Of a DNA stretch of 64,000 nt, positions 1 to 64,000 are shown in pieces. The DNA is from Pseudovirgaria hyperparasitica (lineage: Eukaryota). Where the stretch lies: NCBI GenBank assembly GCA_010093815.1, contig ML996585.1. One strand, 5' to 3'. A program made the position numbers and the translations under genes. The first letter of the stretch is position 1. Each line of letters starts with the position of its first letter. Below the pieces are notes generated by a model. The model was not told where the DNA came from and made no database searches. It was given only the letters and a program-made list of their open reading frames with translations.

Positions 1-859
1 ATCCATCACTTCCAGGCGTTTCCTCTCAAGATCGAACGGAAATGTGGCACGACGTCGTGCGTACACTTGCCAAGTTCCACACCGTAGATCCAGACTCTGT
101 CGGGCTCCCAACATTTGGGAAGAAGTCGGGGTTCTACACCAGACAAATCGCTACCTTTGCGATGATATCTGCGGCTCAAGCGCAAGCAAAAGACAAGGAG
201 ACAAAGAAGCCTGTTGGCCAGATACCCCACTACGACCAGATGGTGGAGATATTTGGTAAGGAGGAGAATCAGCCAAAGGACAGGGCGACGTTCGTTCACG
301 GCGATTATAAGGTGTTTGCATTGTTAAGAGAGACTATCCGTGATGCATACTAACGCATATAGATTGATAACCTAGTGTTCCATAAAACGGAACCTCGAGT
401 CATTGGAATTCTTGAGTAGGTCTTCAGTCCTTGTGCGCAGCTACCATACTTATCCCTATTAGCTGGGAGATGGCTACAATAGGTCATCCATTATCCGATT
501 TATCAAACCTTCTCATGCCGTTTGTTCTTGCAAAGTCGAGGCTTGCGGCGGAAATAGGCAAGGGCAACATGGCTTTTAAATCCGATAACCCTGATGGGCT
601 GCCAGAACACGACCAGCTTGTACGATGGTATTCAGACGCTGCTAGATGGGATCCATCGCCTGATATGACCTTTGGTGAGGCCTTCAGCATGTACAGAGGA
701 TCCGTGATCTTGCAGGGCATTGCCGCCCGGTACGCTCTGCGGCAAGCAAGCAGTGCACAGGCCAAGGAATATGGAAGCAGGATGGCACCGTACGGAGAAC
801 TAGCTTGGGACCTGATACAGTTGTTCAAGAAAGAGAAGTCGTCGAAGGCCAAGTTATGA
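1..859 (+). CDS. APH/choline-kinase-like phosphotransferase (ACAD10/11 N-terminal-like), 5'-partial, two introns
   Basis: Spliced product gives HGDYK|IDNLVFHKTEPRVIGILD|WEMATIGHPLSDL. GT-AG introns at ~312-362 and ~416-462 join ORFs 42..353 and 431..859. Confidence 0.85.
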
Positions 860-1067
860 AAAATGAAGTCCCCGGTCTCGGAACAGGTCAGGGTCGCTGC
901 TGGGAGAATTGTATAATGAGTGACGTGCTTTCATTGGTGTATGATATCGATGTTGGCATACCTTGGGGTATCTGCCGATGAAATATTAGGCAGCTGGATC
1001 TCATTTGCCCAATCCCATGAAACGCCTGTCTGCCGTTTGTCGTCATATGGCGAGTAACCATGACTGT

Positions 1068-1438
1068 CTAATGCTGTTGCATGCGCTCTCCTCGATCGTT
1101 GCCACCGATACGCTCCAGAGCCTAAGGCCCCCATTAGTGTGTATTCCACAATATCGTGGGCGCGATGCGATATACCTCAAGCATGACGACCGAATTTCCT
1201 CTTATGACCACCATACCAATTTTCACCTTCTCGCCACCAGGCTTCTCCTCCACAGCATCATCTAGGACGATGTTGAGAAAGACATCATAGCCGCGAAGAA
1301 CGCCCATCACTCGTCTGCTCCCGTTGAGCTGCACGTATAACCTCTTGTCAAGGTACTAGGTAAAAGGCTGTAAGCGCGTTCTAAGCTAGGAGTTTTGCTT
1401 CTCATTACCTTCTTGAGCTCAGGCTGTGCTTGAGGCAT
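1068..1438 (-). CDS. SMX2: small nuclear ribonucleoprotein G (SmG), three exons
   Basis: MPQAQPELKK|YLDKRLYVQLNGSRRVMGVLRGYDVFLNIVLDDAVE...VVIRGNSVVMLE|ALERIGG. Sm1/Sm2 motifs; GT-AG introns ~1357-1408 and ~1122-1174. Confidence 0.95.
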
Positions 1439-1795
1439 CGTAATTATGTTGCAAGTCCGTAGTTGTAATCGTAGGTAGTGGCAGGCGCAATTGTCCGTTC
1501 AGGGTTGAGCGGGTGAGTTGCGGTGTTGGGTTGTTTGTGGTGGTTGTGGCTAAGAGTTCAGACGTGGTGAGGGATGTGAGTGATGAGCAGGCGGTAATAA
1601 AACAATTAAGGTAAATTACCGGTTCGTACTGAAACTTCCACCTCGACGCACCGTTAGCGCGAAAGGTCTAGAGGTGGCCTAATTAGTGGATGAACGACCG
1701 CAACGCCTTTTGGAGCAGGCCAACTTTCGGTCATTGACGCAAGCACATCCGATGTCAGCCAGTCTCAACAATCAGCAATCAACTATACATCCACT

Positions 1796-3171
1796 ATGGC
1801 ACTAAAGAAGTCTTTATCAGCTCGGCGAGTACCCCGCAAGATCGGTAGCGATGGGGAGCAGGACGATGAGGCAATACCTGCCGACCATTCTTCGCAAGGT
1901 ATGACTTTCCCCCATAATCCTCCAGCACTGCTCTAATGTGTCCTGACAGATCGCTGATATGGTCCTTAGAATCCGCTGTAAAGAAGCCTTCCACCTCAGG
2001 GAAAGCGAAGAAGCGTTCGAGCCTTCGCATGTCTTTCGGTCTTAGCGAAGCCGACAACGAAGTAATAAACGAGCGTACACCAATGTCGATACCGAAAAGA
2101 ACAAATTTCACCCGCGTAGCTACTGAAAACAAAGCCAAACGGTCTTCCATGTTGACTGAGCATCTTCCTTTCCGAGCAGACCTTTCAGAAGACAAGCCTA
2201 ATTACAGCAAAGAGTACTTAGCTGAATTGAAGCAAAGTACACCCTCTGCTCCTAAGGTCGACTTGGTATTGTCAGATGAGGAGACACAGGAAATCCAAGA
2301 GCTTAATATCGCTGCAAAGTTCGGGTCCATGGCAGCCTTGGAATCGGAAAGGTCAGCCTTCATCCCGAGTGAAGCCGAAATACGCGAGAAGAAGGAAAGA
2401 CGGCGGCGTCTTGCCCGAGAGGACAACTACATTGTCCTAAACGGTCGCAATGAAATAGCTAGTGAAGATGAAGAACTTACAGATGACGAGTTCGCACCTC
2501 GTAGGACAAAGAATTTTGAGATAGCAGAATGGAAAGACCAGCACAAATATGGCGAGACGCGTCTTGAACACGAAGACGAAGACCTTGCGGAAGGCTTCGA
2601 CGAATATGTTGAAGATGGTGGTATCTCACTCGGACGAAAGGCGGAACGAGAAGCACAAAAGAAACGGCGAGCTGAGATGGCAAGCATGATTGCAGATGCT
2701 GAGGGCGGCTCCTCGGATAATTGCTCGGACGACTCAATTTTCGAACTTAATGATGCATACGAAGCTGCCCAAGCTAAAGCCGGCGCATATAACTCTCGTA
2801 GCGGTCTTCGAAATCGCAATGACGGGCGGCAAACTCCGCCAAGGATAACGCCATTGCCTAACCTCAAAGACGTCATGCAAAGGCTGAGAGACAATGTGAA
2901 GCATGTGGAGGAGGAGAGAGCCATGAAATTGAGACGACTGGAAGAGCTGAGAGCTGAAAGAGCTCAGGTCAAAGACCGCGAAACCTGGATTCAGGCACAG
3001 TTAAAGGAAACTGGAGATAGATACGAGAAACTGCGTGTTGAAGCAGGTATCAGCACTGTCGCGCTTACACCCCATGATACTGCGAATTCTGAAAAGCTTG
3101 CCCTTGGGCGCGGTCTAGAAAACTTAGGGGTAGGGCCGGTCACTAGTCAGATCGAAGACAGCGAAGCTTGA
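1796..3171 (+). CDS. NTR2: Nineteen-complex-related protein 2 (NTR2)-like spliceosome disassembly factor
   Basis: Motifs YSKEYLAELKQSTPSAP, IPSEAEIREKKERRRRLA and EDEDLAEGFDEYVEDG are typical of fungal Ntr2-family proteins. First exon MALKKSLSARRVPRKIG, intron ~1899-1968. Confidence 0.75.
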
Positions 3172-3618
3172 TCCGTAGTATTCTCACAAGGCTTGCTGTT
3201 GGTGAAGCGAACTAAAAGGAGAAATACTCAATTTGAGAACGACAACAGGCGACTTGGTCAGACCAACGTGAGAACTAAATTTCGTGAGCACGAGAGCACG
3301 GCAGGTATAGGTGTACACCAATGTCTCATCATGTCATCTTGCCGGGATATGCACAGCAATTGATCGCGTCGTTGACACGAACGTCACCAAACATAGCGGG
3401 GCGACCTTCCAGGTAGGGATCAAGAACCTTCGATGCACATCATGCGGCTCTCAGCTGTTTCGAGATCCTCCCTCTACAACAGCCTCACAACTGATGCTGT
3501 CTCACCTCCCGCAAATTGTTCCAATATATGTAAGAGTACGGGCCTTTGTATTACGCTGGTTGGAAAGTTGGCCAAGTTCTTCGAATGTCGAACATCACCT
3601 ATTTTCCAGGGCTTCCAT

Positions 3619-3699
3619 CTTCGATGCTGCTTTCTTCGATGCTGCTTCGAAAATGCTGCTTCGAAAATGCTGCTTTGAAAATGCTGCTTCGAAAATGCT
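3619..3699. repeat. 15-bp tandem repeat (tgctgcttcgaaaat), ~5 copies including degenerate ones
   Basis: Directly visible: gctgcttcgaaaat gctgcttcgaaaat gctgctttgaaaat gctgcttcgaaaat. Confidence 0.9.
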
Positions 3700-4161
3700 A
3701 CCATTTCCAAATTCAGCGAGACGATGCTCGGCGCAATTGATTGATAGTTTGGTCCCAAAGCCGTTGAAAAGTCAAACGTGTTCGTCGACTAAGCTCGGAC
3801 GTCGCCGCCTTATCTCCTGTTTCAGAGAATGATCCACGCATGATGGCCCTTGAGCAGTGCCTGGTCCTAGCATACCTAGTCGAAAAACCCCTCGCTTTTA
3901 TCAAATCAGAGCAAGACCTTGACTGACGTCTCAAGGATCATGTCTTCGGGCTCTGGTGGGCTGATCAATTGGAGAACTATATGGACAAGACGTGCCCGAA
4001 AGAGGTGCAGTCGTGCAATCGTCTTTCCCTCGACCCAGCGTGTATCAAACTGCACCGCGGCTCATCTATAGAGACTGCATGCATACCTGTTCTGGAGCGT
4101 CTGTGTTGCCGTTGGCCATCAGGTTTTGACATATATATGTTCCCCGGCTGAACATTATACA

Positions 4162-5369
4162 ATGGCGAATACCACTTCAGGGTATCGAGGCTCGCGAGCA
4201 CTAATATCGGCTGTTATTGCCTCATTGAACCTGGGATATGTTGTTGGCTACAGAGTTGAAACCGTCGTCACCCTCGTTCAGACGACAGTCTGGATCAACA
4301 CCCTCTCGGCCTACTCTGCTTTGCCTACCTGTGCGCAAACACCAATCAATAATGTCGTTAGAAATATGGAGAACGGATGTGGCGACGGGAATCGTCTTAC
4401 AAGCTTCAGTTGCTTCTGCTCCGAATCAAGCAGGTACGTACACGTATTCCATTTATCGGGTTCCAGCCAGCTGATTTGTGTCTAAGCGCCTTCAACACAA
4501 TCATATCCAGGGCCGTTCAATCAGAATGCGCAAACGATGCCGCCGTGGCAAACGACGTCGGCAATGCCATGAACGTCTTCGCCGAATATTGCAGACAGTC
4601 GCCCATCATCCGACTCGGCGCTGCTACAATAACAACCGAAATCACTGAGATCCATCAGACTGCAGCTCCAGCATCAAGTACATCCCTCCCAACATCAACC
4701 TCATTCCCCTCGAGCGGTATCAGCGCTCAGACACGAATCGCAATCGCCATACCGGTCGTCATTGGCGCTGCCCTCCTACTCCTTGCCATCGTCGCTGGAT
4801 TTTTGTACCTTCGCCGCAGTCATGAGGGCAGGAATCAATCTCAGTCCTGGAATGATCGAACAACTCAGTCTCAAACCTGGCATGGTCGAACAAACCATCC
4901 TCAGCCAGGGGACAATCAAACGACCGAGTGTCAAACCTGGCATGGTCGAACGACCGACCATCATCCATTCGACGATCGGGCAACACAGTCTTCACCCTGG
5001 AATGACTCATATGCGCACCTAATTCCGCCAAAAGAAGTGGCAGGCATGCAGCGCTACGAACTCGCAGGCGAGACAGTCAAGCGACAGGAGCTTCCCGAGA
5101 ATCTTGCAAAGGGCACTTTGCACGGGGAGGATAATTTCGTCCCAGAAAAGGCAGATTCGTCTGAATGGGAATTTACACTACCGATTCAGGAGCCTCCTTA
5201 TCCACCGGCGGTTACGCAGAGGACGTTCGTCGAGGTGCATCACTGGGACATTCCGTCAGAAAGCGGACTGGATACGATCATCAGTCCGCTCGATGAAAGA
5301 TATGGAAGAGGGGGGACTGGCACGACGTGGCTTACGGTCCCGTCGCCGCTGCCGCCAGAGTATTCATAA
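4162..5369 (+). CDS. single-pass membrane protein with Cys-rich (CFEM-like) ectodomain, S/T stalk and cytoplasmic 10-aa repeats
   Basis: Signal-like N-terminus, six Cys (CAQ..GCGD..CFC..EC..YC), TM segment IAIAIPVVIGAALLLLAIVAGFLYLRR, C-terminal PPEY. Intron 4434-4486 joins ORFs 4126 and 4377. Confidence 0.75.
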
Positions 5370-8080
5370 TATTACAGTAGATATAGAGCTCATGTATAAA
5401 AGAAAGCTTATGGATTGCCTTTGTACAGATTGTCGATTGTATGTTCTATTTGGATGTGCTATGTATGTAATTCGGCTGATCTAATGATGTGTGCGTTCCG
5501 GCGTGTATGTACCATGCAGTCTGCGCGTATTCTCCGTGGTTACAATAATGAACTTTAGACTCAGGGAAACTGTTCTTATATAAACTGGTGTGAGCTTGGG
5601 TCTCGCAGGTCTGTGTAAAACCTCGTTTAATGTTCGGCGTGTCTGCAAGCTCCCGGGTCTAGTTCGCTACTGTTCCAGCTACATTTGGTATCTCATTGAA
5701 GACTAATAGAATTGAAAAGCAACGCCAAGGGCAAAATGAGGAGGGCTTGGATAAATGACAATGAAACCGCGCGAATATATATCGGAACATAAAAGAAGTC
5801 CCTGGGTAGTATTCGCTGCTTGCGTAGACCAGCTCCTATTTCCTCCGCGTGTAGGTTTCTTCATCTTTTAGCTATACATCTCGCTTCCATCAGATTTGCA
5901 ACGGCGAGAGTATCAAACGGCACTGTGATAGGTTATGTCCATTGGGTGCCCATAGAGGACGGGCTCCTGGGCTGAATGTAGTCTATATGGTTGGACTAAT
6001 GTTACCAAGTTATTGTGATGCATCTTGGCGATTCTTCCAATCTGAACAGCTCAAATGACAGGCAAGAGGCGGACTAAGGTCCATGGATCTCAGGGAATTA
6101 ATTCAAATGCAGCTTACATGTCGGCTTCTGCTGGGTAGGCCTGAACAGTTCACTTGTCCGAACAGGGGGACATCTGGCTGTCTCCCCGCGGCATTGGGTC
6201 TTCTACAGTTGATTCATGCACCAGTCTAGTCAGGCTACAACTGATAATAGATGGCTGCACGTAGGTCTGGGTTTCAATGGCCTGATTTTGCGGAACTGCA
6301 GCAGGTTACATAATAAACAAACCACATTCCCTATCATCAAGAACTTCTGAGTCGTTCAAGCGAGAGGCTGGACGGAACTCACTCAAGACAGCTCTTGTGT
6401 GATTCAACTGGTATGTCGTGTAGATTTCTCGCCACTGGACTCTGCTCTGAGTTACCGTCCTGATATCTGACCACGATGAACATCTAACGCCAAGCTATAC
6501 ACATTTTAAGACTAACAACTCGAGTGTCCGCACTCCGGAAATAGTAAGACATAGGCATCTGCTGGCCGAATGTATTAAAAGCGGTGTCAAAGATTATGTT
6601 ATCTCTAGGTGGCGATTACGATGGACACTAAGGAATGCCGCAGTCTTAAGAGGATTATCCTGCCGTTTCGTGAGCGCATTGATTTGTACCTAAGCAGAAA
6701 CCTTGAGAGGTTAGGTGTGACATGGGGAAGCATTTATCTATATCGTGAACTCGTTAGCTTAGGATGAGATCTACGAGAGAGTGCCCCAATTTCTCTGGCT
6801 TTGATAGTCTCGGCCAGAGTCTTTCGTGACAACGCAGGGTTATTCAGCTTGGAGCAGGGCTATACTCATGTCCTAGACAGCTTTCTCTGAGAGCGCTCCA
6901 GTACCACAACGTATCAAGATGACATAGCGTAGCTGCCACAGAAAGTGGTAGCCAATGTATGTATTCTACCAAGAGTTCGTTTACTCTTATAGCCTCGGTG
7001 TCAGGTCACCATTTTGCGAGCATGTTGGCTAATAGCTTAAGTACCGACGTCGACATGGAAAATGAATACTTGCGGTTGACGGTTGACCAGTGAAACGTGC
7101 ATAGCGATCAGGCATATAAATATCTGCTACTTCGATGGGAAGATGGTCATACGAAGCCATTGTGTCTCTTCCTTGAATCTTTGGTGATTATATTCCATCA
7201 CCACGGGTTGGAGTGGAGGCATTGCCATCGTAACTTTCAGTGTACTCAATGAGGTCATCGAGATACCTTTGAAGCATATAATTTTTACCGGCGTTTTTCG
7301 GTCCTTTTTGAGACTCATCAACCTAGGTCAGTACCCTTACGGATATCAGAGGCTCGCGTTGAATGACTTTTGTCATAATCTTCAGTTCTCTCTCGGTATT
7401 CCCGCGTAGAAAGAAGTCAAGTAGAGTTTGAATATTAACTTAATAGTAGTATTCTATAGGGTGAATAAGTATAAAGTAAGATTCAATCCTTATATGTATG
7501 CTTCAGGGTTCCTGCAAAGCTTTTCAACCATGTGCCCCCTGTGGACCACTCTCTTCTGCTAATCGTACGATGGTTGGCATGCAACTCCATGTAACTATTG
7601 ATTCGATCCGAAGAAATGGTTTCTAAATCCTTCCCTCGAGCGTAGATCTTGTGATAATACGTCAATATCGGTTCGGGAATTGCAAACTTCTTAAATGAAC
7701 GTTGTGACGGTATTATCTTTGAAGTTAGTGGAAGAAGAAGACTGAACAGTTGCTGAGATGGCATTTTTCTCATTGAAAGGCCTCTCTTTCCTTGGATGTG
7801 CCACCCAATGTGCATCACCCGAGCTATATGGACGTTACCCGCACACACATGGTAACAGTGAAGTCAATTTTTGAACGAGGGTGGAGTCTTTATTGCATCC
7901 TCATATGAGAAAAATGCATACGCAGAAAGTTTCGTGCGGTGGTCATGCACTTGAAACTCCTAGTAGGTCATGTTCGAACACCTGTTATTGTGACGGTACC
8001 AGATCGATGTAAGGCTGATGATATCGGTCCAATATACAAGATGGAACCGTGAAACTTGGCTGAAGGCAGTAAACACTCAC

Positions 8081-10147
8081 TCAGAAAGCTAATTCGTCCT
8101 CGCTACTACCTATAGTCTCAGGGGAATACACACGTGCAATCAGTCTTGGAGTGACCGCCTTCCTTTTCCTCCTGGCAATTGTCCTTGATGTGGGTGATGT
8201 GCTTAAATAGTAATCCGATTCCGATAACAGACTGTGGCGCTTCCTCATCTTATTCCTCCAGCTGCTGGTCGATGCCTCCACGTCCATGATTCCGAATCGC
8301 GATTTGGGCCTATTGGAAAGTGGATCCTGGGATGAGGAAGGAGCATGCATGTGCACCAATCTTGAAGGGGTCTTGGAAAATTTAGTTGGTGAACTCGGTT
8401 TGCTTCGAGGGGCAGGGGTCACGGGCTCCGACATTTCGGTGCTTTTTATGCTTTCTATGCTGTCCATTACATCTGGATGACTGTTTTCATTGTCCATAGA
8501 CTCGATTTCATCTTCACGTTCGGAGCCAGGCACCTCTGCCTGCACCATTGACTGTCTGAAGTCATCTCCACTATCATTTGAAACATCTGGCTCTTCGCTC
8601 TCGCAGACTGCGGTCGAGTTTTTGACAAGCGTATCGTGCTGCAGAAGTCCCGATGATCCTATGGTCTTGTTAAGCAGACTCCGTTTGATGGGTATACTCT
8701 TGTCGAGTTCTGTCGTGCTACCGGGACTGAACTGATTGTCATTATCATACAGGTTGGGGATCTCCGATGGTGGCTGAAAAGTCTTCCGAACCGATTCCGT
8801 ACTATGTTCGCGGCAGCTGCTGTGACGAGCATAATTGTGGCTCCGCCTGCTTACTGGGGAGGATGAATGGGGCACAGCAATGCCATCCACTTCTTTTTCG
8901 ACTACCTTCGGTCTATCCAGAAGCGGCTGTGTTTGTCCAAGCACGATTCCACGACCATAATCAGGAGATCTTGCAACATCTGCCCGGAGACCCAGTCCAC
9001 TACTATCAAGCCAATGCGTTGAAGAGCTAGCGGTCTCTCCGCGGCTTAAAAGATGATAATAACGTGCAGATACTTGAGATTGCCGCATGTGCGGAAAATG
9101 TTTCGCAACAATATCTCGCCAACTCCAATGGCATGTAATTCTAAGCTTAAGGATCAAAGCGTCCTCTTCATGATTAAACAGAGATTTTGTGCCAGAGTGT
9201 CGTTTGACAGAGCCAGAAGATGGGGAATGTTCCGCATCCGCCGATCTTTTACGCAGTCGCTGGCGTGGCACAGCCCAGAGGCTCTCACTGAATGGTGCAT
9301 GTTGCTGGGCGGGACGGGCGGTTGGGGCTGGCGTTGTTTTAGAATTGTACTGATGTACCGGGCGGGATATCCCAGGGGTATTCGGAACGTTGGCTGGCAA
9401 AGGAGGGGCTGCCCAGATAGGATCCGGAGTTGATACGTTCGCACCTTTCCATATCTGCATGAATTGCGCGATATTTTGAGATATCTGTTGTCCAAGTTGC
9501 TCCATAACGGCGATATCCGGCGTCCGACAAGCTTGATACGAAACCGCTGGGACATCGGAGCCATGGGAGCCTTCTGAGTCTTGAATAGGGTGAACATCGA
9601 CAAACTTGTGTTGCACATCAGAAAGTCTAACGTCTGTATTAGAAGTCAGATGCTTGATCGATGTCATCTTCGTTTGTTTCTGCTCCTTTGCTACTCCCAC
9701 TCGCTTTGATAAGGACGAGACGCTCAATGATGCCAACTCATCTTCGGAACCTTCATTCTCTTCTGCCCGAGTTACTTCGGATGCATTCCCCAATTGATCC
9801 TCTTCGAGCCTTGGGATTTTCTCATATCCAGCTTCGTCTTCGTCTCCGTTTGCGATGGGTGACAATGACTCGATTTGTGTTTGCGCAAGACCATTTGCAT
9901 AGTTCGCTATAATGTTTATTCCAGATTTGCGGTCTCCAATGTCCTGTTCCGACATCATCTTATCAATATGTCCATTGTTCTCTACGATGTGGCCCGTCTC
10001 GAAATCGATGATGTCACCAACCCCCGTGAAGTCGTGCTCATATTTTGCTATTATCTCTTCAAACCGGCTCTTCAAGTTTTGATCATTGAGGTGCCTGGCT
10101 TGGTCAAGCGTAAGCGCTGTGTCAGAGCTTAGGGACAGGGAGGTCAT
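8081..10147 (-). CDS. SCM3: centromere protein Scm3 (CENP-A chaperone) with Myb-like domain
   Basis: Scm3 motif NDQNLKSRFEEIIAKYEHDFTGVGDIIDFETGHIVENNGHI; Myb-like FNHEEDALILKLR..WSWRDIVAKHFP..QVSARYY. First ATG (MTSLS) at 10147. Confidence 0.85.
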   Translation of the reverse strand: MTSLSLSSDTALTLDQARHLNDQNLKSRFEEIIAKYEHDFTGVGDIIDFETGHIVENNGHIDKMMSEQDIGDRKSGINIIANYANGLAQTQIESLSPIANGDEDEAGYEKIPRLEEDQLGNASEVTRAEENEGSEDELASLSVSSLSKRVGVAKEQKQTKMTSIKHLTSNTDVRLSDVQHKFVDVHPIQDSEGSHGSDVPAVSYQACRTPDIAVMEQLGQQISQNIAQFMQIWKGANVSTPDPIWAAPPLPANVPNTPGISRPVHQYNSKTTPAPTARPAQQHAPFSESLWAVPRQRLRKRSADAEHSPSSGSVKRHSGTKSLFNHEEDALILKLRITCHWSWRDIVAKHFPHMRQSQVSARYYHLLSRGETASSSTHWLDSSGLGLRADVARSPDYGRGIVLGQTQPLLDRPKVVEKEVDGIAVPHSSSPVSRRSHNYARHSSCREHSTESVRKTFQPPSEIPNLYDNDNQFSPGSTTELDKSIPIKRSLLNKTIGSSGLLQHDTLVKNSTAVCESEEPDVSNDSGDDFRQSMVQAEVPGSEREDEIESMDNENSHPDVMDSIESIKSTEMSEPVTPAPRSKPSSPTKFSKTPSRLVHMHAPSSSQDPLSNRPKSRFGIMDVEASTSSWRNKMRKRHSLLSESDYYLSTSPTSRTIARRKRKAVTPRLIARVYSPETIGSSEDELAF

Positions 10148-10309
10148 GGCAAAGCTAATCCTCGGGGTCGTATGTATGATAGCTGTGGATGCGCAATGCG
10201 CAACGCGCAGAAGGGAAGTGAGATAGACAATAGAAGATGGTATGCAGAGACGACGCGATCTAGACGCGTTGAGCACGTTCGGGTTAGATTCCGTTCCGAG
10301 GTCACTTGT

Positions 10310-10625
10310 CTAGAACTTAATAATCTTAGCACGTAAGCATACTACTCGTGTGCCATTCTATCTAACTAAAGCCTTTAATATCTATTTGCTTATATCTTAT
10401 TATATGATAATAGATGCCTATATATACAGTAGCTCTATAAACTCAATCTATTATTAGAAAAAGTACTGGTACTATAATTATTTCTTCTCTTTCCTAGGCT
10501 ACTTAGCATTTAAGACTTATAAAATATATGGAGTTATATATTCTAATAAAATCTAGTCTATATATAGTATAATATATAGATAATTATAACTTATATAGAG
10601 GTAGAGGAATCTAATAGACCTTCAA
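10310..10625. repeat. short AT-rich RIP-degraded repeat remnant
   Basis: Abrupt TpA-rich, CpA/TpG-poor island with the same texture as the 43.7-64 kb block. Confidence 0.6.
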
Positions 10626-10890
10626 GGAGGGGAAGAGAAGTACTATGGATGTACCGAAGGAAGCTAAATGCCAAGAGTATTAGGTTCTAGGTAATGTGCA
10701 AAGCCCGACGTCACATGCGCAGTCATGCAGGCCTCCCCTCGCTATAAGCTCTACTTCTCTATACACCTGAACCTGCTCACCGAAATGAATACTCGTTGGT
10801 GGCTCTCTGACCACGGAATAATGCTCTTTGCTTCACCATAAGATGGACCCATCACAATTAATCTGTCCGTAAGAGATCTAAGACTGGAAG

Positions 10891-12438
10891 ATGCAGTGCC
10901 AGAAATGCAGGCAACCCGTTCACATCGATGGCTCTCTGGACAACCTCAATGCCGCAGCGTTCAAGCTTCTGATAGGTAAGCCGGTGAACTACTTACATAC
11001 GTGTCTCTCCATCTAATTAATTTCAGACTCCTCTGCTGTTTTAACGGAAAACGGATCCTTGCGCTCAAGACAAGCCCGGCCTACATATTCCCAGGATCGC
11101 CGTTCAGAATATGAAAAAGCTTCTCAACCGTCACGTAGTCCTATATTCAAACGATCATTGCCACATAGATCTAATCATGGTTCTGAGAAATACACTCTTA
11201 CAGCGGACGGCCCAGGCATGTCTTTTGTCATGTTGTCCGAGTCTCAGGTAGAAACACATACTGCAGAAAGGGAGGGAGAAAGCACGATCAAAACTTCCGA
11301 TGCCATACAAGATGCAACAAACTTGAAGCATAGGGGGAATGAAGTAGAAATGTCCTCTCAGAGGATGGATAAGACGAGTCGCCTTTTCGAGATACTGTCT
11401 GCTCGTTCTGATATCGATCACCCTATCTGCACCGAGTGCACCGAGTTACTCGTGGCAGGCCTACAGAAAAGACTGGGGCATACTACCAGAGAGAGGGATG
11501 CCTATGTGGAGTTTCTTCGAAATGCAAACGTCGACATACCGTCTGAGGAGGAGATTAAGCAGGCACAAGAAGCCCTGGGTGCGATGAGCGTGCGAGAGAC
11601 CACGGCCATTGCTGAGCTCGAAAAGCTAGAATCGGAAAAAGCCGCTCTAGATTTGGAACTGCAGGTGCTGGATGATGAGAGTGAGAAGCTGAACATTGCT
11701 GAAGAAGAATTCTGGAGGGAACGCAACGCATTCGCGGCAGCATTCTCGGAGTTCAAAAGCCAAAGAGATGCCATCAACACGAAATATAACCATGATTCTA
11801 AGCAGTTGGAACGATTACAGCGCACTAATGTATTCAACGACACCTTCAATATCGGACACGATAATTACTTCGGGACTATAAATGGCTTACGACTCGGAAG
11901 GCTGTCTAATCATCCTGTAGAATGGCCCGAGATTAACGCAGCTTGGGGACAGACTTGCCTTCTACTCGCTACAGTTGCGGATCGTCTGAGTTTCAAGTTC
12001 CAAAATTACCGACTTGTTCCCATGGGTTCCACTTCAATCATCGTAAAAGTTGAATACCTGCAATCCAAATCCACGAACGACCCGTCCCATCCTGCTAAAC
12101 CCAAAGAAACGTCTCTCGAACTCTTCAGCCACGGTGACATGCCTCTCGGCTTGGGCGGTCTCTGGCACAAGAAGTTCGACAATGCCATGATCGCCTTCCT
12201 AGAGTGCTTGCGCCAGATCGGCGACAGCGTCACGGCGTCGCCTGTTCCTGATAATCGTGTGAGTCTGAAGCTACCTTATGAGATCAAGAAGGATAAGATA
12301 CATGATACGAGCATCAAGTTCAGCTTCAGCTCCGAGGAGAACTGGACCAAAGCATGTAAATATGTGCTTACGTGTTGTAAGTATCTGTTAGCACATGCGA
12401 GCAACCTTCATAATCCGCCACAGCAGCAGATAAGTTGA
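10891..12438 (+). CDS. ATG6: Beclin-1/Vps30/Atg6 autophagy protein
   Basis: MQCQKCRQP first exon, intron 10976-11026. Motifs DIDHPICTEC, FGTINGLRLGRL, WPEINAAWGQ, WTKACKYVLTCCKYLL. Confidence 0.95.
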
Positions 12439-13187
12439 CGCAGATGTATAATGTGGCTGTTCGCTTTTGAATATCGAAAATGTACTCGCGCCTATTGATC
12501 ACGTCCTCAGCGTGGTCAGCTAGGCGACGGGATAGAGCATAACATTTATGGTCACGAAACACGTACATCGTGTTGGCACTTTTTTTGTACGCCAATCTCG
12601 CCCAACGTGGACAAATGGCTCAAATATATCGTTTGATAGCCGCCTCTATTTTATATAGAGTTCTTCACGATTGGGTTAGAGAAGCCACCTTCCACGGTCC
12701 TAGGTGCCTGTCCACAGGTCAGGTGAATCGGCGGTTCAATGTCACTCATTCCCATTATATAGTGGAAAGGTAAGCCGCCATCTTCAAATTCAACATTCCT
12801 GTGCTGATGCTGCTTTCAGCTTGTAATCTATGATGAGCAGCTATTGCCAATAGTTTTACCCCTATAACTTCATCACTTAAGGCACATAACAGTGCTTCGG
12901 TCATTCCTCGACGATCTCTTCGATGCCCGACGTCGGGCTACATGCCAAGCAACAGCGCAACGCGGTCCACCCAAGGGAGAAGGAAGCAAGTAGGTAGAAG
13001 TGAAACACCTGGCATACATAGGATGCATAGGACTATTCAATAGTACCAATCACGTAACCCTGAAAGCACAGTCCCGGATCTGCCATGAGCAACCTGTTTA
13101 TTCATATTTTACCTAGGTAATTACCATGTATCTTAGGCGCCACGCTATGCCTTTAACCGGGGGGGAATCTTCACCACCGCCACTACC

Positions 13188-16100
13188 TCACAACTTAATC
13201 AGTCTTTCTTCATTGAAATCTGGCGGCCGCATTAGCGTCTGCTGATTCACCTTCCCATTTCTCTTCAACCCAGCTCCCTCATTACTAATCCAAATATATT
13301 GGCTCAACTCCTCACTTGATGCAACAAGCTTGATCTCAAATTCACTAATACCAGCCTTGTCTTTCGGTATCCATACTGCAGGCCGCGTCGCTCGCAGCGC
13401 GCGATGTCGGAACGCCTTATTGACCAAAATATCGCGCTCTTCGCTAGTAAGGTCTTCTAATTCATCGTTCATGCCGTGATAATAGCGCTCTTCGACAGGT
13501 TTTTGCGCCTCGACGTCAGCTTCCTCCTCTGCAAGAGCATCAGTTCCACGGCGATGATGTGCTACGCGACGGGCGATCTTCGCGGTGGACATGACGGCGC
13601 CATCGACAGCAGAGCCGAGTGATTCACCGATAGCTTTGTCCACACGTGAGAAGGCCCCGTCGGGCTCGTTTGCATCTTCTCTGGCCAAGGTCTTATCTGT
13701 ATGTGCTGTGTGATACACGTTAGATGACGACCTTTGGCTAGATCTTGAGGTCCATGATGGCTTGCGCTCGCGACCAGTGCCGATCACCTTAGGTGAGAGG
13801 TTCAGGTCTGACGATGAGAGTTTGGGTGACCCGGGCAGTTGGTGCCCCTGTTTAAGAGCTTCAATACGTTTGCTTTCTGCCTCCTCGAGAGCCTTGTTTT
13901 CCGCCTCCTCCCTGCGCTCGCGATGTTCAAGCACCCATTGAAGGTTTTCGCCCTCCAATTTTCTACGTTCGTCAGGTGAAAGCTCTTCGCCGTCGTGTCG
14001 GCGAGCTTGTAAAGCAGCAAATTCCTCATCCCGTTCCACAGCGTCATCTTCCATCGTGATAGGGATGTATCTGTACAGAGGGCTGAAGTGTTTGTTGAGA
14101 GCTAATTGATAAAGGAGAAGTAGGACCGCAAGAATGACGACAATGATAGCTTGTGGAATGCAGACCTGATTTCCTTGGGCGTCTTGTGCAAGCAGGAAAA
14201 GACCGAACCAGCAGAGATGCATAGTGTATAGACCTGTAAATAGCTGAATCACAGCTCGAGGGAATAGCAGACCGCCGGTATCGTTGATGTATCTGTTCAC
14301 ATATAGTGCATTATACCGGTGAACGACCCAGAACAAAGCATAGGTGATAGTGATGAACACGAGGATGAGTGGGGCGATGACAGAATAAACGATGCCTTGA
14401 ATACTAGTTAGCAAGCGCTTCTAATTCGGTGTTGCATATTCAGGGAGTATCCTCACCAATTACGGCAAAATTGGTATACACAGGGAAGAATGTTCCCCAT
14501 TGGATGCTTGGTAGCTTTGTCGACCTATTGAATAAAGACCGTGGCGAAGAATCAAACCATCGGCTCCACAAATACATCATAAAAATGTTGAAGCCCTGTA
14601 GGATGGCGCCAGCACTCACTGAAAGCGCTTGTAGGACAATGTAGGAGAAGAAGTAATTAGCTGCCAGTGGGAGCTGCTGGGCGAGGATGTTGGGAATGCT
14701 CGTCACTGTTGTGTCGCCTGAGAACAGATCGAGGATCGTAGAGATACCTGTGGCAAAAGTGGCGACCAGGAAAACTTGAACGAAGAGGAAAACGAAATAA
14801 TAGAGTTGGACTCTTAGTTCGAGTTCGTTTCCAGTCCTCATACCTTGTATGGCAGTGAGTAGCCGAAGGATGAGAGGTAGCAGGACAAGTAAGAGACCCA
14901 GTAAGGCAGGGGGAAGGATACCCTGTATCAGCGATTTGGCCGCTTTTGGCCATGAGTTGACGAAGTCGAGCCAGGAATATGTATCTGCAACGTCGTCAAG
15001 GTTGGAAAGAGCACCAGTGAACGCCACTGGAAACGCCCACAGGATCACGAGACCAACAACAGCTGCTTGAACAAGGACTGTCTTGATCCATGAGAACCAC
15101 CATGGCGTTGAAAGACTGTCCCATCGTACGTCATCAGGGGAGATCTCAACTGTCCTGGGAGTCATCTGAAGCGGTACGTGATGGTTCAGCGATTGACAAG
15201 CCATATGTGCGGCGACTTGATGATTAAATTGAATGAACGCAGAGTTCATCAATGGAAACCGCTCGGGATCACTCTGGAACCTCTCAATGTGTTTGTTATA
15301 CACAGCGAGGGCAACAGTGAGATAGTCAATAGAGTCCACTTTGGTGCCAACTTTTGGTATCCAGTTTAACAACGGCGAAGGGTGCACGTGTGTGGTTGGG
15401 CGGTCGCTCTCCTTGACGTACTTGGTGCATGGGGGATTTAATTCTGCAGTGTATCGACGCCGGCGCTCGGTTTCTGCCTTGCTTAGCTCTATAAGTTCCT
15501 TTTTGGTGGGCATTTCTTCTTCCAAAGAATTGACGAAGAAACCAACGACAGTTCCCAAGAAGCCGCTTTTCTTTTGAGTGGGCTTGGCGTCAGGAATTTT
15601 CGTCTTGGTATCTATCGTTGATTCTCCAGACGTTCTAAGTTTGAGATCATGCAGCGGATACTCGTCTCCTTCGCGTACTTGGGATTGCACACCCTGGTGT
15701 TGCGACTTGAAGCTTTTGTTTCCAAAAAGCCCTCTTTTGGGGTATGATTCTTCTTCTGCTGGCTGCTCTTGCGCTGCAGGTATTGGGGCGAAATCGTTCG
15801 AACCTGATGATTCTCTAGCCGCACCACTGGTTGACCCCTGTTCTACATTGGGCAGATCTTTTTCGATGGGAGCTTCAGTCGCATCCTCGTTCAGTCCGTT
15901 CCCCTTTCCACGAGTAAATGTATCAGTAACTCCCTCACGGACATAGTGGCCAAATCGATTAACGCCATGACCCACCGCTCCGACTCCGCGACCCAGCCCC
16001 TGGCCGACAGCACCAAAGCCTCCCGCCACGTCTGAGAGCAGGTCATTCTTCTTCTTTGCTTCTAATGTCTTTCCTACATTCTCGAATGATCCGGAGCCCT

Positions 16101-17336
16101 CGCGTCCGAGCGCTTCGTCGAGAGTCTTCGCAATCTGATGAGGGTTGCCCGTACTCATCCCAGGTTCTTCATGCACATCCATGTCCGCCGGGGAAACTCC
16201 GGACGTCTTGCTCGATTGTCTGTAGAATTCTACGTGGCCAGCTTCAATCAAGTTCGCATGAGCATTCTCAAGATCAGAGGCTATGCTCTCTCTGGCACTA
16301 ACCAGCGAATCAAGTTCCCCATAGTCTCTATTGATCCATATATTGCGAACACCACCGGGAAAGACGTCGTAAAGTCCATCAAGGGCTTCTCGTGTCAGCC
16401 ATCTCCTTCCGATATTGGTGACTAGAACTGTCGTGGCTGATGCTCGCAGCCTATGTTGTGGAGAAGTCAGGTAGGCTTGACGTATACGGATATAGCCCCG
16501 TAGTTCCCCGAACATGATGTAACAAATGTAAATGTCCAGACAGAGGATGGCAACCAGATGCACCCATTTTCTGCTTTGATCATTTGCGCCAATATTTGAA
16601 ACGGAGAACTTGTTCACGCCGCTGTGAGGTTTATCTTTCAGATTGACGCTGTTGATCGGAAGAAGGATAGGTAGTAATACGCAAGCTGCGGGAACGAATA
16701 TCTTGAGAAGCATGCGGAGGTAGCGAAGAAAGAAATAGGCGTCCAGGCCGCATTTCTCTATAAATTCCATATTAGAGGTCTTGAATATTGATACGACCCA
16801 GCCGAATATGCCGGGACGTGCATCGGGAATCCTCTCTTTTTCAGGTACGAGATATGTTTTGGGCGAACTGCTTCGTGTCAGATCATGTCCATTTAGCGTA
16901 TCAAATATTTCAGAGTGACGTACTATATTCTCTTCAATCGTAACCGGAAGAAGTTAAACAGTAGGAACTGTACACCGAATGCAGCTGCTCCCGTACCTAT
17001 CGAGGCCAGTAGAGTCCCAAATGATATGTTCTCGTCGCCCAATGCAGTTCTTGAGTTACTAGCATTGTCCATCGCAGCGGAGGTAGGCTGGCACGAATGC
17101 AAGCCGGATTGTGTGGAGCAAGGTATGGTTATGCGAAGCCAGTGACGGATCAAAGCCGTAAATGCATGCAAAAACTCGACGATGCTATTGTAGTGCTGTT
17201 TCATGAATAGTGAGTATATTGAATGCTTGATTTGCACACTAGCAGCTTTCCATTACTTACAACGCGCACTTGGCGAACCAGCAGGTAGCGATGATGTAGC
17301 GAGAGAAGGAGACGCCGGAGCCAATCCAAATTCCAT
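13188..17336 (-). CDS. OSCA/TMEM63 (CSC1/RSN1, DUF221) calcium-permeable channel, multi-exon
   Basis: Motifs CGLDAYFFLRYLRM, SAFIQFNHQVAAHMACQS, QWGTFFPVYTNFAVIG, DTGGLLFPRA. Introns near 14398-14455 and 16868-16923. The start at 17336 (MEFGLAP exon) is tentative. Confidence 0.9.
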
Positions 17337-19588
17337 CGAAACTTCTTTAGGCTAGGTAAATGATTCGGGAGAGGACTGGGGGAAGTGTGCTTGTGGCAAA
17401 GGATCGGGATCAGGTTTATTATGTAGGGCCGACAGAAAGCAAAGAGAGTTTAGGGTAAAAGACCGAAGAAGAGGATAAAAGGAGTTTGAGGTAATAAAGG
17501 ACTGAACCAAGATCGAAACAAAGAGACACCCAGAAGCAAAAGCCGCCCAGCATTACGCGCGCGACCACGCGCTGTCTAGTTACGTCATTTGAATTTGGGC
17601 AATTACCTAGGTACCTTCCAGGTTAAGTACCTGGGTACTAGATCGTGTGCAAATCGTGCTTAGGTAAGTGTGAAACAGGACTACCACAGTGACAATGAGA
17701 AGGACGTTTCACCAGCATAGGCTTTCTGCAACTTCTGTCTTCAAGGGAACGGTTTCAACGTAAAAGGCCCGATCGTGCTATATTTTTGGTGAGCAGTAGA
17801 TCAATAACTGCACGGATTTTCCCGATCGTGTCGAGCGAGCCTTGCCAGGCTTAGTGCAAGGAGTTGCCTTGCATCCGGATGCGCATCGAGCAGAGACTTT
17901 TGATGGTATTACAACTACGTCTAATCAAGACTCGGGGCCAACGACAACTCATGTATAACTTATTGAATCTTGTACGCCTAAACCTGTCGTTGGAAAGTTG
18001 CTAGCAGCACTGAAGGGCTTAATCGACGGGCGCCTCGAAGAACCTGGCTGATATCTCAGTCCTTGCCTGACACCCGTACGAGTGAGTCATGGCTCGTCTC
18101 TGAACTCGGGAGTAATTAGCATACGGATAGGCTCTACTGTTTGGGATATATATCAAATGGTCTTCCGTTTGAGCTACATCTTTCCACAATCATAGCTTGT
18201 AATGACAGCTAGGCCTTCCGTCAACCTTTGGCAGCAACGCCACGTAGCACGTATCAATGTTTAATTCGCGCTGGTTACGGGTCCTATACACTGCCAGATG
18301 AATAATACGGTTTCAGATACAGAGACGACTATTTGATCAGGCTCGCACAGAAGGATCACGCAATTGACTGGCGAAATACACAATTGCAGACCTCATAACA
18401 ACAACGTATGAGAGCCCTTGGACACGTATGATACATTCCAGATACGACATCGCCTTGGGTAGTTAGCATAAGCAACCAGTCGCATTGGGGAAATATTCCA
18501 TGTGGTATACAGAGTGGGCATCGGACTTATGCTGTGTGCACTAGCATGTAATATGTGCATTGAATGATTTGTCTATTTGATGCTCGGGACAAATGGCGTA
18601 ATATGGTGTTGCAGGTTGCCAAAGGCAAACGACATACATCATCATCCTGCTGGTTGATGTAAACCATATATGCTACCTACACAGAAACGTCCGTGTGCTC
18701 GAACAAACTATTACTAAATTTAACGTTGTGTGAATTCGATGACTGAGTGCTGGTGAGGGGTTGGTGTTTCTATTACCCCCATGATTCCCAACAGAGATTT
18801 TGTTTGGTAATGAGTTCGTCACGCGCAGCTACGCTCTGGCTTCTGAGTAATGCAATGGCGCGTCTATACTGGCGACTGGCTGGCGAGAAGCTTCGTCTTT
18901 CTCCGCGGCGAGCCCAAAGACAAGAAGATCAAGGGACGCATCAAGCTTGCGTTTTCGACGTTGACCATGGATAGATGTAATGAATTGAGTTGAAATTATT
19001 GAACAGGCGAGCGAGCAGGTAGGGGAGGATCTGCAATTGAATGATGGATCTCTAGCGTCCAGGATGTGATCACACGCCATTCGAGGGGCATCAAGTTTAG
19101 CGGAGTGCCCAGTCAGGGCCAACCTCAAGCACGTGCACCTACAGATTCTAGCCTTTCCGTCTTCTGACTCCAGGTCAAGTACTCCAAGACTCTATATCAC
19201 AAGGGTTGAAAACTCTTCGACACTGGAACCCGTACTTGGCAAAGCCGACAGTATCCTTAAGGTTATGGCATATCTTGGGCCCGGGCAGTTGGCCCTATTC
19301 CCCCAGGTTTCGCTACGAGCCGCCCGCCACCGTCCGTCGTGTTGTATTTACCACTGTAGCTATAAGGAAGGGTGTATGCCCTCGAGTTTTCTTTCCAAGC
19401 TTCTGCCGCAAAGTAAACAAACATTCACTAAGTATTGACCGCGGAGATACTCCATCCTCCATAGCCCCTCAATTACCTAAGTACTGTTTCACAACCTCAC
19501 TCCTGCTACTTCGATCTTCTTCAATCATTCGGACAATTGTCAATCACGTTTTATCATCTTCCCCCAGGTATTGCTGTCTGAACCTTCA

Positions 19589-21120
19589 ATGAACATCAAC
19601 GTCTTTCCTCACGAAATCCTGTCCTCTATCCTAGTCCAAGCCGCCGAAGCAAATGCTCGGGAAGGCGTCAACTTCAGCTTTGGCCTCAGCCAAGCTCCGC
19701 TCCCGGGCCAGAAGGCTAAACTTCAACGATACGTGAAAGCTCCGCTGCGCCCAGACGTCATAAGATGGAATGCGACAGATTCTCTCCGACATGTGTGTCG
19801 TCTTTGGCACAGCTGGTCTCTCAAATATGCTCTGGACACGCTGTGGATCAAGAAGTGGAGGGGCGGCGAGCGGTGGGCTGATTTGCCCCTACGACACAGT
19901 ACGTTGTCAGCATGTAGTGCGAAACCGAGCATGAGAAGCTGATGATCCTGGCAGCTCAGTATCGTCTTTATGAGATGATTGACACACATCATCCCAACGC
20001 TTACGTAGCGAAGCAACCTTACGATCACCTTACCAAGGTTGGTGAGCTTCTTGCACGGTATCCTGCTATTGCCTCGAATATCCGACGCATGTGGTTCCAT
20101 GGCTTCTTCGGTGCTGGTACAGACCAGTCCATCTTCCATGTACTTCGTTGCTGCCCGAATGTCACTACAGTCACATTGCCTTGGACCGCTCTTCGTCACC
20201 TCGGCTGGCAGGAGTGGTCTTGGCTACTTGGAGACCGAGAAGGCAATCCCATTCGGTCTCTAGAGCTCCTTTCAGAGGATCTTACTCGAGTACAGATGAC
20301 AGATCCTCAAAACACCATCGATTTGAAACCTCTTGATTCTACCGCAGTCAACCTAGGCCGACTCCGAAAGCTGAAGATCACTGGTGAAACTAGTTTTATG
20401 CCAGTCAAGGACAACGATCTCTTTGCTATTGCTCGCTCTGCTACGAAGCTGGAGGAATTCTATCTATCAAACATGTCAAGTGTTACGATTGATGGTGTCA
20501 TGGCTATAGTAAAGGCGTCCCAATCCACTCTACGGGTGCTGGAGCATGCGCCTCGCTCCAACGATGGTTTCTGGCATCCCCATCCAGGCTCATGGTCCGA
20601 AAACGAACACATCTGCGAGCTTCTTACCAGCTGTCCGAAATTGCAAACAGTATCGCTCTCTGTGCCAACCATATGTGCAAAGCTCTTTGCCAACGAGAAC
20701 GTCAAGTGGGAAGGAGATTTCCAGGTTCGATCGCTGCACATATGCGGACACACAGACAGTCATACTCATGCCGCAAAGGCGGACTTTCGTAATCTTCTTG
20801 TCGAGGCTCGCGCACTCGCAAAGTCTAAGGCTAGATCGACGATTCCAAAGGAGCTCTTCATTGAGATTTTCTTCGCCGATTTCATCTTCGAGCCCCATCT
20901 CAGTATCGTACATGGCGACTTCCAGCTTGCGGAGCTGTCCTCTGGCAGCACATGGCCTGCGGACTATGCACGCGCTCCTTCTCGTAAAGGGCCATATGGA
21001 TCGTCTGGACTATGGGAGAAAAAAGAAGAGGAAGGCATATTTGAACAGCTCGATGAAGCAGAGTTCGTCGTCGGCCTTCAACATCGCTACCTCACACTTG
21101 ATCACCACAACCTCAACTGA
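19589..21120 (+). CDS. F-box-like / leucine-rich-repeat protein
   Basis: N-terminal MNINVFPHEILSSIL...LRHVCRLW F-box-like motif, RNI-like repeats. Intron 19899-19958 joins ORFs 19571 and 19942. Confidence 0.75.
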
Positions 21121-21975
21121 TCAATGATCTCAGCAAATGCCAGGGTCCAATCTTACAAGCCCTCGAACCACACACGATTTCCTTTGTCGCCATGTCTCGC
21201 CATAGCACTTCCAGGCGCATTATTACCATGATTCACGAAGAACCATATACCCATTTGATGCACCTTTGATACGACTAAATGGGCGACCCGTCTTGATTCT
21301 GTTGCATGGCGCCGGGGATTATGCTTTTGTTACGCATGGGTAAAGGATCAATCTCAACTCACTCACGGCCGAAGTCTTAGGTCTTCCCCTTTCATGCATA
21401 GATATCCGTATGTGCTGTGACTCGTAGGTCAGGTAGTATCGCCCAACCGAGCAATCCACGGATGTCCGTACAAAATTTAGGAAGACGACTTAAATACTGT
21501 TCGTTTTGTAATAATCATATCGTGATTGTATAATTGAACCGTCTTCTTATTCTGCAATTCGCTTTGATCTTGAAAGCCCTTCCTTTGATCATCGCGGTAC
21601 GGCCTGCATCTCTGCAATATGTGCATCACATCGCCAGACATCACAATGCCCACAAGCAATATAAAGACCACAATTTCATGTGGTTATCCATTCATTCATG
21701 ACTCATTCTTGGAACCTGAGACGTCCCATACAACGCCGTGCTTCTTCAAATCATACCGGCATGGGTAGTCTCCGCTCTTTACAGCCTATACACCATCACT
21801 TCCAAGCAAGATGTTATGGCCTTTGCCAACCCTCAACCCTGCCCGCCATTCCGAGTGTAAAGCCTGTCATGCATGTTGATCCTCGGGTATCGTCCCATCC
21901 AGCACTCAAATCTGTGCTCGCAATACAACGCTCCATATGCTCAGATGCCACCCTTTCGTCAGGATTCTGTCCATC

Positions 21976-22365
21976 TCACTGCTTGGCCTTGGCCGTGACC
22001 TGTTGTGCTTCTGTTCTGTAATCAGCCTTATTCCACTTCTCTCTTTCTCTAGACGCCATGAATTGCCCCCTCCAATCGCCTGACCGCGCGACGCACTCAC
22101 CTCGTCTACTCGCGTCCTCCAACAGCGCTGTGTCAACGCTCCCGGCCGGCAGATGCACGTAGCGTACCACGCTCCCGCGGATGAACACATTCTTGACAGA
22201 GCTCAGGTGTGGGTAGTGTAGGTCGTCGACCACGCTGATGTCGTCGAGTTTGATATTCAGATACTGGTCGACGGATTTGAGGGTGCCGCGAATAGAGATG
22301 TCGTTTTTGAGCTCGACCGTGACCGAGTGGTCAACAAGGGTTTTGAAGAAGGAGAAGAAGAGCAT
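21976..22365 (-). CDS. LSM2: U6 snRNA-associated Sm-like protein LSm2
   Basis: MLFFSFFKTL...VELKND..IRGTLKSVDQYLNIKL...FIRGSVVRY...DASRR|EAQQ. One intron ~22010-22100. Confidence 0.95.
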   Translation of the reverse strand: MLFFSFFKTLVDHSVTVELKNDISIRGTLKSVDQYLNIKLDDISVVDDLHYPHLSSVKNVFIRGSVVRYVHLPAGSVDTALLEDASRRGECVARSGDWRGQFMASREREKWNKADYRTEAQQVTAKAKQ

Positions 22366-22904
22366 TGTGTGGGTCGGGCGGAGGTTCGGGGATGAAAGTT
22401 AAGCTTCACAGGAAGATCAGAGAATATTGTGTAAGTATCTAAACTTGGTACGTAGGTAGGTAGACTAGGTGAATCGCGAAGTCTTGGCGCTCAGCAAGAT
22501 GGATCATGCGCTGGACAGGATGTATTGTACACATCTTCGTACAGCTTTGGACAGCGCCAGCTCACCGTACGTATTTACAGGGCTGCTTGTCGCTGTACAT
22601 GTTACGATAGCAGAGAGTCGTCGTATATCAAGTTCCATCATATTTTCTGTATACGACAACGCCGTGACTATATACACAGAGGCATAAGACGCGTAGGAGA
22701 AAGATTACAGTATCTGCTAAGGAGATATAGGGTATTGGAGAAACATAGAGCAATCTAAGATCACTAATTTCGCTTCGGCGTGTTCCACACTCGTCTCCTT
22801 CGTCACGCCAACCCAGCTCCAATTCACGGTCCCGCTGCTTGAAAGAGTGTATCGAAGAGAAACAGGTCCAGCCAGTGTTATTACAAACGCATAACAAGCT
22901 GAAG

Positions 22905-25565
22905 TCAAATCGGCTTCCGTGCCCATCCACTCAAAAGTCTCCATCCAGCCCCATGCTTGGGCCCTTCCTCCATCACTGCCGCCACGCCCTCTAGTTGCTT
23001 CTCCTCCGCTTTCCCCATCTCTGTTTGCATCTTGATCAGCCAGCGTTCCCACATCCACGAGCCGACAAGACCCGTTATAGCGGCGACGTCTGCCGTACAC
23101 CCCATCAGATCTGCCTCCACGACGACCCCGTCGGTTGTGATCGTTCTGTCGAGACTTGGACCCGCGTTGACTTTCTCGGTCCAGTTAGCCGCAGGTATTC
23201 CCATGGGTAGGAACGTCCATGAGCGCTTGATATCCTTGAATCCAGCAAGATTCAAGCGTGGGACAAATGTCCTTGTTGGCAGGGGGTCGTAGCCGCGTGT
23301 TTTAAGATTGTACCCAAATTCGACAGACATAGCCAAGGCTAGCGGACCACCGTGCATGATGTCGGAGTCCAGCGCTGTGAACTCTAGGTATCCTCCAGGC
23401 CGCAGGCATCGCATACATTCCTTCAAACACAGATCCAGCTCATCGGTCTTCTTGCCCGTGGGCTTATCGGTCTTGAGCAATGCGTACAAGCTGCGGGCCG
23501 AGATGACATCAAAATGATTTGATGGGAACGGAAAGGTCCAGTAGTTAGGAACAACAGTGTGTTTGTGGTTTTCGGGCCCTTCCACGTCCATCTGAGCTTC
23601 TGTTGTCGCAGTGTAAACAGTGGCATGTGGGTGATCAAAGCATACTTGCCATGCCCAGTCGCAGACTGTCTTTCCGCCAACATCGAGGATGCGAGGCGAT
23701 GTTGCGCGCGAAAGAGCTCTTGATGCAACCGGGGTGATCAATTTACCACCGTTCAAGAACTTTATTGCCTCGAGTACCCAGACTGCCGGGCGCACTTGAT
23801 CCAGAGCTTGTTTCTCCTTTTGAGCTCGAGCGATTCGTTCCTTGAGAACAGTTGAATCGTCGCTGTAAAAAGATGACACCGGTCGTGGAGGCACGGGGCG
23901 GGCGACGGTACTAATCTCGTAAAGACCCAGCAGTTGTTTACGATGAACATGTGCCATGTGTCGTCGCATAGTATGAAGAGCATCAGCTCTGATTTGGCGT
24001 TGAATGTACACATCTCTCTTCTGGGTCGAGTCCCATAAATGAGCGAAAGCCTCGACAAATACCGTCTCCTTGGTCTCCTTCTCCTCTGTTGATGATGCGG
24101 AAATTGGCAAGGCTTCATCAATAAATCGCACAGATTTCTTGGACGGCGAGCAAACCGAGTGCTCTGCGGAATTAGATCGATTGCGTGACCTATCGCTGCG
24201 GCCTTCAATGGGACTAGGAGCCGGATCGGGTTGGATAAGCGCAGCCAAGTAGGAGACCTGCGCGTTGAGCCATGTTCCAGTGCGATCGATGTTAGCTCCT
24301 GCCTTGATTTGCAGACCCTCGGGATAGTTTGGGTCGTATTCTGTGCGTACGCTGTCATTACGCTGGATCTCCATCACTTCAAGCGGCTCGTCAGCTTGTT
24401 CCGAAGACATGGCTATGGCTTTGGCTGTCAGCGGGCCAGACCCATTTGACGACGGGACCCCGAGAACACGCGAAACAATATCGTCCGCAGATGTTCTCCA
24501 AGGTACACCGTAGAATTCCTCGGCAACAGTCGTTGACGGCACAGCATCCTCGGTTGGGGCAGTGCTCCAGGTGTGCCGCGTGTTTGAATCCAGTGAAGAG
24601 AAAAACCCTCCCGGTGACGGTATGGACAAGGCAGAGAGCGGGTCCTCACCAGTGTTGTTAACAGGCGTGGGGAACAGCCCACTAACATTCCTTACGTGAT
24701 CAACTTGTTCCATCTCCGCACTCGGCATCTCTTCCCATTCTGAATCTTCCACGGGTTCAAGATGATCTCCGGGGCCTGAAAGGGAATGGAGGGTCTGCAA
24801 GGCCTGTGGGTGCAGCTGAGTGGGTGGAAGCCAGTCCGCCTCGCTAGTATTATGCTTATGCAAGTCTGGAGTAGAAGGGCAACTCAGCTTATCAAGCTCT
24901 TCAGAGGTGAAGCTTCCGTCCAGGGAAGGTGTCGCGCTGCCATTTGGTACTTGAACAGCTCGCGCCGCTATCATCTGCATAAGTCCGGCGGCAGGTGATT
25001 TTAGTGGTGTCGGAAGGGCAGGAGATATTGGCGCACAGGTGCTCTTTAATTTCTGGATGGTCGGCCAGTTTGACGGTGAGGGTATCGTAATTGATGGATA
25101 TCGACTTCGACTACTTCTCGCCGAGCTACTTGGCGGGTCACGATTGACAATCTTCTTCAAGGAAGCCGAAATCTTAAGCGGTACTTCCTCAGCTTCATCG
25201 TCGCTAACATCATATAGTGAATCGAAGGACGGTCTCCGATGTCGGTTCCGAGGCTGTTGTCGCTGTTCTTCCCACGGATCCGACAATGATGACGGTGTCG
25301 ACACCTCGGAAATAGGTGATGGCTCATTCTGTTCCTGGGTTGGCCGAGGGCTGTGCTGTGTCTGTATAGCCTTCGGAGTGGTGATATCGTCCGTCATGGG
25401 CGGCGACATCATACCAGGTCTTGGGAACTGTGCGATAAGTCGAGGAGTGTCTTGAGATTCGTCGTCAATGACGGTGTTTAATGTACTTCGATGGCAGTCA
25501 TTGGGGTATGTGCGAGGTACATGGCTAAGCTGATAAGCAGTCTGAGGGAGTATATAGAAGCTCAT
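22905..25565 (-). CDS. large protein with S/P-rich N-terminus and C-terminal SAM-dependent methyltransferase-like domain
   Basis: 886-aa ORF; RILDVGG...FPFPSNHFDVISAR...ECMRCLRPGGYLEF class I methyltransferase motifs. Confidence 0.8.
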   Translation of the reverse strand: MSFYILPQTAYQLSHVPRTYPNDCHRSTLNTVIDDESQDTPRLIAQFPRPGMMSPPMTDDITTPKAIQTQHSPRPTQEQNEPSPISEVSTPSSLSDPWEEQRQQPRNRHRRPSFDSLYDVSDDEAEEVPLKISASLKKIVNRDPPSSSARSSRSRYPSITIPSPSNWPTIQKLKSTCAPISPALPTPLKSPAAGLMQMIAARAVQVPNGSATPSLDGSFTSEELDKLSCPSTPDLHKHNTSEADWLPPTQLHPQALQTLHSLSGPGDHLEPVEDSEWEEMPSAEMEQVDHVRNVSGLFPTPVNNTGEDPLSALSIPSPGGFFSSLDSNTRHTWSTAPTEDAVPSTTVAEEFYGVPWRTSADDIVSRVLGVPSSNGSGPLTAKAIAMSSEQADEPLEVMEIQRNDSVRTEYDPNYPEGLQIKAGANIDRTGTWLNAQVSYLAALIQPDPAPSPIEGRSDRSRNRSNSAEHSVCSPSKKSVRFIDEALPISASSTEEKETKETVFVEAFAHLWDSTQKRDVYIQRQIRADALHTMRRHMAHVHRKQLLGLYEISTVARPVPPRPVSSFYSDDSTVLKERIARAQKEKQALDQVRPAVWVLEAIKFLNGGKLITPVASRALSRATSPRILDVGGKTVCDWAWQVCFDHPHATVYTATTEAQMDVEGPENHKHTVVPNYWTFPFPSNHFDVISARSLYALLKTDKPTGKKTDELDLCLKECMRCLRPGGYLEFTALDSDIMHGGPLALAMSVEFGYNLKTRGYDPLPTRTFVPRLNLAGFKDIKRSWTFLPMGIPAANWTEKVNAGPSLDRTITTDGVVVEADLMGCTADVAAITGLVGSWMWERWLIKMQTEMGKAEEKQLEGVAAVMEEGPKHGAGWRLLSGWARKPI

Positions 25566-26947
25566 ATTTGCGAAGGTCAGCTACGGCTTCCCTCCAAGCG
25601 ATGGATATGGTAGCAAGGGTGGTGCTAGACCGAGTAGCTAGTAGCAAGGGGGGAATTAATGGTTGAGCCACCAACAACAGAAATATTAAGAAATTAATAG
25701 ACCGATCAACGGTATGTAGACTGGAGTGGATAAGAATGCTGAAAGCAAGGATGCTTCGATCTACGAAGACTGGGATAAGAAAGGAAAGGTAAGGGAAGAG
25801 CAACGGAATGAACGAAAAGGAAGAGTGACTCGAGCAAGAGGTTGGTTGAGAGAAAGCGGCACGGCGGTCAGTAGGTATAAATTCGACCGGCCAGCAGACC
25901 TTGGAGCTTCGTCATGGCGGACGTTACGTTTGCCGATGCAGAACAGAAGAGGATCCCATTGAATTGCATGGCGGCAAGAGACCAGAACGAGCGTCTCGCA
26001 CAGAGGCCTGAAGAGTAATTAGTGCGAGCACGGCTTACACTATACGACGTGGCCATGATATGGAGGACAGGAGGATGAGGAATATGATTGGCTGCAAGGG
26101 GATGATTGGCACACAAAATAGGATGGCAGGCGAAGCGCCGGGGGTAGGGAATCGTTCGCGAGCGGGTACGGACAGAGGGTCCCTGGTTGCTGATGATGCA
26201 GATGGTGGCAGATTCAGCAGTAGTGTGTGTATAGTGTATATTCCAGTATTGCAGCAAGCAAGAAAGTGAATGCTAGCTAGTATTGACGTTGACCAACAGC
26301 AGCGACTGGAAGCGCGGACGTCTGGAAGCGCCCAATCCAGAGATCCATGTTGTGTTCTGTTGTTTTAGCGCCCACGAGTGATACCCACTCTTCCCGTAGC
26401 CAATCACGACGCCGAAATCATGGGTCTTCTTCCAAGTCTGACTCTACTGCTCAGCAAAGCACAAGATGCAATTACTGGCATTGGCATTATAATTTGTTGT
26501 TGTGGTGGTACACGGCAGTTATATGTGGGGCAAGCTCTTGTCTATAGGTACTGACCATACGCAGTCTCTCCCGTAATGACAACACTACATCTCACTGCCG
26601 GAGAACATCCATGGACGTTTTGTCTTTGATCGGAGCCGTCTTACATATAATACGAGACGTTTGCTGCTATCCTCGCCCTGGTCTGACACCGAATACATGC
26701 ATGCAATAGGCACGATATTGAAAGACTCCAGAATGGTAGATCATCTGATGTGGACTAGTTGTTGACATACGGCGGTTGCTAGGTATATATCCATGGTGGC
26801 GATTTAAAATTCATGCCTGAGGCAGGCACGAGCTCTTGCACCCCCACCAGACGACAGTACCAAAGTGTGTGAGCAACCTGCATCTATAATCGACATCACC
26901 TTGCTGATAGCTCCGTCCAACCTTCCAGTCTCTTCTATAACAATACC

Positions 26948-28130
26948 ATGTCGCCTCCGGCCATCATAGCACCCTCTATTCTTTCCTCTGATTTTGGTGC
27001 GTTGGGAAAAGCATGTTCAGACACGATTGAACGCGGGGCAGATTGGCTGCATGTTGACATTGTGAATAAGCGATTCCCACTGTTTGAAGATTGACCCTGC
27101 AACTGACGAAGATACCAGATGGACGGTCATTTTGTCCCCAATATGACTTTTGGTGCTCCGGTAGTCACGAAGATCCGTCCGCACGTTTCGAAACCTACCA
27201 GCGCTTACGGGCGTGGAACATTCGATTGCCACATGATGATTGCCGAAGTAGGTTACGTTCACTTGCCTCTCAGCAGTATTCTGTCCAATGGGCCCATCTG
27301 TATTTCCTCTTCGACGCCCTGTCAGTCTATTAGATAAGAACGGCCAGACCAGGCATTACCACCACTCGCTCCAAAATCCGCTCATGTATTCACCTGAAAA
27401 CCCACCTGCAGCATCACGTCTCACCAAGTGAGACCCTCACTTAGCAATGCACGACTGAACTCTGACAAGTAACCCCCAGCCCAAGCGCTGGGTTCGCGAA
27501 TTCCAGAAAGCTGGTTGCGACCTGTACTGCTTCCACTACGAAGCGGCCATCAACTCCACCGCCGCCGAAAGCCCCTCCGAAGACGAGCCCACCAAGACGA
27601 ATCCCAAGGAGCTTGTTCGTTACATTCACTCCCTTGGCATGCAGGCAGGTATCGCCATCAAACCGTCGACAAAAGTCGACGTACTCTGGGATATCCTTGC
27701 GAGCGATATCAAAGAGGAGATTCCTGACGTAAGTTGCCCGCCTAGTACGTTTCAATAAACTTCACCCTGAACCTCGAAGCGCTTACGAAGCGCCGGACTC
27801 TTTTGTCTTCTTATCTCGATCGAAATATCAATGGCTCGTGTACATGGCAGCTGACCTTGCCTTTAGATGGTTCTGGTCATGACCGTTGAGCCCGGCTTCG
27901 GCGGGCAATCATTTATGGAGTCTGAGCTACCCAAGGTAACGGCGCTTCGGGAGAAGTATCCAGATTTGCACATCGAAGTCGACGGGGGACTCTCAGAGAA
28001 GACCATTGATCAGGCTGCTGATGCGGGTGCCAATGTCATTGTCGCTGGATCGGCAGTGTTTGGTGCGAATGACCCTGCAGAAGTCATCGCAAACTTGAGG
28101 GAGGCAGTAGAGAAGAGAAGGAAGAAGTAG
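26948..28130 (+). CDS. RPE1: ribulose-phosphate 3-epimerase, four exons
   Basis: [66 protein letters not shown]. Introns ~27062-27118, 27248-27479 and 27729-27866. Confidence 0.95.
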
Positions 28131-28400
28131 AATCAGGAGTGTCGTCGAAAGCGAATGCTCACTCCGTGTGACCGTGTGGAGATGTGGCTGCAATTGTGAT
28201 GTAGTTCTGCGCCCCCAAGCTTCAAAGTTGCTATTGGATTCTCGACCTGCCTGACTTAGTATACGAGAAAGAACTTTCTAGTGGTGTATAACTCGAATTA
28301 TCATTAACTAAGCTACGTATTATAATGGTTTCTTAGATATAACGATATCAACCAACGTCATGCGTGACTCCTCCAAATTAATATAGACTTACTGCTAATA

Positions 28401-30124
28401 TCATCCTGTCTTTACTTTCGCTGCTGCCGCGACCAAAAGTTTCAAATCCTTCTCCATAGTTTGTCTTCCATCGTACGTCTTCCAGACTTGATGTGGTGCT
28501 TTCTTGACACTGTCCCACGCAACGAGGTTCTTCGTGAGCTTAGACAGGTCTTCCTGCTTCTTCTCCCATTCACTATCAGTCTTGACCTTTATGCCGGACG
28601 ACACGACGACCACAGGTACGCTCTGGCTTTGTATAGCTCGAGCAGATACGACCTCGTTCTTGGACAACGAATCTGCTACCAAATTCTCCTGTAGCTGCGC
28701 CTTGATAAATTTGCCAGACTGATATGCGTTGCGCCCATAGACACGGTCTTGTCTCGTACGTCCCTTGAACATGGCACCTCCAAGTCGCTCGATGCCCAGT
28801 GGTGACAACACACCCCAGCCCCATAGCACGAATCCACGTCCCGGTGAGCTCAGACGATGTAATAGATCCTCATGGTACGGATCGATCAGCATGATGCCAA
28901 CAACATCATGTGGATGACGGGCTGCAAAAATACGGCTTGTGATCGTGCCTACACCAGCCCCGACGGCAATCCACGGTCCCTCCTCGCCAGCGCGGGCAAG
29001 GGCTTCGGAGAGTGCATCGGACGACATACCAGCGGAATGGGGTGAAGGGGCGTTATCGGACCAAGCGTACCCCGGACGGTCCCAGTAGCAGTAGCGAGAG
29101 ATGCTACCATTCCTGTAGCTATTGTACGCCCAGTGCTCAAAGTCATATTCGGATGGGTACTCCCCTGCTTCGAGCAGAACTGTAGGTTCACGTTTGCCAT
29201 GGCTTTCCGTTACGTTACCTACACAAGCAAGGTGTACTTGGTATTTGTCACCATCAACAAAGTAACGCTCTCCAGCCATTGGAAGGGAAGCATCGCGGGC
29301 TCGGAGGATGAGAGTGCCAGTCATGAGAATGACGATCACAATGTAGATGATGAGAATCACAGTGGCGAGGAAAACACCAATCCATTCAGCCAAGGTGCGG
29401 CGTGTCTCTGGACGACCAGTGAGCCGCTCCTCTTCTTCACGCTTACCCCAAGCAACGATTCTGTCGACGAACAAGCACCATATAGCCATAATTGTAGCCC
29501 AAATCACCGAGGCAAGACCAACCCAGCCTTCCTCAAATCTGACTTTTGTCACAGCCGAGATGAGAATGACGTCGATCAAAAGGAGGGTTGCAATGATGGC
29601 AGACGAAATACGCATTGCTCGTGATGGATTGGTGTAGAACAGTAGTGCAACGAAGAGATTGCCAAGCGTGAGGGTCGTATAGGAGAAATCAAAGAACCCG
29701 GAGCCACGCGAGTGCATGCCTGGAGGAGAGACGAAGATTGAGACCAGTAATAGTACCCACCATACGAATGTTACGAGGAAGAAGAGTACTGTAAGCCATC
29801 GAAGGAATCGGACGGACCAAAGATTGTAAGGAGAGACCTAGGACATTGGTCAGTGTCAATAGAACGAATCGACCAATTTCCCATATCAAATTGCAGTTGT
29901 TTCTCTTTACGGGATTTGTCACGTACAGCTGGATCATCAGGATCAAGGTATCCGTCATTGGGTGGTGGTCTTGGTTGCGCGGGAAGCAGCCTTGTGCGCT
30001 CATCTGCCTCAGGGCTGCGGTAATCTCCCGATGAACGAGGGGGAGGCGCTTCCTCGCCGGTACGTTCGTCGGCTTGACCATCAACTCCATCGCCATTCTG
30101 CTTGGAGCTCCAGAGAGATACCAT
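28401..30124 (-). CDS. integral membrane protein (DUF2417-like N-terminus) with alpha/beta-hydrolase fold
   Basis: MVSLWSS..DERTRLLP..GYLDPDDPA|VSPYNLWSVR, several TM helices, then YWDRPGYAWSD hydrolase motif. Intron ~29838-29925. Confidence 0.8.
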
Positions 30125-30973
30125 GATGGTGCTGTTGGATACTATGGACCGCGAATTGGGAGGCGCCGGGTATCCCAAGAAGTCGAAGGAAAAGACACGC
30201 TGGGCTACAGGAGGTAGAAGTAATGGTAGAGGTAATGGGGAAGATGATGGTAGAGGTAATGATAGAGGCAGGAGAAGAGGTAAGTAGTCGGCAAGGAATT
30301 CCCGGCGTCATAGAGGGCGAAAAGGTGGCTGCGTCTACTCCTGCGTCTAGCCCATACTATATGTGGCTGTTTAGCTGTTTCTGATGAAGCTCGCGCAAGA
30401 TGACGTTACGCCCAGCCCAACAGCGGGGACCCAGCCCCAGCCATCCAGGTTTCCTGAGCTAATTAGCCCCCCTGTTGGCCTGGCCGCAGATCGGCGCATG
30501 GAGCTATCTATGTAATTAGTTCTCTGCCGAACCTTGATATACATGGCAGAGCAGGATATAATATCAGGTATGTGTATCCATGGATATTCACTTCGGAACT
30601 TGTAGGCATGGAAGCTTCAAGTCAAGATCAGAACGCAACCGTATACCCTTCGTCGCCCCAGGTTCAGGACATCATTAGATGGACCCGTGAGAGATCAGCA
30701 ACGAAACAGAACTAGCAAGGGAGGGGACGACGCCCACAGATACTCTAGTGCTTGCATGCACAATGCAACCATCCAAACCCACTCACACAGTCTGTAGCTT
30801 GCCAAACGTTCATCTATCGAAGAACAGTATACGTAAAGTACCAGCGCAAGAGTGCATCTCATCTTACGTGCCTGTCTATCACTGGTTACAAGACCGGCAT
30901 CGGAGTCAGCTACGGACCTGCATGAGACTACGTCTTCTCAAGCTCTTGACATACATTCGGATTCAATATCAGC

Positions 30974-32160
30974 ATGTCCGACCTCGCCAAGTCCTTCGCC
31001 GCAACCAAATTTGTTCCTCCTCCACCAGCTTCAGCACTTTCAGAAGATCCTGAAAGCCACTATGTCTCTGACTCCTCGTCCGCATCATCCATGTCCTCGA
31101 CCGGCACATTACGCCCTACCACAGGACAAACACCTTCTGGTCCATCCATCACCTGGAATGACTACTTTACACAAGAGCTCTATCTCGAACACATTTTCGA
31201 TAATAAATCTCGTGCCAAATATCATGTATACGTAACACCTCCGGATACCATTAAAGCTCCTCTCTTCGTTCTTCACCATGGAGCAGGGAGCTCTGGTATG
31301 AGCCTAGCCTTATTTGCTAGAGAACTGAAGATGCTTCTCCCAGATGCAGGTATCATATCCCTTGAGGCGCGTGAGCACGGCAGTGTGGTGTACGACGCGG
31401 AGGGCAACGTCAACAGCGATCTTTCCATCGACGTGCTGAGCTCCGATATGGTTAGCATGCTAAAGCTCACTTCAGCAAAGCTCGGCTGGCCAGAACTCCC
31501 TACAATGTTACTTGTAGGCCACTCGCTAGGAGGTGCGGTGGTTACAGAAACTGCAAAGTCTGGCGTATTAGGCGATAGAGTTCTTGGATACGCTGTACTC
31601 GACGTCGTTGAGGGTTCGGCAATGGATGCTCTGAAAAGCATGCAGTCTTATCTATCTGCGCGGCCAAAATCATTCCCTACAGTAGACGCGGCCATAGATT
31701 GGCACATCAGGTCACGCACTCTACGGAATCTCGCGTCGGCAAGAGCATCAGTCCCGCCTTTATTGATGATGATTCCGTCGGGGGTTTGGGTGTGGAAGAC
31801 TGACCTTTCACGTACAGAGGCATATTGGGAGAACTGGTTCTCAGGCATGAGTAGCAAGTTTTTAACAGCAAAGGGGGCAAAGCTCCTGATGCTGGCTGGT
31901 ACTGACAGATTAGACAGGGAGCTGATGATTGGGCAGATGCAAGGTCCGTATATCCGTCTTTTCAAGTGATAGCGTGCTGACACGCCTATACAGGAAAGTT
32001 TCAATTATACGTCTTCCCAACGGCAGGCCATTTCTTGCAAGAGGATCTGCCTGAGAAAACTGCTGAAGCCATTGCAGAATTTTTTCGACGGAATGATAGA
32101 AATACCCTGGTGTTGCCACCTAAAGTCTCAGACTTGATTGCGCAGGGCAAGAAGGTATGA
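30974..32160 (+). CDS. PPE1: protein phosphatase methylesterase 1
   Basis: HHGAGSSG, VGHSLGG, VLDVVEGSAMDAL, LAGTDRLDRELMIGQMQ|GKFQL..GHFLQED. Intron ~31945-31993. Confidence 0.95.
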
Positions 32161-32351
32161 GTGCTGCTGTTGTTAAATTACCTGTGACATGCCTGCCAGG
32201 CTTCTGAGGGTCCGTTGATTGTTTGAATGATTCAGTAGATAAGTATAATCACGCCCCAATTTTGAAGTGCTGGCAACGACCTACAACGGGTGAACCAGAC
32301 AGTTTCCGTGAATACAAAGGTGATTATATACAATGATGCTTCATACCCTGA

Positions 32352-33308
32352 TCATGTTTGGAGATCGCCCTCAAACTCATCTTCCCGGGCAGACTTTTCC
32401 GGGCGGTTGTGCTTCCGCCTGCGTTTCTTCCTTGATATACCGTCACCGGCACTGCTCTCTCTTTCTAAAGGTACGTTTGAGCTTATACCTGTATGGACTT
32501 TCGGGGGTTCCTTCTCCTGCGCGATACATAATCGTGCCCTTTCCTTCTGTGGTTTTTTCACACTAAGTGGATTCGGGCCTTTGGGTCCTCTCACTTTCTT
32601 TCTTCGCGATTGAATTCCTATAGCTTCATCCTCTTCGCCTGAAGACCGTACTAAAGATCTATCCGGTTCCAAACCATTCTCAACGTTCTCCCATTTTCGC
32701 TTTGCTCCACTGTTTGGGGTGATTCGCGCCAGTAACCCAGATCGAAACTTATTTCGCTCTTCTTTCTCTCTCTTATCTTCTGACTCAGCAGCCATGGGTT
32801 CCAGTATCATAACACTACGATTGATGTATATGAGTGGAACTCCTAGCTTTGCTCTCATAGTTGCTCGGACTGCCTTGTCTTGAGTTGCGACCACATACCG
32901 GTGCTTATTAGTACCACTGTCCTTCGGATCGACAGTTTCCGATAGACATTCTAGTGTAGACATAGGTTCCTCCAGCTCGTGGTGCCCGCATCTCCGTCTC
33001 TCAAAGGTCTTCGCTTGCGCTATCAGATCGTTGTTCTTTGTCTTATAGAGGTGTCGCATAGAGCATTGTGTGATCACTTAAGGAAACTTAGGTTAGACTA
33101 TTACCGGCAATGCGAAGTACATATACTTACTAGGCTTAATCTCACCCTGGCATGTTCTCTTCAGCCCGCCGATTAAATCCATTGTGAACCGCGCAGCATC
33201 TTCAATTATTTCTGCATCGACTAGGACCTGGTATGGCTCCCTGAAATTGAAGGTGTGTTGGTATTGATGCATCAGCTTGCGATATTGCTTTTGTCGCTTG
33301 CCACGCAT
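32352..33308 (-). CDS. UTP23: rRNA-processing PIN-domain protein Utp23
   Basis: MRGKRQKQYRKLM..FREPYQVLVD, ITQCSMRHLY..FERRRCGH, YVVATQD, KGPNPLSVKK. One intron ~33078-33132. Confidence 0.92.
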
Positions 33309-33745
33309 CTTGATGGTCTGAAAGGCGTCTGAAAGTCGAATGCGGAGTTGAGTTGAGGTTTTACTTCGAGAGCTTGAACATACCCATGTAACGAACTAAA
33401 AGTTTCATGTTCATAATATGGATACGGAGCAAGCAGTCTTGTTCCCCACTACACTATAAGTATGTGTGGACCCTGCCTGCGTCTACTTCTACGGAAAGCG
33501 TCAAAGCGTCAAAGCGTGGGTCACTTCCCTCCACCAACTTTACAGAGATGGACATAGTCGCCCTCTGATGTTCTGATGTTAGCCACCTTGCCGCCTAGCA
33601 GGACCTCGTTGAGTATCCTGAATGGACTTTGTAACACTGCATGTCTTCGTTTTAAGCATCCTAAGGACCATCTTCTATTTCATCGTCCTCGGAATCGCTG
33701 GGCTGGATCCCTGCTACCGAAATAGAGACTCCCCTCTCCTCTCAA

Positions 33746-36700
33746 ATGCCTGAACAGTCAGACGACCCATCAGACCCGCCCGACGCAAAGAACACGCTGC
33801 CTCACTCGGACAATACTACTGATGAGGGTTCTGGTCATGCTTCCACAATGGGATCATCGAAGGCGCCAGTGGAGTACGATGATTTCGGTTTACCTGTAAG
33901 GGAACATCGAAGACCCACAGACGACGTCAATTTGGAATCACCTAAGGCCACTGTAGAGGAGAAATTGAATAAAATTACAGTGGAAGATAAACATCTACAA
34001 CAAGGGCAGTCTGTAGTGGCAATGTGCAAGAACCAGGACAAGGTGGTAGGCAAAAGATCGGTTGCGCATGTCAATGACAATGGTCATAGGCGCAAGCAAT
34101 CAGCCACAAAGTCCATTGATTCATCGCTAGAGCATGTTCGCAAAGAATCTCAAAACCGTAATCCACCTCTATTTGCAGAGAACGATGGGACTCGTGCTAC
34201 CTTTACCGTCTCAGAATTTTCCCACCAACAATTAGCACCACAGCCTGTAAAAGAGGAGGACGCCGAGAAAGAAGACGAGTGGCAAACTATGCCTTCATAT
34301 GCACCATTCGACATTTACAATGATGACAACAAGCTTGTGGCACGAGAGCATGTTGAAGATGACGATGAAGCCATTGCCTACGCTGGACTTGGAGGAGCTG
34401 GGAAAGGATATACTCGAGTTCAAATAGATGAAGATGCGCAATCTGCAACGAGTATGGATGATCAAACAGCCTACCTGTTTACCAGGCACCAAACTACTGA
34501 TCTGCTCGACGATGACGAAGAAGCCCGAGATCCGTTAGCACAGATGGAGGCTACCAAGGATTTACTTACAGAGGGCCAAAGGATAGCCTATGTTGGGCTT
34601 GTGCGCCTTGCTATGATAGCGATGGAGAAGGATTTGAGTAATATGGAACGAACCAGAGCGACTAAGAAGATTATTGACATTGCGGTCGAGTCATTGAAAA
34701 TGTGGAGTCAGAAAATGATGGTTCGTTTATACAGCCATATGGAAATCGATTCGTCAGGTGAGCATCGCAAATAAATATAACCTTTGGTCAACTGACGATA
34801 TTCTCAGAACAGATTATGATTGAACAGCTTGCTGAGCACGGCGTGGAGGCAGGAGACTTGACACCATCGCTCATGATCAACGCGCGCGTGAAGAACCCTG
34901 TCGTCGAAGAAGAGAAAGGCGATTCATCTGTCGCCGGAACGTGCAATCCTTCCGACGACGTTGCATCAGCGCAATCAGCATTACCGAAGCTGTCACATCC
35001 ACTAGCAGATAGTGAAGACGACGAAGACGAGCCTTTACCATCGTACGACCAGCATAAGAACGATGAACTACCCGAAGTTCGGACACTGTCACAGCTACCA
35101 ACAACCAAGAAACTTGACATTGATTTGAGGTGGACTGTACTCTGTGATCTGTTCTTGGTACTCATTGCAGACTCTGTCTATGATTCAAGGTCTCGCGAGC
35201 TTCTCGAGCTTGTTGGAAAGTCGCTCGAGGTCCATTGGCTTGAGATATATCGTTTCGAAAAGCGCGTGGTAGACGCTCTTGAGATGCAAGAGAGGGCGAA
35301 TAAGGAAAATTGGAACGAAGACGAGCATCTCATTAGTCGAGAAAAGCGAGCAAGAAATCGCCGGCTTGCTATGATGGGTCTTGCTACAGTAGGAGGTGGT
35401 CTTGTTATCGGTCTTTCGGCAGGTCTCCTCGCACCTGTTATCGGTGCTGGCCTCGCAGCAGGGTTTACTACGATTGGGATCAGTGGCACATCGGCTGTCT
35501 TAACGAGTACTGCTGCTGCTGCTGCCATCACAACCGGAGCAACTGTGACTGGCGGAACCATTGGCGTTCGGGCCGCAAGTAGGCGTACTGGTGCAGTCAA
35601 AACATTCGAGTACAGACCTCTACATAATAACAAAAGGGTCAATCTCATTGTGACTGTCTCTGGTTGGATGAACGGCAAGGTCGACGACGTTCGCCTACCT
35701 TATAGTACCGTGGATCCGATCATGGGTGATATATACTCCGTTCTCTGGGAACCCGAAATGCTGCGCAGTATGGGCGACACTATCAACATTCTGGCCACTG
35801 AGGCCTTGACTCAAGGTCTACAACAGATTCTTGGAAGTACCATCCTGGTTGCATTGATGGCATCACTACAAGCACCTATTGTCTTGACCAAACTGTCATA
35901 TTTGATTGACAATCCATGGTCCGTTTCAGTCGCAAGATCTGATGCAGCTGGACTCATCCTTGCCGATTCGTTAATTGATCGAAATCTTGGTATTCGCCCT
36001 ATTACATTAGTAGGATTCTCAATCGGTTCGCGTGTCATCTTCAGTGCGCTGAAAGAGCTCGCAAACAAGGGCGCGTACGGCCTCGTCCAGAACGTCTTCT
36101 TGTTCGGTTCTCCTGTGATTGCTAAAAAGGATGAATACCTGAAAGCAAAGTCGGTCGTCAGTGGCCGATTCGTTAACGGCTACGCTACAAACGACTGGAT
36201 ATTAGGTACGTTCCTGTTGTCGCTACGTAAAAACTGCTAACGAAGGAATAGGATATCTTTTCAGAGCAACAGGGGGAGGTATCATGCGCGTGGCAGGTCT
36301 CGCCCCGGTGGATATACCCGGCATAGAGAACATTGATGTCACACAATTTGTGCCCGGACACATGTCGTACCGTACAGCAATGCCCAAGCTACTCCGAGAG
36401 GTTGGGTTCCTCGTGGAAAGTGACGAGTTCACTGAGATAGAGGATCCCGATCCAGAAAACCATGAGCAGCGACAGCGTGAGCTGATCAATGAGATTGAGG
36501 AAGCACGCAAAAACTTTGAGAAGAAGCCTCAGAAGAAGGGTTTTTGGTCCTTTCGATCAAAGAAAAAGCTCGAGAAGAAAGACTGGGAGATGTATGAGGA
36601 TAAGAACGTGCCAGTAGATTCGGAAGCGAGATCTGGACCATCAGACCATGGCGGACTGGTTTTATTCGACATCGAAGCAATTCAGCGTGAAGTCGCTGAA

Positions 36701-37186
36701 CTTGCCGCCGACGGAGTGGAGATCCGGGAAATCGAATCCACTCTACCGCCAATGAAAATTGACATGAATGAACCTAGAACCCTACCTGCTAAGGCGTTGA
36801 TACTTCAAGAAACGAAAAGCCACACCGATAGCATTGGTATGAACAACGAAGCGGCTAGCAGTGCACCAAATCTAGCTGATAAGAGGAATACTACGCCACC
36901 AAAACCTAGTCAATACGATTATGTGGAATCTGAACACACCGAGCAGAGTTTTGCCAAGACTTTTGATATGTCATACACAGCATCGTCGAAGCATTCTGGC
37001 TTGTCACCGCCCGTGTTAGGAATGAATACACCATCAGGAGAGAATCTGCCTACGTTAAAACCCTCAGGTGAACGACCACCGCTGAAGACCATTAAGACTA
37101 CACCGGCAGCAGTCAGCCTGGATCACAATGCTTGGGCAGATGAGGATGACTTTGCAGAGAGTGAAATTAGCATGACGTTCGAATAG
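33746..37186 (+). CDS. DUF726 family membrane protein (alpha/beta-hydrolase-like; TMCO4/Mil1 relatives)
   Basis: DLRWTVLCDLFL..YDSRSR, GLATVGGGLVIGLSAGLLAP, LIDNPW, RPITLVGFSIGSRVI. Introns ~34758-34807 and ~36206-36251. Confidence 0.88.
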
Positions 37187-37498
37187 AGAACCGAAAGGTT
37201 GCATTGTAAGGCGTTGAATTGGGAGGGAGAACTAGTGTGGCATTGATGGCGTTTGATAACAAACTCGGCGGCCGATATGGCTGGAAGAATTTTGAGCACG
37301 TGGATGCGATGGTGGTAACATATCTATACCTATGGCCTCAGTAATCTTCTTATAATCACCCTTTTCATCACAGTTCAACTTCGTGGCATTGTTTAACATG
37401 TGGACAGCATCGTATGTCTCATTTCTGAGCGCACGTGTCTCGTCCGTAGGTCTCAGTCGGGAGGACATTAATCATGAGACTAACCCCTCCCGAGTTTG

Positions 37499-38319
37499 TT
37501 AGACTTCATCCATAAATTGAGAGCCTCCGGGAGCCCTTATGTGAGCCCCTGGGCTGAAACTCTGCGGGGTGAGGCTCCTATCTAGCACATCCATGACTGT
37601 AGTCGCCAACTCTACCGCCTCGATATCACGGGTAGTTGCGTCTGCTGGAGCCGTTCCAAGCCGCTGATGAATATCGGTATTGGATAAAGGGCCGTTACCT
37701 TCATGGAAAACCATGGCTTCTCTCCGTCTCCTCCTCAACGTCTGCTCTGCTTCACTTGCATCATGTTGCCTGCTATGTGCGCTTATTGGGACAGGTAGAT
37801 GCACACCCGATGGGTCTGGTAGGCCCAAGCTACTTGACATATACGGTGAATGTGCAGCACGTTCATAAGACCGCCTCTCAAAGATTGAATATCCACCAGT
37901 ATTATTCTCTTCTAGCATAAGCCGAGTCTTAGTTGCGCGTTGGCGTACTAGGCGGTCGGTTGATATGAGGTCAGAGGCTAGCGCTCGCATGCAAGACTTT
38001 GAGCGGGAGAACCGATCACAGAGTAGGGTCGTGGCGGCTTGTGCGATTTCGACATTGGAAGATTTTGCGAGGGTGACAAGCGACTTGATTTGAATGGAAT
38101 CGGCAGCAGAAACTTCTGGTGTAGACGAACGGTTGTGCGGATTTTTATTAGGCTTGTAGATCGCAGTGACGCGAACAACTTCGTGCAGACCGTACGAGAT
38201 ACCTTTGACTGCCATGAAGGCGAGAATCCCTGCGAGCATCAGATGTATATCGAAAAGCTTAACATAGCGCATGCAGTACCCACTCCAAACCAGAGCCATC
38301 GGTCGCTGACTTTGGACAT
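37499..38319 (-). CDS. conserved fungal hypothetical protein with N-terminal membrane anchor
   Basis: MSKVSDRWLWFGVG|ILAFMAVKGI after removing intron ~38230-38279; contains EQTLRRRRREAMVFHEG. Confidence 0.7.
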
Positions 38320-38621
38320 GATGCACTTGGGTACGTTGGGTTTGAAATTGTTCCTCCGAAAGCGATGCTCTACTCTATAACTAGTAGACTCCCTAAACCG
38401 TGCGCCTAGACATCGGCAGCAAGAGGGTGTAAGTAACAAGAGCAATCGCAACTTAGTATGTAGTAATTAATTAAATAGATCCGTAGTACCACAATTCATA
38501 GCGTGCCAGAATCTACAGTGTCTATCGACCAACATGGATGCAATGTGGGATCTTTAAATTTTTCGTAAGCTCTTCACCAGCACCTCCGCGACTCTCCACA
38601 CACACACACGACAACTGTGCC

Positions 38622-41228
38622 ATGCCTCCCTCTCAACTGAAAAGACTCAAGACTTCTCTGCATGAGAAGGGAATACTCGGTCCTCAAAAATCGAAAAAGC
38701 AGAAGAAAAACCAAAGCAAGAACGGTGAGAACGAGTTTGGGCGGGCAAAGCGCAATGCCGCCCTCGCGGAGATACGTGAGGTTTTCAATCCCTTCGACGT
38801 CAAGGCACTTGCAAGGCCTAAGAAGTTTGAAGCCACGACGCTGAATCGCTCGAAGACAAAAGGCAATGACGGCATCATTGGAAGACCGGGTGTCACGAAA
38901 GGCTTTGGCGAAGAGACTGTAAGTCAAGGCTATCAGGCTTCAGAACCAGCCTAATAGTATATTGTGTAGAGGCGAGCTACCCTTCTGCCAGAGCTTAATC
39001 GCCGGAATAAAGTTGGCGGCATAAATGATCGTCGCTTTGGCGAAAACGACCCTACAATGACACCAGAAGAGCGTGCTATGAAACGGTTCATACGTGAGAA
39101 ACAGAGAGGAAGAGGTGCTTCTATGTTTGACCTAGAGGAAGCGGAAGATGGTGAAGAATGTGGTCTCACTCACGGTGGCAAGGCACTGAACTTAGGTAAT
39201 GATATCAGCGATCAAGATGACTTCGATGCTCGAAGTCTCGATGGACCTAGCAGCTCAGAAGAAGATGGCACAAAGCCTCGCAAGAGGCGTCTATCCATTA
39301 TCGAAGATGGAGAATACGGAACGCAAGGCATGGGAGAGCAGCCAGAGCGGAAGAAATCAAAGGCTGAGGTCATGAAAGAGGTCATTGCAAAGTCTAAGCT
39401 ACATAAATACGAGCGTCAACAGGCCAAGGATGAAGACGAAGAGGAGCGCGAGAAACTTGATGAAGATTTACCAGTTCTGCTGTCGATTCTTAGAGGCCGG
39501 CAACCTCCAGCTAAGTCCACACAGTATCCCACCCAAGAGGGTGCTTCCATAGATCCTGGTAGAAAGGCACTCCTCGCTCAAGTGCAAATGGATGCCGAGA
39601 AGGACTTCGACAGGCGTGTGAGAGATCTAGCTAGGGATAAGAAAGCACAGCCCACCGAGCGAACGAAGACTGAAGAGGAGAAGGCTATTGCGGAGGCGTT
39701 GCGTCTCAAGGATATGGAACAGAGACGGTTGCGTAGGATGAGAGGCGAGATCGAATCCGACGACGAAGACGATAGATATAAAAAGGCCAAGGATAGGGGT
39801 GATACAGACGTTCGGGAAGAGGAGGGCCTCTTGGATGATGCGGAAGCGTTTGGTATCACCCGGAGAGAGCAGTTACAGCAAAGTCATGGCGTTGAAGATG
39901 AGGACGATTTCTTATTAGACGATGACCTAATAGCCACTGGGTCCGACCTCGAATCGGATCAAGTCTGGAGCGACGACAGCGACGTCTCCGAATCAGAGCA
40001 TTCGAGCCAGGAAGACGAGGACAATGATGACGAATTTATCCGAGGACTTCTCCCCAAACAGAGTACAGACGCAGATAGTACAGATCTGAAGCCAGGTCTA
40101 AATTCTGTAAACTCATCGAGTTCAAAATTAGCATATACTTATGCATGCCCGACCTCGCATGCAGAGCTTTTGGAGATTTTCAATGATGTCGCCATAAAAG
40201 ATGCACCAACGGTAGTGCAGAGGATTCGTTCTCTTTACCATCCCCAGCTGAGCGACCAGAATACCGCCAAACTTTCAGCGTTCTCCATGGCTTTGGTCGA
40301 CCACTTGTTTTACTTGGGCAATCAGAAGCCACCTGCGCCGCTCGCAGTCATTGACGCGCTGATAAGGCACTTGCATTCACTTTCAAGGCAATTCGCTGAA
40401 GACATTGGGCAGCAATTCCGAAGGAAGCTCAGTGACATGCAACGAGACGAGTTCCCTACCCCGGGAGATTTGATTCTTCTGACTGCTATTGGGACCATAT
40501 ACCCAACATCAGATCACTTCCACCAAATCGTCACCCCAGCCATTACTATAATCGCAAAATGGTTGAATTATAACACCCCTAGAACCGTGGAAGACCTCAA
40601 CTCGGGGGCTTATATGTGTACTCTGGTTCTGCAGTATCAAAGGCTTTCGAAAAGATACGTACCTGAACTTCTCAATTTTTGCATCAAGGCTTTGGAAAGT
40701 GATATGGTCGCTCGTGAGCATATCAATTGCTACACTAATATCCTAATCGAGGCAGCCGATTTATGGTCATCGAAATTGGCTTTGACCGACATCTTCTCTC
40801 CTACGGTCACTGCACTTCTCCAACGCCACAAGCAACAATCCGCTCTCCAACGCCTTCAACTATATCTCAATTACGCTCGCGTTGCTCGGCGGCCGTTGGA
40901 ACTACACCACCACCGGCCTATCCCAATCAAGTCCCAAATCCCTAGCTTCGAGGAATCGTTCAATCCGAATAAGCACTACGATCCTAACCGTGAGCGTGCT
41001 GAAGCCAGCAAGCTCAAGGCAGAGTATAAGAAGGAGCGCAAGGGTGCACTACGCGAGCTTCGTAAAGACGCAAACTTCATTGCTAGGACCAAGCTGCGGG
41101 AGAAGAAGGAGGCTGATGTTGCGTATGAGGCCAAGTACAAGAAGCTTATCGCTAGTATTCAAACCGAGGAAGGCGCAGAGGCGAATCAGTATGACAGGAT
41201 CAAACGAGCAAGGAAAAGTAATCGGTAA
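38622..41228 (+). CDS. NOP14: nucleolar protein Nop14 (SSU processome)
   Basis: MPPSQLKRLK..NPFD, KVGGINDRRFGENDPTMTPEE, KKSKAEVMKEVIAKSK, IYPTSDHFH, KERKGALRELRKD. Intron ~38919-38969. Confidence 0.95.
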
Positions 41229-41438
41229 ACTAGTGTGTTTCTCATACGACTACCAAGAGGTTGACTGGCTTTTGAGACGTCCCTATCTGTAAATAATTCA
41301 AGCCTATGGATGTTATTGAAATGACTCAGGCCAGTGTAGGAAGTAGCGTTTGAGTTAGATTGCCTATAACAGAGAGCCAAGATAATCGCGATGGTTAGTT
41401 AATCCATGTCTTTATTACTAAGAACCTTACTTCTAAAG

Positions 41439-41514
41439 TCTATTAAGATAGGTAAGTGATACCTTATAAGAAGATATTAGTATAGAAGGTATATTCCCTA
41501 CCTATCTTAATAGA
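41439..41514. repeat. inverted repeat (16-bp perfect arms), MITE-like RIP remnant
   Basis: tctattaagataggta (41439-41454) is the reverse complement of tacctatcttaataga (41499-41514). Confidence 0.7.
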
Positions 41515-42174
41515 TTTCGATATGGTTATAAGCTTACCCTACGCCAGGAGATCCTAGTAATCGCATGTCGCTACCTTAACTATAACGATAGACAATGGTT
41601 AAGAAGGTCCATCGACATTGAAGTGAAAGGCAAATGATAAGAACATGCTCGGCTCGAAACATCCAAGAAAAGGGTAGCCATATCGGCTCCCACTGATAAT
41701 CAATTCGATAATCCTCTACGAAGAGGATAATAGCGGAACCATCGAAACTTGCTCTTTCGCGAATATCTTATATGCTAGCTGGTCGAATATCGATACAGTC
41801 CTTGGCAATAAGACGCTTCAAAGAGCTGGAGAACGGCGTCAACCAGTGGGAATTTTTGTGATTGATGACCGAATTGATTGATCGACATTAAAATAAGAGG
41901 AAACAATGGCGTATACTGCGGAATCATGTCCGCACGATTTTTGGTTGACTTTAAAACCATATTTTAGAGCACTTCAAATACTCATTCCAAATATTCTATG
42001 GAGAGGTATGAACATTGGCCGATCTTTATAGGTCTTACACGTCCTGTTTGGCGAAGACTTCCAGGCTGACCCAGTCCGACAATAAGATAAAACGTGTATT
42101 TCATACATACCCTCCTTATGAATTGTCCCTTTAGAAGCAAGCAACAAGCGAAGAACATACTAATGGACTGATTT

Positions 42175-43395
42175 TTACTCCAGCTCAAAAGACTTGAAAA
42201 CATCAGTATAAAAACCGATTCTGCCCTCGAGATATAACCAAATTGCATGGGCTAAACTCTGGGTGTTCCAATGATCGAGCACTGTAGAGAGTTTAGAATC
42301 AAGCTGTCGCACGCGCTCCCATGTTTGGATAACTTCGATATATCTTTTCCGTTCAGCGAGTAATTCCCGATCTGACTCCGTCTCATTATAGAGGGGCCCG
42401 TCCATTACAGGTGGCACAATAGATAAATCTTTGATGAATTCGACCATCTCCCATGGAGCAACAATCGTATTCTCCCAATCAATTACACTTTGTATGCAGC
42501 ACATGGAATCCACAAGAATATTGCTTGTGTAGAGGTCTGTATGAATTATCGGAAAAGGCCCCTCCTGAAATGAATGGTGCTTTGCGAATTTGGCGAGTTG
42601 TGATGGAAAGTCTCGAATTGATATCAAAATCCGATCTACGAGATTGGAGGGTGTCCGTGCTCGAATTGTACTCTCACTGTAGGGAAACTTCGCACATTTC
42701 GCCCAAGCTTCGAAAAAGTCTGCGGCTGAGTCGAACGGTCCCCCAATTCTAGGGATTGGTCCGACTGAGTACTCTCCATTGGAAAGTTTGATAATACTTC
42801 CAATTTTTGGAAATCGTACTGACGCCAATTCGACCTATTCTTTGTTAGCCAACTGTCAAGGGAACGACCTGCTACACACCTGAATTTTAGCCATCCCAGT
42901 ATAAAATTTCCTCCTAAAAGGAGCAGGGATTTTGCCTCTGTGTACAGGCCATCCTCCAAATGAATCCATGGCGGTGTCCGCTGGAACGAATTCCATGATC
43001 ATGAAGGCAACACCTACAGCATTATCATCGCTCGCCTCGTACGTGAACAGTTCCGGAACAGGGATTCTAGATCGTTCTCGGATGACCTGAATTGTGTGGA
43101 CTTCATTTAACAACCGTTCTAGTGATTCAGGAGTGGCTTTCTGGAGCTGTAGACGTGCTACCCAAGTTGTTCCATCCTGAAAGTCGAGCCGCCGAACCAC
43201 GTGTAGTCCACCCATGTTGTATTCGGCAGAGACGTTGCAGGTTATTTCGCCGTCGTAATTAGACCTTTTACGCTTGAAGCTAATCGCGTATTCCTCCAGG
43301 GCCTTCCAATCGATGGGAGACGGTAAGCATTCCGAGTCAATGTTTGTTTTCCAGTTTAGTCGTGCTTCCCTTAAAACTACTTGTTGAGACGTCAT
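42175..43395 (-). CDS. APH-family phosphotransferase (kinase-like)
   Basis: MGGLHVVRRLDFQDGTTWVARL, IPVPELF, FMIMEFVP, FPIIHTDLYTSNILVD, VIDWE. Intron ~42835-42880. Confidence 0.85.
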
Positions 43396-43549
43396 GATAC
43401 AGCATTCTTTTGCGCGGTAAAAGGTTGCTTTATGTGAAAATTATTGTTGGTGTTGGTAATAACCAATATTCCTTTTCTCCTTTTCAAAGGGTCGAGCCAA
43501 AACCCAAGGTAACTAGGCCATGACGGTCACAAATCCACAATACAATACT

Positions 43550-43630
43550 TGTGCTCTGTGATCTGTGATCTGTGTTCTGTGATCTGTAATCTGTGTTCTA
43601 TGATCTGTGTTCTGTGTTCTATGTTCTATC
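43550..43630. repeat. 7-bp tandem repeat (tgtgatc/tgtgttc), ~11 copies
   Basis: Directly visible at the edge of the AT-rich block. Confidence 0.9.
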
Positions 43631-43846
43631 CGTTTGTCCATAGTTACATGAGAAAGCTTGGCAGTCGGTGCACGCTCATGTCGCGCGCACACGTTTTATT
43701 AGTATATATAATATTTTATAATATTATTAATAATTACTATATATATTTATAAAAATACTACTATATATTAGTTTTATACTATATTAGCTATATATTAGTA
43801 TTTTTTTAAGTATTTTATAATATCTATTATACCTTCTAAGTTAAGG

Positions 43847-44095
43847 AACTTCTTATATCCTAAGAGACTAAATAGATTAATCCGAGGTAATACAGCGATT
43901 TATATATATTAATTAATAGAGTATACCGAGTATAATAACCTCTAATATATATAAAGTATATAAAACGTAATATTACTAATATATAGAGATACTAAATATA
44001 TATACTTAAAAACTCTTTAAAGATATAAGTATAGACTACTACTACTAAATACTAATATACTAACTCCCTTTTTATTAGTTAAGAATAGCTATTAT
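43847..44095 (+). mobile_element. 5'-end fragment of Tad1-like LINE
   Basis: Near-identical to 46176-46202 plus 46788-47010, and similar to the 5' end of the full LINE at 55658. Confidence 0.75.
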
Positions 44096-44603
44096 AGAAA
44101 TATAATATATATATAAATATAAGAGTATTTATAGAATATAGTAAGTTTAATAAGAAAGAATACTAGAGTTTACTTAGCTTTCTTAAGATATAGAATAGAG
44201 TATACTATTAAAAAGAAACTTACTTAGCCTTATTAAGTAAGAAGAGAGTAGTAGTATAGATATAGTACGCTAGTATTAAGTATATCTAGAGTCTACTCTT
44301 AATATTATTCTCTTTCTCTATCTCTTTATTATTAGAGTCTATTCTAGTAATAGACTACTTATAAGTAAGTATTATCTAGCTTATTAATACTAGCCTTCTA
44401 GGAAACTATTTTTTTAAAGCTACTCTCTTATACTTACTTATTATAGTAGTAATTACTATTAACTTATAGTAATAGTTATTATTATATATAATACTCTCTA
44501 ATATAGGCCTTAGCGACTAGACTTAATATCTACTATTAGATTATAGTATATATACCTTCTATTAAAAGAATCTACCTATTAAATCTATTATAGATTATTT
44601 ATA

Positions 44604-45537
44604 GGCCAGGTGGCGTAGTGGTAGTATGCTACGTTACTAGAAGCGTTTGTCATCCAACGTCGTGGGTTCGAATCCTATAACGGCCATCTTTTCACACACT
44701 AGTTTTCGCACGCTCTATTAAAAAGTGTGCGGGGCTAAGCGAGTACGTGACGTGAAGGTTACTATTACATGACTACTTAGTCCTAAGCGACCATTAGGTA
44801 ATGTGAAAATGACTATACCGTTATTATATAATAAGAATTACCTAATATAGCTACCTACTAAGCCACCTTAAGTGGTAGAGCGACGCCTAGAGCGGCTAGA
44901 CCTATAACTAGCTTAGCTCGAATCATAGAATTTTCACTATATACCGGGGCCTTATCTACTCTAATCCGGCTTAGCTTATGCTTACTCCGGCTCGGTAACC
45001 ATAAAATAGATAGTAATACCTAATTAAGTATCCCGCCTACCCATAGACGATTATATAGCCCCGAAGAATAATTTCCGAATTCGGCCTAGCTAGGGTTAGT
45101 ACTAAGGCATGGACCTATTAGATATACACCCCCTCTAGCATTAGTTATCTTAATTAATAACTACTACCCGGCGTAAAGCTATATTCCCATAGATAGGAAA
45201 AAAACACGGTAATATAGGAATAAAAGACTAGGCCTAGCCTAGCGACCTACCTAACCATAAGAAAGGTAATACCTACTATAGTTGGTTAGGGCGTTATTAA
45301 GAGCCGGTACTAATATAGTAATAAAAGCCTAATATAAGGATAAGAAGTAAGTTTATCACCTAATGGGATTCGAGGACTTAGACTAGGCTAGGTTAGGTTA
45401 GTAATAGGGTCTAGTTAGGGAGCCAATCATAGGAGGTTTTCTTATATACATAGTAGCTAATACTAGAGGAGGCCTGAGCCTGTGGAGCATATATATGGCT
45501 ATATATATAGTTCTTCCTAGTTAAACACTAATATTAT
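44604..45537 (+). mobile_element. tRNA-derived SINE (~934 bp) with LINE-like 3' tail and 18-bp TSD
   Basis: Head 44604-44686 has A box TGGCGTAGTGG, B box GGTTCGAATCC and cloverleaf-like stems. (TAT)n tail. TSD tattatagattatttata at 44586-44603 and 45538-45555. Confidence 0.85.
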
Positions 45538-46202
45538 TATTATAGATTATTTATAGAAGATAGTTTAATTTCTAGGTTAGTAGCTTCTTTTATATCTATA
45601 TTCTCTAGTACTAGATAAATAACTATTCTTCTATAAATAACTTCTAATATAATAGTATCTATTATTATATTAGTAGTAATAATTATTACTATAGAATAGT
45701 AGTAATCTCTATTATTACTATATATAGTACTTTCTATAAGCTAGACTACTTAGACTTAATATATATATTTATATAGTAAGTCTAGTAAAATTCCACTAGC
45801 TATACTATCTATATATCTACTTTAATTTAGCTCTATATCTTCTTAGACCTTAGCTCTATACCTTCTTAGACCTTAGATCTATTATTAAGTATAAAGAAGA
45901 AAGAGTTTAGTTCTTTAATTAAGAACTAATTTTATATTAATCTATCTATACTAGGTACTTCTTAGTTAATAGAGTATCTATTATTATATATACTAGAACC
46001 CTTTACTTATCTATTAAGAGTATATAAATAAGAGTTATTTATATATGTTAGAGTTATATATAAATAGATACTTATATATTATAGATATCTTATTTATAAT
46101 ATTCTATTTATAAAGGTCTATTTATAATTTTAAGGGGAAGTTTAATAAGGTATTTATATATATAAATAGAAAAAAAACTTCTTTATACCCTAAGAGACTA
46201 AA

Positions 46203-46782
46203 TGTAAGGAGGCGGGCTCCACGCACCAACCAACTACACCAAAAGGACCGAATCTTGAAGCTACTGCTTCAAGGGTAGAGCACACTACTTATATACGACT
46301 ACTGCACACATGTAGAATTAACTAGCAGGCCACGTGCCTAACAATATCTCCCCTTTTCGAAGGCGCGTGTCCTTACGCGTCGTGGGCATACTACCTTACG
46401 AAAGATAAACTAAACTAGCCGTAACGGGCCTAGTATAAATGATATACACACACAACCAATACTCGTAATGCCGCCTCTAGTACTAGACACGCTAACTTAC
46501 CGTAGTAACGTTACTACCATGTTATCCGTCACGTGTATAAAGTACACGTGACGTAGTAAGCTAAACGGAATCATGTAAAATTTAATAATAGTTAACTAGA
46601 CCGAGAGTTAAACCCGTGGCCCCATAGTAGCTTTAAGATTATATAAGGAGGCGGGCTCTATATACTAACCAACTATACCAAAAGGACCGAATCTTAAAGC
46701 TACTGCTTTAAGGGTGGAGTACACTACTTATATACGACTACTATATACATGTAGAATCAACTAGCAGGCCACGTGTCTAACA
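46203..46782 (-). mobile_element. TRIM (miniature non-autonomous LTR retrotransposon), 580 bp
   Basis: 141-bp LTRs at 46203-46343 and 46642-46782 (TG...CA, differing only by transitions). 5-bp TSD ctaaa. Polypurine tract aaaaggggagatat on the minus strand abutting 46343. Confidence 0.92.
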
Positions 46783-47058
46783 CTAAACTAGTTAACTTAG
46801 GGTAATATAATAATCTATATATATTAATTAATAGAGTATACTAAGTATAATAACCTCTAATATATATATATATATAGTATATAAGATATAATAATACTAA
46901 TATATAGAGATACTATATATATATACTTAAAAACTCTTTAAAGATATAAGTATAGACTACTACTACTACTAAATACTAATATACTAACTCTCTTTTTATT
47001 AGTTAAGGGTAGCCCTTAACTAATAACTATAGAGGCCTTAGATACTAATATACTCTAG

Positions 47059-50000
47059 TATAAGGATTATAGACGTAGGATAGTAGTCTAATAGATCATA
47101 GGAGGATTCGGGAATATATTTAAAAGGGTAGTCTACTCTCCTAATAAGGTTAATTCCTAAAGAGTAGGAATTAAGTATATGCGGCCTACTTATATAGTAG
47201 TCTCACTTATTCTAGCTAGATTACCCTAGGTCCACCTATTACGGACTATACTAGACTATAGTATTCTAGTTAAGTCTATCCTAGTATTAGCCCTAATAAT
47301 ATCCTTCTTCTTTTTATACTTTGCCCCGAAGTACTTAGCTATATATAAATCTATAATTCTATAAGCGTTATATTTATACGCATATCTAATTAAATCTATA
47401 TAACGTTATTAATAGTCTTTATATTAGTAAACTTAAGCTCTAGTTTACTTTTATTTATATACGCGCTTATCCCTTACTTTATAGCTACTACCTTAGAGGT
47501 AGCTCCGTGGGTTATATAACCACTATATTAACTAAGCTTATATTTAGTTCTCTTATTCTAAATTTTCTTCTCTAGTATATCTATCTTACTCTTAAGGTAA
47601 GTCATTAATTTATATACTATCTTCTTTAGTTTAGATCCGTTCGGGTCTAGAGTAGTCTATTTTTATTAGAGCTAGTCCTATATAATCTATTCGCGTTATT
47701 ACGGTTACTAATTTAGCTTCTTTAATCGTCTTTAAGACTAAACGAGTATTCTACTCTTAGATCTCTAGCTAACATATATATATAGATATCTAATACTAGT
47801 CCTATTTCTAAGCCTACCTCCTCCTCTTATAAGACTCGCTCTAAAGGGATTACCTCTACCTCGGCTATACCGGCTAAAAAATCTACTTATTATAGTAGTA
47901 TAAAGGCGCGCTCTAAGTTAGAGAAGAAGGTAGCTAAGGCTACTACTACTATTACTACTAACGTAGCTACTAGTTACTCTAATCTAGGTAATCCTAGTAC
48001 TAGTATTACGGAAGAGATAGCTATAAAGCCTACCTATATCTACTCGCGCCGTCTATCTACTCTATCTCCTTTAGAGGATAAAGAAGATCTCGTTATAGAT
48101 AATAATTAAGAGTTTACACCTTTACCGCCTCGCTCTAAATACCGTTCCTCTTTTCGGTCTAATATAGACTAACTTAGTTACTCTAGGTCCTTTTAGGACC
48201 TTAATATTTACTCTAAATCTAGCCCTAGTAATAATAAGGCCTAGGTCGCCGAAGATACTAAACGTAGTCGTGGTTTACGCCATAGAAAAACGGCGAACTA
48301 TAGTTTAATATACTTTAAGTATATTAAGACTTACGCTACTAGCTCTAAATATCTCTTCCGCTCTAACTCTAGTATTAGCTACTACTCTACTAACCGCGAC
48401 GGGCCTATATATCTAATCTTTAAGCTTCCTACCCGCTACCACCGCTATACTATCCTTAGTAAAGTTTATCTTTAGATAAGTCTATTAGACTATTTTAATC
48501 TAGGGTAATCTAAAGTTATCTATACTAATACGTTTTTAGATTTCTATTTGTGTATAAGATATATATAACGATCTTCGCGTCCGCGAGACTCTTAGCGGTT
48601 CTAGCGGTTATCTAGCTTCTATATATAGAGAGTTTAGAGAGTACTATAAGCTCTTCCTAGAGGTTATTAAAGTATAAGTTTAGAAACCGTTAATTATTAT
48701 TAACCTTAGCTTATAATTTTTAGTCGCTACGAGATTCCTAGCGCTTAGACTATCTATTCTAGGGAGTTGGTTTTAGCTACTAAGGCCGTAGAAGAGATTC
48801 GTACTATTCCTTTCTACCTACCTTATACTACTAATAGGTCTTATAAGAGATCTACTAGTTCTCCTTCTAAGTTACCTCGTAAGAGGATATATATTCTATT
48901 CTAGATTATTCTAGACCGCGTTAGCTAACTTTAGGTCTAGTCGCTCCGCTCTAGCGCTTAGTTATCGTCTTACTAGGCTCTAACTAAGCGCGTGGTTACT
49001 CTAGAGGATAAGGTCTCTAACCTCTATCGCTCTATTACTCGGTTAGTTCGTTCGCTACGCTCTAAGAGTAATAATAAGATAGAGGAGTAGCTCTATGGCT
49101 CTGTTTACTAGGGTTTCTATATAGTATATATTAGCTCTATCTACCTGGTTTCTATCCGTTTTAGTCCTTTTTAGACCGTTTAGATACCCGTCTACTAGTT
49201 TTCTAGTAATTTAATTCTTAACTTAATAATATTATATACGTTCTTATTTATTCTATAACTATTAAATTTTAGGTTCTAAATTCCTTTAAGTTACTTAAGT
49301 ATAGGTATCGTATATAAATTAGTTTATCTCTCTAAATTATATTAGAGCACCCGAACTAGTAGCCTAGTAGTTATCGGTTTAGGTACTCTAACCTTTTATA
49401 TTATATATCACGAGTTTAATTCCGTAGTAGGGTACCTTTTTAGTTTCTTAGTCCCATGTTCTTCTTATATATAATAGTCTATATTAGTCTATTCTAGACT
49501 TCTCTATATTATTCTATTATAATATATCGCGTCGCGTATCTATAACGGTTATTTACGTTTTCTTCGCGTTTAGTAACTATATATCACTTAAATTATAGGG
49601 CTACCTTATAGAGTTTTCCTAGTATACGTTTAGGATTCGTAATTCGATACTTCGTTCTCTATAGTATCCTTCTTCTTTTTACGACGGCCCTAATAGCGCT
49701 AGGTTTATAGTAGTAACGTGTTATTCTATAACCTCTATTTATATATAGCTATCGCGGTACTTAAGATATATACTATAGGTTTCTAGGTGTTCTTATCCTC
49801 GGTGTAGTTCTTCTAACGGATTTAATACTTTTAGATACTATTTTCGTTAAGTCTATATTCGATAATATAGTCTACTTTATATACGTCTAGTCTATCTTAG
49901 GGTATAATAGAGTATAATTATACGTTCATGCGTTTATATATATTAGGTTGAAACCTTTTAAGTAATAAGATGTGGAATATATTATAGACTTTTATATTGT

Positions 50001-53000
50001 TTCCTAGGTTAAGCTCGTAGACTCTTATACTAATATAACGTTTGATTCGGAAGGGACTAGCTATTTTATAATCGAGCTTTTTATTTACTCGTGATGTTTA
50101 TATATTACGGACGTTAAGGAGGACTTTGTCTCCCTCCTTATACGATTAATCTTTAACTAATCTATTATAGTACTTTATATACGACTTATTCGCTTACTAG
50201 ATTATTACGCGATAGTTACGTACGGTTTTAAAGATTTTAATCGCTAGTTTCTACGTATAGACGTTAACATCTATCGTTTAGTCGAACTAGACCATATAAG
50301 GTTTAAAACCTATCCTTAGACTATATTCTAGGTTCGCCTAGAAGGGCGTAACATCTATTATACTATAACGACTATTATTATACGCGAATTCTACTATGCT
50401 TAGTAGAGAGGCCTAGTTATCTTATTCGAAATTATAGAATACACGAAGGTAGACCTTAAGTGTTTAGTTCTATTACTCTATCTAACTATCTATTTATAGA
50501 TGGAATGCTATTAATATATTTCTATTTATACTAGCTATTTCGTAGAATAACGTCTAGAATTTAGACGTGAATATACTCCCCTAGTCTATAATAATCCTTT
50601 TTAGTATACTATAGACCTTAATAATCTTATTCTAGAATACTTATACTAGTTCTTTTAATATAATCGTCTTCTATATAGGGACGTACCTAGATATCTTTAT
50701 AAGTCTATCCACGATAATAAGAATTAAATTATAACTTATTCTAAGTATCTTACTTAGAGGTAAGTTAACTATAAAATCTATAGTAATATCTTCCTATATA
50801 AAGAGGGGGACTAGTAGAGGCTATAAGTTCCTATATAGCTTATATCTAGATGCCTTTATTCTTTAATAAATCGGATAAGTAGCTATCTATTCTTCGACGT
50901 ACTTAGGTATATCTTTCTAAAAATAGTACTAACGAATCGAGCTTAGGGTGCGTATATACCCGAAATATCCTACTAGGTTAGCGTTATGGTATCGGCTAAC
51001 TACGGTAAATCGTGTATTATCTATCGGTATATAGTACTTTCTATTATAGTAGAGTAAGCCGTCTATAAAGGTCTACTTATAGTCTACTTCGGTCCGTAAT
51101 AACCTATCTTACTATATTTTACATAACTTTAAAACTATTAGGTCTATCTTTTATAGATCTATAATTAACTAGGTAAGGTCTACTTAATATATACGCCGGG
51201 TACTATCGCCCTCCCTAATAGCGCTAATAAATGGCTCGCTAGGGACTTCGGTACCGCGATTTTAGTTACCGGCTTCGGTCTTATAAATTTAATTACCGGT
51301 ATTAGCGTTAGTATCTCGCTAATTATCGGATAACTTATTATCTAACCTCGTCCTTAAGAGTTAGGCCTATAGCTACTCTAGGACCCTATAGCTACTATAA
51401 TCCTAGGCGCCTTCTTTATAGTTAGGTCTTCTTAATATTCTATTAGCTAGGTTTATACTTCTAGGTCGATAGTAGATTATAAAGTAAAAGTTCGTAAGCT
51501 ACTTAGCCTATTAGACCTATCGATGATTTAAAACCGTCGTGCTTATAAACCCCTTTAAGTTATAGTAATTAGTTAGTAACTTAACGTTATACATAGTACC
51601 TTTAAGATAATATCGCCACTACTTAAACGACTCTACTATTACTAGTAGCTCTTAGTTATAAATAGTATATCTAGTCTCGACGTTAGCTATCTTACGCAAG
51701 AAGAACGTAACTAGATACTATTAGACCTTTTTAGACTCTATTAGTCTAGGCTAGAAGAGTATACCTAAGATTATAAATTCTAATGCATTAGTTTCGACGC
51801 GAATAGATTTAGTTAGATCGAAGTATACTAGTAATAGGGCGGTTATAAATGCTTCTTTAATCTTCTTAAAGGATGTTCTTTCGACCTTAGTTAATTTAAT
51901 AGGTTATGATTTAATATTATACTATTTCTATCTACCACGGACCGTAATAGACGAGTTAGTAGTAGTAGTACATGTATTAAGTAGTGCGGCTAAACGGGAG
52001 AAGTATTTAATAAATTTTCGGTAGTAGTTAGCGAAGCTAATAAAGACACGTATATCTCGAATGGATTTTAGTTTAGACTAGTCTATAATAGTAGTAACTC
52101 TATCTCTCTCTATAGTTATATCTTAATTAGTAATAACGAAGCTAAGAAAGTTAATATAGTTCTAATAGAACTCGTATTTAGATAGCTTAATATATAGCTT
52201 ATACTTTTCTAGCCTATCTAGGACTATACGTACGTGCTAGATATACTCCTCCTCGTTATCTAAGAAGATAAGGATATTATCTAGGTATACAATATATGTC
52301 ATGTCGAGTAGGCCTACTAGCGCGTTATTAATATACGCTTAGAAGGTGCCTAGCGCGTTAGTTAGTCTAAAAGGGACCACGGTATACTTAAAGTATCTAT
52401 AACGGGTCCTAAAAGCCGTTTTCTATTCGTCGCCTTCCTTAATACGAAGGTAATAGTAGACGTTACATAGATCGAGCTTAGTAAAGATCTTTATACGTCC
52501 TAGTCTATTAATAGACTTAGAGATAAGAGGTAGTAGATAATAATTCTTTCGCGTGATATTATTTAGGCTATAGTAGTTAATATATAGACGGAGGCTTCTA
52601 TTCTTCTTCTTTATAAAGAGAATTAGAGCTCCGGCTAGGGATATACTAGGTCTAATCTATTCTCGCGTAAGGTTCTTTTCGATATATTCTCGAAGGGCTT
52701 ATAACTTAGGTTCTAAAAGAGGGTAGATAGGTCTATATAGAGGTTACTAGCCGTCTTTAAGATTAATAGTAAGGTTAGTAGATTAGTATTAAGGTAGTTT
52801 AGAGGAATCGATTGCTAACGCAATATATTAGTATATTTTATACTAATATAGTAGGTTTTCGTCTACTTTAATACTAAGCTCGCTATTTTATATAAGTAAG
52901 AGTACGTAGATAGTAGAGATTACCTTCTTATAATCTTTCTAGAATTATTCGTCGTCGATAAGCTATACTAGTTTCTATTAAGGTAGGTTTATACGCTAGC

Positions 53001-55069
53001 TAGCTATCTTCTTAAGGAAGTCTAGTTTTAGATTATATTTCTTAAGCTATAGTATACCTAGAATTATGTCAAAGGGACTATCTACCATAATAAAGGTTAA
53101 GTAGTAGAGTTTCTATTTCCCTCCGCTATTCTAGATACTATATTTAATAGTATAGGTACTATATAACTTAATAGGACTATCGATACTATAGAATATGGCA
53201 CCTATTAGAGCTTAGATATCGGCATTAAGTTCTTATACTTATTAGGTCGATATAACGTTAGTAGCCGACCTACTATTAAGTATTATAGTCTAATATTATC
53301 CACGAGAGACCTTAATAGGTCTAGCCTATAGTTTAATATACTATTTAGCGGATTACCCCTCTATTATAGTCGCGCCTATAAGTCGCGAGGGTTTCTTATA
53401 GGCTATTAGTTTTTTATATTTTATACTAGGTAGTTAGGCGTGATGTATCCTAGCTACTAGTACTTATAGTATATAACTAGTTAGTTAGTTATATTAGCAC
53501 TTAGTAGCTTCTCTAAACGGTACTTAGGTGCTATATAGTCTATTCTACTATAGGTATAGTAAGTAACTTTAGGTCGTTTATATAAGTCGGTCCTTATATC
53601 TCGATATATTAATTAGTAGGGAGATCTACGATACGATCCGCGTGGTTTTAAATTCGAGACGTAGTAGTAGCCTTATAATATCCCGCGAGATCTATTACTA
53701 AATCGGTTTTAGTTAGACGATTTTATGTTAGATTAGATTATTAGAGATAGTTATATACTAGCGCGGCGTTAATTATTTATTATATACTAGTATCGCTCCG
53801 TAAGGTTTATAAGAGCTTAGAGGTCTATAGAGATTATTATTATAAGGTTAAGATAGTCCTTTATATTTAGGGCGAGGGACCGTTTAAAGTTATTATACTA
53901 TTAAATTATATAATCTTCTTCGGCTTCTCTCTAGAGAGGCCGAAGGTATTTAAGGAGTTATAATAGTAACTAATTATCTCGTTATTAAGTCTCGAAGATA
54001 TAGCCCTAGGCCTAGTCGCGTCGTTTAGCCCTATCGCTAAAATATTAGAGGAGAAATTTGGTAAACGTATTCTAGTTATAGGTATTCTTAGAATATTTAA
54101 TTTAGTATACTATCTAACGTTCTAAAGACGTCGGGTTAAGGTAGTTCTAGACGAATCTAATTTTATCGCTATCGTTCGTGAATAGATAGAAGAATCGGCT
54201 ATATTAGTAAGCCTATACGTGGAAACTCTTTCTACTTTTACTATTAAAGTAAGGTAGTTTCTTAGGTTGGGGTAATTAGGATAGTAGTAGACTAGAATGG
54301 ATCGTTTTAGTTAGTATAGGTCTATATAAATATAGATTAGTCGTTACTAGAACTAAAGCGCGTAATATAGCTTTAAGTCTCGTAGTACGTTCTTAAGCTT
54401 CGTCGAGTTTACGTAGTTATTACTTAAGTTAAATCTATTATTACCTCTCTTCGTATAGTCTAGTATATATATTATTATAAGGTATAGTTAATGTTAGGCG
54501 ATTCTAACGGATTAACTTATTAATATTAATAAGGTCTAGCCTCGTGTTAAGGTTAGGTCTAGTATAGTTTAAACTAGACTAAGATAGAGTATAATAGACT
54601 CTATCCTCGTATTCTATAATATCTTCTATAGTTATACGGAATATCGTGCGAGTTATTAGTACGATAGCCTATAAGATATAGTTATTAGTAGGGGTAGTTA
54701 TAGATAGACTATTCTCCTTATTTAGGTTAGGAGAAGGTCTACTATAAGAGGCGGTGCCACGAGTATTATAATGAGTGGTTAGAGCTATTTCTATAAACTA
54801 CCGTCGTGCTATATAAAGAGAAATTAAAATATAAGGATTATAGACGTAGGATAGTAGTCTAATAGGTTATAGGAGGATTCGGGAATATATTTAAAAGGGT
54901 AGTCTACTCTTCTAACGAGGTTAATTCCTAAAGAGTAGGAATTAAGTGTGTGCGGTCTACTTATATAGTGGTCTCGCTTATTCTAGCTGGCTTACCCTAG
55001 GTCCACCTATCACGGACCGTACTAGACTATAGTATTTTAGTTAAGTCTATTCTAGTGTCAGCCCTAATA
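47059..55069 (-). mobile_element. Ty3/Gypsy chromovirus LTR retrotransposon, RIP-inactivated (~8.0 kb)
   Basis: 240-bp LTRs at 47059-47298 and 54830-55069; PPT at ~47299-47316. Minus-strand relics: gag zinc knuckle (~53430-53475), RT VYLD(D)ILIF (~52265-52290), chromodomain (W)KNYTED(E)NT(W)(E)P (~49778-49818). TSD is imperfect (tctag/attag). Confidence 0.92.
47786..49090 (+). pseudogene. spliced antisense accessory gene inside the Gypsy element (~396 aa after reversing RIP)
   Basis: Exons 47786-48475, 48540-48673 and 48724-49090 total 1191 nt in frame. The first 107 codons are stop-free and internal stops are only TAA/TAG. Donors read ATAAGT (RIP of GTAAGT), acceptors TTTTAG. Confidence 0.72.
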
Positions 55070-55657
55070 ATTAGCTTCTACTAGATATATCTCTAACCCT
55101 AGTATAGTAGAAAGAGCTATATAATAGAATATTCTAGAATAATTAAACCCCTATCTAAAAGATAATAAATAACTAAGAGTATAGAGTACTATAGATAAAG
55201 AAGAAAGAGAGAACTCTAACTAGAGATACTCTTCTAGATAAAATTAACTACTAAATAATATATATAGAGAGAGAGATTAAGAAAGATAAGATTACTCTTC
55301 TTAGTATCTTCTAGAGTCTAGTCTAGAATATTAGAGAGCTTACTATAAGAGTAAAATAAATACTAGAGATAAGTCTAGAATTAAGGTTAGACTAAATTAA
55401 GGCTAGCCTATTAAGAATCTAGGAAGGCCTTATCTAGAAAAAGTATCTAACTACCTAGGCCTAAGTTATAGTACTATTAGATAGTATAACTAGAATAATC
55501 TAGATACTAAGAATATCTATAGAAGAAGTATATAGTTATTATAGCTATAGTAGTAGTATATATTATATATAATTACTATAGGTAGTAGTAAACTAGTTAG
55601 ATATATAAATATAACTAACTAGATATATAGATAGAAAATAGTATACTTTATAACTAA

Positions 55658-58600
55658 AAACTTCTTTTACATCCCCAAGAGGCTAACTTGATCCATTTAG
55701 GGTAATATAGCGAGATACACACCTTAATTAATAGAGTATACCGAGTACACCAACTACTACTATACGCACGTACGTGTAGCGTCGAAACCAAGACGTTATT
55801 ACCGTGTAAAGATATATATACACCCTCTTAAAATCCTTACGGAGATAGAGGCACGGACCACGCTACTAGAACGCCGACACGCCGACCCCCTTTTATTAGT
55901 TAAGGGTAGCCCTTAACTAATAAATATAGCGGCCTTAGGTACCGATATACCCCGGTATATACTGGATATACCCCTACCGGTACGATAGAAAAGGCTATAT
56001 AGCGATATTACTAAGGGTAACTATATATCTATCTAAAACGTAGAATATACCTAAAGGCGCACGCCGCTATAGATAGACGGAATAAAGGGGACCCCGAGAG
56101 GGGAAACCCTCCTAGATTATATTAACTACTAGATAGCACGTATAGAGAAGGAAGCCGGAGAGGGCTAGAAGACCCTTCTATATATATTCTAGAACCTTAT
56201 CTAGAATCTAAAGGGAATTATAGAGGAGGAGAAGAAGATATAACTAGGAGGACCGGAGGGGAGGCTCGACCAAATAGAGGCTAGCCTATATAGAATCTAG
56301 GAGGAACTTACTTAAGGTAAGCGCCCTAGTATATAGATATTAATAGTAGTAATACCGGAGGCTATACTATGGGCCCCCTAGACCGGCGACGTAGCGTATA
56401 GTATACGCGTCGTAATCTAGGATAAGGATACCCTAGTATAGGTCTAGTAAGTATCCCTAAAGGATATAGTAAGTAAGATTAACGAATAAAAGGGAATATA
56501 GTTAAACGTCGTCGCCGCTAAACTCACGCTAGAAGGAGTAGTACTTACCATAATAATAAACATTACGTAGTAGACTATCTCGCATAATCCGAACGCGATT
56601 AGTAGTATCTTTCTAGGCGCCTCTATTAGGGCGGCCATATACCCGATATAGGTATACTCTATACCCGTAAGCGGATAGGTTATTAGAGAAGAGGGCATCA
56701 CGCGGATAGAATAGTTAAATAAGCGAAAATACCTAGAAATTAAGATCGTAAGAGTATAGTAGAAGAATATATAAGGGATTAAAACCAGATCGAAGGCACA
56801 CTCTACTATAATAGTAGAGCTTAAGGACCCCGCCCTCGCGTATTAAATTATATAAGAGGGATTCCTAGCGGAAGGGGAGCTTCTTATAGCGGAACCATAG
56901 GATAGAGTATAGGCGATAATATAGTGCTTTAACTATTAGGGATATAGGTATACGGCATAGCGGTACTCCTAAAAGACTAGGTATAGATGGTATCGATAAG
57001 AATATAGTACCTAGGAGTGCCTCTACGGGATATAAGAAGAGGGCTAGAGGGATAGAGATATAGCGAAGTGCTCTAACTACGACGGCAAGCACCTATCGTA
57101 GTCGGCTACGTGCGCGAAACGTAAATAGGTTACTAAATACATCTACTTAATCTAGATAAAGGGAGTAAGGTAGCTATAAACGATGCGACCTACTACCGTT
57201 CCTCTCTTTACTATAATACTACTACTATAGACTACCTCCTTATAAGGAAGCGGTTAGGAATAGTAAACCGTCCTAAGAAAGCTAATAATAGGACGGCCCT
57301 AAGGAATTACTAAGGCCGCCGCCGTACGAGGATAGTCGCGTCTTAGAGGAATGAATATACAGGCCTATATATTCTCTAGCACCTAATAAGAGACTAAGAT
57401 ATACTCCTAATTATATAGGTAAACGTATAGTATAAACGTAAGAACTAGGTGATACTCCTTAAGGAGACCGGAGCTATAATACTCGCTATATAGGAGCTAT
57501 ATAAACACTACTAGACGAATAAACTAATAACACACCTAGAATATTATATAATACACCCCCTAGGACCGGAGAGGAGAGTCCTCTTCCATGTCTATAAGTC
57601 TATTCTACTCTTATTATAGTCGTATACTAAACGGGATAACCTCCGGATAATACTACACCTCTAGACGAATATCGGACCCCTCTATATACATAATATATAT
57701 AATTAGAACCGATCGCTTTAGGCGGATAACATGCTTAAGGATACTACCGAGCTAGGATAACACATCCTCCTAGGAGACTTTAACCTCTATTATAGCTAGT
57801 AGGGTAGACTAACCGTCACCCGCGAAGAGCTTCGAGCTAGAGAACTACGCATCTAATACTACGGCTTTCTATACCTTCTTATACTAGTAGGATAGATTAC
57901 CTAGTGAAAACATAAATAAGATAAGGGCGGATCTATACTCGACCTTACCCTAGCCACTAGACATATTTATAATAGGACTTAATACTACCGCCTAAGCCTT
58001 ATATAGATAGACTCCGACCACGAATATATAGAGACCGTAATAGACGTATCTACCCCTTAAGACTAACGAGGGCGATAGCTATAGAAGGATACTAACTAGG
58101 AAAAGTACCTAAAGGACCTGGAATCGACGATTCTAGACCCGTCTATAGTCGACATATCTAATGGCCCGGCCATTAACTAGGCCGTGAATACACTCCTATA
58201 GACGTACTAGGGAGTAAGAGATAAACACGTGCCATACCGAATATATAGACCCCTAGACCTAAAAAGTATACCTTAAGTGCGAGAGCATAGGCGAGAAGTC
58301 TAGAGATTATATACACGCGTATACTATAACCATATATCTAAAGCGTAGGATAAATAGAGAGAGACGAGAAGATAATAAGATAAGGTCCTCCGTAATGAGC
58401 GACATAAATAGTAGTATATAGTTACGGATAGACATACACGTAATACTACTAGACTATAGCATATGGTAAAATGGGCTAAAAGCACCGCCTCCCCAACACC
58501 TATACCACTTATACCCCCCCTTATATATTAAGAAAAGATATACTCTATAAGCCTCGAGAAAATAGAGATCCTATAAGAGATTATATTCCCTCTTCTAGAA

Positions 58601-60945
58601 CCCGTAGACCTATTAGATATTAACGGTACGGAATACCCGGAAGCTATAAGTATCTCTAGGGAAATCACGGACGACGATATACTCGGCGCTATTAAGATAC
58701 TCCCGAACGATAAAGCGCTTAGGCTAGACGGAATTCTAAATCGATACCTTAAGAGGACTATATAGGCGACCTTACTAATTATAGGCTATATATTCCGAGC
58801 GTGCGCCCGTATAGAATACTACCTATAGAGCTTCCGAACCGTATACACGGTTATACTCCTAAAACTAGGGAAGAGCCTAAACACGCTAAAGGGATAGAGG
58901 CCGATCGCCCTCCTCTTCTACCTTAGTAAGGTACTAGAAGCTACGATTACTAAGAAGATAAGTATAGTAGTATAGGTATACGGCCTTCTCCTAGTAAACC
59001 AGAAGGCGAAGGTAGGAAGCTCCCTAATTATAGCTATTTAACACATCCTTAAGGTCATCTAGACTACATAGAAATAAGGACAAGTCATTACGCTACTCTC
59101 CCTAGACATAGTAGAGGCGTTTAATAAGGTAAACCATATAAGACTTATCCATAACCTCCGGATAACGCGAATACCTAAGTAGATTATACGATTTATATAG
59201 TCCTTCCTCGCGTAAAGGACTACTTAAATATATATCCCTAGATACCGAAGCGAATATAAGGAGATAGTATACGGCATCCCGTAAGGGAGTACTATCTCCC
59301 TAATCCTCTTCCTCTTCTTTATAGTAGACCTCCTTTAGAGAATAGAATATATAGAGGTAGTTAGATACGCGGACGATATATACCTCCTTATAGTCGATAG
59401 TAGTACTAGTAGAATATATACACGACTCGAACGAGACCACGAGAAATACGTCTAGTAGGTAAAGCGCCACGGAGTAAAATTCGCACCTAAAAAATACTAG
59501 CTTATATACTTTATTAACTACTATAGAGGATGGGCTACTAGAGAGAGGGCACGTCGCCCCTAAATCAACGCCTTTATAGAACCACTAGTATAGAGTATAC
59601 GAGCACTCGGCGTTATAATCGATAATAAGCTAAAATAGGGACCATAGGTAGCACACGCCGTCTCTAGAGCCCTCTAGATAGAAACCGCTATACACCGGAT
59701 TACGGTATCCACGTAGAGAATAGCCCGGGATAAGGCGAGATAGCTATACATCTCCCTAGCACGCCTAGCCTTTATATATAGATACGAGTGCTAGTATACG
59801 GCCCTTATATAAGCTCGGCGGGTAAAGCTTAAGTCTATATAAAACCGTATACTCCGCCTTATCTCCGGCGTATATAAAGCTACTAATATAACACTCCTCT
59901 AACGCGAGATAAACGTAACAAGTATATAGGACTTCTACTAGATATAGAGACTTATATACTTTACTAAATAATAAGTATAAGAACGTGGAGGAGATAGGGT
60001 ATATACCTTCGCTATACTACGTACACGTATCCGCGCGTATTACTAGGCCCTCCCTACTATAGAATAAACTCGAGTATAATATAAATACTATATAGAGGCG
60101 GACTCGAGCTAGACCGCGTAGAAGGTTCGAAATAACCCGGATACCGTCCTAAGCTAATAGAGCCCTAAGGAGCTTAGCCGCGTTATACGGTCGTGGATCT
60201 AGAATAAATAGAGGGAGGTACTTAAAGTCTAGTGGGCCTCCTAATAGGATAGGTATCTAGAATAGATCCGAGGGCCTTAGAAGGAACTAAGTAAATAGAT
60301 ATATAAAGGGCTAACGAAGGCCTAAGCATCTATACTCCTCTAAGCCCGAATAGGCGCTATAGGTCTTCTATATTACCTCTACTAGAGAGGCGTTCTAGAT
60401 ATATCTCCCTAGTGTAAGGACTACGGCCGGAGAGGTATAATACGCTACTACCTCGCGACGTACTCTAGCCTCTATACCCTAAGATAAGCCCTTATCCGTA
60501 TAACGAGGACCTCCGACATCACGTAATGGCTTAATAAGTACTCTAAGGATGTCGCCCGATAGATGCTCGTATACCTTCCTCTCCCCTAGTTCTAGTAGAC
60601 CCGTATATATATACCGGAAGAAGCCCGATATATACTAGAAGAACCCCGGTATACGTCGGAAGAACCCTAGGAGAACCGCGATTATTAGTTAAGGGTAGCC
60701 CTTAACTAATAATCTCCGCACCTACACGTGCTACCTAAGGGTAAACTATTATAATATAGGCTATAGGCCCATAGGTAGCCCCTAGGGCTATATATATATA
60801 AAGAACGAGAGGATAGATAGAGCGTAGTCATAGATATGAGGGAGTTTTTCCTATTCATAGGTTTCTTCTTATATAGTAGCTTAGACTAGAGGAGGCATGC
60901 GCCTATAGAGTGGTACTCTACCTAGTTTACTAATATTATTATTAT
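55658..60945 (+). mobile_element. full-length Tad1-like LINE (ORF1 with zinc knuckles; ORF2 APE endonuclease + RT), RIP-inactivated
   Basis: 16-bp TSD tatactttataactaa (55642-55657 and 60946-60961). ORF1 CFN(C)..GY knuckle at ~56924. ORF2 LLGDFNL (~57768), DSDH (~58010), RPIALL (~58898), GIP(Q)GS (~59273), YADD (~59366). (TAT)n tail. Confidence 0.92.
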
Positions 60946-60961
60946 TATACTTTATAACTAA

Positions 60962-63900
60962 TTTAACTTAATATATTAATAATCTTAATAAAGTAGTAGC
61001 TAAAAGTAAGTATCTACTAGTTTATATACTTTAAATACTAAGTCCTCTTTACTAGACTATCTTAGTTAATATAATAATACTAGAATAATTACTAGTTTAA
61101 GCGACCTTCTCCTTACTATACTATCTATACTAACTACTTTATTATAGGCTAGTAAAATATTCTTCTTCTAGTATATAGTATAAGTAGAATAAACTTATTA
61201 TATTACTATAAACTTAACTCTCTAGAGCTTAAGAATACTCTATTTACTAGTTATAAGACTATATATAGATTAAACTAGATATCTATAACTCTATTATTTC
61301 TATATTTTACTATTTAGCTTAAAAGGTTTTCTATTATACGCTAGATACTAGTAATTTTATATTTTTTATACTCTTACTAGCCGCTTATAATAATAGCTTA
61401 TATTACTACTAGAGAACTTAGTTCTCCTAGGGTATTAACTATTTAGTTATAGATAAGTTAATTAATAAGTATTTAGAAATCTACTACTACTTAAGATAGT
61501 ACTTAATTATCTTATTACTAACTATCTACCACTCTCTACTCTAGAACGTTCCTTATAAAGTAGAAGGCTAGCTACTAAGTCTTTTCTACTATAGTAGTTA
61601 ATAAATTATCTAGTATTATAAGAGGTATATAACTTATTCCTAAATAATCTATTAATTTAAGCTTAGTACTCTTTAACTACTAGGCTCTCTAGACCTTTCT
61701 TAAGCTTATTAGACTTAGTTAATTATATAATAAGCTCTAGTATAGAAGCTATTATATCTAACTACCCTAAACGTACTAGTACTTTAGTAGAATATACTAT
61801 ACTATATTAGATAGATATAGATACTAGTAATAGCGGTATACTAGCTAGGGCTCTAATAACTAATAATAGGGACTTTACGGTAAGATAGTAAGCTATAATT
61901 ATAGCTATAATTTAGTAGACTCTTACTTAGTAGATAGATAGTTTATAGAATAATAACTAAAACCTAATAGATAGTAGTAAAAATCTACTATTTAATAATA
62001 ATAAAGATAGTTAAGGGTTTAGAATATAAGAAATTAGATTCTTCTAATCTAACTTAGATTATAGCTTTAGAGATAGAGATATTATTTTTACTAGTTAGAA
62101 TATATATATATATAGTATATATATCTTCCTTAACTAGATTAAAGATACTACTATAGCTAGAGAAACTAAAACTATTAAGTTAAAAATCTCTTAGTATCTA
62201 TAAGAATATACTCTTAAGTAGTTTATATTATAATTATCTAATCTTAAGAAGAAAGTACTCTATTACTTATCTAGTTTAGATACCTAGACTATAGTCTTAA
62301 TTAAGTAGTTTAAGTAGCTATTATCTAATACTCTATTATCTCTTATAATATAAAGATATACTCTCTAATAGGCCCGCTTCTAAACTAACGTTACTTTATA
62401 TATATATACTATAGCTTATAATTATAGTACTATATAACTATTAGGCCCTTCTAGCTAAAACGCTTAGATATTTATATAGAATAGTATTAATATTCTTCTT
62501 TACTAGGGTCTACCTCTACTAATAGAATCTATATCTCTAGTCTAATTTATATAGACTCTATAAGTAAAATATAAAGAATAGTACTAACTTATCTACTATT
62601 ATCTTAGTAGTATATAGTATAATACTTTAAGTTAATTTACTTAATAAGAAAGAGAAGATAGTTAATATAATGGCTCTTATTACTATAACTTACCTTAACT
62701 ATTTAGTAACTCTTAAGACTAGAGCTAGTCTAATAGCTATTATCTTATAACTAATTAACCTAATTAACGCTATAACTTATACTAGTTCTACCCTTTATAG
62801 TAGTTCTAATAAGAATTAGAAGGTTTAGATAAAGATAGTTAAAAGATATTAGCTAATATATATTAGCTACTAGCTATAACTAGTACTTCTATAGATTATT
62901 CTACTAGTTCTAGAATAGCTAATAAGCTCTATACTAGCTAGTCTTAGTCTCTTAGTAATAATAGACGGTTTATCTAACTACTATAACCGTTCTACTAGGT
63001 ATATAATATTTAGAAAGAATTATATAATCTAGATATTAAAGATACTTACTATATAGAGGTTAAAGAAGCTTTCTTCTACCTTAGACTAACTAATATAGAT
63101 ACTATTAAACTAGTATAGTTTAGTAATAAAACCGGTCTTACTAGCCTTAATCTACTATCTAGTAATATTAATAAGAGTCTACCTTTATAATTTATAGTAT
63201 ACTAAGTAACTAATATATATCTAGTATACTAGATCTAATATAACGTTTATAATAAGGTATTTCTATTATAAGATAAGCTATTAAAGTATCTTAAGAATAG
63301 AAAGTACCTTAAGATAATAGTAAATACTAAGGTTCCTCTATATAATTATATAGTTCTAAGATTAGACGTTATATATTATAATATCTAGAGTAATATAGTA
63401 CTATTATTAGTTAATAGTCTACTAGATACCGGCTAAGTATATAAAGAATTATACTATATCTAAGTTAAGGCCTTACTTAGTCTTAACGGCCCTATTAAAT
63501 ATATCTATCTAGATATAGAAAGTATTATAATACTAATTAACTAAGCTTTTCTTAAATAGTAGAACTCTAATATCTAAATACTTATCTAACTAGCTATTTC
63601 TATTTAGAGAGTAGAGGGAGTTAAGTCTATAAAGTCGACTAAATTTATAGTTATTATACTATTTCTCCTAGGCCGAACGTCTAATAGTTTAACTACTATA
63701 ACTATAAAAGTAATATATAAGGTATATATCCTTAACTATCTATAGGTAGATCTCCTTCTTAGAATAGACGTTATAGTACCTTAGAAGATAGATATCTATA
63801 TAAGTATATATATTTCTATAGAATCTTATAAAAAGATATAAGTTCCCGCTAGCGTCCTTACTAAAACCACGACTAAAAAACTACCTTTTCCCTTATAATA

Positions 63901-64000
63901 AATTAACCACGCCCTTAATTAAAAATCGATACTAATAAATCGTGCTCCTAGCTACGCCGAGTAATTCTATATACTTTTTATAACTTATAGGCGCGGCGTT
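60962..64000 (+). mobile_element. second RIP-degraded Gypsy-type element (gag and protease relics), 3'-truncated by the window
   Basis: De-RIP reading gives gag-like EIGFF.PDLD..FGDGDI at ~62030 and protease-like ICLDTG...EVHILD.LQADLLLGMDV at ~63500-63780. Its 5' end probably lies just left of the LINE insertion (~55560-55657). Confidence 0.65.

Follow-up and report, generated by a model that had tools for sequence, protein, structure and literature searches.

Positions 47786-49090 on the plus strand of the window (the whole 64,000-nucleotide stretch of Pseudovirgaria hyperparasitica DNA that was analysed) are probably what remains, after inactivation by RIP, of an accessory protein gene that came from the master copy of a Gypsy chromovirus family. 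The anatomy of the element, the coding-like statistics, the placement of the splice signals and the family membership of the spacer that holds the block are seen directly in the DNA, and we infer from them an ancestral intact frame with an ATG and GT donors, its transcription, the protein features read through RIP and a function. Here the gene is dead: this copy has 14 stops, ATA in place of ATG and AT in place of GT, and the gene is therefore without present function for the host.

The carrier element and its family

A RIP-degraded Ty3/Gypsy chromovirus spans approximately 47059-55076 on the minus strand, with the following parts.

47059-47302, minus strand: 3' LTR, a direct repeat of 54830-55076 (85-91% alike), its inner edge uncertain by a few bases
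47303-47315, minus strand: polypurine tract-like run adjoining the 3' LTR on its upstream side in the sense of the element; the plus strand reads CCTTCTTCTTTTT, with the purines on the minus strand
49701-54829, minus strand: gag-pol, RIP-degraded, recognised by homologues and by Pfam RVT_1, RT_RNaseH, Integrase_H2C2 and SH3_Tf2-1
49950-50133, minus strand: SH3_Tf2-1 (Pfam)
about 50850-51015, minus strand: Integrase_H2C2 (Pfam)
51486-51888, minus strand: RNase H, RT_RNaseH(_2) (Pfam)
about 52134-52614, minus strand: RVT_1 (Pfam)
54830-55076, minus strand: 5' LTR, partner of the 47059-47302 repeat

The LTR pair encloses gag-pol and the domains run RT, RNase H, integrase, which is the Ty3/Gypsy order; in a Pfam scan of six frames read through stops, the pol domains were found solely on the minus strand. 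Chromodomain-like text is readable at about 49730-49860, reaching about 49725, with the Pfam Chromo family lying above the E<=0.01 cut-off in the RIPed frame, and pol ends at about 49700-49725. Pol has 309 homologues (best E 1e-185); those listed mostly carry the chromodomain family PF00385, and the best named relatives among them come from Curvularia, a genus of the Pleosporales. The element's own pol frame holds 69 stops in 1001 codons (6.9%), all of them TAA or TAG. The original prediction had placed a gap of about 2.2 kb between pol and the 3' LTR. The gap exists, and since the LTRs lie at 47059-47302 and 54830-55076, its size, measured from the LTR and pol positions, is about 2.4 kb.

Contigs of four runs from the same organism (X1-X4) were placed on the element at a threshold of at least 80%. 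X1 supplied 24639 such contigs, and X3 and X4 next to nothing. All 30 of the 30 bins of 46900-55200 were covered by X1 and X2 contigs, with depths over the spacer like those over pol, these contigs giving no copy number; X1 and X2 contigs also connect 47041-47059 with 55072-55081, so that the empty site was seen. Since the spacer is covered like pol by thousands of short contigs, it belongs to the family as an inherent part of an element repeated many times, as had been supposed, and is not a one-off insertion. X1 showed 635 variant places, of which 608 were transitions, and at the variant places of the spacer the other letter was present in 23-35 X1 contigs (among 40 places listed of 724). 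No joint removing any of the three introns described below was found in the X1 contigs on the element.

Anatomy and coding-like signals of the antisense block

The block lies on the plus strand, opposite gag-pol, in the spacer that separates pol from the 3' LTR, which is the placement of the aORF-3R class. The predicted three-exon model was reproduced (1191 nt, or 397 codons, once introns of 64 and 50 nt are removed), as were the plus-strand signals upstream of it, namely GTAAGT at 47597, GCTAAC at 47768, TAG at 47783-47785 and ATA at 47786.

47316-47596, plus strand: putative promoter and 5' UTR; GC 0.26-0.27, like the non-coding flanks; TATATAA at 47513-47519
47597-47785, plus strand: putative 5' intron, 189 nt; GTAAGT ... 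GCTAAC ... TAG; GC 0.296
47786-48475, plus strand: exon 1, 230 codons; starts with ATA; 5 stops; 107-codon open run; GC 0.377
48476-48539, plus strand: intron 1, 64 nt; ATAAGT ... ACTAAT ... TTTTTAG; GC 0.234
48540-48673, plus strand: exon 2, 134 nt; register unlike that of exon 1 or exon 3; 44 codons with 1 stop; GC 0.358
48674-48723, plus strand: intron 2, 50 nt; ATAAGT ... TTAAC ... TTTTTAG; GC 0.20
48724-49090, plus strand: exon 3, 367 nt; 8 stops in 122 codons; GC 0.406; KLPRKR; heptad core at 48980-49057; terminal TAG at 49088-49090
49091-49700, no strand assigned: remainder of the spacer, non-coding, separating the antisense gene from the end of pol; TA periodicity absent (p=0.7-0.9); GC 0.302

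The ATA at 47786 would be a former ATG and the putative start. Both internal donors are ATAAGT, not GT, in this copy, and each is putatively a former GT: the donor of intron 2 is preceded by T, the canonical RIP context for GT to AT, and that of intron 1 is preceded by G, where the required G-to-A change falls outside the canonical context. The TATA-like box carries no weight because TATA[AT]A has 28 matches on the plus strand of the spacer, TATATAA at 47513-47519 among these. The stretch 47316-47596 has a weak TA-phase periodicity in the exon 1 register (p=0.02), with open-frame paths reaching back to 47390, and may include a short upstream coding exon. Since the length of the 5' intron is a multiple of three, it could also be a coding-region intron, and an alternative version at 47597-47650 (54 nt) scored slightly better than the 189-nt one.

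On the plus strand of the spacer, [AG]TAAGT occurs only at 47597, 48476 and 48674, which are the three donors of the model. The original prediction was presumably built upon these hexamers, and the element as a whole, with 11 per 8017 nt, would lead one to expect three in 2.4 kb (in 12 kb there are 19 on the plus and 23 on the minus strand).

The first 107 codons are stop-free, as claimed, and the 14 stops comprise 4 TAA and 10 TAG, with no TGA. Stops thus make up 3.5% of the 397 codons of the model (5 of 230 in exon 1), against the 6.9% of pol in the same copy; exon 3 by itself, at 6.6%, is not clearly under this background. Read without splicing, the exon 1 frame has 23 stops versus 14 in the spliced model, the surplus falling in 48476-48723. 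The 107-codon run is the longest open run of any frame in 43600-55600, a 12-kb RIP zone where the next longest are 89, 77 and 76 codons, and in 2000 Markov-1 simulations of the spacer the probability of at least 107 open codons was 0.009. TA dinucleotides are enriched at the boundary between codon positions 3 and 1, the same as in pol, with chi-square p = 4e-8 and 8e-6 for the halves of exon 1, and the part of exon 3 at 48724-48900 gives p=0.025; exon 2 moves in the expected direction without significance. No tandem repeat was found that could explain the TA phase.

GC content changes in step with the model: the introns are poorer than any window of equal length inside the exons (0 of 1002 64-nt windows as GC-poor as intron 1, and 0 of 1044 50-nt windows as GC-poor as intron 2), and the flanks lie at 0.26-0.30. 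On the plus strand the open-frame local score rose from 210 without splicing to 276 with it (up to 291 across scans); the minus strand scored 143 and the true pol 198. The simulated null was 122 +/- 36 with a maximum of 257, and the spliced plus score lies above all 100 simulations. When 648 intron combinations were compared, the original model ranked fifth; intron 1 was used in all 12 top-scoring combinations, and for intron 2 an alternative acceptor at 48762 gave an equal score. Taken singly, exons 2 and 3 are weak in coding statistics. Several independent measures, namely the open run, the TA phase, the GC steps, the spliced score and the heptad core of exon 3, converge on the same boundaries.

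The predicted product and its nearest counterparts

We propose that a promoter of its own, at the 3'-LTR end of the element, would have driven transcription against the direction of gag-pol, and that the two short coding-region introns, probably with a third in the leader, would have been spliced from the antisense transcript only; every retrotransposed copy would carry the introns because the sense genomic RNA kept them. The product, of about 400 residues, would have had a basic, Ser/Thr-rich and probably disordered N-terminal half, a middle with a short stretch that was perhaps once Cys/His-rich followed by the KLPRKR cluster, and a leucine-zipper-like coiled coil at its C-terminus. It may have been a dimerising, probably nuclear, regulator or adaptor acting on the expression or silencing of the element.

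These features fare differently in the translation of this copy. The N-terminus encoded by exon 1 is Ser/Thr/Lys/Arg-rich. The Cys/His core that had been read in the last 70 codons of exon 1 (48266-48475, residues 161-230) consists of Tyr codons read back through RIP, because the whole model translation holds 1 Cys and 2 His; the 70 codons themselves contain 11 Tyr (15.7%, compared with 8.6% in the RIPed pol), 2 His and 0 Cys. A TAY codon can derive from TGY or CAY by RIP, or be a true Tyr codon, and the product may have bound zinc if these Tyr codons, the sole basis for that feature, were once Cys or His. Exon 3 encodes a leucine-zipper-like core of four Leu/Val/Ile heptads at 48980-49057, and this pattern, which was defined after being seen, has a single match in 40648 windows (3571 stop-free) of the RIP zone. 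Just 2 Arg occur in the 25 residues preceding the heptads, with KLPRKR 36 residues upstream; a basic region directly N-terminal to the zipper, as in bZIP proteins, is absent, and exon 3 gave no bZIP Pfam match at E<=1.

No real homologue of the plus-frame read-through was found by HMMER in 1.84 billion representatives. The sole match, a saposin-repeat protein (E=4e-4), was spurious and aligned to intron read-through. Pfam gave no family for the block, either on the three exons at E<=1 or in any of the six frames at E<=0.01, searches whose sensitivity RIP lowers; exon 3 had no match among PDB sequences (best E 0.27), Rfam gave none, and neither did megablast of the element against plasmids. In tblastn of all spacer frames against 79 metagenome and 14 viral-collection loci, none fell below E 0.008 and the best were in frames other than those of the model.

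The nearest metagenomic chromovirus family, represented by loci L002, L028 and L033, has the closest RT among the 79 metagenome loci; it is 41-45% identical with the RIPed query. Elements of this family measure 8.8-8.9 kb and have short LTRs and, like the Pseudovirgaria element, a long gap between pol and the 3' LTR (2.3-2.4 kb) that holds a conserved antisense ORF. This is a Cys-rich ORF of about 159 aa (P0122-P0140), antisense in 3 of the 3 loci having it and predicted in 23 database proteins; it is shorter than the product predicted here, introns are not evident, and it has no Pfam family. No significant likeness between it and the ORF of the window was found by tblastn, transition-tolerant DNA alignment (none above shuffles), RIP-aware alignment (score 53-61, versus 80 +/- 13-16 for other RIPed frames and 61 +/- 7-8 for shuffled targets) or hhalign (probability 0.07%). 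A CxxC...TSSK...CxRC-like spacing, seen by eye in both the Tyr-rich stretch and the Cys-rich ORF, failed testing. A two-copy deRIP of this family gave jumbled frames because of indels; the AlphaFold model of its ORF was unusable (pLDDT 34.8), and the best ESM Atlas score, 0.80, was at chance level.

Alternative explanations and antisense genes of other elements

Since TA phase and low stop density are mirror-symmetric between codon-aligned frames, they cannot by themselves tell which strand coded, and the plus frame could be the mirror image of a third sense ORF downstream of pol. Codon-periodic Markov models of order 0 and 1, trained on pol and a neighbouring LINE ORF, chose the registers of the model and favoured the codon-aligned minus frame by 19, 5 and 8 nats in exons 1, 2 and 3, although in controls they told the strands apart weakly (5-16 nats per 1500-1950 nt); an order-2 periodic model was rejected as over-fitted and confounded by strand composition. 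The minus frame, with about 10 stops over the 230 codons of exon 1, is likewise below pol. However, its open-frame score of 143 falls within the null, against about 210-291 for the plus strand, and the register changes at 48476-48539 and 48674-48723 without donor-like sites on the minus strand, RIP making no indels. The minus-strand [AG]TAAGT words at 47890 and 48334 both lie inside exon 1, where the register stays unchanged. The heptad core exists in the plus frame only, and the minus-frame translation had no homologue in a word-based search and no Pfam family. We therefore regard a sense ORF as very unlikely.

It is also improbable, if less so, that the block was never a gene and that filler or regulatory DNA in the spacer acquired its frame, periodicity and splice-like motifs by chance, through RIP acting on uneven composition. 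RIP does yield TA-rich DNA of low complexity, where TAG acceptors and words resembling ATAAGT abound, as the [AG]TAAGT counts over 12 kb illustrate, no homologue was found, the frame of this copy is not intact, and two of the exons are individually weak; against this stand the agreeing boundaries, from the open run (P=0.009) and the TA phase (down to 4e-8) to the GC steps, the spliced score and the unique heptad core. We give about the same low weight to a host gene, or part of one, that was captured in antisense by the master element and amplified passively as cargo without a role in its life cycle. In its favour, the block shows introns and a distinct GC level, both expected of a cellular gene, its presence throughout the family fits a capture before the burst, and ORF capture is reported for bdelloid and plant elements, in published titles and abstracts and in PMC11963269. 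The latter describes transduced ORFs as usually present in one or a few copies, and takes family-wide ORFs as genes of the element. Moreover, no cellular homologue of the read-through appeared in the 1.84 billion representatives, whereas the equally RIPed pol reaches E 1e-185; a conserved host gene would probably be detectable by such a search, a fast-evolving one not. The relic of an accessory gene of the element itself is thus the reading that we prefer.

To our knowledge, no function has been established for the antisense accessory genes that LTR retrotransposons carry. HBZ, a retroviral bZIP protein, is expressed from the 3' LTR by way of a spliced transcript. HBZ of HTLV-1 and APH-2 of HTLV-2 are antisense genes that deltaretroviruses, themselves reverse-transcribing elements, carry at their 3' end, and their products are nuclear (as outlined in PMC11963269). 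The leucine-zipper-like C-terminal heptads of the Pseudovirgaria model recall HBZ, but a basic region adjoining them is missing here, there is no sequence relation to either gene, and both host and class of element differ.

The block had been described as lying outside the canonical gag-pol plan, which is too strong, since Boty, Grande, RIRE2 and Retand are each reported to carry an antisense ORF in this same place, between pol and the 3' LTR. In the literature searched, the only fungal antisense accessory gene was brtn of Boty, from Botrytis and Sclerotinia (Zhao et al. 2011, Virology 417:248, as presented in PMC8365987, PMC7264820 and PMC4227169). According to these accounts, the fungal element Boty, of the Ty3/Gypsy group, has gag, zinc knuckle, PR, RT, IN and chromodomain, and it carries an opposite-strand gene between pol and the 3' LTR, as here; its copies are described as intact, whereas the Pseudovirgaria copy is RIP-dead. 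Its hosts are Leotiomycetes, while the best named pol relatives here come from Curvularia (Pleosporales). No possible brtn match appeared in the HMMER search of 1.84 billion representatives, brtn being compared by description only.

Among plants, antisense accessory ORFs include Grande gene23 and those of RIRE2, Retand (TRP28) and PvRetro13 (PMC7264820, PMC11963269). As far as these two sources describe them, they share position and orientation with the block, recur in most or all of a family's copies, and have products suggested to be nuclear or DNA-binding regulators; the elements are not chromoviruses but members of the Tat/Retand lineages, and their gaps measure 2.9-6.6 kb. Pfam TRP28 (Transposase_28, PF04195), carried by most Retand ORFs, was not found in the Pseudovirgaria exons (E<=1) or six frames (E<=0.01), where RIP lowers sensitivity. 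The word 'intron' is absent from both PMC7264820 and PMC11963269, whereas the Pseudovirgaria model has introns.

A fuller account of the relic is possible, and we offer it tentatively, as clearly less secure than the existence of the gene itself. A large, recently amplified chromovirus family of a Pleosporales-like fungus may have encoded a spliced antisense regulator that was basic, dimerising, possibly zinc-binding and nuclear, under a promoter close to the 3' LTR and with its introns preserved on the non-genomic strand; it would parallel, in a fungus, the antisense genes of retroviruses, with no sequence relation to brtn or the plant ORFs. If this is true, the different antisense ORF in the same long gap of the L002, L028 and L033 family would suggest that the gap is a slot where such genes repeatedly arise or are exchanged.

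Repeats degraded by RIP are as a rule masked and left out of gene searches, and dead genes can be recovered from a single RIPed copy by combining stop density (compared with pol), TA phase, GC steps and the placement of splice signals. If the proposed regulator was real, it would be a second fungal case, from another fungal class than brtn, and with its introns and coiled-coil tail it would widen the class of antisense accessory genes; it would also provide a tractable system for asking whether such genes regulate the element or its silencing.

Position and family-wide presence of the antisense block

In composition the window is fungal DNA whose GC content drops from ~50% to ~30% at roughly 43 kb; the AT-rich part is heavily RIP-mutated, and the element itself has a TpA/ApT of 1.77 and a (CpA+TpG)/(ApC+GpT) of 0.13. 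When 47001-55200 was searched against Pfam in six frames, with X in place of stops, retroelement domains came up on the minus strand alone, namely RVT_1 (E 1e-17), RT_RNaseH_2, RT_RNaseH, Integrase_H2C2 and SH3_Tf2-1, the last followed by a chromodomain-like stretch ending at ~49725. A polypurine run adjoins the left LTR (47059-47302), and same-organism contigs that connect 47041-47059 straight to 55072-55081 show the empty site, an older repeat lacking this insertion. The LTR positions, the pol domains and the end of pol together give a minus-strand element of ~8.0 kb with a spacer of ~2.4 kb between pol and the 3' LTR. The structural premise of the original prediction, a long gap between pol and the 3' LTR of a Gypsy element, was right.

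Features of the Gypsy copy and of the antisense gene model
47059-47302 and 54830-55076: LTRs, direct repeats of ~245 nt
47597, plus strand: GTAAGT, 5' signal read from the sequence
47768, plus strand: GCTAAC, likewise
47783-47785, plus strand: TAG, likewise
47786, plus strand: ATA, likewise
47786-48475, 48540-48673 and 48724-49090, plus strand: exons 1, 2 and 3
Between the exons, plus strand: two internal introns (64 and 50 nt), each with ATAAGT at the start and TTTTTAG at the end; branch-like words ACTAAT and TTAAC

The Gypsy copy landed inside an older repeat, pieces of which (88% alike) lie on both sides of it at 43886-44089, 46801-47062 and 55639-55959. A largely palindromic 31-nt word occurs three times, perfectly conserved, in otherwise RIP-diverged DNA (46996-47026, 55893-55923 and 60682-60712); of the four contigs of a further sequencing run (X3) that aligned to the region, two did so at this word. 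Adjoining the Gypsy copy is a less AT-rich (GC ~0.40) relic of a LINE-type non-LTR retrotransposon (Exo_endo_phos_2 and RVT_1; 57680-59555, plus strand), and a frame matching Pfam APH phosphotransferase (E 1.7e-7; 42456-43167, minus strand) lies at the border between GC-normal and RIPed AT-rich DNA.

Contigs of at least 80% identity from two DNA sequencing runs of the same organism (24639 from X1, 9037 from X2) were placed on 46900-55200, where they covered 30/30 bins at depths similar in spacer and pol. Most X1 variant places were transitions (608/635), and seven small indels were among those listed for this interval. The spacer therefore belonged to the master copy of a family that was amplified and then RIPed; a one-off insertion was not borne out. 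In none of these X1 or X2 contigs does a joint excise one of the three proposed introns. Antisense introns survive retrotransposition because the genomic RNA is the other strand, the same intron-retention logic on which antisense-intron reporter cassettes rely. All six copy-specific transitions in the spacer, among the 40 of 724 variant places listed, fell in non-CpA contexts, which makes the awkward G-to-A change at the intron-1 donor less problematic. One X2 contig connects 47296 to 48274, a variant in which 47297-48273 is missing, and with it the leader on the PPT side and the greater part of exon 1.

Coding signal and choice of strand

Every sequence fact of the original prediction (splice words, exons, introns, stops and the open start) was re-found. 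The spliced frame of 397 codons contains 14 stops (4 TAA and 10 TAG) and is open over codons 1-107. Stops make up 3.5% of codons in the model and 2.2% in exon 1. In this copy's true pol frame the figure is 6.9% (69 of 1001 codons, none of them TGA), and no open run there exceeds 77 codons. That the open frame and signals arose by chance is improbable: no other open run in any frame within 43600-55600 matches the 107 codons, and when the spacer was simulated 2000 times under a Markov-1 model, 0.9% of the simulations produced a run at least as long. With as many as two introns permitted, the local open-frame score on the plus strand was 276, with 198 for true pol and a null of 122 ± 36 (maximum 257 in 100 simulations).

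RIP produces TA dinucleotides, and in pol these are concentrated at the codon position 3/1 boundary. In exon 1 this phase is stronger still (42/62 and 38/63; p=4e-8 and 8e-6); exon 2 shows a non-significant shift, exon 3a has the original phase again (p=0.025), and 49091-49700 has none. Tandem repeats, checked as a cause, do not account for it. The exons have a GC of 0.377, 0.358 and 0.406, the two internal introns 0.234 and 0.200, and the leader, 5' intron and 3' flank 0.26-0.30; no exon window of the same size was as GC-poor as the introns (0/1002 and 0/1044). Pairing the three donors with every YAG that lies 45-200 nt further on gave 648 intron combinations; the predicted model ranked fifth among them, and intron 48476-48539 was present in all of the best 12.

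The putative first intron has two candidate forms, of 54 and 189 nt, and either preserves the frame. Since both lengths are divisible by 3, an upstream coding exon in 47390-47596 is possible; the GC of this stretch (0.27) is non-coding-like, which argues against it. In the exon-1 register its plus strand is fairly open (2 stops in 69 codons), with a weak TA phase (p=0.02).

Neither the scarcity of stops nor the TA phase distinguishes the strands: both are mirror-symmetric, being shared by the codon-aligned minus frame, and the plus frame could be the mirror of a sense ORF. Periodic Markov models, for which pol and the neighbouring LINE ORF served as training sets, recovered the correct registers and place the minus frame above the plus by 19, 5 and 8 nats in exons 1, 2 and 3. 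This counts against the predicted strand; in controls, strands were separated by just 5-16 nats. Against a minus-strand gene, the open-frame score is far higher on the plus strand (210-291 versus 143), and the three plus-strand [AG]TAAGT words in the spacer lie exactly at the three proposed donors, whereas the two minus-strand ones lie where the register stays constant, and RIP creates no frame-shifting indels. A protein database search with the minus-frame translation gave no match, and exon 3 in the plus frame carries the heptad stretch LTKRVVTLEDKVSNLYRSITRLVRSL (48980-49057), with Leu/Val/Ile at 8/8 a/d positions over four heptads and polar residues between. This pattern, defined after LTKRVVTLEDKVSNLYRSITRLVRSL was sighted, occurred in 1 of 40648 windows in six frames of 20 kb. 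We consider minus-strand coding very unlikely.

On balance we favour reading the block as the remains of a spliced antisense accessory gene of the chromovirus family, inactivated by RIP. Its product, as predicted from the sequence, would most likely be basic and Ser/Thr-rich and have a coiled coil at its C-terminus; the leader, TATA box, start codon and zinc-binding core are putative, as would be any function. Captured host cargo is another, unlikely, origin: plus-frame read-through found nothing real among 1.84 billion representatives. The block had no Pfam, PDB or Rfam match.

A sister family and known antisense ORFs

The RIPed pol query matched 309 proteins (best E 1e-185); among the matches listed, most carry the chromodomain family, with Curvularia clavata among those named. 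Related pol genes were present in 79 metagenome loci, 12 of which have pol flanked by an LTR pair; in 10 of these 12 the distance from pol to the 3' LTR was 162-1379 nt. L028 and L033, the remaining two, belong to one family (79-84% alike), have gaps of 2301 and 2449 nt and carry the reverse transcriptase closest to that of our element among the 79 loci. In this sister family the gap holds a conserved antisense Cys-rich ORF of ~159 residues, longer in some copies, which is present in 3/79 loci and 23 database proteins.

Antisense Cys-rich ORF in three metagenome loci
L002:7059-7763, minus strand
L028:14222-14936, minus strand
L033:14186-14899, minus strand

Differences between its copies are mostly RIP-type (C/Y, R/C/W/H, S/F, D/N). 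The Cys-rich ORF had no Pfam family, usable AlphaFold model or Atlas relative, and five tests gave no significant likeness to the ORF in the window. The architecture of an antisense ORF in the gap recurs in the sister family; sequence homology between the two ORFs is without support.

The literature searched gave no fungal case beyond Boty, and the word "antisense" is absent from the two fungal LTR surveys checked. Plants provide several elements with an antisense ORF between pol and the 3' LTR, namely Grande, RIRE2, Retand and PvRetro13 (PMC7264820, PMC11963269), the Grande protein being nuclear and Retand TRP28 predicted to bind DNA (PMC11963269). In fungi, this arrangement is described for Boty of Botrytis cinerea and Sclerotinia sclerotiorum, with the gene brtn (Zhao et al. 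2011; PMC7264820, PMC8365987, PMC4227169). The original prediction had set the gene outside the canonical gag-pol plan: an extra antisense gene beyond gag-pol is likely, but its arrangement had already been described in these elements. The probable antisense gene would be a further case of an already known arrangement.
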